64,000 nucleotides of DNA. Origin: an uncultured Nitrospiraceae bacterium (GTDB taxonomy: Bacteria > Nitrospirota > Thermodesulfovibrionia > Thermodesulfovibrionales > Dissulfurispiraceae). Position 1 is the stretch's first letter. Every line of letters starts with the position of its first letter. The notes under the pieces were generated by a model that had not been told where the DNA came from, did not search any database, and saw nothing but the letters and a program-made list of their open reading frames with translations. Where the stretch lies: the NCBI GenBank assembly GCA_963727805.1, contig CAVSHF010000003.1, positions 2,176,001 through 2,240,000 on the forward strand, written 5' to 3'. Both the position numbers and the translations under genes were made by a program. Of the stretch, positions 1 through 64,000 are shown piece by piece.

Positions 1-1
1 C

Positions 2-1012
2 ATCGAAGGGGGGCTCTTCGAATTCCTGCAGCGCCTCGTCGTTACTGATCTTAAACCCCAAGTTTTTTACAAAATAAAAGAAGACCCGACGCGTTATGCG
101 CAGCTAAATAAATGGGTTTATGAGCAGCTCGAACCTTTAATATCGCCGCTCGGTGACGACTTATGCGCGCGCTTTAGAGAATATTTTGCCGATGCCCGCG
201 AGACGCTGAACAAGCGCATCCTTGGGGCCGCTCATTTTTATGCGACCAAGTGGGAATTCGATATCATCGAGCGGACAAACCCGAACGGCTATGAAATACC
301 TGAAATCAAGAAAGACCTCCAGGACATACAGGAGAAGTATTATGATCTCAAGGGAATACAGCAGATAGCCCTCTATCAAAAATATAGGGACTTCATAGAC
401 CTCTGTGGCGAGCTACGATTCCAGCTCCGTTGGAGTCATATAAACAGAGTTCCCAAGACCTCGGTCCTCGGACATATGCTCATCGTAGCAATATTTTCCT
501 ATCTCTTCTCATGCGAAATAAACGCATGCAAGAAGAGGCGCATCAACAATTATTTTTCAGGTCTCTTCCACGATTTCCCCGAGGTCCTCACGCGCGATAT
601 CATCTCTCCGGTGAAGCGGTCCATCGAAGGCCTGGAATTACTCTTGAAAGAGTATGAAAAAGAGCAAATGGAAAAAGAGGTCTACGGCCTCATCCCCCAA
701 GAGTGGCATGGCGAGATGCGGATGTTCACCGAGGATGAGTTCAGCAGTATCGTGACTATCGATGGGATGAAGAAGAGGACAACATCTGAAGAGATCATCG
801 AAAAATATAATCGCGATGAGTTCAACCCAAGGGATGGCGAACTTCTAAAAGCGGCAGATGAGCTGGCAGCCTTTCTCGAAGCCTTTATGGCCCTGAAAAA
901 TGGCCTCGCCTCTCAGGACTTGCAGGATGCAAAGAACAGGCTCAAGGAAAGATATAAACAGAAGATGGTCGCCGGCATAAAGTTCGGCGAGCTTTATGCT
1001 GATTTCGAATAG
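2..1012 (+). CDS. HD-domain metal-dependent phosphohydrolase (YfbR-like), 5' part outside window
   Basis: Frame of ORF 476..1012 is open from position 2 (IEGGLFEFLQRLVVTDLKP...); motifs RW..SVLGHM, LFHD, ADELAA. Confidence 0.8.
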   Translation: MEGGLFEFLQRLVVTDLKPQVFYKIKEDPTRYAQLNKWVYEQLEPLISPLGDDLCARFREYFADARETLNKRILGAAHFYATKWEFDIIERTNPNGYEIPEIKKDLQDIQEKYYDLKGIQQIALYQKYRDFIDLCGELRFQLRWSHINRVPKTSVLGHMLIVAIFSYLFSCEINACKKRRINNYFSGLFHDFPEVLTRDIISPVKRSIEGLELLLKEYEKEQMEKEVYGLIPQEWHGEMRMFTEDEFSSIVTIDGMKKRTTSEEIIEKYNRDEFNPRDGELLKAADELAAFLEAFMALKNGLASQDLQDAKNRLKERYKQKMVAGIKFGELYADFE

Positions 1013-1154
1013 CAGGATAACGCCTTTTTTAGCGGAATTGCACGTGTCAACAGAATCTCCTTTATACAATTAGCCATCCGGAGTGCTTTGTATTCTTCTA
1101 AAATATTCACCAATTAAAACGATACGTTCTTATAGATTAATTATGATTTTAAAT

Positions 1155-1189
1155 TTGACACAATAGATTTAAAAGACTCAAAATATGAT
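1155..1189 (+). promoter_or_regulatory. Possible sigma70 promoter of the hdrA-flx operon
   Basis: Perfect TTGACA at 1155-1160 in an AT-rich intergenic region; -10 is imperfect (CAAAAT 1179-1184 or TATGAT 1184-1189). Confidence 0.3.
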
Positions 1190-1293
1190 ATTGTGAGCAG
1201 AATTAGGTAGAATAAGTACTCCAGAAGTTAACAGTACCTATCCGTTTTGCTGATAGCATCCGTTCCTTAATTTCTTTTTGCGGAGGTAGTGCA

Positions 1294-4200
1294 ATGAGTC
1301 AAAAAGTTGGATCGGTGGTAATAGTCGGAGGTGGCATTGCCGGAATGCAGGCTGCCCTGGACCTTGCAAATTCCGGCTATTATGTGCACATAGTTGAGAA
1401 GTCGCCCTCCATCGGCGGCGTGATGGCCCAACTGGACAAGACCTTCCCGACGAATGATTGCGCGATGTGAATAATCTCGCCCAAACTGGTCGAGGTCGGC
1501 CGGCATCAGAATATCAAGCTCCATACGCTTTCCAATATCAAGTCAGTATCCGGCAGTGAGGGCGACTTCACTGTCACAATCACTGAAAGTCCCCGCTTTG
1601 TCGATATGGAAAAGTGCATCGCCTGTGGCGATTGCGCGGCAAAGTGCCCTACGAAAGTGCCTGATGAGCACAATGAGGGACTGGGTCCCCGCAAGGCTAT
1701 CTATGTTAAGTATTCTCAGGCGGTGCCCCTTAAGTATGTCATAGACAAGGAACACTGCAGGATTCTCGGCCTGGGCAAGAAGTGCGGGATTTGCGAAAAG
1801 AAGTGCCTTAAGGGCGCCATCAATTTCGAGGACAAGGAAAAAGATGTAGAGGTCAAGGCCGGGTCGATCATTCTCGCTCCCGGCTTTAAGCCTTACGACG
1901 CGAGGGTCAGAGAGGAATTAGGCCTGGGTCGCTGGAAGAATGTGGTGTCTGGTCTGCAGTTTGAAAGGATCCTTTCACCATCTGGCCCGTTCATGGGCCA
2001 TGTGAAGCGCCCGTATGATGAAGGGCATCCAAAAAAGGTAGCCTGGATACAGTGCGTGGGGTCCAGGGACCCTCATAATGCAAACCCCTGGTGCTCTTCT
2101 GTTTGCTGCATGTATGCCACCAAGCAGGCTGTCATCGCAAAAGAGCATGATTCACATCTGGAGCCCACCATTTTCTTCATGGAGATGAGAGCATACGGTA
2201 AAGACTTCGACAAATACGTTGAGCGGGCAAAGAATCAGTTTGGTATACGCTATCAGCGGGCCATGGTTTCGGCGATCAGGGAGGAGCCCGGCACGGGTGA
2301 TCTCATTTTAAGATATGCAGCTGAAGACGGAAAACTTATCGACGAGAAGTTCGATATGGCTGTGTTGTCCGTCGGCCTTGATGTCCCGCCTGAAACATTG
2401 GTCCTTGCAGAGCAGATGGGGATCGAACTTAACCCCAACCATTTTAACAAGGCAACGACGTTCAAGCCGGTCGCCACTTCGAAGCCCGGTGTTTATGCAT
2501 GCGGAGCCTTCAGCGGCCCCAAAGACATTCCTGTCTCGGTTATGGAAGCAAGCGCGGCAGCATGCGCTGCTTCCGGCAACCTGTCTGATGTACGCAATTC
2601 ATGCACGGTAAATCCCGTCGCTCCCGAGATCCGTAACATTGCCGGTGAGCCGCCGAGGATAGGTGTCTATGTATGCAATTGCGGGATAAACATCGGGGGC
2701 GTGGTGAAAGTGCCGGAGCTGGTGGACTATGCGAAAGAGCTCCCTTTCGTCGTTTACGCGGAAGAGAGCCTCTTTACCTGCTCGCAGGACACTCAGGACA
2801 AAATCAAGGAGTCCATCCAAAAGAACGGCATCAACCGTGTCGTGGTTGCGGCGTGTACGCCGCGCACTCACGAACCCCTGTTCCAGGCGACACTGCAGGA
2901 GTCTGGCGTAAACAAATATCTTTTCGAGATGGCGAATATCAGGAACCAGAACTCCTGGGTCCATTCAAGCACTCCTGAATTAGCGACCGAGAAAGCGAAA
3001 GATCTTGTCCGCATGGCGGTTTCCAAGGCCGCACTCCTCGAACCACTGAGCCAGACAGTCCTGGGCAATACAAAGAGGGCTCTGGTGGTGGGCGGAGGCG
3101 TTGCCGGCATGAATGCCGCAAAAGAGCTTTCTAAGCAGGGCTTTGAAGCTGATCTGGTCGAAAAGTCTGATCACCTCGGCGGACATGCGGTCAATCTATT
3201 TCAGACGGCCAAGGGAGAGCAGATCTCGTCCTATATTGACGAGCTTACAAAGAGTATCACGACCGATCCGCGCATCAGAGTGCATTTGAATTCCTCGATC
3301 TCGAATGTGGACGGCTTTGTCGGCAACTTTAAAACTACACTGACCAGCAGTAACAACGGCAAGGAGTCGGTTGTAGTGGAGCACGGCGTTGCGATTATCG
3401 CGACCGGAGCTTCGGAATTCAAGCCGACTGAATACCTTTATGGGAAGAACCCGAAGGTATTGACGCAGACCGAGTTCGACAAGTTCTTCAAGGAAGATTC
3501 CCCCGCCTTAAAGAAAATGAACAATGTCGTATTCATCCAATGCGTTGGATCGAGAGAAACGGAAAGACCTTATTGCAGCAAGGTGTGCTGCACGCATTCC
3601 GTGCAAACCGCCATAGGAATCAAGAAGAGAAACCCCAGCGCTAATGTCGTCATAATCAACAGGGACATCAGGACTTACGGCGAACTCGAATACCTTTACG
3701 CGGAAGCCAGAGATCTTGGCGTTATCTTTGCGAAATACGACGAATCGAGAAAGCCCCTAGTTGAGGATAACGGCAACACGGTAAGCGTCACATTTACCGA
3801 TCATATCCTCCAGAAGGACATCAAGGTCAATGCCGATTACCTGGTACTGGCCGCGGCAATCGTTTCCAACAGGGAAGAAGAACTTGCCAAACAGTTCAAG
3901 GTTCCCCTTGATGCCGACGGTTGGTTTCTCGAGGCACACCAGAAACTCAGGCCGGTTGACTTCGCCACCGACGGGGTCTTTATGTGCGGGTTGGCTCACT
4001 ATCCGAAGGCGATGGACGAGACAATCTCACAGGCGCAGGCAGCCGTTGCGAGAGCAGTCACCGTCCTTTCAGCAGAGAATATCGTTGTGGGAGGAAGTAC
4101 TTCCCAGATCGATAAGAGGCGCTGCTCAGGATGCGGCGTATGTGTTACCCTTTGTCCGTTCCAAGCAATAGTATGCGACGATAAAGGCAAGGCTGAGGTC

Positions 4201-4326
4201 AATGTCGCGCTGTGTAAGGGTTGCGGCGTTTGCGTTACCTCATGCAGGTCCGGAGCACCTGACCTGAAGGGATTCACCAACAGTGCTATCATGGCACAGA
4301 TTGACGCACTAGAAGGAGTCTACTAG
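1294..4326 (+). CDS. hdrA: Heterodisulfide reductase subunit A-like flavoprotein, tandem double-HdrA, probable selenoprotein (1010 aa with UGA read-through)
   Basis: GGAGG then ATG 1294 gives [17 protein letters not shown]...[15 protein letters not shown](1468-1470)[12 protein letters not shown], in frame with ORF 1606..4326; two GxGxxG FAD motifs, two QCVGSR..CSxVCC motifs, internal VCNCG module, ferredoxin motifs. Confidence 0.92.
1468..1503 (+). promoter_or_regulatory. UGA recoding site with putative bacterial SECIS hairpin
   Basis: TGA 1468-1470; stem CUGGUCG (1486-1492) pairs with CGGCCGG (1497-1503) around an AGGU loop, 22 nt after UGA. Confidence 0.75.
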
Positions 4327-4391
4327 CAACCGCAGATCAACAGCGGCCTTTATGACCTCTGTTGCATTAACTAAAGGGGAAGGGTATTGCC

Positions 4392-4841
4392 ATGGCAGAA
4401 TTCGAACCGACGATCATTGCTTTTCTCTGTAACTGGTGCAGTTATGGAGCGGCTGACCTGGCTGGAGTCAGCAGGATGAAATATCCTGCCAATGTGAGAA
4501 TTGTAAGAATCCCGTGTACCGGCCGCATGAGCGCTGAATTTATTTTAGACGCCTTTCGCAGGGGCGTGGACGGGGTCTGGGTATCTGGCTGACACCCCGG
4601 CGACTGCCACTATATTAGTGGCAATCTGGTCGCGCGTCGCAAGTTTGCGACAATGAAAGGCCTTTTGGAATATGTAGGATTGGAACCGGGACGGCTGCAT
4701 TTCTCCTGGATATCTTCAGCAGAGGGCGAGAAATTTGCCCGCACGGCAACAGAAGTTATCGCAAGTGTAAAGGCATTAGGTCCGGCGAAACGATTAGTCA
4801 AGGCTGGTGTCGCTGAGGTACCTTGTGGAGAGGTGATTTAA
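4392..4841 (+). CDS. flxD: MvhD/FlxD [2Fe-2S] subunit, probable selenoprotein (149 aa with UGA read-through)
   Basis: FLCNWCSYGAADLAG, IPCTGR, then VSG-TGA(4590-4592)-HPGDCHY, matching the MvhD motif GCHPGDCHY; ORFs 4392..4592 and 4653..4841 are in the same frame. Confidence 0.92.
4590..4623 (+). promoter_or_regulatory. UGA recoding site with downstream hairpin (putative SECIS)
   Basis: TGA 4590-4592; UGCCACUA (4605-4612) pairs perfectly with UAGUGGCA (4616-4623), loop UAU. Confidence 0.6.
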
Positions 4842-5794
4842 TGCAAAAACGAACTGCAAAAATAAAGGAAATAGCCAAAAAGCTTCTGGATGAAAAAAAG
4901 GTCGATTTTGTCCTGGGGCACAAGAAAGGCTCTGTTCCAATGAAGAATGCGCCGTTTTTCGCGCAGACCCCCGAGGATGTCGACCTTCTGCTATGGGACG
5001 GCAACTGCCGCAGTAATCTCGCCAATTTTCTCACTCACTTCAAGGACAAACGCATTGCTGTCGTTGCCCAGGGATGTGTGAGCAGAAATATTGTGGGGCT
5101 CTTACTCGAAAAGCAGATCAACAGGGACAACATCTATGTTATTGGAGTACCCTGCATAGGCATGCTGAGCCGCGACAAACTCAAGCAATCAGCCAAAGGC
5201 GAGATAGTTGAGGTAAAAGAAGATAACGATCAGGTGACCATAAAAGGCGTCGGGGGTGAGACCACAGCAAGCCGTAAAGACCTCATCAGAGACAATTGTA
5301 ACATCTGCACCCACAGAAACCCTGTCCTGTCCGATGAGCTTGTTGCTGAAGCAGTGAAGGAGCAGGAGGTTGCAGATCAATACGAGGAAGTTAAGAAGAT
5401 CGAATCAATGACCGCCGAGGACAAGTCAAAATTCTTTGAAGAACTCTACAGCAGCTGTATCCGTTGTTACGCATGCCGTGATGCATGCCCGCTCTGTTAC
5501 TGTCCGGAGTGTTTTGTTGACAAGTTCAATCCACAGTGGTGCGGCAAATCACAGGATAGCCAGGACGTCCTTTCCTATCACATCATCAGGGCCTTCCATG
5601 TGGCCGGCCGCTGCACCGAATGCGGTGCCTGCGAGGATGCCTGCCCGATGGGAATCAAAGTCAGAATCCTGACAAGCAAGGCTGAAAAGGACATCAGGGA
5701 AAATTATGATGCTCATGAGCCGTGGGAGAGTCTTGAATCGCAGCCGCCGCTGGTTACGTTCAAAATCGACGACCCGCAGCCGTTTATAAAGTAG
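4841..5794 (+). CDS. flxC: 4Fe-4S protein, FlxC / FdhB-like subunit
   Basis: ATG 4841 overlaps the flxD stop, preceded by GAGGTG; CIRCYACRDACPLCYC and GRCTECGACEDACP motifs. Confidence 0.8.
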   Translation: MQKRTAKIKEIAKKLLDEKKVDFVLGHKKGSVPMKNAPFFAQTPEDVDLLLWDGNCRSNLANFLTHFKDKRIAVVAQGCVSRNIVGLLLEKQINRDNIYVIGVPCIGMLSRDKLKQSAKGEIVEVKEDNDQVTIKGVGGETTASRKDLIRDNCNICTHRNPVLSDELVAEAVKEQEVADQYEEVKKIESMTAEDKSKFFEELYSSCIRCYACRDACPLCYCPECFVDKFNPQWCGKSQDSQDVLSYHIIRAFHVAGRCTECGACEDACPMGIKVRILTSKAEKDIRENYDAHEPWESLESQPPLVTFKIDDPQPFIK

Positions 5795-5803
5795 GTGGGC
5801 GAT

Positions 5804-6835
5804 ATGGAATATAAAATACTGAAAAAGAACAATGTTGATACTTTTATCGGTGAATTGAAGAAGAAGTACAAGTTCTGGGGACCGAAAAAGAAGGGCAAAC
5901 AGATAACGTTCGGCGAGGTTTCGAGCCAGAAGGAAATGTGTCTTGAAGATTTTACGAATTCATCCATGTCACCCAAAGGCATCTTCTTCCCGCAGTCCGA
6001 GATAATGCTCTCGTTCAAGAAGTCGGGTGAAGAAGCAAAAATCTATAAAGACGTGGAAATCAACCCTTCACAGAAGGTGGTCTTTGGGATGAGGCCATGC
6101 GATGCCCGGGCTTTTAGCCTTCTTGATAAAATATTCACCAACGACCAATTTTCAGACAACTACTGGGTTTCCAAAAGAGAGGCCACTACCCTTATCGGGC
6201 TGGGATGCAATGCGCCCTGCAGCACTTGCTTTTGCACTTCGGTAAACTCTCATCCCTTTGATGAGAAAGGGCTTGATATACTAGCCACCGACCTGGGAGA
6301 CCACTATCTCCTGAAGGTGCTTACCGAAAAGGGCAAAAAGATGACTGAGGGCATGTCCAGCCTTGAAGATGCCAAGGATAGTGATATTACACAGCAAAAA
6401 GAAGTGAGCACCAAAGCAGAGGGTGCCATCACCTCGCATGTCAGCGTCGACAAGATAAAGGACAAGTCCGTGCTTGAGCTGTACAATAATGAGATGTGGT
6501 CAAAAGTGTATGAATCCTGTTTGAACTGCGGAACCTGCACCTATGTCTGCCCGACATGCCACTGCTTCGATGTCCAGGACGAGGTTTCCAAGGAGGGCGG
6601 TGTACGGATACGCAACTGGGATTCCTGCATGTCATGGCTCTTCACCATCCATACCACGGGCCACAATCCGAGGCCTTCAAAAAAGGAGCGCGTCAGGCAG
6701 CGGTTCATGCACAAGTTCAAATATATTCCTGTCAAAAGGGATGGAGAGATTGGGTGTGTGGGTTGCGGCAGATGTGTAACCCTCTGCCCGGTCAACATAG
6801 ACATACGTGAAGTAGCCAATTTAATGAACGATTGA
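5804..6835 (+). CDS. flxB: 4Fe-4S protein, FlxB / AsrA-like subunit
   Basis: GMRPCD, CSTCFC, CLNCGTCTYVCPTCHCF, CVGCGRCVTLCP motifs. Confidence 0.82.
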   Translation: MEYKILKKNNVDTFIGELKKKYKFWGPKKKGKQITFGEVSSQKEMCLEDFTNSSMSPKGIFFPQSEIMLSFKKSGEEAKIYKDVEINPSQKVVFGMRPCDARAFSLLDKIFTNDQFSDNYWVSKREATTLIGLGCNAPCSTCFCTSVNSHPFDEKGLDILATDLGDHYLLKVLTEKGKKMTEGMSSLEDAKDSDITQQKEVSTKAEGAITSHVSVDKIKDKSVLELYNNEMWSKVYESCLNCGTCTYVCPTCHCFDVQDEVSKEGGVRIRNWDSCMSWLFTIHTTGHNPRPSKKERVRQRFMHKFKYIPVKRDGEIGCVGCGRCVTLCPVNIDIREVANLMND

Positions 6836-6865
6836 AAACAAATAAAATATGAGTGTGAATGACCT

Positions 6866-7705
6866 ATGAAAAATCCATATTTACCTTATCCGGTAAGGAT
6901 AGACAAAATAGTAGTTGAGACCGAGGACAGGAACCTCAAGTCCTTTAAATTTGTGTTTCTCAACGCGGATGACAGAAAAGCGTTTGATTATACTCCTGGC
7001 CAATTTGCCCAGCTTTCCGTAACTGGCAAAGGTGAGATCCCCATAGGCATCGCATCGTCGCCTACCGAGGGTGACCATCTGCTTTTTACGGTAAACAAAA
7101 TGGGATTGGTTACCACAGCTCTACATAACCTGTCGGAAGGCGACATCATGGGGGTGCGTGGACCGCTCGGCAATTCCTACCCGTTCGAGGCAATGAAGGG
7201 TAAGGATATAATAATAATCGGCGGTGGCTATGCCTTTACCACCCTGCGGTCTACCATGGTTTATCTGCTCGATAAAAAGAACCGGGCTGATTTTGGAAAG
7301 ATAACCCTCATATATGGCGCCAGAACACCAGGCATGCTCCTTTACAAGGAGACTCTGGAGGAATGGTCCAAACGTGATGATATTAACTACAATGTGACGG
7401 TAGACAGAGAGGCCCCGGGATGGAAGGGGATAGTCGGTTTCGTGCCTGCCGTGACTGAAAAGGTTGCCCCATCTTCCACCAATGCAATTGCCATCATATG
7501 CGGGCCGCCCGTAATGATCAAGTTTACCTTGCCTGTTATGACCAAACTGGGCTTTACCCCGGAGCAGACCGTAACCTCGCTCGAAAACAGGATGAAGTGC
7601 GGAATAGGCATATGCGGCAGATGCAATGTCGGGCCTGAATACGTCTGCAAGGACGGCCCTGTCTTTACCATGGCCCAATTGAAGGAAATGCCTCAGGAAT
7701 ATTAA
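6866..7705 (+). CDS. flxA: FAD/NAD(P)-binding [2Fe-2S] oxidoreductase, FlxA / AsrB / PyrK-like
   Basis: PGQF, RGPLGN, IGGG, CGPPVM, MKCGIGICGRC..YVCKDGPVF motifs. Confidence 0.88.
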   Translation: MKNPYLPYPVRIDKIVVETEDRNLKSFKFVFLNADDRKAFDYTPGQFAQLSVTGKGEIPIGIASSPTEGDHLLFTVNKMGLVTTALHNLSEGDIMGVRGPLGNSYPFEAMKGKDIIIIGGGYAFTTLRSTMVYLLDKKNRADFGKITLIYGARTPGMLLYKETLEEWSKRDDINYNVTVDREAPGWKGIVGFVPAVTEKVAPSSTNAIAIICGPPVMIKFTLPVMTKLGFTPEQTVTSLENRMKCGIGICGRCNVGPEYVCKDGPVFTMAQLKEMPQEY

Positions 7706-7851
7706 GTATAAGGTGCTATAGAAAGTTCGGTAGTGTTGCAGGAGATAATCTCCTTAGCATATTGATAGGCCGTATCACCGTGGCCGATAAGCTTCGTGAC
7801 TGTAGACGCTCGCACTTTTTTCATTTATATCGGTTATAATTATTGCCACCT

Positions 7852-8649
7852 ATGACGGGAATCATCGACTTCCATACCCATGCATTTCCCGATGCTCTTG
7901 CCGAGAGAGCGCTCGCAGCGCTTCAACACGGTGCGAGCGTTAAGGCCTTTCTCGACGGGCGCATCTCCTCTCTCATCACCTCTATGGACAGATGCGGGAT
8001 CCAAAAGAGTGTGGTCTGCTCAATCGCGACAAAGCCCTCTCAGTTTGAGCCCATCCTGCAGTGGTCGAAGACGATACAGTCCGAGCGCATCATTCCACTG
8101 CTCTCGTTTCATCCGTCTGATCCGGAATACGCTGAAAAGATCAGGACTGTCAAGGGCGAGGGGTTCAAAGGCATCAAGCTCCACCCGTTTTACCAGGAGT
8201 TCGATATCGACGAAGAGCGCATGCTCCCGATGTACGAACTCATTCGAAAGGAGAATCTCATCGTCGTCATGCATACAGGATTCGACATCGCCTTTCCCCG
8301 GATAAGAAGGGCCGATCCCGCAAAGATATTGAATATCATAAAACAATTCCCCGACCTGAAGCTCGTGACGACCCATCTCGGCTCGTGGGAGCAGTGGCAG
8401 GAGGTTGAGATGCTCCTTGCCGGAAAATCAATACATATGGAGCTGTCCTTTTCTCTTGAATATCTGGATAGTGCCCCTGTCAAAGATATCCTCCTGAAGC
8501 ATCCCAAAGAGCACCTCTTGTTCGGCACCGACTCGCCATGGACCGACCAGGAAAAGACCCTTGAACTATTCCGCGGACTTGACCTCGGAGAGAAAATCGA
8601 ACGGGCCACCCTGAGGGACAATGCTGAAAGACTTCTCAATTCCGTATAG
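7852..8649 (+). CDS. Amidohydrolase family protein (Amidohydro_2)
   Basis: IDFHTH, GIKLHP, MHTG, THLG, LFGTDSPW motifs. Confidence 0.85.
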   Translation: MTGIIDFHTHAFPDALAERALAALQHGASVKAFLDGRISSLITSMDRCGIQKSVVCSIATKPSQFEPILQWSKTIQSERIIPLLSFHPSDPEYAEKIRTVKGEGFKGIKLHPFYQEFDIDEERMLPMYELIRKENLIVVMHTGFDIAFPRIRRADPAKILNIIKQFPDLKLVTTHLGSWEQWQEVEMLLAGKSIHMELSFSLEYLDSAPVKDILLKHPKEHLLFGTDSPWTDQEKTLELFRGLDLGEKIERATLRDNAERLLNSV

Positions 8650-8658
8650 AGATACTCG

Positions 8659-9486
8659 ATGAAGATCGGCGTCTTTATAAAACTTATCGGCAGGAGTATC
8701 GCCGATTTTTTCAGGGACGGAGGACCGATGCTCGCCGGCTCGATCTCTTATTTTGCGATAATGGCCGTCCTCCCCTTCTGCCTTTTCCTCATCGCGATCT
8801 TTACTTACCTCATTGGCCATGACGAAGAATTCTTCAAGTTCATCACCGCAAAACTTCTCAGCTTTTTTCCCAAGGCGGCTCAGAGCATCGCAAAGGAACT
8901 GAGAGACGCCATATCTTTCAAGGGTGTCGGGACCTTCACCTTGTTGGCATACGGGATACTGTCCTATCAGCTCTATTCGTCACTCGAATCGGCGCTCAAT
9001 GTCGTTTTTAAAATCAAAGACAAGCGGTCATTCATCAGCCATTTCTTCATATCGCTTTTCCTTATTACGCTCCTAATTGTCTTCCTGCTTCTATCCTTTG
9101 GTGCGTCGTCCGCTATATCGGTTCTCAATACACTCAGAGACGATCTTCCCGGCTTGGAGATCCGGACAATCACTGCCTTCATCATCAAGTATATAGTGCC
9201 TTTCATACTCGTCTTCGTTACTATCGCTACTCTCTACATCATCTTGCCCAAGAAAAAAATACGATGGAGGAACGCCATGGCCGGAGCGCTCATAGCCGCT
9301 ATCTTCCTTGAAACGGCCAAGCATATCTTTACCCTCTATGTCGTCAAGGTCGTGAAATTTGGCGCCATTTATGGACCCCTTTCGGCTTTCATCATATTTC
9401 TGCTATGGGGATTTTATTCTTCGTGCATATTCCTGATAGGAGCTGAAACGGTGCACAAGCTGGAGTTGCGTAAGAGGCAAAGTTGA
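8659..9486 (+). CDS. YihY/BrkB family inner membrane protein
   Basis: Multiple TM helices; AGSISYF, LYIILP, AIYGPL motifs. Confidence 0.85.
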   Translation: MKIGVFIKLIGRSIADFFRDGGPMLAGSISYFAIMAVLPFCLFLIAIFTYLIGHDEEFFKFITAKLLSFFPKAAQSIAKELRDAISFKGVGTFTLLAYGILSYQLYSSLESALNVVFKIKDKRSFISHFFISLFLITLLIVFLLLSFGASSAISVLNTLRDDLPGLEIRTITAFIIKYIVPFILVFVTIATLYIILPKKKIRWRNAMAGALIAAIFLETAKHIFTLYVVKVVKFGAIYGPLSAFIIFLLWGFYSSCIFLIGAETVHKLELRKRQS

Positions 9487-9551
9487 CAATGATGGAGTAG
9501 AAAAAATATTGGACCATGACGCAGAAAGGCTTCTCCGGACCTGAAGCGACC

Positions 9552-10844
9552 TTATTGAAAAACCCTTTCAAAGATAAAGTCGATGTTTCGCAGATAATAA
9601 TCAAGGTCAAAGATTCCCCTGATTTCAGCCTCAGAAATATACTCGGCTATGTCCTTGTCTTTCAGCAGGAGTTCCATGAAACTCACTCCTCTGCTCCAGC
9701 TCTCCATGGCGTTTCTCTGGACCATAAGATAGGCGTCTTCGCGGACCATTCCCTTGTCGATCAGCGTGAGCAAGACCCTCTGCGAGTTGAAAAGACCATA
9801 GCTTCTCTCCATGTTCGCTTTCATCCTCTCGGGATAAACATGCAGGTCCTTCACAATACCCTGCAATCTGTTCAGCATATAGTCGATGAGAATCGTGCTG
9901 TCGGGAATTATGATCCTTTCGACTGATGAATGGGAAATGTCTCTTTCATGCCAGAGGGCTATATTTTCAAGTGCTGCAATGGCATTTGATCGTACAATCC
10001 TCGCCAGGCCAGTAAGATTTTCTGAGCCGACCGGATTCCTTTTGTGTGGCATAGCTGAAGACCCTTTCTGTCCCGCAGTAAATGGTTCTTCAGCTTCAAG
10101 GACCTCGGTCCGCTGTAGGTGCCTAATCTCAACGGCGATCTTCTCGATGCTACCCGCAACGAGAGCAAGAGATGTCATATATTCGGCATGCCGGTCGCGC
10201 TGCACTACCTGCGTAGCTACTGCCTCGGGAGTAAGGGCCAGTTTATTGCAGACCATCTCTTCTATCTCAGGGGGAATGTTAGAGAACGTACCGACAGCAC
10301 CTGAAATCTTTCCAACGTTGATAACTTCCCGCGCACGCTCAAGACGGGCTAAGCATCTTTTCGAATCTGCGTACCAGAGGGCAAATTTGAGCCCAAACGT
10401 CATAGGTTCAGCATGAATACCATGGCTCCTCCCCATGCAGGGGACATCCTTATACTTTAGAGCCTGAGTCTTAAAGACCTCCATAAGTTCCCTTAAATCA
10501 TTGATAATGAGGTCTGCTGCCTCTCTCATGAGCAGTGAAAGAGCAGTATCGACCACATCGGAGGATGTGAGGCCCTTGTGGATGAAGCGCGACTCGGGGC
10601 CTACAAACTCTGCAACTGAGGTAAGAAAAGATATTACGTCATGTTTAGTCGTCTTTTCAATTTCGTCAATCCTCGCGATGTCGAAATGCGCCTTTGCCTT
10701 TATGACCGAAAGAGTATCTTGGGGTATTTCTCCCAGCTCTGCCCAAGCCTCGCATACCGCAATCTCGACATCGAGCCATTTCTGAAACTTGTTTTCAGGT
10801 TCCCAGAGTGTACCCATTTCCTTTCGGGTATAACGCGATATCAT
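9552..10844 (-). CDS. purB: Adenylosuccinate lyase
   Basis: [25 protein letters not shown] signature. Confidence 0.97.
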
Positions 10845-10861
10845 CGTGCCTCCATATCTAT

Positions 10862-11737
10862 CTATAGAAAAAGCAACCGTTCTATTTTAATCGAGTCCTT
10901 CATTACTTTTCCAATGCCGAATATCTTGCCACCATTGTCTTTGAGCCTCATCATTGCGCCCGAGGCATGGCGGAAGTCGGGCAGCAAAAAAAGGGGGAGT
11001 GGATTCCCATTCCGTGCCTTCTTCAGGTCCTCTCCGGTCACACTCAATTCGGGCAGACGATCCAGCACGGTATCGATGGAATGGAGGGCAGACGGTTTTT
11101 GTGGCAATTCTTGAATCTTCGCTGAGTCCTCAATCCTGAAATTCCCCACCCGCGTCCTAATCAGATCCGTCATATGGGCACCGACGCCAAGGGCGTCGCC
11201 GATGTCACTGCAGAGCGAGCGCACATAGGTCCCTTTAGAACAGACGATTCTCAGGGTGAAGAAAGGACTCGCAAATCCGAGAATTTCTAGCACCCTGACC
11301 GTCACCTTTCGCGGCTTTCGGTCAACTTCTATTCCTTGGCGGGCAAGTTTATAGAGAGGTTTCCCCGAAACCTTCAGCGCTGAATACATTGGCGGTATCT
11401 GCTCGATTTCGCCGGTAAAACGAGAAAGTGTCTGCTCAACGTCATTGGCAGTGATTGTGAAGGCACAAGCCTTCCGAATGATCTTGCCTTCAGCATCAAG
11501 GGTATCGGTCGATTCGCCAAGCTTCGCTGTCGCGAGATATTCCTTTTCGAACGATTCTATGAGTGAGGAGATCTTTGTCGCCTCATTAAGGCAGACGAGC
11601 ATCACACCTGTTGCGAGTGGATCGAGGGTACCGGTATGCCCCGCCTTCTTAACTTTGAAGATCCTCCTTACCATGGTCACCGCATCCTGAGAGGTAATCC
11701 CTTTATCCTTGTTCAGATTTACGACGATATTCATCAC
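10862..11737 (-). CDS. truB: tRNA pseudouridine(55) synthase
   Basis: KAGHTGTLDPLATG, QIPPMYSALK, CSKGTYVRSL. Confidence 0.96.
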   Translation of the reverse strand: MMNIVVNLNKDKGITSQDAVTMVRRIFKVKKAGHTGTLDPLATGVMLVCLNEATKISSLIESFEKEYLATAKLGESTDTLDAEGKIIRKACAFTITANDVEQTLSRFTGEIEQIPPMYSALKVSGKPLYKLARQGIEVDRKPRKVTVRVLEILGFASPFFTLRIVCSKGTYVRSLCSDIGDALGVGAHMTDLIRTRVGNFRIEDSAKIQELPQKPSALHSIDTVLDRLPELSVTGEDLKKARNGNPLPLFLLPDFRHASGAMMRLKDNGGKIFGIGKVMKDSIKIERLLFL

Positions 11738-13824
11738 AGTTTGAACGACCCGATGCCCTTCAGTTCGATCACTACTAAATAGGAATAATCTGCAGGCGTT
11801 ACCAGAGAAGCGGGTCTTCGCGAAGTCACCAGGTCAATATTCCAGCACTGTTCCTTGTAGGTTGTCTTGATTGTGAAATCCCTAAGCCCCGGTCCCTTTG
11901 CATCGTATCCAGTATTGGCAGTGAACACCCAATGCTTGCTTATAGGAGCGCTAATACCCAAAGTAAAAAGCAGCAGGTTGTCTATCATCGAATACCTTTC
12001 CCCCAGGGCGAGACTGATATCCCTGAATACCCTGAAACTGACAACCGAATTGATGTTATCCAGCCGGCCGGTTTTCAAAGCGTAGGCTACGTCGAAAAAG
12101 AAATTCGCCGGGAGTGCCGGCCCTATTGCCGCTCCTTCCAGTCGTGTAGGGAGCAGGGAGAAAGCGTTTCCCGCTGTAGTAGACAAGCTGTCGCTCGGGT
12201 AACTATTGCCGTCTGCTGAATTGAGACCCCCTGGAGGATAGCCATAGGGTTGTGAAAGCCGAAGCGAAATATTGAGTCCCTCGAACATGAGTTTATTGGA
12301 AAGGGAAAGAGTCACAAGAGAGCTTTTGGTCGGAAGCTCAGTTGAATCAAAGAGCGGCAGCGCCTTCGCCGAAGGGATGAAAGTATACTCGAGTGCCGGT
12401 TCGACAATATGCAGGAAAGAACCATAGTCCCTGATGAAACGCGTCTGGGCCTGTGCCGTGTACTGGAACATCTCCCGGTGAGGAGATGATCCGAAACTCC
12501 CCCCATCCATGAGATTATACGCCGTTTCCCTGAGGGAAATCGCTTGGGTCAAGCGTATCGCATCTCCGAAAGAATATGAAAGTGTGGGCTGAATATCCAT
12601 CCTCTGGCCATGTGGATCATCTGTGCGAATAAAATTCGCGGCACTCGCCGAGAGAGTAAATATAGCTGGACCAACAGCAGTCGGATTGATAACATACCCA
12701 AGCTCAGGGAGCTTTTGCGGCACGTGTTCTGCAACCCCTGGCAATAAATTCACCCAGTCCTGGCTGAGGATATAGAGTCTTGAATTATTCAGCGGGACAG
12801 ACGCCTCAGCGGACGACTGCATGAAACGGCTGATATTCGCCTGGAAATCTTTTGGATATTCTTGGTTATACAATGCATTATTAACATAATTAACGTCGAG
12901 GAAGGCCTGAATATCGCCCGTTTTATATTTATCATTAACCTTAACTTCAACAAAGTCCTTATGCAGCTCGTTGTCCCTGATGTGATAGGCATACCAGGTC
13001 CCCGAGTGATTAAAGTCGAGAAAGCGGTATTCCACTCCGGTGCCTATCCCTCTCTTGCTAAAGTAATCCATATTGAAAGTTGCGTCCTTGTTTTCATCAA
13101 TAGCCCAGAAGAACGAATCACTGAAGCGGACACCTTTAGTCGAACTATTCCCGATCATCGGCAACTCAAATCCGGTCACGCGACTACTCCCTACCCCCGT
13201 CCAAAGATACGGCCAATAGAACACCGGTGTCTTTTTTACACGGTACGTGACATTCTTTGCCGACATCGTATCTCCAACCAGAATGTCGGCATCATCTGCC
13301 TTGAAACACCAATCGGGCCTCTGAGAAACAGGAATTTTCTCGGAGGTCAGGACTTTCGCGATCCGGTACGCTTCAGAATCGCAGTTAGTGATAAAGGCGG
13401 TCTTCGCATAATAATGGTTCTCACCGAGTTTCTGCATGTTCATACCATCGATCCACACCTTGTCCTTCTTGGAGAAAATGATGGCATTGTGCAAAGTTCC
13501 AGTATTGTCGTTGAGGTTGAATTCCGCCTGTTCGGTATTAATAAGGTAATCCTTATCGTCGATCGAGACATGCCCCGTCAATTCCGCATCTCCCGTCTCA
13601 TCGAAATAGACAGCGCTATCGGCCAAGACAATAGAGCTGTCTTTAACTATCTTGACGTTTCCTATCGCCACATATCTCTGCTCTTCCTTGTAGTACTCCA
13701 AGCTGTCGGCGTCGATGGTAGTCCCTTCGGCGTGGCCAACGGCAGGAAAAAATACCACGCCCAGGGAGATTCCCAGGCCTGCAACCAGAAAGAGTAGTTG
13801 TCGCATAGCATCCACGAAAGTCAC
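11734..13824 (-). CDS. lptD: LPS-assembly outer membrane protein (start uncertain)
   Basis: Signal peptide, OstA-like N-terminus (IDADSLEY), beta-barrel, C-terminal QCW..IELKG. Confidence 0.85.
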   Translation of the reverse strand: MTFVDAMRQLLFLVAGLGISLGVVFFPAVGHAEGTTIDADSLEYYKEEQRYVAIGNVKIVKDSSIVLADSAVYFDETGDAELTGHVSIDDKDYLINTEQAEFNLNDNTGTLHNAIIFSKKDKVWIDGMNMQKLGENHYYAKTAFITNCDSEAYRIAKVLTSEKIPVSQRPDWCFKADDADILVGDTMSAKNVTYRVKKTPVFYWPYLWTGVGSSRVTGFELPMIGNSSTKGVRFSDSFFWAIDENKDATFNMDYFSKRGIGTGVEYRFLDFNHSGTWYAYHIRDNELHKDFVEVKVNDKYKTGDIQAFLDVNYVNNALYNQEYPKDFQANISRFMQSSAEASVPLNNSRLYILSQDWVNLLPGVAEHVPQKLPELGYVINPTAVGPAIFTLSASAANFIRTDDPHGQRMDIQPTLSYSFGDAIRLTQAISLRETAYNLMDGGSFGSSPHREMFQYTAQAQTRFIRDYGSFLHIVEPALEYTFIPSAKALPLFDSTELPTKSSLVTLSLSNKLMFEGLNISLRLSQPYGYPPGGLNSADGNSYPSDSLSTTAGNAFSLLPTRLEGAAIGPALPANFFFDVAYALKTGRLDNINSVVSFRVFRDISLALGERYSMIDNLLLFTLGISAPISKHWVFTANTGYDAKGPGLRDFTIKTTYKEQCWNIDLVTSRRPASLVTPADYSYLVVIELKGIGSFKL

Positions 13825-15179
13825 AACGCCTCCCTTAGGGTGCCCAGTATCGACTTCTCCCCGAAGGATTCCATCGCTTCGCCCGCGGTATAGAAAGAAC
13901 CCGTAACGACAATAACCGCAAGGCTTTTCTCCGAATAGAGTATCTGACGCTCTTTCGCCATAGCCATGGCTTCCCTTACGCTCGAGGTAACCCGCACATT
14001 TGTGAATCCTGCACCCCTCGCAAGCTCGCCGAGTCGGTCAGGGGATTCGGCCCTGTTGTATGCGGGCGCCGTAAAAATCGTCTCTGTGGCAACAGGCAGC
14101 AGTGCGTTAAGTATATTCTCAATCTCTTTATCCGCCATAATCCCCAGCACAAGGATAATTTTCCGTCCCGCCAGATATTTCGTGATAAATCCGGCAAGAG
14201 CCGTGGCTGCAGCAGTGTTGTGTGCCCCATCGACAATGATCGGGGGATCGGCACTGACAAGTTCGAGCCTGCCTCGCCACCGAGTTGCCGCAAGCCCCAT
14301 CCTTATCGTTGACGAACTATCGATCTTCTGGTCCTTCACACTTCTTGCTTTTGCCCTTTGAAGGATGACAAAAACGGCCTTTATCGCAAGCGAGGCATTC
14401 ATACCCTGATACTCTCCAGCAAGAGGGGTGAATAGTCCTTCCATCCTTACTCGGCCGTTTGAGTAGTTGAAATGGGTGCCTTCTATGCCGGATGATACAA
14501 TGACGCTAGTGAAGTCTTCTCCATAAACAAAAAGGGGGGCTGATTTCTCACGGGCGGCTCTCGCAATCACCTCCGCCGCTTCGGGCAGTTGTGATGCGCA
14601 GACGACCGGGATGCCCTCTTTTATAATCCCCGCCTTTTCCCCAGCGATTTCGGAGAGACTTTCACCAAGGAATTCACGGTGATCATAACCTATACTCGTT
14701 ATGACTGAAACATCAGGGGTGATGACATTGGTGGCATCGAGTCTGCCGCCCATGCCCGTTTCGACAACGACCCAATCAACCTTGTGTCGGACAAAATGAA
14801 CAAAGGCAATCGCCGTTACAACCTCGAAAAAAGTGGGATTCAGCTTTTTATCGGCTTTTTCAATTTTAAAGCGAATTTCGTTTGTAAGGTCTGCCACTTC
14901 GGATTCTGTGATCTCATGGTCATTGATCTTGATCCTCTCCGTGAAACTCACGAGATGCGGAGAAGTGAAAAGTCCGACCCTGAATCCTTGTGCCTTCAGG
15001 ATCGAAGCGATCATGGCAGACACCGACCCTTTGCCATTGGTCCCGGCGACATGAAGACATCTTAATCGTTTATGGGGATTGCCGATGAGGGAGAGGATCA
15101 CCTCTGTTTTTTCGAGACCAAGCTTGATGCCGTGTTTCTGAAGACTATATAAATAGTCGATCGCGGCATGGTAGCTCAT
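13821..15179 (-). CDS. folC: Folylpolyglutamate synthase / dihydrofolate synthase
   Basis: HVAGTNGKGS, TSPHL, ETGMGGRLDATNV, DGAHN. Confidence 0.96.
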   Translation of the reverse strand: MSYHAAIDYLYSLQKHGIKLGLEKTEVILSLIGNPHKRLRCLHVAGTNGKGSVSAMIASILKAQGFRVGLFTSPHLVSFTERIKINDHEITESEVADLTNEIRFKIEKADKKLNPTFFEVVTAIAFVHFVRHKVDWVVVETGMGGRLDATNVITPDVSVITSIGYDHREFLGESLSEIAGEKAGIIKEGIPVVCASQLPEAAEVIARAAREKSAPLFVYGEDFTSVIVSSGIEGTHFNYSNGRVRMEGLFTPLAGEYQGMNASLAIKAVFVILQRAKARSVKDQKIDSSSTIRMGLAATRWRGRLELVSADPPIIVDGAHNTAAATALAGFITKYLAGRKIILVLGIMADKEIENILNALLPVATETIFTAPAYNRAESPDRLGELARGAGFTNVRVTSSVREAMAMAKERQILYSEKSLAVIVVTGSFYTAGEAMESFGEKSILGTLREAL

Positions 15180-16036
15180 GGTTTCGTCAGATCCTGGGAC
15201 GCGGGCATAAAATGCTCGATTAACTTGTAGATCGTGTTCTTCAATTCCCGCCTCTCAACGACAAGATCAATCATACCGTGATCGAGTAGAAACTCAGCCC
15301 GCTGGAAATTTTCAGGTAGCTGTTGTTTAATCGTCTGCTCGATGACCCTCTGCCCGGCAAAACCGATAAGCGATTTTGGCTCGGCAATGATAACGTCCCC
15401 CAGCATCGCGAAACTTGCAGTAACGCCACCGAAAGTCGGGTCAGCGAGAATGGACAGGTAAAGAATATCGGAATCCTTCAGCCTGGAGATTGCTGCCGAG
15501 ACCTTTGCCATCTGCATCAAGGAGAACATTCCTTCCTGCATCCGAGCCCCGCCTGATGCCGAAACAGTGATGAGCGGGACCCTCTTTTCGAGGGCACGCT
15601 CGGCAGCACGCGTGATCTTTTCTCCAACGACCGAACCCATGCTTCCGCCCCAGAACGAAAAATCCATGATTGCAAGTGCCACCGGCCTCATATTTATGCT
15701 TGCATCCCCGTATATCACTGCTTCAGACAGGTCGCTCTTCTGCCGGTATTCATCAAGTCGATCCATATATGAGACCTTGTCTTTGAAGTGAAGCGGGTCA
15801 GTGGATGTCAGATCGCTGTCCAGTTCGCCAAAGCTCCCGTCATCAATGATGTAATTGATGCGTTCCCGTGCGCTGATCCTGAAGTGGTAGTTGCACTTGG
15901 GACAGACCTGGAGGTTCTTCTCGATCTCCTTCTTGTAAATGATCTCCTTGCAGCTGTCGCATTTGATCCACAAGCCTTCGGGAATCTTGACCTTCTTCTC
16001 GGTCTTTATCTCTTTTCTTTTTTTGAACCAGCTCAA
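15176..16036 (-). CDS. accD: Acetyl-CoA carboxylase carboxyltransferase beta subunit
   Basis: Zn finger CDSC..CPKC, GGSMGSVVGEK, SGGARMQEG. Confidence 0.97.
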   Translation of the reverse strand: MSWFKKRKEIKTEKKVKIPEGLWIKCDSCKEIIYKKEIEKNLQVCPKCNYHFRISARERINYIIDDGSFGELDSDLTSTDPLHFKDKVSYMDRLDEYRQKSDLSEAVIYGDASINMRPVALAIMDFSFWGGSMGSVVGEKITRAAERALEKRVPLITVSASGGARMQEGMFSLMQMAKVSAAISRLKDSDILYLSILADPTFGGVTASFAMLGDVIIAEPKSLIGFAGQRVIEQTIKQQLPENFQRAEFLLDHGMIDLVVERRELKNTIYKLIEHFMPASQDLTKP

Positions 16037-16806
16037 ATTGCCGCTCTCAGTTTTTCGATGAAGACCCTAGCATTATCGGGGTCTTCGTAGAATTTTTTTA
16101 CGATGGCGCTTCCGACGATTACCCCATCGGCCACCGTCGCCATATTCACTGCATCTTCGGGCGTCGATATCCCAAACCCGATGGCTACCGGCTTGCCGGT
16201 CATTTCCCTAAGCTTGCCGACATGATTTCTAAAATGCTCTTCGAGGGAGAGCTTCGTCCCGGTGATGCCAGTCATCGAAACATAATAGATGAATCCCCGC
16301 GATGCGGCCACGATTTTTTTCATTCTTTCTTCTGTCGAAGTCGGCGCAACAAGGAATATTGTATCGAGCTCTCTCGAACGGCAACATCTTATCAGAGACG
16401 CTGCTTCTTCCGGAGGGAGGTCGGGGATAATGAGCCCGTCGACTCCGGCATCTGATGCATCAGCAACAAAAGTTTCTTCTCCGTATTTGAAGATAGGGTT
16501 GTAATACGTCATGAAGATAACTGGTATTTGTGAATATTTTCTGAGATCTCTCATAAAGGCGAGCATCTTCCTTAGGGAGGCTCTCGCCTCGAGTGCCCTT
16601 TCTGCAGCGCGCTGGATAGTGGGTCCATCGGCAACCGGATCGGAAAAGGGGACACCGAGCTCAACGATATCGGCGCCGCAATCTTCTAGCAGGAGGACTC
16701 GCTCCATCGTCTTTTGAAGATCGGGATCCCCGGCCATAATATAGGGGATAAAGGCTTTCCTGCCGGTCTCTTTCAGTTTCTTAAATGTCTTATCTATCCT
16801 GTTCAA
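16033..16806 (-). CDS. trpA: Tryptophan synthase alpha subunit
   Basis: ELGVPFSDPVADGPTIQ, GFGIS, GVIVGSA. Confidence 0.97.
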   Translation of the reverse strand: MNRIDKTFKKLKETGRKAFIPYIMAGDPDLQKTMERVLLLEDCGADIVELGVPFSDPVADGPTIQRAAERALEARASLRKMLAFMRDLRKYSQIPVIFMTYYNPIFKYGEETFVADASDAGVDGLIIPDLPPEEAASLIRCCRSRELDTIFLVAPTSTEERMKKIVAASRGFIYYVSMTGITGTKLSLEEHFRNHVGKLREMTGKPVAIGFGISTPEDAVNMATVADGVIVGSAIVKKFYEDPDNARVFIEKLRAAI

Positions 16807-16823
16807 ATACTATCCTCGCTGGT

Positions 16824-18035
16824 TCAGATTAATTCTATCCCTTTGATTCGCGCCACCTGTTGCACATCCTTGTCGCCGCGTCCCGAAAGATTGACAATAA
16901 TAATCTTGTCCTTTGGCAACTCGGGAGCGAACTTCGTAACCTCTGCAAGTGCGTGGGCTGATTCGAGAGCGGGGATGATTCCTTCAGTCCGTGAAAGGAG
17001 TTCAAAAGCTGCGAGTGCCTCATCATCGACGGCGTAAGTATATTGTATGCGGCCTGAATCCTTCAAAAATGCATGCTGCGGCCCCACGGATGCGTAATCG
17101 AGACCCGCTGATACCGAATGCGTTTCGAGTACATTGCCATCATCATCCTGGAGCAGGTAAGTCCTGCATCCCTGGAGGACTCCGATAGAACCTCCTGCAA
17201 ACCGAGCTGCATGTTCTCCGGTTTCGATGCCTTTGCCCCCCGCCTCGACGCCGATCATTTTTATGTCATCGGAAAGAAATTCGTTGAACAGACCCATGGC
17301 GTTGCTCCCGCCACCCACACAAGCGATCAGGTAGTCGGGCAGTCTACCCTCGGCCTTGAGTATCTGCTTTTTCGCCTCTCTGCCGATCACAGCCTGAAAG
17401 TCCCTCACTACTGCTGGAAAGGGATGCGGCCCGAAAACTGTACCGAGCACGTAATGGGTCGTTCTCACATTAGCGGTCCAATCGCGCATGGATTCATTGA
17501 TAGCGTCTTTGAGGGTTTGCGAGCCAATAGACACCTCGTTCACTTTTGCTCCGAGAAGCTTCATCCTGAAAACATTCAGGGCCTGCCGCTTCATGTCAAC
17601 CGAACCCATGTAAATCTCGCACTCGAGATCGACAAGGGCGGCTCCCGTGGCCGTTGCAACACCGTGCTGACCGGCACCGGTTTCAGCAATAATCCGTTTT
17701 TTACCCATCTTTTTTGCTAGTAGGGCTTGGCCAATAGCGTTGTTGATCTTGTGTGCGCCGGTATGGGCAAGGTCTTCTCTTTTTAGGTAGATCTTTGCGC
17801 CCCCGAGATGCTCCGTAAGCCTCTTCGCAAAATAGAGTGGCGTCGGTCTGCCAATATACGTTCTCTGCAGAAGTTCGAGTTCGTCCTGAAAGGCTTTGTT
17901 ATGCTTCGCTTTTGCGTATTCCGCTTCAAGCTCCATAAGAGCAGGCATGAGGGTCTCAGGGGCGAACCTTCCCCCGTAGTTTCCGAAATAGCCTCTTTGA
18001 TCGGGTAATTTTTTTATGGTCTTACTGTCGCTCAT
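16824..18035 (-). CDS. trpB: Tryptophan synthase beta subunit (type 1)
   Basis: [28 protein letters not shown]. Confidence 0.97.
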
Positions 18036-18157
18036 AAAGTCAATTATTATATCATATTTCCTTGTAATTCAGTCCGCTATACGCAGTTTGCCCATGCTCT
18101 TATCATGCCCTTTTATGCTAAAATAGTTTTTACGAACTTATACCCCCTGGAGGAACT

Positions 18158-19513
18158 ATGTCGGAGACCAAGATTATCCTTTCTGAAAAAGAGATCCCAT
18201 CACAATGGTACAACATCATTGCGGATATGCCGAACCCTCCCAAGCCGCCTCTTCATCCCGCCACGAGGCAGCCGGTAGGCCCTGATGATTTAAGCGCTAT
18301 ATTCCCCATGGCCCTTATCGAGCAGGAGGTTTCAGGGCAGAGGTGGATCGATATCCCTGAAGAGGTGCGTGAGATTTATACACTCTGGAGACCCTCTCCG
18401 CTCTTCCGGGCCAAAAGGCTGGAGGCTTTCCTGAAAACACCGGCAAGAATATATTACAAATACGAAGGGGTAAGCCCTGCAGGGAGTCACAAGCCTAACA
18501 CAGCCATCCCGCAGGCTTATTATAACAAAAAGGCCGGCATCAGAAGGATCGCTACTGAGACGGGTGCCGGACAGTGGGGCTCGTCGATGGCCCTTGCAGG
18601 GACCATGTTCGGGCTCGATGTGACCGTTTATATGGTCAAAGTAAGTTATAACCAGAAGCCCTATCGTAGAATCGCTATGGAAACTTGGGGTGCTACAGTT
18701 CACGCCAGCCCATCGAACATAACCAACTCAGGAAGGAAGGCGCTTGAGGACTACCCTGATAGTCCGGGTAGTCTCGGATTAGCAATATCTGAAGCCGTAG
18801 AAGATGCGGCGACCCACTCTGACACAAATTATGCCCTCGGGTCAGTGCTCAACCATGTCGTCCTTCACCAGACAATCATTGGACAGGAGGTCAGGAAACA
18901 GCTTGCTTCAATAGGTGATTATCCCGATATCATCATCGGCTGCTGCGGAGGGGGGTCCAACTTCGGAGGCATCGCCTTCCCTTTCCTTGCTGATAAGATC
19001 CATGGGAAAGAGCTCAGGGCTATCGCCGTCGAGCCGAGTTCCTGCCCGACCCTGACAAAGGGAGACTTTAGGTACGACTTCGGAGATACAGCCGGGCTGA
19101 CACCGTTTCTGATGATGTACACCCTCGGCCACGATTTTATGCCCCCTGGTATCCACGCCGGCGGTCTCCGTTATCACGGCGATTCACCACTCGTCTCTCA
19201 ACTCTATAAAGACGGAATAATCGAGGCCAGAGCCTATCGCCAGTTGACCGTATTTGAAGCGGCAATGACCTTTGCAAAGACCGAGGCAATCATTCCTGCC
19301 CCGGAGAGTGCCCACGCCATCAGGGCCGCAATTGATGAGGCGCTCTTGTGCAAGGAAGAAGGCAAGGAGAAATGCATCCTATTTAACCTCAGCGGGCACG
19401 GCTATCTCGACCTCGCTGCTTACGACGATTATCTTAACGGGAAACTTGTAGATTTCGAGTATCCCGATGAGTCAATAAGGGAATCGCTGGCAAAGCTGCC
19501 TGTGATAAAGTAA
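18158..19513 (+). CDS. trpB2: TrpB2 (type 2 tryptophan synthase beta-like PLP enzyme)
   Basis: [36 protein letters not shown]. Confidence 0.93.
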
Positions 19514-19539
19514 TTCTCAGCACTGCACGGACAGTAACC

Positions 19540-19606
19540 GTCATGAACCGACGTGACTGGACAATCCAGTGAAGACCTGAATGGTCCAGTCAAGCCGGAG
19601 CATGGC
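19540..19606. repeat. Imperfect palindromic intergenic element (REP/RPE-like)
   Basis: GTCATG..GTGACTGGACAATCCAG / CTGAATGGTCCAGTCAAG..CATGGC inverted arms around a 7-nt loop. Confidence 0.65.
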
Positions 19607-19624
19607 AAACATCCTGAGGTACTT

Positions 19625-20236
19625 ATGAAGGTCAAGATCTGCGGCATTACGAATCTGGACGATGCTCTCGCTGCAGTCGATTATGGCGCCGATGCTCTCG
19701 GCTTTGTATTTTATCCGAAGAGTCCCCGATGTGTAACGACTGATAAGGTGAGAGAGATAACGACACAATTGCCACCCTTCGTCATTACCGTCGGCGTATT
19801 TGTGAATGAAGAACCGGAAAAGATACGAGAGATTATGGCGTTGGCAAATCTTAAGACGCTTCAGCTCCAGGGAGATGAGCCACCTCAAGATTGTTCAATT
19901 TGGACCCCAACGATTAAGGCGTTCCGGGTCAAGGATTTTATCGACCTCAACCCACTTGAGCATTATAAAGGCATATCTGCATACCTGCTCGATACCTATG
20001 CGCCGTCATCTTATGGAGGAACAGGACAGATCTTCAACTGGGATATTGCCCTGGAAGCGAAGAGGTTCGGCAAGATTATTCTTGCAGGTGGATTGACGCC
20101 TGAGAACATCGAAAAGGCTGTCCGTTGGGTGAAGCCTTATGCCGTTGATGTCAGCAGCGGCGTCGAGGCAGAGAAAGGTAAAAAAAACCTGAAGAAGGTG
20201 AAGGAGTTTATCCAAAGAGCGAAAATCTCTTCGTGA
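19625..20236 (+). CDS. trpF: Phosphoribosylanthranilate isomerase
   Basis: MKVKICGIT, GFVFYPKSPR, GGTG, LAGGL, DVSSGVE; GAGG RBS before ATG 19625. Confidence 0.95.
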   Translation: MKVKICGITNLDDALAAVDYGADALGFVFYPKSPRCVTTDKVREITTQLPPFVITVGVFVNEEPEKIREIMALANLKTLQLQGDEPPQDCSIWTPTIKAFRVKDFIDLNPLEHYKGISAYLLDTYAPSSYGGTGQIFNWDIALEAKRFGKIILAGGLTPENIEKAVRWVKPYAVDVSSGVEAEKGKKNLKKVKEFIQRAKISS

Positions 20237-20261
20237 TAACACTTTGACAGGCCCAGCTTAA

Positions 20262-20882
20262 TTATGAACGTTGTCGGCTCCTGAAATTCTCATCTTTGGC
20301 AGTTTTTAGAAAAACATCAATCTCTGTGCTCAACATCAGGGGAAGGTATCTTTCTATCGTTGCATCATCCCAATCCCACCAACGCACCTCCAACAAACTG
20401 CTTATCGTTTTGTCGTCAAATCGCATCTTTACAATTCTGGCCGGGTTGCCGGCTGATATTGAATATGCCGGGACATCCTTAGTCACAACTGCCCTAGTCG
20501 CGATAACTGCTCCGTCTCCGATATTGACTCCTGACATGATTATCGCTTCAGCACCGATCCAAACATCGTTACCGATAATAACATCCCCTTTTGTTTTGGG
20601 ATGTCCTTTGATATGCCGGGCGTATTGCCACTTCATATTGAATGGATAGGTCGTAACCCAATCCGTTCTGTGTTCACCACCTAGAAATATCTGAACGCCT
20701 GGCCCAAATGAACAGAATGCTCCTATACTGGCTTTGCTGTCGCCTTCACAAAAAAGGATCGTAAGGTCACCGTAAGTTCCTTTACCTATCTCATGCTGAG
20801 GATATTTATCCTGAAGAGTATTCGCTGTCTTTTTCTCTTGCTCGCAGCCGAAGAGTCTGCACAGTCGCATTAGTAAACTCAT
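20262..20882 (-). CDS. CatB/Vat-related hexapeptide-repeat O-acetyltransferase
   Basis: GGEHRTDWVTTYPF, KGDVIIGNDVWIG, AGNPA, WWDW. Confidence 0.88.
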   Translation of the reverse strand: MSLLMRLCRLFGCEQEKKTANTLQDKYPQHEIGKGTYGDLTILFCEGDSKASIGAFCSFGPGVQIFLGGEHRTDWVTTYPFNMKWQYARHIKGHPKTKGDVIIGNDVWIGAEAIIMSGVNIGDGAVIATRAVVTKDVPAYSISAGNPARIVKMRFDDKTISSLLEVRWWDWDDATIERYLPLMLSTEIDVFLKTAKDENFRSRQRS

Positions 20883-20938
20883 GATACTCTCCCGTCTTTT
20901 TACCTGTGATGCTCCGAATTATACATCTCTCAAGACGC

Positions 20939-21334
20939 TTAACTCCCAAGGGTCCTATCGCTCTTCATTGATGACACAGTAATAATCGTCTTGACATTTC
21001 CCCTCGGGTTGAAATCTCCGATAACCTCCAGAACCTTCGGCTTAAGAGCTTTTTTCAACTCGTCGAATATAAGGTTGGTCACTGCTTCGTGAGAAATTTG
21101 CCTGTCTCGGAATGCATTCAGATAAAGCTTCAACGCCTTCAGTTCGACGATCTTTTTTGATGGGACGTAGTTGATCTTTATCGTCGCAAAATCTGGATAG
21201 CCGGAACGCGGACAGAGACAGGTAAATTCAGGGAAAGAGATATGGATCTCATAATCCCGTTCCTGGCTCGGGTTGTCCCAGATTTCGAGCGCCGCTTTCT
21301 TTACCGCCTTTTCACCGTAACGCATCTCACTCAC
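20939..21334 (-). CDS. queF: NADPH-dependent preQ0 reductase (type 1)
   Basis: [33 protein letters not shown]. Confidence 0.93.
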
Positions 21335-21339
21335 TCCCT

Positions 21340-23115
21340 TTAGCTTTTAGATTCAGCGCTTGTGAACTGCATGTTATACAGCTCCTGATAAAGACCTCCC
21401 TGCTGCATCAATTCTTCGTGGGTGCCCTCCTGTATGATCCTGCCGCCGCTCATAACCGCAATGCGCGTTGCCTTCTGGACCGTCGAAAGACGGTGCGCTA
21501 TGACAATAGTGGTCCTGCCGAGCATGAGCTTTTCGAGTGCCTTCTGGACCTGCTGCTCCGACTCGGTATCGAGAGATGAGGTAGCCTCGTCAAGGATAAG
21601 GATCGAAGGATTTCTAATAATTGCTCGGGCTATGGTAATCCTCTGTTTCTGGCCGCCGGATAGCCTCACACCTCGCTCACCTATCTGAGTTTCATATCCA
21701 TCGGGCAGTTCCATGATGAACTCATGGGCAAACGCCGACCGAGCAGCTTCGATGACCTGTTCTTCAGTTGCATCCTGACGGCCGAATAGTATGTTCGCCT
21801 TTATCGTATCGTCAAAAAGAATTATGTCCTGGGTCACGGTGCCGATATAGCCCCTCAGCGAATGAAGCGAGAGACTGTTTATATCTTGTCCATCGATGAG
21901 GATGGACCCTGCAGTCGGATACCAAAAGCCGGCGACGAGATCGACAAGGGTGCTCTTGCCTGCTCCGCTGTAGCCGACCAATGCTACAATCTCTCCCTGC
22001 CTTATCGAAAGGTTGACACCCTTGAGCGCATCAACCTGAGATTCGGGATATCTGAAATGGACATGGTCAAACACAATGTCGCCTTTTACCTCAATATCGT
22101 GACCGCCCGGCTTTTCGGGTTCGACCGCAATGATCTCCCTGATCCTCTCAAGTGCGGTTCGTCCCTGCTGAAAGTTATTATGGACGCGGCTCAGCCGCTT
22201 GAGGGGTGTGAACATCAACCCTATGGCAATAATGAATGACCCGAAGTCTCCAGCTGTCATCGTTCCGGCAATAACTTGGCTGAACCCGTAGAACAAAATG
22301 ATTGAAATGCCTATACCGCCGAGCACCTCTGAAATAAGGTACGATGCCTCATTTATCCGGGTCTCCCTCATCGAGTTGCGATAATGATCAGCAAGCGTCC
22401 GCTCATTCCTGGCCTTCAGTCTATCTTCCATGGTAAAGGCCTTGATGATCTTGATGCCCTGTAGGGTTTCATTGATTATCGCCGTAATCTTAGCTAGTAG
22501 CAGTCTTGTCGTCATGCTTGTCTTTTTCATCTTCGATCCGAGTTTGCCTATGCTTAAGACAATCAGCGGGACCACAATAAAAGAGATGACTGCTAGGTCC
22601 CATTTACGGTAGATTGCGACGCCTGCAAGTACGATGACAGTACAGATCTCGACGGTAAAGTCCTTGATGGTGCTCATCGTGCTTTGCAGCAGATTGGCAT
22701 CATTTAGCAGCTTGGAAATGATCACGCCGCTCGAAGTCCTCGTATGGAACGAGACGGGAAGGGCCAAGATCTTTTCGTAAACCTCCTGTCTGACCACCCT
22801 TACTATCTTTGCACCGATTGACTGCATCAGATAATTATTGAAAAAGGTGAAAAGGCCCCTGAAAAAGAATAGCAGAACAATGCCGACCGTGAGGAGATAG
22901 ACATAATCCGTCTTCTTCATGATCAACAGATCATCAATAGCCGATTTGGTGCCCCAGGCTATGGCGCCGTTAGTTCCCGAGAGAATAAGACTGCAGACAA
23001 GCGCAGCTGACAGCCTGCCTATGTATGGGTTCGAGAGGAGCCAGAAGATGCGGAGGTCGTCATGCCACCTGTCGTTTCGGAACCGTTTGAATGCATCTTC
23101 GATTTTCGTGCTCAT
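21340..23115 (-). CDS. msbA: Lipid A-core flippase ABC transporter
   Basis: TM domain plus NBD ([27 protein letters not shown]) inside an LPS cluster. Confidence 0.85.
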
Positions 23116-23142
23116 GATTATATTACAGACACCTCAAATTTA

Positions 23143-24174
23143 TTAAAGACAGCTTCTATTATATAGCAGTCTATCCAATGCCGCGAAGACAGCTACGACA
23201 CTTATGTCCTCAGCCCTTCTGCTTTTTTCCTGCAGGATGATGTGGTTAATTCCGAAAGGCCGCCACCGGTCCTGATTGGTCGAGCCCCACATCGTAACTA
23301 TCGGCTTGCCGAGGCCGGCAGCCATGTGCATGGCGCCTCCGTCCCCGCAAACGACGATATCCGCCATGCTCAGGACTGCGATGAGTTCTGAAAGGTGGGA
23401 TGTTCGACAGGCGAGAACGTCCTGTCCGAGAGCATTCACAATAGCACCCGCCTTCTCATCGTCGCCCGGATGATAAACATTCTTTTCGCTGCCCGGAGAC
23501 CATAAAAGCATAATGCGCGTGCCATAGCGCTCGGCCCATTTCCCGCCTAGAGAGATAAAGTGGTCTAAGGGCCAGCGGTTTTCAGGCCTTCTGCTGCTGA
23601 TATGCATCGCGAGGCACGGTTTCCCAATGCCTCCGGCTGCATCCGCAAGTGATTTAAAATACAGCATTTCGTGCTGTGATGGGAATACTCTCATCTTCGG
23701 CGCTTCCCCTGTCACACCAAGAGGAGAAAGAAGATTCATAGTCCTTTCGACCTCATGGAGATTTCCATCAGGCTCAAGCAGCGGGACGGTATACCAGCGG
23801 GATGCATCGACACCCTTTTTTGTGTACCCGATCCTTATCCGCGCCCGTGTCATATGCGTATAGCAAGCTAGGCGGGGAGAAAACGAGCCGCAGCCGATCG
23901 CAACATCATACTTCTCCCGCCTGATTCTGCGGAGCACATTCGCATTGCTCATCCATACGGTCAACTTGCTTTTCTCTGGTGAATGCTTTGCTTTTTCGTA
24001 AACATAGACCTCATCAATATCGGGGTTACCGGCTATGGCAGCGGCATTGTATGTATTCACCAATATGCCTATCTTCGCGTTCGGATACGCTTTGCGCGCA
24101 GCAGACATAGCAGGCGTCGTACAGACGAGATCGCCAATATTGTCGCGTCGAATAAATAGGATCTTACCGATCAT
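23143..24174 (-). CDS. GT9 family glycosyltransferase (heptosyltransferase-like)
   Basis: IRRDNIGDLVCTTP, GDGGAMHMAAG. Confidence 0.88.
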   Translation of the reverse strand: MIGKILFIRRDNIGDLVCTTPAMSAARKAYPNAKIGILVNTYNAAAIAGNPDIDEVYVYEKAKHSPEKSKLTVWMSNANVLRRIRREKYDVAIGCGSFSPRLACYTHMTRARIRIGYTKKGVDASRWYTVPLLEPDGNLHEVERTMNLLSPLGVTGEAPKMRVFPSQHEMLYFKSLADAAGGIGKPCLAMHISSRRPENRWPLDHFISLGGKWAERYGTRIMLLWSPGSEKNVYHPGDDEKAGAIVNALGQDVLACRTSHLSELIAVLSMADIVVCGDGGAMHMAAGLGKPIVTMWGSTNQDRWRPFGINHIILQEKSRRAEDISVVAVFAALDRLLYNRSCL

Positions 24175-25484
24175 GCAGTGCCGCTCTTCGGGCGTACCGC
24201 CGGAAAACCCTTCGTCACAGCCATCCCCATGCCGAGGAGAAGCATGAAGAGCAGCTTGGAGTCCCCACCGTCAAAACTCCCGAAAAAATTATTGACCCAG
24301 TAGCCTGTCATCATAGTTACAAGAGATGCAGTCATATAATGAGATAGACCTGTTTTATCGGTCAAGCTTTTTCGCCAGTTTTTCCAGCAGACAACCAAGA
24401 ACGTCCCAATCATCCAGAGGAAAACGATCAGACCCTGTATCCCGAGTTCAAAGGCCATTCCGATAAATGTATTGTGCGTCTGCGCAAATATAAAGTGTTT
24501 GTTCTTCTCGGTCTTAACAATGTTGCCGAATAAAAACCTTCCATACCCGTGCGGATAAAATGGGTTCTTACCTATTTCCAGAAGTGCGGTTTTCCACATA
24601 CCAAGCCGCTGCTGCATGCCCTTTGTAGAAGACCCTACAATTTGTTCCGGCGACAGCTCGATTAATTCCCTAATACTTGGTATCCGGTCGGTCTGCATCT
24701 CGCGAAACATCCCGCTCTCGATGTAGACGCTCCCGACAAGAATCGGCACGACAAGAAGGAGGATACCCATTCTACGTCGTTTCTCTATCATGAGCATCAT
24801 TCCCGCAAAGAATATCTGTACGCCCACCGCAAGAATCGCAGCTCGAACATAAGTAATATGCAGTGCCGCTAGATTGATAATGAGCAACGCAACAAGTCCG
24901 GTACGTGGCCATGGTTTTTTGAAATAATATGCACCCCAAAATATAAAAGGGATCATTATAGTGTGATAAAGCGCCGCGGCTTCACCCCCGCCAGGGTCCC
25001 TGAGTCCACCAGCCTTATATATCGTGTAAGTAAGCCAATTACCTTCGTGCATTGCAAAATCATAAAAGGAATAGCAACTAAATACTAAGTTGCCGAAAAA
25101 GAAGACCGACATCAATAATGAGATATCTCGCTCTTTTCGGATACCAAGGTACACAGTATAAAAGAGAATAATCGGCGTGATGAGCTCGCCCCATACTTCC
25201 CTGATGCTGCGGTAACTGTTTACAGAAAAAGGAATGGAAGAAACCGCAACCATAAAAAAGATTACGAATTGCAGTTCATAGGATGTGGGGTCCCAACAAA
25301 ATTGATGGGATTGAAAAGCTCTTATGAGAAGCAACCCGGCGGGAATAAAGAGGGCAAAAGCGCGAATCGTTGGTGTATGAGCGATCGGCAGCGTAACGAT
25401 GAGCACCGAGAGACACAAAAGAATGGCCCAATCGATCCAGACCAGCATCGAGTCGCACTTTTCGCCCAGAATTCCCGGCTTCAT
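24171..25484 (-). CDS. waaL: O-antigen ligase family membrane protein
   Basis: About 12 TM helices, TYVRAA, RLGMW, THNTF..ELGIQG; ATG overlaps the upstream stop (ATGA). Confidence 0.8.
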   Translation of the reverse strand: MKPGILGEKCDSMLVWIDWAILLCLSVLIVTLPIAHTPTIRAFALFIPAGLLLIRAFQSHQFCWDPTSYELQFVIFFMVAVSSIPFSVNSYRSIREVWGELITPIILFYTVYLGIRKERDISLLMSVFFFGNLVFSCYSFYDFAMHEGNWLTYTIYKAGGLRDPGGGEAAALYHTIMIPFIFWGAYYFKKPWPRTGLVALLIINLAALHITYVRAAILAVGVQIFFAGMMLMIEKRRRMGILLLVVPILVGSVYIESGMFREMQTDRIPSIRELIELSPEQIVGSSTKGMQQRLGMWKTALLEIGKNPFYPHGYGRFLFGNIVKTEKNKHFIFAQTHNTFIGMAFELGIQGLIVFLWMIGTFLVVCWKNWRKSLTDKTGLSHYMTASLVTMMTGYWVNNFFGSFDGGDSKLLFMLLLGMGMAVTKGFPAVRPKSGTA

Positions 25485-26608
25485 TCCCACGCTCCTCCTT
25501 GGTCGATCAATTCATTGACCGCATTCACCACATCGGCGGTGGTAATTCTTGCTATGCATGCACGGTCGCCTTTCCTACAAGCATGGGCTACCTTAAAAAC
25601 ATAAGTGCACGGCACACAGGGCAGGTGATATTGAAGAACCTTGACACGCTTGCCGCCCGGTCTTTGCTCGGACGTATCGATCGGACCGGCAAGATGCAAG
25701 ATCGGCACGGATACCGCATCCGCCATGTAGGTTATACCGGTGTCTACTCCTATATACAGCGCCAGTCTCTCCAGAAGCGCAGGGAGCTGTCGGAGGTTCA
25801 ATGCGCCTGTAGTATCGATGGTCCTCTCTTTTTTTATGACGCCCTGCATCACCTTTCTTGCCACTTCTCTGTCTTGGTGTGACCCGATGAGTACGATGGA
25901 GACATCCAACGTTTTTGCCAATGCATTCACGATCTCCACGATCTTATCAGCGCCAAGCTCTTTAAGCTTGTTCCCGCTGCTGACGGCAAACCCTATCACC
26001 GGAGCCTCAATCTGCCCCAGAAGACGATCAACAGCCGCAGCCGCATCGGGAGATTTATAGACCTCCTTGGTTATGTCGCCGCTTTCTATGCCCAGGCAGC
26101 GTAGCGCGCGCACAGACGTTTCAGATATCAGGATTCCGGAAGCATGGCACTCAAGGCAGGTAAACAGTGCTGATGCGAACCTGAATGTGAAACCGGAAAA
26201 GTTAGGCATAATACTGATCCTTTGCGGGACCATTCCCCACAAGCCTGCTAACGCAAAGGGAATGTTAGGATTCAGACATATCAACACATCATAGCGCCCT
26301 CTGCATACCAGTTTCGACAATTTCACCTTACCGGCAAGGCCTTTATAGTCCGCAGTATTAAAGGTCAGGATCTCGTCCACATATGGATTATATTCCAATA
26401 GTTCCTTTGTGACAGGACTCACCAATGCTGTCAGACGGGCATTCGGATATTTTTTCTTAACTTCCCGAAAGACGGGCGTTGAGCAGACCAAATCACCGAT
26501 CTTTGCTGTCTGGATTACCAGGATTCTTTCGATTGCATCTTTTTTCCTCAAGATCATCAGAAGATATAGCAGAGGAGAAAAGAGATATGTGCAAAGCACG
26601 TATATCAT
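25481..26608 (-). CDS. GT9 family glycosyltransferase
   Basis: QTAKIGDLVCSTP, GVDTGITYMA, C-terminal CVPC..C. Confidence 0.88.
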   Translation of the reverse strand: MIYVLCTYLFSPLLYLLMILRKKDAIERILVIQTAKIGDLVCSTPVFREVKKKYPNARLTALVSPVTKELLEYNPYVDEILTFNTADYKGLAGKVKLSKLVCRGRYDVLICLNPNIPFALAGLWGMVPQRISIMPNFSGFTFRFASALFTCLECHASGILISETSVRALRCLGIESGDITKEVYKSPDAAAAVDRLLGQIEAPVIGFAVSSGNKLKELGADKIVEIVNALAKTLDVSIVLIGSHQDREVARKVMQGVIKKERTIDTTGALNLRQLPALLERLALYIGVDTGITYMADAVSVPILHLAGPIDTSEQRPGGKRVKVLQYHLPCVPCTYVFKVAHACRKGDRACIARITTADVVNAVNELIDQGGAWE

Positions 26609-27828
26609 CCGGCTAAGACCTCAGAGAATAGCTCTTCAACACCTGCAATATATTTCTCTATCGAAAAGTTCTCGATCACACGCTTCCTTCCTTTTTCCCC
26701 CATAAGTTCCCTCAACCCGCGGTCATCCATCAGCCGAAGGAGCGCTTGAGACAGCTTATCGGGATTGGTCGGCACAAGGTAGCCTGTTTCGCCATCAATA
26801 ACAAGTTCAGCCGAACCCGTAACATTGGTAGCGACTACCGGCTTGGCCATCAGCATCGCTTCCAGTATGGATCTCGGGAAGCCCTCCCCATGCGAAGAAA
26901 GGACAAATATGTCGAGCGCGTTTATATATGAAATGGCATCATTCTTGAACCCCGCAAATATAATATCGTCTGCGAGGTCAAGGCGTTCTGAAAGCTGTCT
27001 AAGCCTTTTCACTTCAGGGCCAGTCCCGATAATAAGCCCCTTAAAACTCTTACCGCTTTCCCTGAGGCGCTTCAGTGAGGATATAAAGAGGTCGAATCCC
27101 TTTCGTTTCATTAATGATCCTACCATGCCTATCAGGACCTCGGCATTCCTTATCCCAAGCTCCTGCCTGATTTGACTTGGCGGTGTCGACGGCTTTATCG
27201 TCACGTCAATGCCGTTATAAACGACGCGCACTATGTCTCCCCTTATATTTTGCTTTACGTAGCCGTCTTTCAATCCCTCTGACACACAGATCATTCTTGA
27301 CAGATACATGTTTGCAAGCCTTACCTCTTCCGGCAACAGGCGGGCATTGCTTCGCGCGTGCTGGACTATCGGGATTGAAAAGCCTCCCTTTGTCAGAGCT
27401 CTCCCTAGATGCGCTGCCAAAAGGCCTTCCAGATTGGATGATGGCTGATTATTCATATAGAGCAGAGAATACTCATTTTTTCTTACTACATCCATAATTT
27501 TCTTCGCAGTCCTGTTTATTCGAGTATAAAAATCGATCCAGAAAACGGCTCTCCTCTTTAATGTCTTGCTACAAAAGAGTATGGCCCTCGAACATTCTTT
27601 CATGCTCTTGATGACGAGGCCCTGCCTCCTGATCGGCATGTGGATAAACTCTACTCCAAGACTTGAAAGCATATCGCCGATAGTAACCCCGTCATTCCTG
27701 CTGTAGTTATACAGAAATATTGCTGAAAATGAATACCTGTTTTTATCGATCCTCTTTACAAGTTCGAGCAGGCTGTTTGTTCCGCCCCCCCACTCCTTAC
27801 CGGTATCGAGGACCAGGATCTTCTTCAT
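26605..27828 (-). CDS. GT4 family glycosyltransferase
   Basis: EWGGG, YNGID, EGFPRSILEAM. Confidence 0.9.
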   Translation of the reverse strand: MKKILVLDTGKEWGGGTNSLLELVKRIDKNRYSFSAIFLYNYSRNDGVTIGDMLSSLGVEFIHMPIRRQGLVIKSMKECSRAILFCSKTLKRRAVFWIDFYTRINRTAKKIMDVVRKNEYSLLYMNNQPSSNLEGLLAAHLGRALTKGGFSIPIVQHARSNARLLPEEVRLANMYLSRMICVSEGLKDGYVKQNIRGDIVRVVYNGIDVTIKPSTPPSQIRQELGIRNAEVLIGMVGSLMKRKGFDLFISSLKRLRESGKSFKGLIIGTGPEVKRLRQLSERLDLADDIIFAGFKNDAISYINALDIFVLSSHGEGFPRSILEAMLMAKPVVATNVTGSAELVIDGETGYLVPTNPDKLSQALLRLMDDRGLRELMGEKGRKRVIENFSIEKYIAGVEELFSEVLAG

Positions 27829-28829
27829 GCAGGACGGGCCTTCTCCGACTTTGCATAAATGGTCATCCTACTGGACCTGCACAATGAAAAAAGCAGCAAC
27901 AGCAAAGGTTTTCTTGCGAGCTTGAAGACTCGACTATTCAAAAATCTGGGAAGCATGTCGGAAGGTTTTTCCTCTAGGAGTATGTCGACACTTTTTTTAA
28001 AGTCCCTCGTGTCTTTTATGTGGTATATCTTCTCAATGCTCAATTCATTTTTCACAAAATACTTTCTTATTGTCTCTGGCGAAAAATGATATAGATGATT
28101 CGGCAGATGAAGACCGAAAAAATATTTTTTGAAAAGCTTCGCTTCAATACCTGAAATATCGGGCACTGTGATAATAAGGTGGCCACCCGGCTTAAGCCAT
28201 CTTGCAATCGTCTCCAATGTCTTGTCCGGTGAATATACGTGCTCGAGTACCATCTTCATGATGATGACATCGAAATAGGCCATGTCGAATTTAGCATCAT
28301 CGATGTCCGTATTGATAACATCGAGTCCGTAGAGTTCTTTAGCCCGACCGGCAGCATAGCTGCTGAGTTCTATTCCGTATACTTCCCATCCAACCCCCTG
28401 CATCTCGTGCAGGAATTTGCCGTGAGCCGCGCCGATTTCAAGCAGTCTGCCTCCTTCGACAAAAGCCGGCACAGCATTGGTATAAAATGCACCCAACTTG
28501 AAAATGGAAACGGGCGCAAGAATTATCTTTGATAAAATTCCCTTGCTGTTATGAGGCATATACCCGAAATAATATTCTAGTAGCTTCCGATAAATCCCTT
28601 TTGCAAATTTTGACGGCGTCGAGCTCTCACCTTGTGCATACGATGGATATGAGTCAGGATAAAAATTGAGGATTTCATCCTTGCGCGGCCGTGGATTTGT
28701 AAAAACCAAGCCACACTCGCTGCATTTTACGGTTTGGAATAGACCCTCGGTTCTGTTTATATAATCTTTCGACTGGATAAAAGGCGTGAAATTCGAACCG
28801 CCGCACAGATCGCAATCAACCCGTTCCAT
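27825..28829 (-). CDS. Class I SAM-dependent methyltransferase with N-terminal CxxC..CxxC zinc motif
   Basis: CDLCG..CSECG, LEIGAAHG, VLEHV, HLYHF. Confidence 0.85.
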   Translation of the reverse strand: MERVDCDLCGGSNFTPFIQSKDYINRTEGLFQTVKCSECGLVFTNPRPRKDEILNFYPDSYPSYAQGESSTPSKFAKGIYRKLLEYYFGYMPHNSKGILSKIILAPVSIFKLGAFYTNAVPAFVEGGRLLEIGAAHGKFLHEMQGVGWEVYGIELSSYAAGRAKELYGLDVINTDIDDAKFDMAYFDVIIMKMVLEHVYSPDKTLETIARWLKPGGHLIITVPDISGIEAKLFKKYFFGLHLPNHLYHFSPETIRKYFVKNELSIEKIYHIKDTRDFKKSVDILLEEKPSDMLPRFLNSRVFKLARKPLLLLLFSLCRSSRMTIYAKSEKARPA

Positions 28830-28858
28830 CACTCATCTCCATTCTGAATTCTTGCAGC

Positions 28859-29494
28859 TTATGCTTGTGCAACCATGACGATGTTTCGTACAAAATCGAT
28901 TTCCAGAAAATCTAGAAGGGGTTTAAACATCCAATACTTTATTTTTTTGCGAAACCCCAGATTGACGGCCCGGTACAGTTTGACATTCTTGAACCCAGTC
29001 GATAGAAAAAGTCCGCCCAGTTCGTCATAACGAAGCGGGGTTATATGTGTACAATCCCTCCAGAAAAAAACAGGATGGCACACATTCGGAGTCGTCACGA
29101 TAAAGTAGCCGCCCGGAGCTAGAAGGCCATGTATCCGCGTAAATAGGTCAGGCAATTCGGAGAGAGGCACGTGTTCCACCATATCGAACGCCACGCAGAT
29201 GTTGAAGATCCGATCTATTTCTTCAAGACTGTGATAATCGTGCGGCCAAGTTTTATCGATGTCGAAACTGAAATAACCAGCGTCTGTTCCATTGCCTGCC
29301 AGAAACTTTTCGAGATTGCGGTCATTTGCACCGATATCAAGCAGAGAGTCCCCCGGTCTAATGAGGTTTTTCAAGACTTCCTTTCCAGACCGCACTATTG
29401 GGAATTCAAGTATCGACACTGATCCCGTTTTGTAACGGCGTATGTAATCCTCTCGGCCTTTCTTAATGCTGCTCCAGTCGATCTGCGGTCCCAT
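28859..29494 (-). CDS. Class I SAM-dependent methyltransferase
   Basis: LDIGA, DMVEHV, PGG..IVTTPN. Confidence 0.8.
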   Translation of the reverse strand: MGPQIDWSSIKKGREDYIRRYKTGSVSILEFPIVRSGKEVLKNLIRPGDSLLDIGANDRNLEKFLAGNGTDAGYFSFDIDKTWPHDYHSLEEIDRIFNICVAFDMVEHVPLSELPDLFTRIHGLLAPGGYFIVTTPNVCHPVFFWRDCTHITPLRYDELGGLFLSTGFKNVKLYRAVNLGFRKKIKYWMFKPLLDFLEIDFVRNIVMVAQA

Positions 29495-29501
29495 TTATTC
29501 C

Positions 29502-30563
29502 TTACGCCTTTTTGACTTTGTTGTAAGCATCAATGATCTTGTCAACCATGTTGTCATAAGAATGGTTCTTGATAACATGATTATATCCCTGTTCGGCTAT
29601 GTGCCTTCGGGCGTCTTCATTTTGGAGATAGTATTTCAATTTTCCCTCGAAGTCTTGTATATCTTCGTAGACAACAACATGCTTGCCCGGCGTCACCGCA
29701 TTCTCGAGGTCCCGAGAGCCATCAGTGAGAAGAAATGCTCCACAGGCAGGCACTTCGAACACTCGCATGTTTATCCCACTTCTCGCCTTTGCATCGGTGC
29801 CCCATGTGGTAATATTAAGCACTATACGGCTTGAGTTATATAGTTCTACAAGTTCTTTGCCGCCTATATAATTCCCTTTCAAGGCCTTGAGGATTTTGGG
29901 GTTTGAAAGGTTCCTTTTTTTCCATTTCGATCCATAGATTGCGACCTCTCCCGTGATTTCGACTGTTTTTTCCATAACAGCCTGTCTCTTTTCGGACCAC
30001 CCTCCGACAAAACAGCAATCGTATTTTTGTGATAAATTCTTAATCGGATAAAATGATTCGGGATCGACTGCATGCTGCAGCAGCTCGCAGTTCTCATATC
30101 CCCTTTTTCTCGCTTCCTCGATTCCCGAAGAGTTAAAGAAAAAATAATAGTCATAGTGATGTATTTCGGAAAAAACCTCGTCCATCTTCTTCGAATCGCT
30201 GTTAAGCCACCATCCAATGAGAGTGCATTTTTTGCTTATATACTGCATGGTTTCTTCATTAAGTCTCCAGCCTCTTATCAGAAGAAATAGTTCGGGCTTA
30301 AACTCGTCAACGAGTTTTCCCGCTAAGGTGCTCCTATATTGCAGATGCTTTAGCGGATGACCCTCAAATGCACTGAGACCCTTCGGCAAAAGTCTGAGGT
30401 TCCAGAGCTGTTTGTCGACCGTATGGATAACCCATTTGTCGAACCAGTGGTTGGTGTTCATGTCAAATTGCCCGGCAGACACACCTTTCCTTTCAAATGC
30501 CTTCTGGAGGTAACTCATGATGGGCGGTCGGTCATGATATGCCATTACAACATTCTTCAGCAT
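29502..30563 (-). CDS. CgeB-like (Glyco_trans_1_2) glycosyltransferase
   Basis: FVGG, LYNSSRIVLNI, NMRVFEVPACGAFLLTD, HSY. Confidence 0.85.
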   Translation of the reverse strand: MLKNVVMAYHDRPPIMSYLQKAFERKGVSAGQFDMNTNHWFDKWVIHTVDKQLWNLRLLPKGLSAFEGHPLKHLQYRSTLAGKLVDEFKPELFLLIRGWRLNEETMQYISKKCTLIGWWLNSDSKKMDEVFSEIHHYDYYFFFNSSGIEEARKRGYENCELLQHAVDPESFYPIKNLSQKYDCCFVGGWSEKRQAVMEKTVEITGEVAIYGSKWKKRNLSNPKILKALKGNYIGGKELVELYNSSRIVLNITTWGTDAKARSGINMRVFEVPACGAFLLTDGSRDLENAVTPGKHVVVYEDIQDFEGKLKYYLQNEDARRHIAEQGYNHVIKNHSYDNMVDKIIDAYNKVKKA

Positions 30564-30632
30564 ATTATTTTTATATCACTCCACATTTTTTAAAATCACC
30601 ACCTGTTCGACAACGTGCAGGAGAATATTTTT

Positions 30633-31766
30633 TTACTCCTTGATGATCCGGTTCTTAAAGATGACTGTCTCGATAGCACCGAGGACTTCGTCAATGCTTA
30701 TATTTTCCATGCATTTCTGATATTTGCATCTCTTTCCGGAACAAGGATTACAGGTCCTGTACTTTTGTATTATAAAATGTCTCTCGTTATCATAATACGG
30801 CCCCGACACCCTTGAATCCGCCATCGCAAACAATGCTACGACAGGCGTACCCACAGCTATTGCCACATGCATGGTCCCGGTATCCCCTGTAACGAGCAGT
30901 TTGAAGCTCTTTAACAGAGAAGGTATATATTTTAATGCAACCTCACCTGCAGACACAATCGTATTTCCTCCTATCTCGTCTGCAATATTTCGACAATAGT
31001 CAGACTCCTGCGGAGACCCAGTAATTATTATCTTTATTGCGGGGTAGATGTTGCAGATTCTTTTGCCCAGTTCGATGAACCTATCGGCAAACCACATCCT
31101 GCTCACGGTGGACGCTGCCACCTGAAAACCAATGACCATATCCGTCTCTTTTATGCCTTTGCTTTTTATAAAAGCTTTGATGGCTGCAGGACCATCCTTT
31201 GCTTCGGGCAGAACCATCCTCGTTTCTGAAATATCACAACCAGCCAACCCGGCCACTTTCAGCCTCTGCTTCACCCCATGTGAAAAATCTGTCCATTGAA
31301 AAAGCTCATTACGGTTGGATAACAGAAAACGGTATTCATTTGTATTGGGCAGTTTAATGAGGAACTGCGCCCCCGAAAGATATGCCATCGGCGTTGCTTG
31401 TGGCTCGTTCCCATGGAATATCAATACGAGATCGAAGTTGTAGCTGCGAAAGTCTCTAATCGTCCCGAAGAATTTCCTATATCCCCCATAATAGGGGGTA
31501 ATCCCGTCTATGTCTGGGTTGTTCTCAAAAAGCGCCATATTCCTCACGTTGAAATGGGCTATGATTTTCGAATGAGGATATCTCTTTCGCACAGCCCTGA
31601 TAGCTGGGGTTGACAGGAGTGTATCGCCGATTGCGGTCGAAGATACTACCAGTATGTTTTTCACTTTATCAGGGTCGAAATATTTCAGATCGGTCCGCCT
31701 CTTGTCCGCCGCCTTCAACACCTTCATGGCAACGTAAAGAAGTCCGTCTGCGAGTCTAATCCTCAT
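30633..31766 (-). CDS. GT9 family glycosyltransferase
   Basis: SSTAIGDTLLSTP, TGDTGTMHVAIAVG, CNPC..C..C. Confidence 0.88.
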   Translation of the reverse strand: MRIRLADGLLYVAMKVLKAADKRRTDLKYFDPDKVKNILVVSSTAIGDTLLSTPAIRAVRKRYPHSKIIAHFNVRNMALFENNPDIDGITPYYGGYRKFFGTIRDFRSYNFDLVLIFHGNEPQATPMAYLSGAQFLIKLPNTNEYRFLLSNRNELFQWTDFSHGVKQRLKVAGLAGCDISETRMVLPEAKDGPAAIKAFIKSKGIKETDMVIGFQVAASTVSRMWFADRFIELGKRICNIYPAIKIIITGSPQESDYCRNIADEIGGNTIVSAGEVALKYIPSLLKSFKLLVTGDTGTMHVAIAVGTPVVALFAMADSRVSGPYYDNERHFIIQKYRTCNPCSGKRCKYQKCMENISIDEVLGAIETVIFKNRIIKE

Positions 31767-32548
31767 CTCTTCTTCATCCTCAGATATAATCCCGAAAAAA
31801 GAGCACTTGTATATATCCGCAATCTTTTCTCAAACCATTCGACACTGTCCTTGACGACTATCCTGCCGATTGCAAGCGGGTCAGAGCCTGTCTTTACAAT
31901 GCCGGGATCGGTCGTGAAGAGTGCCTGGTATCCAACATCTCTGGCAGCTTTGACGGCGGCGGCGTTATATTTTCCCTTAGGCCAGCAAAGGTAAGGACAT
32001 GGCTGTTTGAGCCTCTCTTCTATGTCTTCCTTCGACCCCGCCAGTTCGCTTATCAGATCAGTTTCGGGTATTTGGTCGCATCTCGGGTGGCTCTTCGTAT
32101 GAGAGTGGAAGTCGACATGATCGCTCCTGGCCATTTCTCTGATTAGTTTCCATCTGAGCATGACCTTGTGGGCTTCATTGCTGGCTATCAATTTCTTAGA
32201 TTCCGCATGTTTCGGGACCGATCCCGGCACTGGGAATGTTGTTTCAGATGCCTTCTCCACCCAATCGGTAACAATAAAGATCGTCGCATTGATTCCATAT
32301 TTTTTCAATATCGGATATGCAAATAGATAGTTGTCAAGCCATCCGTCATCGAAAGTCACGGCCACCGCCTTTTCCTTTATCACCGATTTGCCTTCAAGGA
32401 GATTTAGCATTTCCCCGATCTTCAGCGTCCTGTAGCCCGCATGGGCTAAGTGCCTCATCTGGCCTTCGAACACATCAGGTGTTACGGTCACCATATCACC
32501 TTTATGAGAATTAATATGGTGATACATGAGCACAGGGATCGGTCTCAT
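31763..32548 (-). CDS. Polysaccharide deacetylase (NodB/CE4)
   Basis: VLMYHH, VTFDDG, HSHTKSH, WPKG. Confidence 0.9.
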   Translation of the reverse strand: MRPIPVLMYHHINSHKGDMVTVTPDVFEGQMRHLAHAGYRTLKIGEMLNLLEGKSVIKEKAVAVTFDDGWLDNYLFAYPILKKYGINATIFIVTDWVEKASETTFPVPGSVPKHAESKKLIASNEAHKVMLRWKLIREMARSDHVDFHSHTKSHPRCDQIPETDLISELAGSKEDIEERLKQPCPYLCWPKGKYNAAAVKAARDVGYQALFTTDPGIVKTGSDPLAIGRIVVKDSVEWFEKRLRIYTSALFSGLYLRMKKR

Positions 32549-33639
32549 CTTCGCTTATCCATGCAAAGTGACGCATAAATATCGAACATCTTTTTGGACA
32601 TAGCCTCTACGGTAAAGCTCCGGTCAACTATTTTCCTGCCCTCTTTGCCCATTGCTTTCGCCTTTTCCTTGTCCTGCAAAATCTTGATTATCGCATCCGC
32701 GAGCGAAGACGGATCGCCGGGTCTCACGAGATAACCGTTGATTCCATCTTGGACAGCCTCTCCCACACCGCCCACATTGCTTCCGATGACGGGCTTTTCC
32801 ATTGCCATGGCCTGCAGAAGCGACTGAGGCAATGATTCCTGGAGAGTCGGTAGTACGCAAAGATCTATTGCTTTCAGAATCTCTGGGATATCATGCCTGA
32901 GGCCAAGCATGCGGACCTTTTCAGACAATTCCATCGCCTTTATCTTTTCATGGATATTCTTCTCCTGAGGACCGTCTCCTATGATCAGGAAAAGCATTTC
33001 CGGCACTTCCTTCAACACTGCAGGGATGGAGTCGAGCAGTATATGGTGTCCTTTTTTGAACCTTAAAATAGCAATCGTCGCCACGAGGGAAACCTCGCCG
33101 CCTACCTTCAGTTCTGTGCGCAGATCGCTCTTAACCACGGCGGGATCGAATGTCCCTATGTCTATGCCTGACGGCACTGCAACGACTCTGTCAGCCGGTA
33201 TACCCTCGCCGATCAGATACTGTCTCACATATTCGCTAGTAGTAACAACCATGTGTGGGAGGATCGAGTAAGACACTCTAGAGGTCATGGGCAGGGCGAT
33301 ATGCCGCGTCCTTACGATGCGCGGTCTTCGCGACGAAAGCCTTCCCGCCAGTCCCACTAGGAAACTGTCCCTTCCACTGTGGGTGCTTACTATATCGACG
33401 CCATCAGACTTTATAACCTTCATTATGTGCATTATAGCGGGCAGGTCATAGCTCTTCCTCATCCTACAGGTCCTTACCTCGATTCCTGCTTCGGCAGCCT
33501 TCACTGCAAGATTGCTGTCAGGCTGGCAAAGTATGATGACTGCCGCCCCAAGCTTTTTCAAGCCAAGGGATTCCTTGAGTATCCGGTGCTCCTGGCCTCC
33601 CCAGCCCATTGAAGATTCGGTATGGAGCAGGGTAAACAT
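32545..33639 (-). CDS. GT4 family glycosyltransferase
   Basis: HTESSMGWGGQE, KKGH, ESLPQSLLQAMAM. Confidence 0.9.
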   Translation of the reverse strand: MFTLLHTESSMGWGGQEHRILKESLGLKKLGAAVIILCQPDSNLAVKAAEAGIEVRTCRMRKSYDLPAIMHIMKVIKSDGVDIVSTHSGRDSFLVGLAGRLSSRRPRIVRTRHIALPMTSRVSYSILPHMVVTTSEYVRQYLIGEGIPADRVVAVPSGIDIGTFDPAVVKSDLRTELKVGGEVSLVATIAILRFKKGHHILLDSIPAVLKEVPEMLFLIIGDGPQEKNIHEKIKAMELSEKVRMLGLRHDIPEILKAIDLCVLPTLQESLPQSLLQAMAMEKPVIGSNVGGVGEAVQDGINGYLVRPGDPSSLADAIIKILQDKEKAKAMGKEGRKIVDRSFTVEAMSKKMFDIYASLCMDKRR

Positions 33640-34791
33640 CTATTCCCCTCCCCCCAATTTCTCTTCTATGACAGCCATGATCTCGCCGGGGCGTATGTCA
33701 TCAAGACACCTGCTCTTTTTAGTCCCATTGCAGCCGTCCTTACCGCAGGGGATACAATCCCAGTCCCTCTGGATGACCGTATTGACGCCGAAAGACTGCA
33801 TCCCGTTTCGTCGACTATACGGAGTCCCCGATTCGAGCATCTTCGTTTTGTGCTTGGCAATCCTGTTGTCCCACGGCCCCCAATGAAAAGCGCCGCTCGG
33901 CCCAAACAAAGCAATGACAGGCGTGCCCACTGCGGCGGCAATATGCATAGGAGCGGAATCGACACCGAAAAAGAGTTTTGATGCCTCGGACAACGCTCCG
34001 AGCTGCTGTATGGATGTCCTACCGCGTAGGTCGAACAACCCATCGCGTCGCCCGATCAGATCTAATACCGTTCCGGCCTTTTCAATCTCCTTTTTATCCG
34101 GAGATGACGTAACCGTTACCATGATTCCTTTATCGAGTATCCACCGAACAACCTCAGCCATGCATTCGTCTTTTCCACACTTAAAGAGCCATCTCGAGGT
34201 TGGATGTACGTGGACCATCGCAGCGTCTCCCTTGACTCCACGTTCTTCGAGCACAGTCTTTATATAATCTCTGTCTTCATCGCGTGGATGAAAGTCGACC
34301 GAAAGGTCTTCTGTATCTATTCCAAACCGGCTCACCACGTGGAGGTTTTGGAGCACTGTGTGACTCTTGCCATCGTGCTCGGCCAGATGGGTATAAATGC
34401 TCTTTTTCCCCCAGAAGCCTTTTACAGGGCTCGGCCCTATCCTGTATCTAGCACCTGAAGTGAGTGAAAGCACTGCCGCCCTGTCTCCTCCGGTAAGATC
34501 GATGGTCATGTCAAACCCCTTTTTCGAAATCGACCTAAGAAAGGAGAGTTCCCTCGATAAGCGCGCTATGGCTGAAAGTGACTTCAATTTCCTATCCATC
34601 ACAATGATTTCATCCACTAGAGGATTGTTTTTCAGAACATCCTCTGTGCCAGCGTTCACGAGGGCATTCAGGCGTGCATCCGGAAATTTTTCTTTTAAGG
34701 CCCTAAATACGGGGACCGTCAGGAGCACATCGCCGATGTGTCGCAGTTTGATGACTAGGATAGATTCAATATTTGAAAACGTCATGGACAT
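33640..34791 (-). CDS. waaQ: GT9 LPS heptosyltransferase III-like
   Basis: IKLRHIGDVLLT, HPTSRWLFK, GVDSAPMHIAAA; start probably 34791 or 34785. Confidence 0.75.
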   Translation of the reverse strand: MSMTFSNIESILVIKLRHIGDVLLTVPVFRALKEKFPDARLNALVNAGTEDVLKNNPLVDEIIVMDRKLKSLSAIARLSRELSFLRSISKKGFDMTIDLTGGDRAAVLSLTSGARYRIGPSPVKGFWGKKSIYTHLAEHDGKSHTVLQNLHVVSRFGIDTEDLSVDFHPRDEDRDYIKTVLEERGVKGDAAMVHVHPTSRWLFKCGKDECMAEVVRWILDKGIMVTVTSSPDKKEIEKAGTVLDLIGRRDGLFDLRGRTSIQQLGALSEASKLFFGVDSAPMHIAAAVGTPVIALFGPSGAFHWGPWDNRIAKHKTKMLESGTPYSRRNGMQSFGVNTVIQRDWDCIPCGKDGCNGTKKSRCLDDIRPGEIMAVIEEKLGGGE

Positions 34792-34844
34792 ATCATGGAC
34801 ATATAAAGAATATCTGTTTATTTTACAGGGATTTTCAGAAAAAG

Positions 34845-35969
34845 TCATCCACAGACCCGGCGGATGATATCGATAAATACAGATGCCGCCTTGTAGATGG
34901 AGAATTGCTCAGCCTTTACTCTTGCTCTCATCCCCATGACTTCGGCATCGGACAGGGCTGGGATAATCTTTCCCGCCAGCTCCGAGGTATCGTTTATGGA
35001 TGCCATAACAAAGCCTTCCTTTCCCTCTTCGATGATTTCAGCAGCACCGTTGTTCCAAGTCGTGATAACCGGCAGGCCAGATGCCATCGCTTCAAGACAC
35101 GCGTTGCTAAAAGGATCGTAGAGCGTGGGCAAGACAAATGCATCAGCTGATGAATAAAACCTTTCAATCCCGGACTGTGGGCCGAGAAACAAAATATGGT
35201 CTTCAACACCTAGCCGCCTTGCCATCTGCAGGTAATCCGAACAGTCACCTTTGCCAATGACGAGTGTGACAAGTCTTTCACCCTGGAGTGCTTTTATCGC
35301 CTCCGGCAGTGATTGGATTAGTGTTTCGAGCCCCTTGCGCCTGAAGCCTGATCCGACGAAGAGAATTACCTTGTCCCGTTTCCCGATGCCAAGGCTATGC
35401 CGAGTCTCGGCGCGCCATGTTGATCGGTTGCCCGGTGAATATTTGTTCAGGTCGACGCCATTGTACGCCACAGCGATCTTGCTTTCAGGGGTGCCATAAT
35501 ATCTTCGAATCTGTTCTTTGACCATAACCGAATTGACGACAATAAGGGGCGTAGTGTCAAAGATCTTTTTTTCAAGCGAGAGGGTATAGCGGTGCAGAGG
35601 GTTAATCCTGAACGATAGTTTCCTTAGATAAGGCTCTATCTCCTCCCTGATGCCAAGCCATGCCCTGTGGCAACCGTCACCAGCCCGATAAATGTCCTGG
35701 TACTCAGTCCGCTCAAAGCTGATGATGCAGTCGAACCGCTCCTTTCTCAGTACCTTCGATGAATTTTTGCTAAAGGAGAGGACCGAGAGAAATGAACTGA
35801 GCGACAAGATGCGAACCTTGTGGTAGGCGAGCCCTGCTTCATCCGTCCATTGGTTAGCAAAGACATGGAGCTCGTGACCCTCTTTCTTAAGTTCACCGAG
35901 GAGGGTTCTCAGATATTGCTCAGCACCGCCGTGGAGGGAAAAACGCTTCTTTACAAAGGCAAGTCTCAT
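34845..35969 (-). CDS. waaG: GT4 LPS core glucosyltransferase-like
   Basis: MRLAFVKKRFSLHGGAE, RAGDGCH, FVGSGFRRKGL, YDPFSNACLEAMASG. Confidence 0.75.
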   Translation of the reverse strand: MRLAFVKKRFSLHGGAEQYLRTLLGELKKEGHELHVFANQWTDEAGLAYHKVRILSLSSFLSVLSFSKNSSKVLRKERFDCIISFERTEYQDIYRAGDGCHRAWLGIREEIEPYLRKLSFRINPLHRYTLSLEKKIFDTTPLIVVNSVMVKEQIRRYYGTPESKIAVAYNGVDLNKYSPGNRSTWRAETRHSLGIGKRDKVILFVGSGFRRKGLETLIQSLPEAIKALQGERLVTLVIGKGDCSDYLQMARRLGVEDHILFLGPQSGIERFYSSADAFVLPTLYDPFSNACLEAMASGLPVITTWNNGAAEIIEEGKEGFVMASINDTSELAGKIIPALSDAEVMGMRARVKAEQFSIYKAASVFIDIIRRVCG

Positions 35970-36004
35970 GGTAGCTCGACGAATAGGAATACAGAGTTCA
36001 GACA

Positions 36005-36095
36005 AGAAGACAGGAGTGAGGAGCCAGTAGATAGCAGACCCCACACTTTTCCACGCTTCTCGCTTCTATTTCCGATTTCACTACTTCTAACTCCT
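36005..36095. repeat. Inverted arrays of degenerate heptamer repeats (AGNAGNN x5, then NNCTTCT-like x6)
   Basis: AGAAGAC AGGAGTG AGGAGCC AGTAGAT AGCAGAC (36005-36039) then CGCTTCT CGCTTCT ATTTCCG ATTTCAC TACTTCT AACTCCT (36054-36095). Confidence 0.65.
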
Positions 36096-36254
36096 TGTTG
36101 TGTTCTGCGAACTGCTTGTATGATGCCTTCCTAACCTTATGTTTTGCAATGCCTATTTGCTCGGTATTGAAAGTGCACAATAGCGCTTGAACGCACTATT
36201 AACGCTTTCCACTCATATAAACCATACTATTATTACTGCAATTACAACCTAATA

Positions 36255-36899
36255 TTAGTCATTCCAGCCATGCTCACCGATGAGTGGCACAAAGGCGCAT
36301 GGGGTGTGGTATTCTTCTACAAGTTGGTCCTTTACTTTGCGTCCCTTGAGGAGGTTTTGCGAGAAGCGCTCGCCCACAGGAGCAACGATGATGCCTCCTT
36401 CCTTCAGTTGACTTATGAGAGGCGGCGGGAGCGTCGGTGCCGCGGCAGTGATGATAATACGGTCAAAGGGGGCCGTATTTCGAAGACCTATTGTGCCATC
36501 ACCGATGACTACATGGATATTTTCATAACCTAGCGCCTTGAGCTTTTCACTCGCCCTATCGGCAAGGGCCGGTATCCTTTCTATCGTATAAACCTCAGCT
36601 GCGAGTTCCGCAAGGATTGCCGCCTGATATCCAGAACCCGTTCCAATTTCGAGAACCTTTTCAGCGCCTGTCATCTCCAGAAGTTCAGTCATAATAGCGA
36701 CCATATATGGCTGCGATATGGTCTGCCCCTCTCCAATCGACATAGCCATGTCTTCATAGGCGCTATATCTTACTGACTCGGGCATAAAGATATGGCGTGG
36801 CACCTTCCTCATCGCCCGCAGGACCCTCTCGTCTTTAATCCCGCGCGGAATGAGCTGCGTGGCAACCATCAGATCTCTCAAACTCTGGTATTCTTCCAC
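36255..36899 (-). CDS. pcm: Protein-L-isoaspartate O-methyltransferase
   Basis: GQTISQPY, LEIGTGSGYQAA, APFDRII, FVPL. Confidence 0.96.
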   Translation of the reverse strand: MEEYQSLRDLMVATQLIPRGIKDERVLRAMRKVPRHIFMPESVRYSAYEDMAMSIGEGQTISQPYMVAIMTELLEMTGAEKVLEIGTGSGYQAAILAELAAEVYTIERIPALADRASEKLKALGYENIHVVIGDGTIGLRNTAPFDRIIITAAAPTLPPPLISQLKEGGIIVAPVGERFSQNLLKGRKVKDQLVEEYHTPCAFVPLIGEHGWND

Positions 36900-37636
36900 G
36901 TCTGTCTGAGGGCCTCAAGGGCCGAATAATTGGTCATATCGAGGTGGACGGGCGTAACCGAAACATATCCATCCACAACCGACTGCATATCCAAGTCCTC
37001 TCCATGTTCCCAATAAGGCTTACCGCCGCCGATCCAATAGTGCTTTTCACCCCAGGGAGAATAGATCTCCTGTATGGCATTGTCATAAATCCTCTTGCCT
37101 TGTTTTGTGATCCTGATACCCTTTAATTCTTGCTTCGGCAGGTTTGGCACGTTGACGTTGAGAAGGGTATCGTAGGGGAGTTGTTTATCGAGAATATACC
37201 GGGCAACCTCGATCGCAAAAGGGACGGCAGATTCATAAAGAAACGGTCGGTCACCGGCTAATGATATGGCAAAAGAAGGGATGCCGAGGATGGTCCCTTC
37301 CATAGCGGCTGATACGGTCCCGGAATAGGTCACATCATCACCAAGATTGGCACCCCTGTTGATTCCAGAGGCGACGAGATCCGGATTTTTCGGAAGGATT
37401 TTGTGTACCGCCAGGGCAACACAGTCGGTCGGTGTGCCGTTTATGCTGTATACATACTTCTTCAATTCCTCAGCTTTTAGGGGCCTATGCAGCGTAAGAG
37501 CATGACTGACTGCGCTCCGCTCCCGGTCAGGTGCAACGACATAAACGTCTCCAAGCACCATCATCGCCTTGTGGAGGGCACTGAGTCCTGGTGAGTAGAC
37601 GCCGTCATCGTTGGTCACAAGTATCAGTGGCCTCAT
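36878..37636 (-). CDS. surE: 5'/3'-nucleotidase SurE
   Basis: ILVTNDDG, GTPTDCV, SGINRGANLG, YSGTVSAA. Confidence 0.96.
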   Translation of the reverse strand: MRPLILVTNDDGVYSPGLSALHKAMMVLGDVYVVAPDRERSAVSHALTLHRPLKAEELKKYVYSINGTPTDCVALAVHKILPKNPDLVASGINRGANLGDDVTYSGTVSAAMEGTILGIPSFAISLAGDRPFLYESAVPFAIEVARYILDKQLPYDTLLNVNVPNLPKQELKGIRITKQGKRIYDNAIQEIYSPWGEKHYWIGGGKPYWEHGEDLDMQSVVDGYVSVTPVHLDMTNYSALEALRQTWKNTRV

Positions 37637-38610
37637 ATCCTCTCCCCTCTAAATTCCCATTCCACTTCACGATACAACTCATCGATGCAATGACGATACC
37701 GAGGTGAAATATGCATAGTCCCGATATTCCCTACCCGGGCCTCACGCGCGATCCTACCGGCAATGGCAGCGGTCAGATGGTGGCGGTCCCTAGCCCTGTC
37801 AAAATCACGAGCGAGGAAGTATGATTCACAGAAAAGCATATCCGAACCTGCTACAAAGGGGATAATCTTCGAGATATTTTCCTCGTTCGGAGAGACATCC
37901 ATGATATATGCGATTTTTTGTCCCCGTGTGAGCGTTGCTATCGACATCAATTCATCCAGTCTGTGCAGCTTCCCGTCCACTTCAAAAGAAGTATCTGGCG
38001 GAGCGGCTTGTCTAATCGCCATCTTGAAGTCTGAAAGCCAGTGGCCGACCGACAGTCCCCGTTCCTGCAGCATAGCCTTGTTTATATTTATATGATACTC
38101 CTCTTCTAGCGAATAGGCGAGGACCGGGATATCATGCGAAAGCGGTAATGCCTTCACGGTGAAGAGCGGGTCATCAAGGACAAGATCCTGGAATTCCTTG
38201 CCAGAATGGTCTATGCGGCAAAAAGAGTTCTCCGCATAGAAACCTGCTTGGCTGATGCCGTCCTTCCGCACCTCGAAGACTTCGATCCTAATTGGGTATT
38301 CCTTTATCAGGTTCCATGTATACCCCTTTAGCTTGCCCTCGATGCAGGCGATTATATTTTCAGGCCCGAAGATCCGTAAAGGAATTTCTCGCTTCAGCAC
38401 CGCCCGAAGGACCGTGTCAATGCCTATGAAGTGGTCGATATGGGTATGGGTAATAAAAATATCGCTGATCTTGAGGATATTGCCGATGTCAAGGTCCCTG
38501 AGATCGCCTGCGTCGAAAAGCAGCGCCCTTCGTTCTCTTAGTATGCGCACGTATAAACAGGGGTCGTCAAAAGGGCCGTTTACCGGACTCGCATGAAAAA
38601 CGTGGTTCAT
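37633..38610 (-). CDS. Ribonuclease Z-like metallo-beta-lactamase fold hydrolase
   Basis: VNGPFDDP, LFDAG, THTHIDH, HHLT, HISPRY. Confidence 0.75.
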   Translation of the reverse strand: MNHVFHASPVNGPFDDPCLYVRILRERRALLFDAGDLRDLDIGNILKISDIFITHTHIDHFIGIDTVLRAVLKREIPLRIFGPENIIACIEGKLKGYTWNLIKEYPIRIEVFEVRKDGISQAGFYAENSFCRIDHSGKEFQDLVLDDPLFTVKALPLSHDIPVLAYSLEEEYHININKAMLQERGLSVGHWLSDFKMAIRQAAPPDTSFEVDGKLHRLDELMSIATLTRGQKIAYIMDVSPNEENISKIIPFVAGSDMLFCESYFLARDFDRARDRHHLTAAIAGRIAREARVGNIGTMHISPRYRHCIDELYREVEWEFRGERI

Positions 38611-38682
38611 AGTGCTATAATTATAGCTTAAAATATATATACTATCAGCAAGTTTCTTCATCCCGGATTGAGAGGAGGATAT

Positions 38683-39681
38683 ATGCCCGAGTTGAGAAAA
38701 GATCCCATATCGGGGCGATGGGTAATCATATCAGTGGAACGTGGCAAACGACCGACGGATTTTGTTTCACCTTCTCAGAAACGCAAGGCAGGCGGCTTCT
38801 GTCCTTTTTGCCCCGGTAACGAACATACGACAACTCCTGAGATTATCGCCTTCAGGCCCGCTAGCACAGCTCCCAATTCGCCGGGCTGGACCCTTAGAGC
38901 CGTCCCGAACAAATTCCCTGCCCTTCAGATCCACGGAGACCTACATAAGATGGGAGAGGGGGTTTTCGACAAGATGAACGGCATCGGTGCCCATGAGGTC
39001 ATTATTGAAACCCCCGAGCACCAACTCTCTCTGGCGACCATGCCCCAGAGGGCGGTCGAGGACGTACTCTGGGCTTATTATTTTAGACTAATGGATCTCA
39101 AGAAGGACTTCCGCTTCAAGTATGTCCTCATATTCAAGAACGAGGGTGAGGTTGCAGGCTCGTCTCTTGAACATAGCCACAGCCAGCTCATCGCACTGCC
39201 GATCATCCCGAAGAGCGTCAAGGAAGAGATGGACACATCTAAGCAATATTATGACAGCAAAGAGCGCTGTCTCCTCTGCGATATTGTCAGTCAGGAACTC
39301 GATTCAGGAAGAAGGGTCGTCTACGAAAACGATAAATACGCTGCTCTTGCACCTTTTGCACCTCGGGAGCCGTTCGAAACTTGGATATTGCCAAAGCAGC
39401 ATGAATCCAGCTTTGGCCCGCCCGATAAAAGTTTTTCGGGTCTTGCCGATATACTGCAAAAGGTCCTCAAGCAACTCGACAAGGTTCTCGATACCCCTCC
39501 TTACAATTTCATCCTCCACACCTCGGCCTTCAAAGATGAGGTCAACGACTATTACCACTGGCACATCGAGATTGTTCCGAAGCTGACAAAAACAGCGGGC
39601 TTCGAGTGGGGATCAGGGTTTTATATCAATCCGACACCACCTGAAGAAGCTGCCAAATTTATGAGAGAAGCAAAGATCTAA
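38683..39681 (+). CDS. galT: GalT-family nucleotidylyltransferase (galactose-1-P uridylyltransferase / ADP-glucose phosphorylase-like)
   Basis: MPELRKDP, CPFCPGNE, PNKFPAL, HSHSQ (HxHxQ), HWHIE; GGAGG RBS. Confidence 0.85.
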   Translation: MPELRKDPISGRWVIISVERGKRPTDFVSPSQKRKAGGFCPFCPGNEHTTTPEIIAFRPASTAPNSPGWTLRAVPNKFPALQIHGDLHKMGEGVFDKMNGIGAHEVIIETPEHQLSLATMPQRAVEDVLWAYYFRLMDLKKDFRFKYVLIFKNEGEVAGSSLEHSHSQLIALPIIPKSVKEEMDTSKQYYDSKERCLLCDIVSQELDSGRRVVYENDKYAALAPFAPREPFETWILPKQHESSFGPPDKSFSGLADILQKVLKQLDKVLDTPPYNFILHTSAFKDEVNDYYHWHIEIVPKLTKTAGFEWGSGFYINPTPPEEAAKFMREAKI

Positions 39682-39685
39682 ACTC

Positions 39686-41182
39686 ATGAGAATTGCCCTC
39701 ATATCATCAGAGGCAGTGCCATTCTCAAAAACAGGAGGGCTGGCTGATGTTGCCGGAACTCTTTTCAGGGAATACAACAGAATGGGCATCGATGCCTCTC
39801 TCTTTCTTCCTCTTTACAAAGTGACCTCTGAGCATTTTCGTGGTTCTCTCGTCGATACGGGCACGGAGATCGATATCCCTGTCGGGAAGATTGCAAAGAA
39901 ATGCCGAGTCTATACTGCAGGGGAACAACGGCGGGGTAATCAAGGACGCGGCACTGTTTATTTCGTCTCGAATGACGAATATTTTGGCAGAGACGAAATG
40001 TATTGCGACGCCATGGGAGATTATCCAGATAATGACTCCCGTTTCGTCTTTTTCTGTAAAAGCGTTCTTGAAATATGCCGGAAATTCAATCTGGTATTCG
40101 ATGTCCTCCACTGCAATGACTGGCAGACAGCCCTTATCCCCCTTTATCTCAGAACACTTTACTGGAGCGGAACGTTATTTAAAAAAACCAGGACCGTCCT
40201 CACTATCCACAATCTCGGCTTTCAGGGGTTATTCCCCGCCTCCACTCTTGAACTAACAGGGCTCGGCTGGGATATCTTCAATCCCGAAGGTATCGAATTT
40301 TACGGGAAGGTAAATTTTCTCAAGGCAGGCATCATCTCAGCCGATATCCTTACCACGGTCAGCCCCACTTATGCAAAGGAGATACTCACTCCAGAAAAAG
40401 GCTTCGGTCTTGATGGCATGCTCCGCAAAAGGGTGGATTCCCTCTTCGGGGTGCTTAACGGTATCGATTACACCGAGTGGGATCCCGCCGATGATGACTT
40501 AATTCCCGCAACTTATTCTAAAACCAACCTTTCGGGGAAAGAGAAATGCAAAAAAGAATTGATGTCGCGGTGTGCCTTTAAAGGATCTCAGGAGACACCA
40601 CTGCTTTGTTTTGTAGGTAGGCTCTCTGCCCAGAAAGGGATTGACCTCATCACCAATTCCGCAGATCAATTAATGAAAAGCAGTGTGAACCTCTTTGTTC
40701 TTGGAAAAGGTGACAGTCGTTATGAAGCGATCCTCAAGGATTATGGCCGTAGATACCCGGGCCGCGTATATATCGGGATCGAATTCGATGAGTCCCTAGC
40801 ACACCTTGCCTACGCCGGGTCCGATATCTTCCTCATGCCCTCGGTTTATGAGCCCTGCGGATTGGGCCAGATGATCGCTATGCGTTACGGGACGGTGCCG
40901 GTAGCATATGATACCGGAGGCCTTACTGATACGATCGTCAGTCCGGGGGGGCATACTGAAAAATTCTTCTGCGAGAAGGTGTACGGTACAATAAAAGAGA
41001 CGGGGTTCCTTTTCGGTAGACACTCACCAGAGTTCTTCCTTGGGGAAATCAGAAAGGCCTTGTGTATTTATTACAATACGAATATCTGGCGAAAACTCAT
41101 CAAAAACGCCATGGGAAGAGACTTCTCCTGGAAAAAGTCCGCTGCAATGTATCTTCAATTGTATAACAAGTTGCATGATTGA
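39686..41182 (+). CDS. glgA: Glycogen synthase
   Basis: KTGGLADV, HCNDWQ, TIHNL, QKG, EPCGLGQM. Confidence 0.95.
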   Translation: MRIALISSEAVPFSKTGGLADVAGTLFREYNRMGIDASLFLPLYKVTSEHFRGSLVDTGTEIDIPVGKIAKKCRVYTAGEQRRGNQGRGTVYFVSNDEYFGRDEMYCDAMGDYPDNDSRFVFFCKSVLEICRKFNLVFDVLHCNDWQTALIPLYLRTLYWSGTLFKKTRTVLTIHNLGFQGLFPASTLELTGLGWDIFNPEGIEFYGKVNFLKAGIISADILTTVSPTYAKEILTPEKGFGLDGMLRKRVDSLFGVLNGIDYTEWDPADDDLIPATYSKTNLSGKEKCKKELMSRCAFKGSQETPLLCFVGRLSAQKGIDLITNSADQLMKSSVNLFVLGKGDSRYEAILKDYGRRYPGRVYIGIEFDESLAHLAYAGSDIFLMPSVYEPCGLGQMIAMRYGTVPVAYDTGGLTDTIVSPGGHTEKFFCEKVYGTIKETGFLFGRHSPEFFLGEIRKALCIYYNTNIWRKLIKNAMGRDFSWKKSAAMYLQLYNKLHD

Positions 41183-43880
41183 AATTATGACCGAACAGGA
41201 TCAGAGCCAAGACGAAAATGTAGGATTCAATAGCGAGCCATCAGACAGTGCGACCCATCGCAGCACCGATGCCGAACAACTTCGACGGCTAAGAGTTCTC
41301 AATGCGCTCACCGCGTCGATTATCTCGACAACGGACTTCCCGGATCTCCTGGGCAAAATCTCGATGGAATCCGTTAAGTTCTTTAATGCTTGCGGCAGTA
41401 TCCTGCGACTCCTTGAAAATGGCAGGTTGAAGGTGGAGGCTTGTTCGGGGCTCTGCGAAGATATTAAGCCAGAGCTTGAGATCGGCGAGGGCATGTGCGG
41501 TCGGGCTGCGCTTGAGGGGAAAACAATTTTCTTTAACCGGCCCGAAAATACCGATGTTCATGCCGTTATGAAAAGTATCGAAGTGGGAATCTGCACACCA
41601 CTGAAAATAGGCGATACACTTATCGGCACTTTCGGCCTTTATGACAAGATGACCGTTGAAGGAACTATCATTCCCTTCAGCGAAGACGACCGGGGTACCC
41701 TTGAAGGCTTTGCATCGGTCGCTGCGATCGTCCTCGAAAAATCGATCCTTTATGAGAAAGCGTTGAAACAGGAGCGTGAGGCGGTCAATGCAAAAAAGGA
41801 GAGCGAGGAACTGAAGGACTACCTCGAAGGCCTAATCGCGAATTCTCTCGATGCCATCGTCACCACAGATTTGAATGGCATCGTGACATCGTGGAACGAT
41901 GCCTCTGAGAAAATGTTCGGATATTCCAGTGAGGAAGCCATTGGACGGTTCCTTCCAAACGTGCCCCATTTCCTTGTCGATACCGAAAAAAGTTACATGG
42001 AACAGATTAAAAGAGGTGAGACGATAAAAGATCTCGAAACGGTCAGGAAGACACAAGACGGCAGGATCATCGATGTCAACATCAATATGGCCCCAATCAA
42101 GAACTCGGCGGGAGACGTCATCGGGATCAGCAGGATCGGCAGGGATGTCACTGAACGAAAGATGATCGAAAAGGACCTTTTACGCAAGAATAACGAACTG
42201 TCCCGACTGCTTTTCATCAGCTCTACCATGCGGGGGACCCTCGAACTGGACAGGCTGCTCAGAATGGTCCTAACGGCAGTTACGATGGGCGACGGCCTTG
42301 GCTTCAACCGCGCGATGCTCTTTCTCATCAATGAAGAGGCTGATACCCTCAAGGGCGCCATGGGAGTCGGTCCGGCAAACCATGACGAAGCCTGGGAAAT
42401 TTGGTCACGTCTATCGATGGAAAACAAAGACATTCATACGATAATGCAGGAGATTGAACTTGGTCAACTGAGCAAGGATTCGCTCATCGACAAGCTCTGC
42501 CACGGTATCACAGTGTCCCTCGAAGCCGATACGGTACTCACTCGGGTCGTCAAGCAAATGCGGCCTTTAAACGTAACGGATGTGCGCACCGCGCCATTTT
42601 CAGACCCTGTTCTTATTCAGCAGCTCGGTACGATGGCCTATGCTGTGCTTCCCCTCATGTCGAGAAACAGGGTCATCGGAGTCTTATGGGTCGATAACCT
42701 CTATTCACGAAAACCCATAACCGATCACGACATGAATATTCTGAAGGGTTTCACGGATCAGATCGCATCGGCCATCGAGAGTGTACGCCTTTTCGAACAT
42801 GTGGCCCGTGCAGAACAGGAACTGAACAATATCTTTGAGTCCATTTCGGATCTTATGTATATTAACAGCAGCGACTACACCATCAAAAAGATTAATCGTG
42901 CCGTAGCTGAGAAGATCGGCAAACCCCAGGAAGAAATTATCGGCAAGAAGTGTTACGAAATCTTTCATGGTATGGATAGCCCATGGGAACTCTGCCCCCA
43001 TCATAAAACCATCGCGACGAATAAACCTTTCGTCGGAGAGGTCGATGACCCGAACCTTGGAGGCACTTTTCTCATTTCAAGTTCCCCCCTGTTCGACAAG
43101 CACGGGACACTTACAGGGACCGTGCATATCGCTCGGGACGTCTCCGAGATCAAAAAGCTTAAGGAAAAAATTGTCTCTATCGAGCGCATGGCTGCCCTCG
43201 GAGAAATGGCCGCCAAAGTCGCCCACGAGATCAGAAATCCTCTTCTCTCCATCGGTGGCTTTGCGAGAAGACTCGAAAGGAGACTCGACACGGACCTCAG
43301 GGAACATGCGAAAATAATCGTTGACGAAGTGAGGCGACTCGAAGGTATACTGAACAATACCCTCAGTTTCGTGAAGAGCACCATCACCGAGCGCAAAGAA
43401 GTTACGGCTGCCGATCTTATAAATGACATCATTACGCTCCTCGAGCCGGCGGTCAACGAGCGCGGAAACGTTCTAAAAAAAGAGGTCGATCATACCGTGC
43501 AGTTGATGATCAACTATGACCGCTTCAAGGAGGCCATTCTCAATCTCATTAGCAACGCTAACCATGCGACTGAAAACGGTACAATATCCATAAGAGTCTA
43601 TCAGGAGTCGATTTTTTCAGTGCCCGACCTCCTGGGACAGCGGGCCGAAGAAAAAGAGGCAGTTATTGAGATACAGGACACCGGCTACGGAATAAGGGAA
43701 GAGGACCTGGGTAGGATCTTCGATCCTTTCTTCACCACCCGACCGACAGGCACGGGCCTCGGGCTTTCGATAACCAAGCGGATTATCGAGGAGCACGGCG
43801 GCAGGATAGATGTTGAAAGCAAAGTAGGAAATGGCACAATTTTTAAAATTTATCTACCCCTTAAAGGAGGACCGGAATGA
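41175..43880 (+). CDS. Cytoplasmic GAF-PAS-GAF-PAS sensor histidine kinase (start 41175 or 41187)
   Basis: No TM segment; PAS (WNDASEKMFGY), H-box AHEIRNPL, N/G boxes (NLISNA, DTGYG, PFFTT, GTGLGL). Confidence 0.9.
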   Translation: MIEIMTEQDQSQDENVGFNSEPSDSATHRSTDAEQLRRLRVLNALTASIISTTDFPDLLGKISMESVKFFNACGSILRLLENGRLKVEACSGLCEDIKPELEIGEGMCGRAALEGKTIFFNRPENTDVHAVMKSIEVGICTPLKIGDTLIGTFGLYDKMTVEGTIIPFSEDDRGTLEGFASVAAIVLEKSILYEKALKQEREAVNAKKESEELKDYLEGLIANSLDAIVTTDLNGIVTSWNDASEKMFGYSSEEAIGRFLPNVPHFLVDTEKSYMEQIKRGETIKDLETVRKTQDGRIIDVNINMAPIKNSAGDVIGISRIGRDVTERKMIEKDLLRKNNELSRLLFISSTMRGTLELDRLLRMVLTAVTMGDGLGFNRAMLFLINEEADTLKGAMGVGPANHDEAWEIWSRLSMENKDIHTIMQEIELGQLSKDSLIDKLCHGITVSLEADTVLTRVVKQMRPLNVTDVRTAPFSDPVLIQQLGTMAYAVLPLMSRNRVIGVLWVDNLYSRKPITDHDMNILKGFTDQIASAIESVRLFEHVARAEQELNNIFESISDLMYINSSDYTIKKINRAVAEKIGKPQEEIIGKKCYEIFHGMDSPWELCPHHKTIATNKPFVGEVDDPNLGGTFLISSSPLFDKHGTLTGTVHIARDVSEIKKLKEKIVSIERMAALGEMAAKVAHEIRNPLLSIGGFARRLERRLDTDLREHAKIIVDEVRRLEGILNNTLSFVKSTITERKEVTAADLINDIITLLEPAVNERGNVLKKEVDHTVQLMINYDRFKEAILNLISNANHATENGTISIRVYQESIFSVPDLLGQRAEEKEAVIEIQDTGYGIREEDLGRIFDPFFTTRPTGTGLGLSITKRIIEEHGGRIDVESKVGNGTIFKIYLPLKGGPE

Positions 43881-44227
43881 AAATACTGGTCGTAGATGAT
43901 GAAAAGAACATCCTGAAACTCTACAAGGCTGAACTCGAGGATGAAGGGTATAATGTTGTTACGGCAAACTCGGGCAAGGAAGCGCTCGATGTGTTCCGGC
44001 AGGAGAACCCGGACCTCGTGACACTTGACATCATGATGCCCGATATCGACGGCATCCAGGTCTTGAGACAACTGAAACAGGAAAATCCGCAGATACCGGT
44101 GATCATGCTCACCGCTTACGATTATCGGGACGATTTTTCAGTCTGGGTCTCCGATGCATACGTGGTGAAGTCTTCTGATCTTGCAAATCTGAAAGCAACG
44201 ATAAAGCAGATAATTGAAAAAAAATGA
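43877..44227 (+). CDS. Single-domain response regulator
   Basis: VVDD, LDIMMPDIDG, LTA, YVVKS. Confidence 0.92.
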   Translation: MKILVVDDEKNILKLYKAELEDEGYNVVTANSGKEALDVFRQENPDLVTLDIMMPDIDGIQVLRQLKQENPQIPVIMLTAYDYRDDFSVWVSDAYVVKSSDLANLKATIKQIIEKK

Positions 44228-45476
44228 CGCCATAATCACCGTTAAGGCCGACCTCCCTGCATACGGCGGCTTTTCACTCGCGAGAAGGAATGGCTCGATC
44301 CTACTCATCAGGAATGCTATCCCCGGCGAGACCGTTGAAGCTAAGATTGAAGAGCAAAAGAAGGATTTTGCCTTTGCCAACGCCGTAAGAATCCTTGCGG
44401 CTTCTCCTGACAGAATCGAGCCGTCATGCCCTGTCTTTGGTGAATGTGGCGGCTGCCAGCTCCAGTATATTGCCTACCCCCGTCAGGTCTTGCTAAAAGA
44501 GGAAATTCTCCTCGACTGCATGTGTAGAATAGCAAAAAAAGAGGCTGATCTTGCCACACCGTTCATCGGCCACAGTCCCTGGCACTACCGATACAGGGGA
44601 CAGTTCAAGATGGGCAAGGGAGCCCTTGGCTTTTTCCGGGAAAAGTCGAGAGAAATTGTCGACATTGACAGCTGCCCGCTCATGAAGGAAGAGGTTAATG
44701 ACCTTTATGCGAAAGCGCGGGGAATATACAAAGCGTCTCCAGCCCTGTTTGATAGCATTTCGGACCTCCATATATCATACGGCAGTGAAGGGATGGCCCT
44801 CCTGAAATCCTCATCAAAGATATCGATGGCGCGGTGGAACCAAATCGGGATGCTCCTTCTTGATGCCGGATTTGAAGGGGTGTGCGGGATGTCTGACAAG
44901 GGCAGAACAGTCAGCTTCGGCAACGAGCACATCACCCTTGATCTCGACGGGCTCACATACACCATTTCACCGCAGAGCTTCTTTCAGGGTCACTGGGACC
45001 TTAACCGTACAGTCGTGAGCTTTCTCAGAAAGGCTTTACAGCCGCTGAAAGGCAAGCGAGTCATCGATCTCTATGCGGGAGGGGGCAACTTTTCGCTGCC
45101 CATCGCCTTTGACGGCGCCGATGTTTACGCTGTTGAGGAGAACCCCACTGCAATAGAGGATGGAAAGAGAAATGCGGCAGCTAACGGCATCAGGAATTGC
45201 CGGTTTATCGAATGTTCCGCCGAACGTCTGAAGGTATGCGACACCGTCGACATACTTGTCGTTGATCCGCCGAGGCCAGGTCTTACCAACACTGCCCTCG
45301 ACAAGATTATATACGTCGAACCGGAGCGAATCGCCTACCTGTCCTGCAATCCATCTACCCTTGCAAGGGATATTAAAAAACTTCTCGGCCAATACGAAAT
45401 CGAAGCGATGCGTATCATCGATTTCTTCCCCCAGACATACCACATTGAATCTCTAACTGTCTTAAGGCTCCGTTAA
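44214..45476 (+). CDS. rlmD: TRAM-domain RNA (uracil-5)-methyltransferase, RlmD/TrmA family
   Basis: CPVFGECGGCQ, SFFQ, DLYAGGG, DPPRPG, YLSCNP, DFFPQTYHIE. Confidence 0.85.
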   Translation: MKKNDAIITVKADLPAYGGFSLARRNGSILLIRNAIPGETVEAKIEEQKKDFAFANAVRILAASPDRIEPSCPVFGECGGCQLQYIAYPRQVLLKEEILLDCMCRIAKKEADLATPFIGHSPWHYRYRGQFKMGKGALGFFREKSREIVDIDSCPLMKEEVNDLYAKARGIYKASPALFDSISDLHISYGSEGMALLKSSSKISMARWNQIGMLLLDAGFEGVCGMSDKGRTVSFGNEHITLDLDGLTYTISPQSFFQGHWDLNRTVVSFLRKALQPLKGKRVIDLYAGGGNFSLPIAFDGADVYAVEENPTAIEDGKRNAAANGIRNCRFIECSAERLKVCDTVDILVVDPPRPGLTNTALDKIIYVEPERIAYLSCNPSTLARDIKKLLGQYEIEAMRIIDFFPQTYHIESLTVLRLR

Positions 45477-46315
45477 TGTCTTTTTCGGAAGTGTCAACCC
45501 GAGAAGAATCCAAAACAAGAAGACTTCTTGAAACCGCGGTAGAAGCAGCGCAGCAGGCCGGCAAATTCATTTGTGCCAATCGGGGGACCCTCTCCGCCAG
45601 CGACATCAGCCTCAAGCAAGCCTTTGATTTCGCCACTCGCGTTGATACTGAATCGGAGCAGATTATCATCAACATTATCAGGGAACATTTCCCGAGCCAC
45701 CATTTTCTTGCCGAGGAATCCCTTCATGAGATCGAGACCGAGGACTACCGGTGGATCATCGATCCCCTTGATGGCACTACGAATTACATCCACGGATTTC
45801 CCTTCTCTGCCGTCTCCATCGCACTTCAATACAAAAGAGAAATCATAGTCGGCGTTGTCTTCGACCCCTTCAGAAACGAACTCTTTACGGCAGTCAAAGG
45901 AGAGGGGGCCTTCCTGAACGGAAATAAAATTGCGGTATCCAATGCGTCGGGGATGGAAAACTCGCTAATCGCCACTGGATTTCCTTTTAAGAATAAGGCG
46001 CTGATTGACCAATATCTGATGCTCTTCAAAAATATCTTCCTTAAAGTAAGCGATATACGCAGAGCCGGTTCGGCAGCCCTCGACCTGGCGTATATTGCCT
46101 GCGGCAGGTTCGACGGGTTCTTCGAAATCGGATTAGCCCCGTGGGATTGCGCCGCGGGAAGCCTAATGATAGAAGAAGCCGGTGGCATCAGCACCAACTT
46201 CGGTGGCGGAGAGGACTTTCTGTCAACAGGAAATGTCGTAGCTGGTAACCACTACACACATGCGCTGGTTCTGGAAAAAGTCAAAGAAGTTTTCGCTGGA
46301 GTACTCGATAAATAA
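45476..46315 (+). CDS. suhB: Inositol monophosphatase family protein
   Basis: WIIDPLDGTTNY, RRAGSAALD, WDCAAG. Confidence 0.9.
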   Translation: MSFSEVSTREESKTRRLLETAVEAAQQAGKFICANRGTLSASDISLKQAFDFATRVDTESEQIIINIIREHFPSHHFLAEESLHEIETEDYRWIIDPLDGTTNYIHGFPFSAVSIALQYKREIIVGVVFDPFRNELFTAVKGEGAFLNGNKIAVSNASGMENSLIATGFPFKNKALIDQYLMLFKNIFLKVSDIRRAGSAALDLAYIACGRFDGFFEIGLAPWDCAAGSLMIEEAGGISTNFGGGEDFLSTGNVVAGNHYTHALVLEKVKEVFAGVLDK

Positions 46316-46585
46316 TATTTGCAAGGTTTTGTAAGGCGAAAAAAGTCGCTATATCCTATAGCTCTGCCATGTGCTTTTTCAAATACCTCCACACGGCCTA
46401 GTAAGTCATACGCGTACATAGGCTGAATTGGACACTCGTTCTCTTGTGATGTGGGGAGAATAAATAATACCGATTGCTTCTTTTATCCTTGTATTTTCCT
46501 TTTAGAGGGCTACGTCTGAATTATCGCTGGCTTGTCCAACAGCAAAACACGTTTAATTCCTGACAGTTTCCACGTGCAGACAGCC

Positions 46586-47055
46586 CTACGACGAGACGCT
46601 CTCCCTGAATACATCTGGTTTATCGAGCCTTGATTTGGCAAGCATTGGCGATATATCCAATATCCCGTGATCGAATCCTGCAAAAACTTCATCGCTGCTA
46701 ATATCTATAAAGGTTGCCTCACCACTGCCAGGTGAGGGTAATGAGGATAGACAAAATATACACTGCCGGGCTGGTTATTGAGCTTACAATTAGTACATCC
46801 CTGTGAACTCGATATGGAATATATTCCGCTGGAGTGATCCCTGATACACAGACGATCATGAAAATGTATTGACTGTTCAAAGCAGTCATTTGTTAATAAA
46901 ATCATCAAGGATAAGGTGACGATGCAGAAGGACAATGGCAACTTGATTGAATAGAATGGTAGTCCCTGTATATTAAATCTAACGCTCGTTGATGCGCACG
47001 CAGTCAATAAAACAGCCACACAAGATAGACCTATAAGAATTGTAATCTTCTTTAT
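46586..47055 (-). pseudogene. Possible decayed lipoprotein gene
   Basis: SD AGGAG 7 nt before ATA (47055) then KKITILIGLSCVAVLLTAC lipobox; protein-like sequence continues in other frames; 3' boundary uncertain. Confidence 0.3.
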
Positions 47056-47142
47056 ATAAAGTCTCCTTTCACTCTGAGAGTTCTTTGATATTTTTCGATG
47101 AATAAATGCGCACCCCATCCTAATCTTATGCTAAAATGAATC

Positions 47143-47682
47143 ATGCTCTCTGCTCTCTCACCGGAGAAAATTGCCGATCTCACCGAGGTCGTTATATGCG
47201 ACAGCGAGGCTGCCATGGATGCCCACAAGGACCTTTTCCGATTCAGTCAGAATGCCTATCTTCCCGCTTATGAAACAAATGATAATTCAGTAGGGAATTT
47301 TTGTGATGCCTTCCCTACAGTGACGAGACTCATAGATACCTGCAACCTAGCGCCGTTATGTCCTTCACGAATACATCTCGTAGCTAGATGGGAGAATATA
47401 CTGAAGGTCGCTGCATGGAAGGCGGAGCTTACTTCCGTCCGGGATGCATTAATATTCTTAAAAAATGCAGGGATAGCGGAAGCTGATCTGGCACCTTTTG
47501 CCGGTTCTCCGGTAGCCGATCTGTTCCCTTATCTTTATTATGGAAAACGATTCAATGTTATAAAAAAGATTTGCATGATGGCGAGAAAGCAGATCGAATC
47601 TCATCTCAAGAAAGGTGGCGTGCGAGCCGACTGCCATATGATCGCAGAAGACGCGCCCCGAATCTTCGCCAGCAGCCTCTGA
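47143..47682 (+). CDS. Hypothetical protein (179 aa)
   Basis: Clean ORF with TGnTAAAAT 5 nt upstream of ATG; weak resemblance by eye to the C-terminal half of CbiD. Confidence 0.7.
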   Translation: MLSALSPEKIADLTEVVICDSEAAMDAHKDLFRFSQNAYLPAYETNDNSVGNFCDAFPTVTRLIDTCNLAPLCPSRIHLVARWENILKVAAWKAELTSVRDALIFLKNAGIAEADLAPFAGSPVADLFPYLYYGKRFNVIKKICMMARKQIESHLKKGGVRADCHMIAEDAPRIFASSL

Positions 47683-47713
47683 AGGGCCTGCTAGGCCTCC
47701 GTGCGGGGCAAAC

Positions 47714-49075
47714 TTAAAGGCTTAATCTCGCTATTCCATCCGCCAACTTGATACTGTTGGCGATACAATCATTTACAGCTACGCCTCGGTATGCGTTCCC
47801 TGCAAGATAGAACCCCTTATGTTTCGCTGATGCTTCGTCAAGCGCTTCAAGTTTTCGGTGGTGCCCCAGCAAGTATTGAGGTATCGCCTTTTCCCATCTG
47901 AACACCCTCACAAAATCAGGCTCTGCCCTGAGACCCATTATTTCGGCAAGTTCAGTCCTCACGGTGCTGATGAGCTTTTCATCGTCGAGAAGGGCCAGAT
48001 CCTGCGCTCTTGCGCCACCCACCATATTCCTCAATAAGACGTATCCTTCCGGTGCACGGTTCTCGAAAATACTCGAATCGAAAAGCGTCCCCAGTATCTT
48101 ACGCTTTTCACTACCCGGAATAAGATAACCGAACAGATTAATGTCCCTTCTGATCTTTGCTCGCTTGAATCCGAAGGAAACCACCGAGAGCGCAGGGTAA
48201 GGGATTGTCGTCAAGATGTCGTAAATAGTCTTGTCGAAGTCCCGCACTATTTCAGCTGAATTATGGGCTGGTGATGCGAGAACAACGCAATCGGCCTCGC
48301 ATGTTGATCCATCCTTAAAATGCAGCATGTATCCGCCAGTAGTCTTATCAATGCCCTTTGCCGCCTTGCCTGTCTGAACCCTGTCTCCGAGCAGACTACT
48401 CAGTGCCTCGACAAAGCTGTACATCCCTTCCCTGAATGAAGTGAGGGTCCCACCCGGCCCTGCCTCGACCTTTTTCCCTGACTTCTTTGCCTCCTTGCCG
48501 GCTGCCATGAAGCCCTTGATAAGACCACCATACTTCTGCTCAAGGTCATACACTTTAGCAAAACAGCTCCTGATGCTCATCTTCGAGGGATCACCCGCAT
48601 ACACGCCCGATGCCATGGGGTCAAGGAGCTTCTCGTAAAATTCCCTGCCGACCCTTCTTACCGCGAAGGATTCTAGAGTCTCGTCGTCTTTCATCGCCCG
48701 CGGAACGAAATATTCACCGATCATTCTCAGCCTGCCGGGGAGGCTCAGAAAATTGGACATGAAGAACTTTACTGCAGAATCGGGGATCTCTCGAAGTTCC
48801 CCGCCCGTATAGATGAATCTCTTCCGGGCATTGTCACTGCTCTTCATGGGAGACAGGTTGATCTTTGCTGCCAGTTCGAGAGTGCTCGGCTTATTGTCAA
48901 GGAACCCATTCACTCCCGCTTCGCACAGATATCCGTCGACTTTCTCGGTATATATCTTGCCGCCGGGACGGCTTTCCGACTCAAATACCTTTATGTCAGA
49001 TCCCTGCCCTCTTTCTAACAACGCATAGGCAAGTGATAGACCGGATATTCCACCACCAACAATAGCAATTCTCAT
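47714..49075 (-). CDS. hemY: HemY-family proto/coproporphyrinogen oxidase
   Basis: MRIAIVGGGISGL, RPGGKI, SGVYAGDP, AIPQY, GNAYRGV; GGAGG RBS. Confidence 0.93.
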   Translation of the reverse strand: MRIAIVGGGISGLSLAYALLERGQGSDIKVFESESRPGGKIYTEKVDGYLCEAGVNGFLDNKPSTLELAAKINLSPMKSSDNARKRFIYTGGELREIPDSAVKFFMSNFLSLPGRLRMIGEYFVPRAMKDDETLESFAVRRVGREFYEKLLDPMASGVYAGDPSKMSIRSCFAKVYDLEQKYGGLIKGFMAAGKEAKKSGKKVEAGPGGTLTSFREGMYSFVEALSSLLGDRVQTGKAAKGIDKTTGGYMLHFKDGSTCEADCVVLASPAHNSAEIVRDFDKTIYDILTTIPYPALSVVSFGFKRAKIRRDINLFGYLIPGSEKRKILGTLFDSSIFENRAPEGYVLLRNMVGGARAQDLALLDDEKLISTVRTELAEIMGLRAEPDFVRVFRWEKAIPQYLLGHHRKLEALDEASAKHKGFYLAGNAYRGVAVNDCIANSIKLADGIARLSL

Positions 49076-49325
49076 AGAGCCTCCAAGACGTTTACTTTTA
49101 AGATTATAACTTAAAGCGATATCATAAGCTATAAGGTGATTGGCCGCAATGCAAGAGAAATGCCTGCGTGCCAGGGCATGCCCGTTTGATGCGAAGGAGC
49201 CTGGCACATCCGCTTCGCTGCTTTCTCAAAAGGATAAAATGCCTTGGTTAATACCAAGCTTTCGAGCAGGGGCTTGAGGACTATTCTGTTTCGCGTCAAA
49301 ACGTGATGCACCATGCACTACTAAG

Positions 49326-50336
49326 TTATGACTTAATTACGATCTCCGCAAGGGCCTTGATAAACGTGGGCGATGTGTTGAGCGATTCCGCTCGCTGCAG
49401 ATTGATGCCGAGTGAATGAGCCATGTCTTTGTAAAGAATATCAATTTCATAAAGCGTCTCGATGTGGTCAGAGACGAAGCTGATCGGGACAACGAGCAAG
49501 TCCTTGACACCGCGTCGCGCGAGCTCCTCGATCATCTGCTCTGTCGATGGTTCTAGCCACTTCACCGGGCCGCTCTTGCTCTGAAACGAGAGATGCCATC
49601 TCATAGCAATCTTCTTTGTGACTGCGGTGATCGTCCCCTCTATCTCTTTTAGGTATGGGTCACCGTCATCGATGAACTTTTGAGGAAGGCTGTGGGCGCT
49701 GAACAGCACCTCAGGCTGCTCTTTAAACAAAGCAAAGCCCCTTGCTATACATTCATCGATGGCTTCGATGTAAAGAGGATGGTTGTACCACGATGTGATG
49801 CAGCGGAGTGTGAAGTGCGGACAGCGAATTATATAAGACGAATTCTCGCACGTTTCCCGACATTGGTTACGCTCCGTCCGATAAGTCTCCATAGCAGCTT
49901 TTTCCAACTTAATGATCGACGACCCTGTAGTGGCTATCGAATAGTGGGGATAGAGGGTGAGAGCAACGATATCGCTTATTCCATCTCGATGCATACGCTC
50001 TACTGACTCTTCGATGAATGGATGCCAGTACCTCATGCCTACATAAACACGATAAGTTCTGTTTCCCATCGCTAGATAATTTAAGTTTAATGCATCTTCG
50101 AGTGCCGCGGCCTGTGCCGTTGTGATGTCCCTAAGAGGGGATTTTCCGCCGATCAAACGGTACATGCCTTGAGTCTTTTTTGCACGCAACGTCGCAATGA
50201 ATGCGGCCAGAGGTTTCTGAAAAAACGCCGGACCGAGTTTTATTATGTCCCTATCCGAAAAAAGGTTGTAGAGAAAGGGTCTGACGGCATCGAGTGAATC
50301 AGGCCCGCCGAGGTTCAATAAAAGTATGCCGGTCAT
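49326..50336 (-). CDS. hemH: Ferrochelatase
   Basis: LLNLGGP, GGKSPL, MRYWHP, FSAHSLP, FQS..GP..WLEP, FVSDHIETLYE. Confidence 0.95.
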   Translation of the reverse strand: MTGILLLNLGGPDSLDAVRPFLYNLFSDRDIIKLGPAFFQKPLAAFIATLRAKKTQGMYRLIGGKSPLRDITTAQAAALEDALNLNYLAMGNRTYRVYVGMRYWHPFIEESVERMHRDGISDIVALTLYPHYSIATTGSSIIKLEKAAMETYRTERNQCRETCENSSYIIRCPHFTLRCITSWYNHPLYIEAIDECIARGFALFKEQPEVLFSAHSLPQKFIDDGDPYLKEIEGTITAVTKKIAMRWHLSFQSKSGPVKWLEPSTEQMIEELARRGVKDLLVVPISFVSDHIETLYEIDILYKDMAHSLGINLQRAESLNTSPTFIKALAEIVIKS

Positions 50337-50407
50337 GAATTAAGGATACAGGATGAGGAAACGAGGTTGCAATGACTCCCACAGAATAGATTACTGAACG
50401 CCGCGGC

Positions 50408-50665
50408 TTATTTTGCGACAGCGTTCTGTTCCCTAATCTTTTTCATAAGCCTTTCGTACTTCTCGTGGCCCACACATTCCCGTGCCGCAGGGCACCATTC
50501 GATGCATGACATTACCATGTCCCTTGTGATGGTCTTGCCGCATCCCTTACACGTCATGTCGGGTTCATCCGACCAGATCTCGTTCCGGTGATGGCAGAAG
50601 ACACAGACGAGGTCGTCCGGAGAAGGACTCGTTATCTCTTTGCTTCCTGGGCAGCTCTCTTTCAT
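50408..50665 (-). CDS. Small 8-Cys metal-binding protein (85 aa)
   Basis: CPG..CxxC..EIWSDE..CxxC..CxxWC..C; -10-like TAAACT 6 nt upstream of ATG. Confidence 0.8.
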   Translation of the reverse strand: MKESCPGSKEITSPSPDDLVCVFCHHRNEIWSDEPDMTCKGCGKTITRDMVMSCIEWCPAARECVGHEKYERLMKKIREQNAVAK

Positions 50666-50723
50666 AATTTTAGTTTACCACTGTCAGACCGGACTTACTA
50701 TGATTTGGATCATATTTGCGGGG

Positions 50724-51308
50724 TTAGCCCGACTTCCATCTTCTGAAGAGTTCGTGCTCGATACCGAAGCTGTCGAGTATCTTGCCTACAATGAAATCGA
50801 TGACCCCTTCGAAGTCCTTCGGCCCGTGATAAAAGGCAGGCACCGGAGGGGCGATGCGGACGCCGAGTCTCGCAAGCTTGAGCATATTCTCGAGGTGAAT
50901 TGCACTGAAGGGCATCTCGCGCGGGGAGAGAAGGAGCGGCCTTCCTTCCTTTAGGGTCACATCAGCGGCTCTTTCGATAAGGTTGTTAGCATAGCCGTGT
51001 GCAATCCCCGAAAGTGTCTTCATGGTACACGGCACCACCAGCATCCCGTTTGTCATGAAGGAGCCGCTCGCAACAGGCGCTTCCATTTTTTTATCCTCAT
51101 GGAAAAAAAGCCTGTCGGTCGCAAAGTGATTTCTGATGGCTGTTTCCGTATCTTCAGCCCAATCAATTCCAGTCTCTTCCAGAATGATGGGGAAGGTATT
51201 TTTGGATATAACAAGATGGACTTCTGCTGTTTTGATCAACTCAGCGAGAACACGGATGCCGAAGATCGGACCGCTTGCCCCGGTAATAGCCAAGACATAT
51301 CGTTTCAT
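50724..51308 (-). CDS. ubiX: Flavin prenyltransferase
   Basis: AITGASG, ASGS, VPCTMKTL, RAADVTLKE, PREMP, PAFYH. Confidence 0.93.
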   Translation of the reverse strand: MKRYVLAITGASGPIFGIRVLAELIKTAEVHLVISKNTFPIILEETGIDWAEDTETAIRNHFATDRLFFHEDKKMEAPVASGSFMTNGMLVVPCTMKTLSGIAHGYANNLIERAADVTLKEGRPLLLSPREMPFSAIHLENMLKLARLGVRIAPPVPAFYHGPKDFEGVIDFIVGKILDSFGIEHELFRRWKSG

Positions 51309-51369
51309 ATTTCTATTATAGCCGAATTCTTCGATACTACGGCTACTCCCCAGCATCGGCTCGTTGATG

Positions 51370-52641
51370 TTATTGATACATTTTCGACCCGATCTTTGAC
51401 GTCAAATCCCCGAGCATGTTCGTATAGCTCCCGAGTTCGTTGTCATACCACCCGTAAACAACCGCCTGCGTGATCGGAATTTTCACGATGGGGCCCACTC
51501 CTTCGGGCGCTGTTCCCTTTGCATAATGCCTGCCGATATCGAGAGACACGACCGCCGTCCTCGTATGGGTCTCATTGCCCTCGATTATCACCGCAGGGCC
51601 GAAGCAGCCGATGATATCCGAGGAGACATTCTGCTCTTCCGTATATTTGATATATCCCTTTATTTCCCTCTCTGCGGCGTCAAGGTATATCTTGTTGATA
51701 AGGGCGCGGTTGATGAGCGGATTGTCCTCTTCGTCATACATGGCGATAACCAATATTATCAACGATCCGGTCGCTATCGGCACCCTGACCGACTGGGCGA
51801 TAAAGCCAATCCTGTTCATCTCGGGCAGAACAAGTGCAAGGGTTTTAGCGGCGCCGGTGCTCGTGAGGATGATATTGTTCATGATGCTTCTGTTTTTTCT
51901 GAGGTCTTTCGCTCCTTCCTTTGGGAGCCGGTCAAGGACTTGCTGTGATCCGGTAGAGGCGTGGACCGTAGCCATAGAGAGGCTCAAAATTTTGCCTGGA
52001 CCGAAATAATCGAGGAGTGGCTTCACGATATAGGCAAGGCAGGTAGTAGTGCATGAGGCTGCTGAGATGATATGATGCCGTCCGTGATCATAGTCATTGT
52101 CGTTGATGCCTGCGATGAGCGTCACGGCATCGTCGGGAAACGGAACACCTTTCTCTCTGATCTTAAACGGGGCCGAGACGATCACCTTTTCAGCGCCTGC
52201 CTCAAGATGGCCGCGGGCCGAGCCGCTCCGAGCGTCGGGCGTTGCCGTGGGGTCGGTGTATTTCCCCGTTGCATCAACAACAAGTTTGACGCCATGCTTC
52301 CTCCACGGTATCTCTTTGGGATTGCGCGTCTCCCTCAAAATAGTCACTCGTACGCCATCGATCACCATCGTCCCCTTTTCTTCATCGAGATGCGTGATCA
52401 GCCGTTCTGCACGATAACCATACAGATAGGTATGGAGCATTCCATAGGAGGAATCCTTCTCAATATACAAAGCAATGTCTTCGAGCTTCGTCCCGACCTT
52501 GCGTCCTATATTCACAACGATCTCTGAAAATTGTTTCCGCCCTATGTGATGCCAAAGCGTGAGCTTGCCGATTCTTCCAAGACCATTGATACCGAGGACG
52601 GGCTTTTTCTCAAAAAGCATCGTCACAACTTTCTCCGCCAT
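51370..52641 (-). CDS. Atypical long GAPDH-family dehydrogenase (423 aa)
   Basis: GINGLGRIG, ASCTTT catalytic Cys, TVHAST, STGAAK, RVP, WYDNE; several insertions. Confidence 0.85.
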   Translation of the reverse strand: MAEKVVTMLFEKKPVLGINGLGRIGKLTLWHHIGRKQFSEIVVNIGRKVGTKLEDIALYIEKDSSYGMLHTYLYGYRAERLITHLDEEKGTMVIDGVRVTILRETRNPKEIPWRKHGVKLVVDATGKYTDPTATPDARSGSARGHLEAGAEKVIVSAPFKIREKGVPFPDDAVTLIAGINDNDYDHGRHHIISAASCTTTCLAYIVKPLLDYFGPGKILSLSMATVHASTGSQQVLDRLPKEGAKDLRKNRSIMNNIILTSTGAAKTLALVLPEMNRIGFIAQSVRVPIATGSLIILVIAMYDEEDNPLINRALINKIYLDAAEREIKGYIKYTEEQNVSSDIIGCFGPAVIIEGNETHTRTAVVSLDIGRHYAKGTAPEGVGPIVKIPITQAVVYGWYDNELGSYTNMLGDLTSKIGSKMYQ

Positions 52642-52693
52642 ATTATCCCCCCACTATGTTAATTGGTATTTATCGGTTTATTCAAAAACCAGT

Positions 52694-55600
52694 TCACGTC
52701 AACGGCATGACCTCTTTTGCCTTGTGCATCCCAAGGTAGACTGACCCATTCCTTCCGTCGATGCTGAGGAAATCACCCGCCTTTATCGTCTTGCGGTCCA
52801 GCCTGCATTTCTTCTCGTGCTCAAGAACGACAAGCTTGTTACATCCTACAACGCAGGTCTTTCCGAGCCTGTTGGCGATGATGGCGGCATGCGAGGTCGA
52901 GCCTCCACGCGCAGTGAGCAGCCCATCGGCAGCCGATATTTGCCTTATGTCATCAGGCACCGTATCGGATCGAAGGAGAATCACCGGTGTTGACGGGTCC
53001 TTTCCCTTGAATGTACGTATATCCTCAAGGTCGAAGGCAACCTTTCCACTTAATGCTCCGCCCCCCACCCCTATTCCGTTCGAAAGATATCCGGCCGAAA
53101 GTTCCGGTGAAGGGATGAATGCCATGAACGCCTCTCCACGCGTAATGGCCATGTCACGGGCCTGAAGAATATGAAGATTTTCTGGGTCCCCCCCTTCGAA
53201 GGTGAATTCAATTTCCTGAGCACCCCAGCCCTGCTCGTAAATGAGATCTTTCATTATCCTAAGGAGGTGATAATGGATGGCCGGAAACAGGTCTTCCAGT
53301 GAATAATCATTAGCCCTCTCCTCCATGCGTTTCTGCTCGTTGGATATGGGCAGTGTCTTCACCAGACCAGCTACGATATCTTCTCCTTGCGCACCCGTCA
53401 TAAAGTCACCCCACAACATGACCCTGTCACCGGGCTCACGGGGATTCCGCGTAAAGAGTACCCCCGTGCCTGCCCCAGTGTCAAGATTGCCGTAAATCAT
53501 TTCCTGTACGATAACGGCGGTCCCCCAGTTTTCGGACAGACTGAGTATGTCACGATAGTCCTTTGCCTTCGCTGACATCCAAGAACTGAAGACCAGATCA
53601 ATTGCCCCGTGAAGCTGCTTTATAGGGTCATCCGAGACCTCTATGCCCGCATCTGCCACTATTTTTTTATAGGCGAGAGCAACTCCTTTCATCTGGTCGG
53701 GACTAAACTCAATCTTAAGTCCGACCCGGTATTTCTTTTTGTATGAATCGATGACAGCGTCGAAGGCATCTCGCTCCATACCAAAAGACATACCCCAGCT
53801 CTGGAGAAAACGACGGTAGCAGTCCCAGGCGAACCAGCCCTTCCTCTTTTGCCTGATCAGCCCCTCGACAATGCTCTCATTTATCCCGACATTGAGCAGG
53901 GAATCCATCATCCCCGGCATCGAGATCGCACCGCCGCTCCTCACCGAAACAAGAAGAGGGTTATCGGGATTGCCGAAGAGTTTACCACTCCTCTCCTCAA
54001 GATGGCGCAGTTCTGCTTCAATACACTTGTTGAGATGTTCCGCTGCATAGCTGAAGCGACCGATAGCCTCGCGACAGCGAAATACCTCGGTAGTGATGAT
54101 GAAACCTGGTGGGACCTTAACCCCAAGGGCGGCGAGCTTAGCAAGATTGTATCCCTTATTGCCAAGATGTATCCGGTCGCTTGTAGCACTGTTAGGACTG
54201 TGGATATCCGACAGTGCTCTTTTCTGATCATAGCTCATGAGCAGGTCGAGGTTACTCATATCGAGTCCGCCCCCCTGCTCGAAAAGGGTCTTCAGGATCC
54301 TACTGATAAAGACATCGAGCTGCTGAAGACTTAAAGAAGAAGCAACGGTTTCTCGCAGGAACTGTTCTGCGATTTTATTGATGAATTCGAACTCGCTATG
54401 TCCCTGTGCAGCCTCGCCGTACCTGGACAGCATATTGCTAACTCCTATCTGGGGAATGATGACCTTCAGGGTGCCTTTGTGAATACCGCTGCAATAGGTG
54501 TTGACGATATCCTGCACCGCATCAGCAAACCCCCGGAATATATCAATGTACTGCGAGAAGGAAAATCTTTTTACCTCAAGTGAGCCCGACAAGAGTTCGA
54601 GGGTGTTTTCGAGTCGGTTCGATGAGATTCCGTCGAGTCTGAGGGCTCTGAAGAAAAGGTTCGCATACTTTTCGATCTCGACAAGAGTCGCCCGTGTTAT
54701 ATAAGTCAGGTTGATCGAATTGATCAACTCCTCGAAATAGATATTAGCGAGATTTTCTAGCCTATAGGTCATCGAGAGGGCATTGAATTTCTTTTCAATA
54801 TACCTGCCGTACATAGAAGGGATACCTGCGGCGATATGCCGTTTGCGAGCGATGTCCTCGATTGCCTCAAACTTCTCCGGCGCGAGAATGATGTCCTTGA
54901 GTTGCTCAAGGTAGTCAAGGACAGCCGAAATCCTCTGCTGAGGCCCTCCCTGTTCGAGAACGGCGATGAGCGCCTCAGCGGATGGAAGCCCCATACCGGC
55001 GGATTGTTTCAATTGCTCCCCTATGTCCTGCGAAGTGAGCCTGTATTTCGCATAGAGCATCTGGTAAAACCTGATAGCAAGCCAGGCGCGTCTCTTTTCA
55101 TTTGGGCTAACATCCAAATCTTTAATCGATGCGATAATTTCGGCTTCTGAGTAGCCGAGAAGGTCGGTAACACCGGTGATTGCTTTCCAGTTGACAAAGG
55201 TTGTGAAAATCAGATGGAGGTCGTCGACAAAGGGTCCCGATTCGCTTATCCGGCCATGGATATCTTCGGGCAGAAAATGGGCGAGCGGCCTTTTATCCTT
55301 TGTGAGCCAGAACCTCATAACCTCCTCGGCAAAGTCGACGATAACCGAACTGCTTTCTATGTGACTATGTTTACGGAGAAAACGGATGAGCGGGTCGGCT
55401 GTGCGGGTTGCATCATCGAGGGCAGTTGAAACCTCACGCAGTTCGCCCTCCGCATTGATGACGTTAAAATAGGCTGGAAACACCTTGGCGAGCTGTTTGA
55501 TGATATGGTAGACAGGCTTGATGTCGCTGTTCAAGAGTTTCGTGATGTCCTTCTGAAAGAGGTCGGTGTCGACTATGTTCACTCCTGCCAGCGTAAGGTT

Positions 55601-56875
55601 GATCATAAGTGCCGATATGAGCACTTTCGACCACTTGGGATTCATAGCGATTAGATCGAGCCAGACACGGATATTTTTCAGATGTGCCTTGTTTGATACC
55701 AATTGCCATTCATCGGTAATCCCTTTGACGTTTGGATACTGGAACCCGAAAAAGATGATCTGACGGCCGAACCATTCGACGAAAGCGCTCTCTCCCGAAT
55801 TATATATTTCACATCCTATGAGCTGAATACTGTGCAGAGTTATAGCCGGATATGCCCTAAAGGCTTCTTTAAGAGCTTTTATCGGCGTAGCCAGAATCGC
55901 CTCCATCCGTGGCATCTGTGGCCGCCCGACGGATCTGATAAAAGCTGCGAGGGTTCGGCCCATCTCTCGAATTGAAGACTCATGAATATCTATAAGTCCT
56001 TCTGCTTTCAAGATGTCCATAAGATAAGTGGTTTTGAGCCTGAAGTCTTTCAGATCGTCTCCCGTACCGGGTAGCATGCCGATAACATCTTCATAATAAG
56101 TAGTTATCTGCGTGAAAGAAGGCAGCTTAAGCATTTCCTCAAGCGCTGAGTAACTGTCTTCTACTCCTGAACCACCGATCCCCTCAAGATGCTTTTTCAA
56201 TCCTGTCAGGTTTCCATGTGCGACGGGAAAGAACAACTCATTGAGTTTATTTCTCTCTTTTACAGTTAAAGAAACGTCTGTGACGTCCTTTAAGCAGTCC
56301 GCGGGGTCTTCCTGTTTTAACCAGTAAGCGTAAGTTTCCGAAAGATATCTGAAATAGAGAGAGTTGAATGGACGAGCATCGAATCCCTCGGATCGCCTGT
56401 CGAGTATAAGCCGGCCTGCCTTTTTCAGCTGATGGGGATTTGAAATCACAGGGAAAAACATCTCTTGCGGCAGTTGCCTCAAAGCATCGCTACATTTCCG
56501 CACAGCAGGATCATATTCTTCGAGCTTCTGCTTGCCGTCCATGATGATCTTTTCGAAATAAACGAGGAGACCGTCAAGGGCGGCTGATGCCGTCTTTTGC
56601 CCAGAGGCTTTAACGGCTTCGAGGAAAATATCGATGATGGTCTGAATCGCCTCGATTCCCCGTTCATGGTGGTCGTGGAGCGAAAAGTTCTTCAGGGCAT
56701 ATGCGCGGAGTTCCTTCAGCAGAATAGGCCAGTTCCTAGTCTCTTGTTGCAGTTCATGAAACAGGGGAGTGGTGCTGCCCAGAACCCCTGGATACTCGCT
56801 CACAACCTCCTGCAAGATTGAGTAATCTGGTGCGGGCGGTACTTTGATTCCTGAGTCTATTTTTGGCGGATTCAT
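52694..56875 (-). CDS. PPDK-like dikinase with large N-terminal domain, lacking the C-terminal PEP/pyruvate-binding barrel (1393 aa)
   Basis: GNKG (~aa 905), VSVRSG, SMPGMMD, QGEDIVAG, EIEF, LQAR, then swivel GGSTSHAA (His ~1329); protein ends about 64 aa later. Confidence 0.88.
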   Translation of the reverse strand: MNPPKIDSGIKVPPAPDYSILQEVVSEYPGVLGSTTPLFHELQQETRNWPILLKELRAYALKNFSLHDHHERGIEAIQTIIDIFLEAVKASGQKTASAALDGLLVYFEKIIMDGKQKLEEYDPAVRKCSDALRQLPQEMFFPVISNPHQLKKAGRLILDRRSEGFDARPFNSLYFRYLSETYAYWLKQEDPADCLKDVTDVSLTVKERNKLNELFFPVAHGNLTGLKKHLEGIGGSGVEDSYSALEEMLKLPSFTQITTYYEDVIGMLPGTGDDLKDFRLKTTYLMDILKAEGLIDIHESSIREMGRTLAAFIRSVGRPQMPRMEAILATPIKALKEAFRAYPAITLHSIQLIGCEIYNSGESAFVEWFGRQIIFFGFQYPNVKGITDEWQLVSNKAHLKNIRVWLDLIAMNPKWSKVLISALMINLTLAGVNIVDTDLFQKDITKLLNSDIKPVYHIIKQLAKVFPAYFNVINAEGELREVSTALDDATRTADPLIRFLRKHSHIESSSVIVDFAEEVMRFWLTKDKRPLAHFLPEDIHGRISESGPFVDDLHLIFTTFVNWKAITGVTDLLGYSEAEIIASIKDLDVSPNEKRRAWLAIRFYQMLYAKYRLTSQDIGEQLKQSAGMGLPSAEALIAVLEQGGPQQRISAVLDYLEQLKDIILAPEKFEAIEDIARKRHIAAGIPSMYGRYIEKKFNALSMTYRLENLANIYFEELINSINLTYITRATLVEIEKYANLFFRALRLDGISSNRLENTLELLSGSLEVKRFSFSQYIDIFRGFADAVQDIVNTYCSGIHKGTLKVIIPQIGVSNMLSRYGEAAQGHSEFEFINKIAEQFLRETVASSLSLQQLDVFISRILKTLFEQGGGLDMSNLDLLMSYDQKRALSDIHSPNSATSDRIHLGNKGYNLAKLAALGVKVPPGFIITTEVFRCREAIGRFSYAAEHLNKCIEAELRHLEERSGKLFGNPDNPLLVSVRSGGAISMPGMMDSLLNVGINESIVEGLIRQKRKGWFAWDCYRRFLQSWGMSFGMERDAFDAVIDSYKKKYRVGLKIEFSPDQMKGVALAYKKIVADAGIEVSDDPIKQLHGAIDLVFSSWMSAKAKDYRDILSLSENWGTAVIVQEMIYGNLDTGAGTGVLFTRNPREPGDRVMLWGDFMTGAQGEDIVAGLVKTLPISNEQKRMEERANDYSLEDLFPAIHYHLLRIMKDLIYEQGWGAQEIEFTFEGGDPENLHILQARDMAITRGEAFMAFIPSPELSAGYLSNGIGVGGGALSGKVAFDLEDIRTFKGKDPSTPVILLRSDTVPDDIRQISAADGLLTARGGSTSHAAIIANRLGKTCVVGCNKLVVLEHEKKCRLDRKTIKAGDFLSIDGRNGSVYLGMHKAKEVMPLT

Positions 56876-57408
56876 TTCCCTTCTCCGTCAGAGAAAAAGT
56901 TGGATTAATACAATTATATAACGGAACTGTCAGATTCCACATTTATTCTCCGCTATTTTTTACATCAAGGATCATAAATCATGATCTCGTTTTTCAACTC
57001 TATATGCAAGCCAGTTTGAAATATCACGACTCTTAAGCGATAAGTACGTCCGAAAATTCACCCTTATCTTGACCATTGTGTTCTGTATATTGTCTGCATG
57101 CTGGCTTCTAGGACACTACACGGATATCGCTGCACTCGACCCGAAGAAGGCGAAGATAGCCTTGATCGTTGAGACTGACTCCCGAGGCGAGGGTCATCAT
57201 ATCTACCCCGAGATAGGAATACATAGTCAAACGTTATTGATTCGTATTCCCATCCTACGGAACATGATAACCTCATATCTTAACCGCAGGGGGGCAGAGG
57301 AAGGTGGGAAAAGAGAATTTCTCACTGCACCGGGTCGAATGGACAATATGGGTTAATTTCCTATTCATAGTCGGATCGATTATCTACGACTGTAGCACCA
57401 AAGATAGT

Positions 57409-57448
57409 AAAAAGCAGACAGTGGCGGAAGAGGGGCGTCACTGTCTGC
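57409..57448 (-). terminator. Rho-independent terminator of the exporter/4-Cys operon
   Basis: On the minus strand GCAGACAGTGACG-loop-CGCCACTGTCTGC followed by TTTTT. Confidence 0.7.
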
Positions 57449-57484
57449 CTGCTTATCTCTCTGCAAAGTGTATGCGATCAATAC

Positions 57485-57691
57485 TTAAGAAGCCAACTTC
57501 TGGAAATCCTTGCATGCTCTCCAAGGTGAAAGGAATAATTCATGAAGGCTGCAGACCCCGGATTCAGCCCACACTGACCCGTAGGCGGAACTGAGGGAAT
57601 TAAGCCCGGGGAAGGTGCTCTCAATCATTGCGGACCGATTATCAAAATATTTGCAATTTACGCATTTATCTTTCATATGATCCTTCTGCAT
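57485..57691 (-). CDS. Small 4-Cys protein with HiPIP-like spacing (C-x2-C-x33-C-x12-C)
   Basis: CVNCKYF...GVCSLH...ACKDF; directly downstream of the exporter gene and upstream of a terminator. Confidence 0.7.
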   Translation of the reverse strand: MQKDHMKDKCVNCKYFDNRSAMIESTFPGLNSLSSAYGSVWAESGVCSLHELFLSPWRACKDFQKLAS

Positions 57692-57734
57692 TCATGTCCT
57701 TACCAAGCTCTAATGCGCCTCTCCGGCAGGCATG

Positions 57735-59165
57735 CTACTTGCCCAGTTGAGACCAATAGTCCCCGAATACATAAACGGACAGTATAAAACCGAGCGTCAC
57801 ATTTACCAGGACACCTATCGTGAAGGAGATGAAAGGCTTCCATCCGGCTGACTTGAGTTCTTTGAATCGCGTCGTAAGCCCGATGCTCATGAAGCAGAAA
57901 ATAAAGGCCCATGTGCGAAGCCCTGCGATGGGTCCAAAGACCCCTGGTTTAAAAACCTTATTGAAGTCCGTTGCCGAATAGCCAGTTGCTATAATGGTCA
58001 TAACGAGCGACGCCAAGAAAAATCCTAACACAAACTTCGGGAACCTCCACCATATCTCCATGGCGCTCGGCCTTACCCCGCACTCCTCTTTCTCCCATTT
58101 GAGGCAGGCGATCAACGCAAAGACAAATGACCAGATACCTATCCAGATGTCCCTACCAATGACCTTCATTAATGTAAATCCCTGAATGGCCGCGTCCTCA
58201 TTGCCTGCCATTTTCCCGTAAGCACTGGCAGCGGCAAAACCGGCGGCATCTGCAAACTCTGATGTCCCCACCCATGCTCCAGCTATTCCGGGATTAAGAT
58301 TAAGCGTCTTTGAAACAAATGGGATAAAGAATACCATGACTATAGCCCAGACAACTACGAGGGTAACCGAGGTATATAAATGCTCCTTTTTCGCGCCAAC
58401 CGCGCTTGCGATGGCCATGGAGCCAGAAACGCCGCATACGGCGCCTCCTGTGCCGATTACTGCTGCAAGCCGCTTATCGAGCCCGAACAACTTCGTTGCT
58501 GCAAAGTAAATTGTCAGGCAAGTCGTAAGCGATATTAGCGTTGCCTGAAAGAGAGCAATCGGTCCCGCTGACGCTACAAGGTTTAGGGGGAATGTTGCGC
58601 CGAGAAGGACAATGCCCGTTTTAATATAGTATTCCACTCTGAAGCCGGAATCCATCCATTTAGGAAAGGGAAAAACGTTTGCTATGATAAGCCCTACTAA
58701 AAGCGCCGCAATCGGTGGCTCCAGCATCCACCTGCCCGCGTCCTGCCATCCGCCAATCAAAAAAGCTAATATTGATAAGAAATAGAGAATGACGAATGCC
58801 GGAATAAACTCCGACGTCTTTATACGCATTATCTTGGTGGTAATGCTGAATATAACCAGCCAGAACAGAAATTGTATGCCGTATAGACCTATATTATTTG
58901 AGAAGTGCTCAACTACCTTACCGAAAGAGTTGGACGTCCATTTCAATCCCCCTGGATTGATTGCAAGCGATTTTGCAAATGTCGAACCGTTCAAAAAAGC
59001 GAGAAGGCAAAGCAGCGCAATGCCAAAGCCTACATAGATAGCCCACCAATCCTCCTTTAAATATAACTCCTTCCAGCCCATTTCCTTGGACTTTGGCGAT
59101 TCCTCAGCAGCACACTTCTTTGTTTCGCAGTAGTCTGTTGTGGGTCTTAATGGATCATCAGACAT
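57735..59165 (-). CDS. YeiH/UPF0324 putative sulfate exporter family transporter
   Basis: EDWWA, IKTGIVLLGA, AVCGVS, GAWVG, KVIGRD..IG, RFPKFVLGF, SIGLTT; AGGAG RBS. Confidence 0.88.
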   Translation of the reverse strand: MSDDPLRPTTDYCETKKCAAEESPKSKEMGWKELYLKEDWWAIYVGFGIALLCLLAFLNGSTFAKSLAINPGGLKWTSNSFGKVVEHFSNNIGLYGIQFLFWLVIFSITTKIMRIKTSEFIPAFVILYFLSILAFLIGGWQDAGRWMLEPPIAALLVGLIIANVFPFPKWMDSGFRVEYYIKTGIVLLGATFPLNLVASAGPIALFQATLISLTTCLTIYFAATKLFGLDKRLAAVIGTGGAVCGVSGSMAIASAVGAKKEHLYTSVTLVVVWAIVMVFFIPFVSKTLNLNPGIAGAWVGTSEFADAAGFAAASAYGKMAGNEDAAIQGFTLMKVIGRDIWIGIWSFVFALIACLKWEKEECGVRPSAMEIWWRFPKFVLGFFLASLVMTIIATGYSATDFNKVFKPGVFGPIAGLRTWAFIFCFMSIGLTTRFKELKSAGWKPFISFTIGVLVNVTLGFILSVYVFGDYWSQLGK

Positions 59166-59197
59166 AGTTTTTCTCCTTTTTCTTGAATTAAATAAAT

Positions 59198-59217
59198 ATC
59201 ATACAAAATCATACAAA
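59198..59217. promoter_or_regulatory. Perfect 10-bp tandem direct repeat upstream of the exporter, candidate operator
   Basis: ATCATACAAA ATCATACAAA, starting 33 nt upstream of the exporter ATG. Confidence 0.4.
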
Positions 59218-59379
59218 AAAGCAATAGCCGGTCCACAGATGTTTAAACAGGTGCTCTAATGTTTTACTGAGATATTATAGAATTCGGCAATAGTGTTGAC
59301 CTTTCAGGATTTCAAGAAATACTGATTGTCTCAGATTTAAAGTAATAAAATCACAACGAATTGTCAATAAGTCACTTAC

Positions 59380-59950
59380 CAGGAGTTCCCAAAAAATTCC
59401 ATGCGCTGGACGGAAATCGCGTGGCTTGTCCCGTGTCCCGTGGCTGCGGTCTTAAGATTCGTCCTGGATATCGCCTGAAAATGCTCGTTAACCCATCAGC
59501 AATGCTGTAATAGTCAAACTCCCGGATCCCGAATACTCGTTTCGATTCCTTAAATACATAACCAGCCATTACTTAAGGTTCGATGCCGTATCCAACGACA
59601 CTGCAACAAAATATGCTGCAGCGCACCAGCGGCATCATATTCTGAGGGCTCTGATAGTTCACACCCTGACATCTTCGAGTTCGTAATTCTGATTTATGTA
59701 GCGTATCGTCTCCTATAGAGCCCATCTGAGAATGCACACCACAATACCTTCCGACTCCTCCTCAGAGGCTCCGCCGTCAGCAGCAGCATCGGCTCATGCC
59801 CAAATCCTCGCACCACTAACAATCCGAGATTCTCCTCCCTACCCGGAAATCTCATGCTCCGATATCCAAATTCAATATAGTACACCTTCTTTTTTCGGTC
59901 ATCCACTTTCAATACTGTCTCGGCGTACAAGGGCGGACAGGCTTCACCAA
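59380..59950 (-). mobile_element. Degraded DDE transposase remnant (IS4-like), C-terminal part only
   Basis: Frameshifted pieces LLVVRGFGHEPMLLLT, QNYELEDVRV, KRVFGIREFDYYSIADG; candidate terminal IR CAGGAGTTCCCAAAAAA at 59380. Confidence 0.7.
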
Positions 59951-60025
59951 ATCTGCATAATGGTGGATAGATTCATAAAGAGGAGCGAACTTTCATCAAT
60001 AACCCTCAAAGAAATATTGAGGCAT

Positions 60026-60193
60026 CTACGATTTCTTGCTTGTTTTTGCGAAAAAACCTGTTATTTTTCTTTCAACATGATCACTTCCACAGTGTGGACA
60101 TACGATCTTTGGAACAGCTTCATATTCTTTGAGTGAAAGAAAAATGACAAACTCCTTTAAACAATCCTTACAAGCATAGTCATATGCAGGCAT
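60026..60193 (-). CDS. FmdB-family zinc-ribbon protein (55 aa, below the ORF-track cutoff)
   Basis: GGGAGG RBS; MPAYDYACKDCLKEF...VCPHCGSDHVERKITGFFAKTSKKS. Confidence 0.88.
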   Translation of the reverse strand: MPAYDYACKDCLKEFVIFLSLKEYEAVPKIVCPHCGSDHVERKITGFFAKTSKKS

Positions 60194-60378
60194 TTGTCCT
60201 CCCTTCAGTCCTGTAATGAATCTTTTTCGAACACTACAAATTTATACCTCAGGATGTAACTAGGCACTCAGGGGTAACGCTTGCCAACATTTTTACGAGG
60301 CTTGTTGCCAACGTGACCACAGGAAAGAACCCGCCAACCCTGTCCTTATTATTATTTGTCGTTTGAACTGCCCGGATA

Positions 60379-60738
60379 TTAAAAGAACTTCTCTTCAATA
60401 ACGACATTGACGTCTCTCAGTCTTTTGTAATCCTCTTTAAGCCTTGCATTTGCTATACTGGTGTCGACTTTTGCCTCGTCTGTGGACGCACCAACCGAAC
60501 TTAACATATAAACCTTTGCTACCTTTCGATCGTCACTCCCAACTTTAAAGGTAAAAAGGGCCGAAAGAAGAACCATATCCAATTCATCTTTGCCCTCCTC
60601 ACTATGCCCTGGATGAGCCTTCTGCGCAACAAACTGTTTTTGAAGGTCAACGGATGCATTAAATTTTGCACCCGATTTTGCGAATACAATAAAATCCTCC
60701 AGTCTTCCAAATCCAGTAAGTTCCGACGGTGTTGCCAT
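60379..60738 (-). CDS. Hypothetical protein (119 aa)
   Basis: AAGGAGG RBS before ATG 60738; natural composition. Confidence 0.75.
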   Translation of the reverse strand: MATPSELTGFGRLEDFIVFAKSGAKFNASVDLQKQFVAQKAHPGHSEEGKDELDMVLLSALFTFKVGSDDRKVAKVYMLSSVGASTDEAKVDTSIANARLKEDYKRLRDVNVVIEEKFF

Positions 60739-61132
60739 ATTGACCTCCTTATATGAGTCCTGCATTTTAATATGGTCTTCCTTTTTGAAATATACACATT
60801 TTTGTCACACTTGCAAACTTACTGGTGATATATCATACTTGTGTTACGCAGCAGTTTTTTACGCGAACATGGCAAATAATCATGAAAAGCTTAGGGCAAC
60901 AAGCTTCAAGCACTGGGGAAAAGATGATCATACTACTCCCTATCACATCTGCTGGCATAAGCAATACTCTCCCGTAGCTGCCATGACCAACGATATACCG
61001 ACTTGCATATATTATCTTTTTTGTTCCCGATCTGCAGTCTCCTTTTTCTGGAATCAGTAGTGAAGAAAATTACTTCTTGTCGTAAAAGAATACGATGGTC
61101 AATTTCACTGAAACATGTGTATTATTGAAGTA

Positions 61133-61783
61133 ATGAAATACAATGTCGACATTCATGTCCACTCATGGGCAAGTGGAGACTCCGAAGCAGACCCTGAAGA
61201 ATCGATTCTCCAGGCGATAAAGATTCGACTTCATGGAATCGCTTTCACTGAACATTACTCATATGAGTCTTCGGAGCCAGTTGAGATGTTGCGTGAAAGG
61301 TACAAGAATGAAATACTGGTATTCCGTGGTGTTGAGTTTTCAGCCGCTGAAGGGCATTGTCTTATATTTGGAGTGAATACGGACAAATTTCTTTCAAAGC
61401 ATATGTCCATCACAGAAATTCTATCGGTCGTGAATCAGTACGGAGGCGTTGTCATCCCCTCTCATCCTTTTCGAGGGATTAACAGCCTTGGTGACACCAT
61501 AAGAGGAATAAATGGCATATGCGCCATCGAAGGCCACAATGGCTATAATCTTCATTCTTTTAATATGAAGGCTGTTCAAGCCGCGACAGCATTACGACTT
61601 CCTTTTACGGGAGGATCGGATGCGCATGACTCCCATGATGTGGGGTTGTGTTATACGGAATTCTCTGATCGAATGACTCAGGACAATTTTATCGACCTCC
61701 TGAAAGCGGGGAATTACCGTGGAGTGGATGCGAGAATTATAAGTAAAGTGTCATTCCTCAATCTGAAGGATAGCAGACATTAA
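61133..61783 (+). CDS. PHP-domain phosphoesterase
   Basis: DIHVHS, FTEH, GVE, GH, HPF, GGSDAH. Confidence 0.9.
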   Translation: MKYNVDIHVHSWASGDSEADPEESILQAIKIRLHGIAFTEHYSYESSEPVEMLRERYKNEILVFRGVEFSAAEGHCLIFGVNTDKFLSKHMSITEILSVVNQYGGVVIPSHPFRGINSLGDTIRGINGICAIEGHNGYNLHSFNMKAVQAATALRLPFTGGSDAHDSHDVGLCYTEFSDRMTQDNFIDLLKAGNYRGVDARIISKVSFLNLKDSRH

Positions 61784-61839
61784 GCTTTGACATTTTGTTT
61801 GGCAACATTGATCACTAATACCACAGTAAGGAGAAAGCT

Positions 61840-62415
61840 ATGTTCAGGAAAATCATCATTACCATGACCATCTGCCTGCTTCTCGGCGGAATAGCAAGTG
61901 CCTCAGGGGAAACACAAAAAAATCCGGTGGTGCTCATGAAAACGTCTCTCGGGAACATCAAAATCGAACTCTTCCAGAAAAAGGCTCCGATCACTGTGCA
62001 AAACTTTCTTTTTTATGTTAAGGATGGTTTTTATCGCGACACCATCTTTCACCGGGTAATCTCCGGCTTCATGATCCAGGGGGGCGGCTTTACAGCCGAT
62101 TTAAAAATAAAACGCACTAGCCCGCCGATCAAAAATGAGTCGTCTAATGGCCTAAAGAACGACCGGGGGACCATCGCTATGGCCCGCACCGCCAACCCCG
62201 ACAGTGCAACCTCCCAGTTCTTCATCAATGTGGCGAATAATGATAGTCTCAACCGGCCGCTCCCCGATGGTTACGGCTATGCGGTGTTCGGCAGGGTAAT
62301 TGAGGGGATGGATGTCGTGAGCAAGATAGCGGCGGTCAAGACGGGGATGCGGATGGACTTCCAGGATGTGCCTCAGACGTCTGTTGTTATCAAGTCTATA
62401 GATATCGTCGAGTAA
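61840..62415 (+). CDS. ppiA: Periplasmic cyclophilin-type peptidyl-prolyl isomerase
   Basis: Signal peptide; [34 protein letters not shown]. Confidence 0.92.
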
Positions 62416-62424
62416 TCACCTTTC

Positions 62425-63036
62425 TTGGTAATCCTCGCACCTGATATACTTACTCGGTGGTTGGATTTCAATTGGGTAGAAATGATGCAAATAGTGCAAC
62501 CTATGATACCCGTCGCGCTCGTGTTGCTTTCTTTTCTACTTGCCTCCGTAGGTTGGGGAGGTGCTCTGCTGGCCATAGCCACCTTTTTTTGGCCTTCCAG
62601 CGTGGCAAATATCAATGAAGACCAACATGCTGTCTCAGGCATCGCAGATAGATTCTATGTTTTTTTTGAACCTGTATTTGCACTATTGATGGCGACGGGA
62701 CTTTATAATGCGTGAGTTGAAGTTGGGGACTTCACTCCCCTCTGGATGACATCATATAGAAGGATCCTTTCGATCAAGCTTGTGCTCGTCGCAGTGCTCA
62801 CCATGCGATACATAACTCCCCCGCAGCATGGAAAAGATGACGCGGGATTTGCCATGAAATTTCTCCAGCGCACAAGGATTGAGGCATTAGTAGTCCTGGG
62901 CATACTACTCTGCGTTGCCCTGTTCTCCCATGAAATTCCCGGACGCCATGCTTCTCATGCGATGCACAACACTGGGCAAACCGCGGAACCGGACCATGCC
63001 ATGGGACACCAGATGCCCTACGGGCAAGGCATGTGA
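62425..63036 (+). pseudogene. copD: CopD-like copper resistance membrane protein, pseudogene
   Basis: Two same-frame ORFs separated by TGA 62713-62715 in TGLYNA*VEVG; TSYRRILSIKLVLV, IEA..LL..P and His/Met tail; no good start. Confidence 0.65.
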
Positions 63037-63056
63037 AAGGGCCGAATAAGCGACTA

Positions 63057-63986
63057 CTATTGAACCTCGATCATGAAATGCGTCACAATTACTTTGCCTC
63101 GGTGCTTCACTTCGCTGAAAATCTCATACACTCCCCTAGCCGGGAAACTCGTTTGGACTTTTATTTCAGGTCCAAATGAGGAGGGAACAGACATGTCGTG
63201 CATCATGTGATGTGCATGCATCCCGGCAGCCGACATTCCTGGCACTGAGCCATGTTCATGTATGAAGTTATTCAAGTCGGTCGAAATGATCGCGACATGC
63301 ATCGTTGCTGAGACATACGGTTCAAGATCTGTAACCGGCTGCCCTTTCTCTTTAACTAGGTACGTTAGTTCTACTTCTTTCTCTGGATGAATGATCTCGG
63401 GTATAGTATTTAATGTGACATCATAATCCCCAGATTTCTTCTGTCGCGAAAAGTCTTTGGTCAGCGCTGCCATTTTCGGGTCACCGGCAACATCGATCAC
63501 GAATCGTTTCGAAAATATTTGCCCTTTGACTGCGAAATCCACGCCGATAAGATACCGGCCGGCTTTTGGAAACGTATACCGCAACGGGAATTGCGCCGCC
63601 TTCTTCATTTCCGGTGTGATAGACCCAAAATCTTCCGGGTGAATGTGCGAAAAAATAGTGAAGTCTTCGCTCACGACTATAACATGAAGAATCCGGTCAT
63701 GAGTCGGTGTAATTTCCACTGCCGGATTCCCGTCAGTATCTTGAATGGAAACTGTCATAGTCGCCATGCTCCCTGCACTGATGCTCACCGGCTCCGTTCT
63801 TAGAGCTGCGACCACACCTTCTGCTTTCACCGTGGGTACCTGTAAATCCTGAGCATGGTGGGCGTAGATCTGATTGTGTCCCATTTCGCCTACTTCAGCA
63901 ACAGCCCAGTCTTGAGTCACAAATAGAATAAACGTCCCGACAAGAATTACTGCAAATTGAAGAGCAAGTAACTTTTCCTTGGGCAT
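63057..63986 (-). CDS. Secreted His/Met-rich heavy-metal-binding protein with two repeated Ig-like domains (start near window edge)
   Basis: N-terminal hydrophobic segment; LHVIVVSEDFTIFSHIHP / MHVAIISTDLNNFIHEH; FPKAGRY / FPARGVY; MHAHHMMH. Confidence 0.75.
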   Translation of the reverse strand: MPKEKLLALQFAVILVGTFILFVTQDWAVAEVGEMGHNQIYAHHAQDLQVPTVKAEGVVAALRTEPVSISAGSMATMTVSIQDTDGNPAVEITPTHDRILHVIVVSEDFTIFSHIHPEDFGSITPEMKKAAQFPLRYTFPKAGRYLIGVDFAVKGQIFSKRFVIDVAGDPKMAALTKDFSRQKKSGDYDVTLNTIPEIIHPEKEVELTYLVKEKGQPVTDLEPYVSATMHVAIISTDLNNFIHEHGSVPGMSAAGMHAHHMMHDMSVPSSFGPEIKVQTSFPARGVYEIFSEVKHRGKVIVTHFMIEVQ

Positions 63987-64000
63987 GTGAGATTCTCCCC

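Follow-up and report, generated by a model that had tools for sequence, protein, structure and literature searches.

A PPDK-related dikinase family without the pyruvate-binding barrel, co-inherited with a divergent GAPDH, and its possible role at the phosphoglycerate step

Introduction

Among the described enzymes, PPDK (EC 2.7.9.1; TIGR01828; PDB 1kbl, 1dik, 5jvn, 1vbg) shares with the dikinase analysed here the ATP-grasp domain including the PPDK-type extra subdomain, the Thr-Ser-His swivel, the order of both and the catalytic residues. In contrast to PPDK, our protein is devoid of the C-terminal barrel, carries 890 additional N-terminal residues and is co-inherited with a GAPDH. A short barrel-less "PPDK" (PRK05878; NF004531, a 534-position model) likewise comprises ATP-grasp and His with no room for a barrel, and it gave the second-best family score for our dikinase (304.8 bits, below the cut-off of 456); however, this model is without the N-terminal acceptor region that our protein putatively has.

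In GWD1 (EC 2.7.9.4; central domain in PDB 9HA9 and 9QVI), as described in the accessible part of PMC13553574, the barrel is replaced by a large, helical acceptor domain that precedes the catalytic module, and the His swivels, much as in our case. Nevertheless, the domain order is acceptor-His-ATP in GWD, according to the same part of PMC13553574, and acceptor-ATP-His in our dikinase, which in addition presented neither a CBM45-like or GWD His-domain match nor significant sequence similarity. RPH, PigC/RedH, HpeHI, CreHI and PpsAB also use a swivel His to phosphorylate an acceptor other than pyruvate, bound on an exchanged domain, as far as the available excerpt of PMC12167813 goes; there, RPH-type dikinases combine a PEPS-like ATP-grasp with a central substrate domain, whereas no such domain lies between ATP-grasp and swivel in our protein, whose scores against RPH-type models (12-38 bits) came only from the ATP-grasp and His stretches that they have in common. 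Finally, PGK together with a gluconeogenic NADP-GAPDH of the GapB type carries out the reaction predicted below for the dikinase/GAPDH pair, with a two-GAPDH division of labour described in the portions available of PMC12663938 and PMC4518329; GapB, however, relies on an ordinary PGK (ATP to ADP), to which our dikinase has no sequence link. No dikinase for the PGK/GAPDH step turned up in the searches made, nor was a paper on the barrel-less family found in the literature searched, and the related papers found do not discuss the protein in their accessible parts.

Results

The window, that is, the whole stretch of 64,000 nucleotides analysed, contains at 52694..56875 on the minus strand a single open frame of 1,393 aa that Pfam, NCBIfam and PDB searches characterize as a barrel-less, PPDK-derived dikinase (type-1 subfamily); all features given below lie on this strand. 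In Pfam it matched only PPDK_N (E 1.7e-29, best stretch 947-1175) and PEP-utilizers mobile (1297-1377), and PEP-utilizers_C (PF02896) was absent over the whole protein, as the first-pass annotation had anticipated. The score against TIGR01828 (PPDK) was 391.8 bits, under the NCBIfam cut-off of 843.45, compared with 1397.5 bits for the true PPDK of the same genome; scores against PEP synthase (63-75 bits) and PTS enzyme I models (14-18 bits) did not reach the family cut-offs either. In the PDB search, residues 899-1388 aligned with residues 13-513 of PPDK (E 5e-81), the C-terminus being the point where the PPDK barrel would start. The ATP-grasp and phospho-His motifs listed in the first-pass annotation are all present, and both the Pfam scan and the PDB alignment bear out its statement that the protein ends just after the swivel, with no C-terminal barrel.

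The PPDK-type ATP-grasp domain (residues 900-1243; 53147..54178) has K907, R979, D1166, E1221, E1223, Q1238 and R1240 conserved, and the phospho-histidine swivel domain (residues ~1260-1382; 52730..53098) contains T1327-S1328-H1329, with the His codon at 52889-52891. The PPDK catalytic positions were kept in 66-70 of 70 aligned family members (K907 in 70; R979, E1223, Q1238 and H1329 in 69; D1166 and R1240 in 66). Their equivalences were taken from the PDB alignment, and their roles are presumably those of the PPDK residues.

This organization is shared by a family with at least 584 matches in GTDB. PPDK_N was carried by 118 of the best 120 homologues, most of them 1,370-1,420 aa long, and the barrel family was listed for none; in 42 of 46 full-length distant representatives the His motif was matched, and their C-termini lie 42-80 residues past the His. 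The missing barrel is thus a family trait and not a truncation, a possibility raised in the first-pass annotation, since it is absent family-wide and the architecture is constant among homologues. No fusions of the dikinase appeared among 7,998 scored proteins of 1,697-4,845 aa, which is weak evidence, and no matches were found in viral contigs or plasmids.

The N-terminal region (residues 1-890; 54206..56875), putatively an acceptor-binding and scaffold region, had no Pfam match at E 0.1, and residues 1-900 no NCBIfam family; the PDB profile search gave nothing under E 0.08 and no internal repeats were found within residues 1-890. The ESM Atlas yielded no usable match for residues 1-890 and, for residues 370-760, two matches under 0.9 that are apparently the dikinase family itself. 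Comparisons of residues 1-890 with the PPDK barrel, two PEPS/RPH-like proteins, two PGKs and the GAPDH of the same genome gave probabilities of 0.1-4%. The region is predicted to be mostly helical: helical (100 degree) hydrophobic periodicity won in 92% of sequence windows in residues 1-380, 62% in 380-530, 82% in 530-660 and 77% in 660-890; the two alpha/beta domains of the dikinase reached 59% and 54%. This indirectly supports the helical character suggested in the first-pass annotation. In both subfamilies, thirty-three positions of the N-terminal region reach 90% identity or more, and 16 of them are charged or His (background 26%; binomial p 0.005). Conserved patch 1 (residues 390-523; 55307..55708; H398, D436, Q441, R480, D487, D494, R501, K502, H505) is common to both subfamilies, and patch 2 spans residues 673-697 (54785..54859; E673, K678, R679, H680, S687, E694). 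Invariant charged residues of this kind would be expected of an acceptor site. Hemerythrin fusions occur in family members P0153 and P0163, and in P0153 the swivel His is replaced by Tyr.

The partner gene, 52 bases downstream of the dikinase gene (51370..52641), encodes a "long" class I GAPDH of 423 aa with catalytic C197, H227 and the phosphate-site residues intact. Ten positions (S196, C197, T198, H227, T230, R248, T262, R286, N401, Y406) were invariant in 51 of 51 long GAPDHs; since all G3P/phosphate-site and catalytic residues are kept, the substrate is likely G3P/1,3-bisphosphoglycerate. The protein nevertheless scored 320.2 against TIGR01534, below the cut-off of 367.2 (122 bits against E4P dehydrogenase models), and it presents a long tree branch and several insertions. 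Asp32 selects NAD in GAPDHs, and its loss together with changes at 187/188 is associated with NADP use, a rule on which the literature search turned up no paper. Both partner clades miss Asp32, as the window protein does, and have positions 187/188 changed, with Arg at 187 in most (38 of 51 long ones). By these residues the partner is likely NADPH-using; where an NAD form coexists, NADP-GAPDH is mainly gluconeogenic, according to the portions available of PMC4518329 and PMC12663938.

Over 354 sampled genomes, dikinase and long GAPDH were both present in 60, both absent in 290 and found singly in 4. The sample comprised Nitrospirota (n=151: both 12, dikinase only 0, long GAPDH only 2, neither 137), Desulfobacterota (n=161: both 43, one of each alone, neither 116) and one gammaproteobacterial order (n=42: both 5, either alone 0, neither 37). 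The two Nitrospirota genomes with only the long GAPDH (G056 and G098, one genus) are 99% complete but in 120-150 contigs, with the dikinase undetected, and of the two Desulfobacterota singles one is a 160-aa fragment, the other a GAPDH interrupted by a stop. These counts are inflated by kinship, as 10 of the 12 Nitrospirota positives belong to one genus and the 12 type-2 pairs described below to one family. In 8 of 43 Desulfobacterota the pairing is kept with the genes apart. Several gene orders place the cassette inside or next to gap-pgk-tpi; in Desulfobulbales the GAPDH adjoining the dikinase is of the ordinary Asp32 type, and the long GAPDH can adjoin pgk. PGK was found in 10 of 10 genomes tested, and the ordinary GAPDH is also retained. 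A mirror-tree analysis of 25 loci gave r 0.79 between dikinase and long GAPDH, with no co-evolution signal above the control with ordinary GAPDH (r 0.86).

A divergent second subfamily (type-2) has its own special GAPDH clade: the 12 genomes with this clade all carry a type-2 dikinase, and 12 of 17 type-2 genomes carry the clade, the partner being absent in the other 5. Three type-2 loci adjoin HAD hydrolases instead. The type-2 partner passes the TIGR01534 cut-off (396), and the type-2 N-terminal beta domain showed no resemblance to the GWD Ig domains (0.3% probability).

A promoter scan gave 6 sites against 8.2 expected. Thirteen RNA runs contain 5-9% of the sequence words, and in four of them short contig pieces lie over the dikinase and GAPDH genes, none of the pieces listed bridging both.

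Discussion

Of the candidate acceptors put forward in the first-pass annotation, the GAPDH step (3-phosphoglycerate or GAPDH itself) is favoured by the genomic evidence and glucan is disfavoured. We propose, with a probability of about one half, that the enzyme is a 3-phosphoglycerate dikinase making 1,3-bisphosphoglycerate for its likely NADPH-using GAPDH, with PGK bypassed. A somewhat more daring version, to which we lean less, makes it a previously undescribed class, "3-phosphoglycerate, phosphate dikinase", with a new acceptor fold; such an enzyme would dock an NADP-GAPDH dedicated to it and pass 1,3-bisphosphoglycerate on by channelling. As in PPDK, ATP + Pi would give enzyme-His-P + AMP + PPi; the His domain would then swing to a basic pocket formed by the patches (R480, R501, K502, H505, K678, R679, H680, with D436 and D487), which would bind 3-phosphoglycerate for phosphorylation of its carboxyl group. 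The partner GAPDH, perhaps anchored by the variable helical region 1-380, may take over the product, which would thereby stay out of reach of PGK, so that no futile cycle arises. The usual direction would be gluconeogenic (about 70:30 over the reverse), as the use of two phosphoanhydride bonds would make the step less unfavourable. By textbook values its standard free energy would drop from approximately +19 to approximately +4 kJ/mol, and to approximately -15 with PPi hydrolysis. The reverse, ATP formation from AMP + PPi + 1,3-bisphosphoglycerate during glycogen breakdown, would also be thermodynamically open. Only 1 of 5 genomes has a membrane pyrophosphatase, the type covered by the search, so there is no general link to PPi-driven pumping.

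We count for the 3-phosphoglycerate reading the PPDK catalytic residues, the invariant patches, the GAPDH pairing, the complete set of catalytic residues and the missing Asp32 in the partner, and the gap-pgk-tpi context. Against it stand the size of the 890-residue region for a three-carbon acceptor, its lack of similarity to PGK (best probability 4%), the absence of mirror-tree signal, the long GAPDH without dikinase in G056 and G098, the type-2 genomes without partner and the ordinary GAPDH neighbour in Desulfobulbales. In addition, since PGK is always retained, a bypass needs channelling or regulation.

Regulation is the core of the next explanation, which we consider unlikely: the helical region would bind the partner GAPDH and the His domain would phosphorylate it, directly or by a relay via H505/H680, switching NAD/NADP GAPDH flux by ATP/AMP. 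A protein phosphotransferase would fit the co-inheritance of one specific protein in each subfamily, the very large helical region, the conserved His outside the swivel (H398, H505, H680), the permanence of PGK, the Tyr at the swivel-His position of P0153 and the hemerythrin fusions, which suggest sensing. However, a small invariant Arg/Lys/His/Asp cluster is kept across 28% identity though the partner GAPDHs differ greatly, so a metabolite site fits better than an interface; there is no extra co-evolution with the long GAPDH, and small molecules or glucan are the acceptors of the characterised ATP-grasp/His dikinases named in the accessible parts of PMC12167813 and PMC13553574.

Slightly less plausible still is a two-enzyme unit of carboxylate reduction or aldehyde oxidation for another phospho-acid (4-phosphoerythronate or another sugar acid), in which the dikinase would make an acyl phosphate that the GAPDH-like partner reduces. 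A substrate of its own would free the pair from the risk of futile cycling with PGK, and the sub-cut-off score, long branch and insertions of the long GAPDH, together with the HAD hydrolases flanking three type-2 loci, go in this direction; but every G3P- and phosphate-binding position of the long GAPDH is invariant, E4P dehydrogenase models score far lower than the GAPDH model, the type-2 partner is within the GAPDH cut-off and the cassette is repeatedly found within gap-pgk-tpi operons.

A glucan (glycogen) dikinase that functions as GWD does in plants and binds its acceptor by a helical domain appears improbable. GWD is also barrel-less with an all-helical central domain (accessible part of PMC13553574), and 29 of 80 loci have a gene resembling glycogen synthase in their vicinity, 5 of 80 one for a phosphorylase. 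On visual inspection, the stretch R480...H505 looks like, and aligns in register with, what we take to be a GWD motif; this alignment has E 0.14, however, profile comparison with 46 GWD central domains gave ~1% probability, and reciprocal HMM searches remained at the level of reversed controls or matched unrelated positions. The CBM45-like (Ig) and GWD His-domain models (PF23166, PF22973), which detect real GWD-like proteins in one search but gave no control signal in another, were unmatched. By profiles, alignment and HMM searches, homology of the N-terminal region with GWD is not supported at the sequence level. Furthermore, bacterial-looking GWD genes have glucan-enzyme neighbours, whereas the barrel-less family tracks GAPDH.

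A truncated or split PPDK with its barrel supplied in trans, which the PPDK-like C-terminal 490 residues and the database name of members, "pyruvate, orthophosphate dikinase", might suggest, is largely refuted and very improbable, because the source genome has just one barrel, and that is part of an intact PPDK; a short barrel standing alone was missing from all 5 genomes searched, and in G165 barrels are absent altogether. Moreover, the family keeps one and the same architecture, and by sequence comparison residues 1-890 show no similarity to the PPDK barrel even as a permuted form (0.1% probability). The first-pass view that this protein is not a PPDK is upheld by the barrel's absence across the family and from any stand-alone gene in the genome, which encodes an intact PPDK elsewhere.

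If the enzyme is a 3-phosphoglycerate dikinase, the dikinase/GAPDH pair likely gives anaerobic bacteria another path across the phosphoglycerate step when they synthesize sugar. The PGK step is generally regarded as universal, and the energetic difficulty of sugar synthesis from pyruvate lies at PGK/GAPDH. In that case an AMP/PPi-linked alternative to PGK would be available to hundreds of low-energy anaerobes from several phyla, and acyl-phosphate formation in central metabolism would become one of the demonstrated functions of the His-swivel engine. Such an ATP-to-AMP route would explain gluconeogenesis in energy-poor sulfate reducers, cable bacteria, syntrophs and fermenters, or alternatively let energy-poor anaerobes recover ATP from their own AMP and pyrophosphate, and it would give engineers a pull on carbon-fixation pathways. 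Even with another acceptor, the family would bring a new acceptor module for swivel-histidine dikinases, and its mis-annotation as PPDK in databases distorts metabolic reconstructions.

Domain architecture and extent of the dikinase family

The dikinase gene (window 52694-56875, minus strand) is a single open frame encoding 1,393 aa. The first-pass annotation had read an ATP-grasp domain and a phospho-His swivel followed by the end of the protein, and Pfam and alignment with PDB entries bore this out: PPDK_N and the PEP-utilizers mobile domain were matched, as had been expected, the pyruvate-binding barrel was absent, residues 1-890 had no match to any Pfam family, and residues 899-1388 aligned with residues 13-513 of pyruvate, phosphate dikinase (PPDK; PDB 1kbl, E 5e-81), the C-terminal end being the point where the PPDK barrel would begin. 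That the protein is not a PPDK also holds, given the absent barrel and a TIGR01828 score of 391.8 against a cut-off of 843; models of PEP synthase and rifampin phosphotransferase (RPH) type reached just 12-75. The positions matching PPDK catalytic residues are conserved among 70 aligned members (K907 in 70, R979 in 69, D1166 in 66, E1221 in 68, E1223 in 69, Q1238 in 69, R1240 in 66, T1327 in 66 and H1329 in 69). The 1kbl alignment also revealed in the ATP-grasp the PPDK-type extra subdomain, which according to PMC13553574 distinguishes PPDK from glucan, water dikinase (GWD); its presence favours a first step in which Pi is used and PPi released. The swivelling-His mode of work is common to PPDK, GWD and RPH, but the dikinase fails membership of each on one defining feature.

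The dikinase is a member of a family. Of 8,000 candidates scored against the N-terminal 900 residues, at least 450 were relatives; most of the top 120 are 1,370-1,420 aa long, and both Pfam domains recur in them. The nearest named homologues of the dikinase come from Dissulfurispiraceae and other Thermodesulfovibrionales, which makes a Nitrospirota host likely. The 50%-identity representatives gave 505 matches, and in GTDB at least 584 of 600 pattern matches were confirmed as members. Among the matches listed there were Desulfobacterota (Desulfobulbus, Electrothrix, Syntrophobacteraceae, Thermodesulfobacterium), Nitrospirota, Thiotrichaceae/Thiomargarita, Bacteroidales, Cloacimonadota and Fermentibacteria. 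A truncation, one of the conditions under which the first-pass reading would have failed, is contradicted by the homologues, which share the barrel-less architecture: the His motif was matched in 42 of 46 full-length representatives, and those end 42-80 residues past the His. A broken PPDK is very unlikely given this constant architecture and the intact PPDK elsewhere in the source genome (1397.5 bits), which carries the only barrel of that genome. Of five genomes tested, one carries the dikinase but lacks any barrel. The source genome also contains an ordinary gap-pgk pair, matches to dsrA and acetyl-CoA synthase, and two PEP-synthase-like proteins of 870-880 aa of the RPH-like kind (G000:C5:612372-614990 and C5:974682-977321), with PPDK_N and no barrel match. 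No paper treating the family was found in a literature search that was thin on subscription journals; the family is real and uncharacterised.

A divergent second subfamily, type-2, has about 1,460 aa and an extra N-terminal beta-rich domain. The single copy of the source genome (1,463 aa; L001:8494-12885, G000 C3 about 1788500-1792900, minus strand) is 28% identical to the dikinase of the window, and its conserved beta-rich domain of about 130 aa matched no Pfam family; a HAD hydrolase lies directly after the gene and an AAA ATPase/vWA pair upstream. Of 151 Nitrospirota genomes, 17 encode type-2 proteins and 12 a distinct GAPDH of 335 aa, these 12 all being type-2 carriers of one family; this GAPDH is absent from 5 of the 17 and adjoins the type-2 gene in 5 of 14 loci fetched. 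HAD hydrolases adjoin type-2 genes at three loci.

Association with a long GAPDH

A GAPDH-like gene of 423 aa (window 51370-52641, minus strand) begins 52 bases downstream of the dikinase. A UbiX prenyltransferase gene, 13 bases past the GAPDH stop, and an 85-aa Cys-rich zinc-ribbon-like ORF follow (window 50408-51356, minus strand); these two are not conserved as neighbours at related loci. Elsewhere in the window, by eye, a GalT-like uridylyltransferase gene immediately precedes one for glycogen synthase (38668-41182, plus strand), 11 kb from the dikinase, and a trp cluster includes two tryptophan synthase beta-type genes side by side, of 403 and 451 aa (16824-19513, minus strand).

A GAPDH was near the dikinase in 52 of 80 fetched loci, whose flanks were often short: the long form downstream in 17, the ordinary form upstream in 36, and both at one locus. 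With type-1 and type-2 dikinases, and long and ordinary GAPDHs, told apart by clear E-value gaps, 60 of 354 whole genomes carried both type-1 dikinase and long GAPDH, 1 the dikinase only, 3 the GAPDH only and 290 neither, counts that take in kin genomes, which are not independent, and are therefore given no p-value. In the same order, the figures were 12, 0, 2 and 137 in Nitrospirota (n=151), 43, 1, 1 and 116 in Desulfobacterota (n=161), and 5, 0, 0 and 37 in the order of genome G155 (n=42). The genes were adjacent in 12/12 carriers of both in Nitrospirota and 35/43 in Desulfobacterota.

The long GAPDH was present in all five genomes reached via loci, in two of them directly upstream of pgk. 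In Electrothrix (L219, G153) and Desulfobulbus elongatus (L220, G151) it lies immediately 5' of pgk, apart from the dikinase, and at many other Desulfobulbales loci an ordinary GAPDH precedes the dikinase; in this order GAPDH partners appear to have been swapped between loci. Dikinase, both GAPDHs, pgk and tpi were found together in several gene orders. Two genomes of one genus carry a long GAPDH (L202:7894-9102, L203:5536-6783), and no dikinase was detected in them; in both, the GAPDH gene is close to the end of a contig, and the loop that follows the conserved Thr-Gly is different. One single-contig genome holds a long GAPDH-pgk pair twice, with identical scores (G241:C1:505473-507924 and 1777503-1779954).

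In a quick tree of 36 GAPDHs, the long, type-2 and ordinary forms each fell on one side of a branch (support 100, 99 and 90). Every catalytic and phosphate-site residue is intact in 51/51 long GAPDHs. Asp32 is missing from both partner clades, and position 187 is Arg in 38 of the 51 and in the five type-2 partners seen; ordinary GAPDHs retain Asn-Asp. Loss of Asp32 with a changed position 187 typically accompanies NADP use, so these residues point to NADP as the probable cofactor of both partners. Among PDB entries, the type-2 partner best matched 3dbv and 1dbv, presumably NADP-shifted GAPDH mutants.

Proposed reaction and alternatives

The N-terminal region shows helical periodicity, computed on sequence, and its conservation peaks at 401-500 and 651-700, level with the catalytic domains. 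Identity reaches 90% or more at 33 positions in type-1 (55 rows) as well as in type-2 (15 rows), and 16 of these are Asp, Glu, Lys, Arg or His. These charged positions suggest that the patches (residues 390-523 and 673-697) form a putative active site for an anionic acceptor. The phosphate of ATP would pass to H1329 and then to the acceptor; at the level of sequence, homology shows the phosphate engine, and we infer the docking at the patches.

The gene tied most tightly to the dikinase encodes a complete, likely NADP-using GAPDH, and the simplest link between them would be a shared metabolite. PGK is kept in 10 of 10 genomes tested, and ordinary GAPDH is also kept. We propose, at a probability of about one half, a 3-phosphoglycerate dikinase feeding 1,3-BPG to the NADP-using GAPDH: 3-phosphoglycerate, ATP and Pi would give 1,3-BPG, AMP and PPi, and 1,3-BPG with NADPH would then give G3P. 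The source genome has a second, divergent PGK-family gene (G000:C5:656723-658027; 273.6 bits versus 540 for the main PGK).

That the dikinase is a protein kinase with a regulatory role is unlikely, and action on an acid other than 3-phosphoglycerate slightly more so; both are kept alive by several observations that weigh against the proposed reaction. A mirror tree of 25 loci gave 0.79 for dikinase and long GAPDH versus 0.86 with the linked ordinary GAPDH, with no extra co-evolution; there are also the unpaired genomes, the HAD neighbours and two members with an N-terminal hemerythrin domain, which suit regulation (P0153, phospho-His replaced by Tyr; P0163, no recognisable His domain). A GWD-like glucan dikinase is not supported at the level of sequence and is improbable: a glycogen-synthase-like gene lies near 29/80 loci, a phosphorylase near 5/80, and R480-H505 resembles what we take to be a GWD motif, but profile comparison with 46 GWD sequences having the full window around the motif, from 118 fetched GWD-motif loci confirmed by their match to the GWD central domain structure 9ha9 (E 4e-84), gave about 1% probability, in-register alignment with 77 shorter windows gave E 0.14, and reciprocal HMM searches stayed at the level of reversed controls, the lone E 0.003 match falling outside the motif. 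Twelve fetched loci (L086, L088, L089, L100, L107, L110, L126, L133, L144, L153, L157, L162) carry full-length GWD1-like genes without introns. Their metagenomic contigs are gene-dense and look bacterial, and in most of them a conserved barrel-like ORF comes next; flanking ORFs resemble glucan enzymes by eye.

For the proposed 3-phosphoglycerate dikinase, textbook energetics put the step near +4 kJ/mol, or near -15 when PPi is hydrolysed, and PGK at +19. The PPDK reaction is put at +19.6 kJ/mol in PMC8100219, and a phospho-His able to make PEP should also be able to make a lower-energy acyl phosphate. PGK would drain free 1,3-BPG; direct hand-over to a dedicated GAPDH would account both for how strict the pairing is and for the size of the helical region. 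According to PMC4518329 and PMC12663938, NADP-GAPDH works mainly in gluconeogenesis when an NAD form is also present; for the route proposed here, gluconeogenesis would be the favoured direction, by about 70:30.
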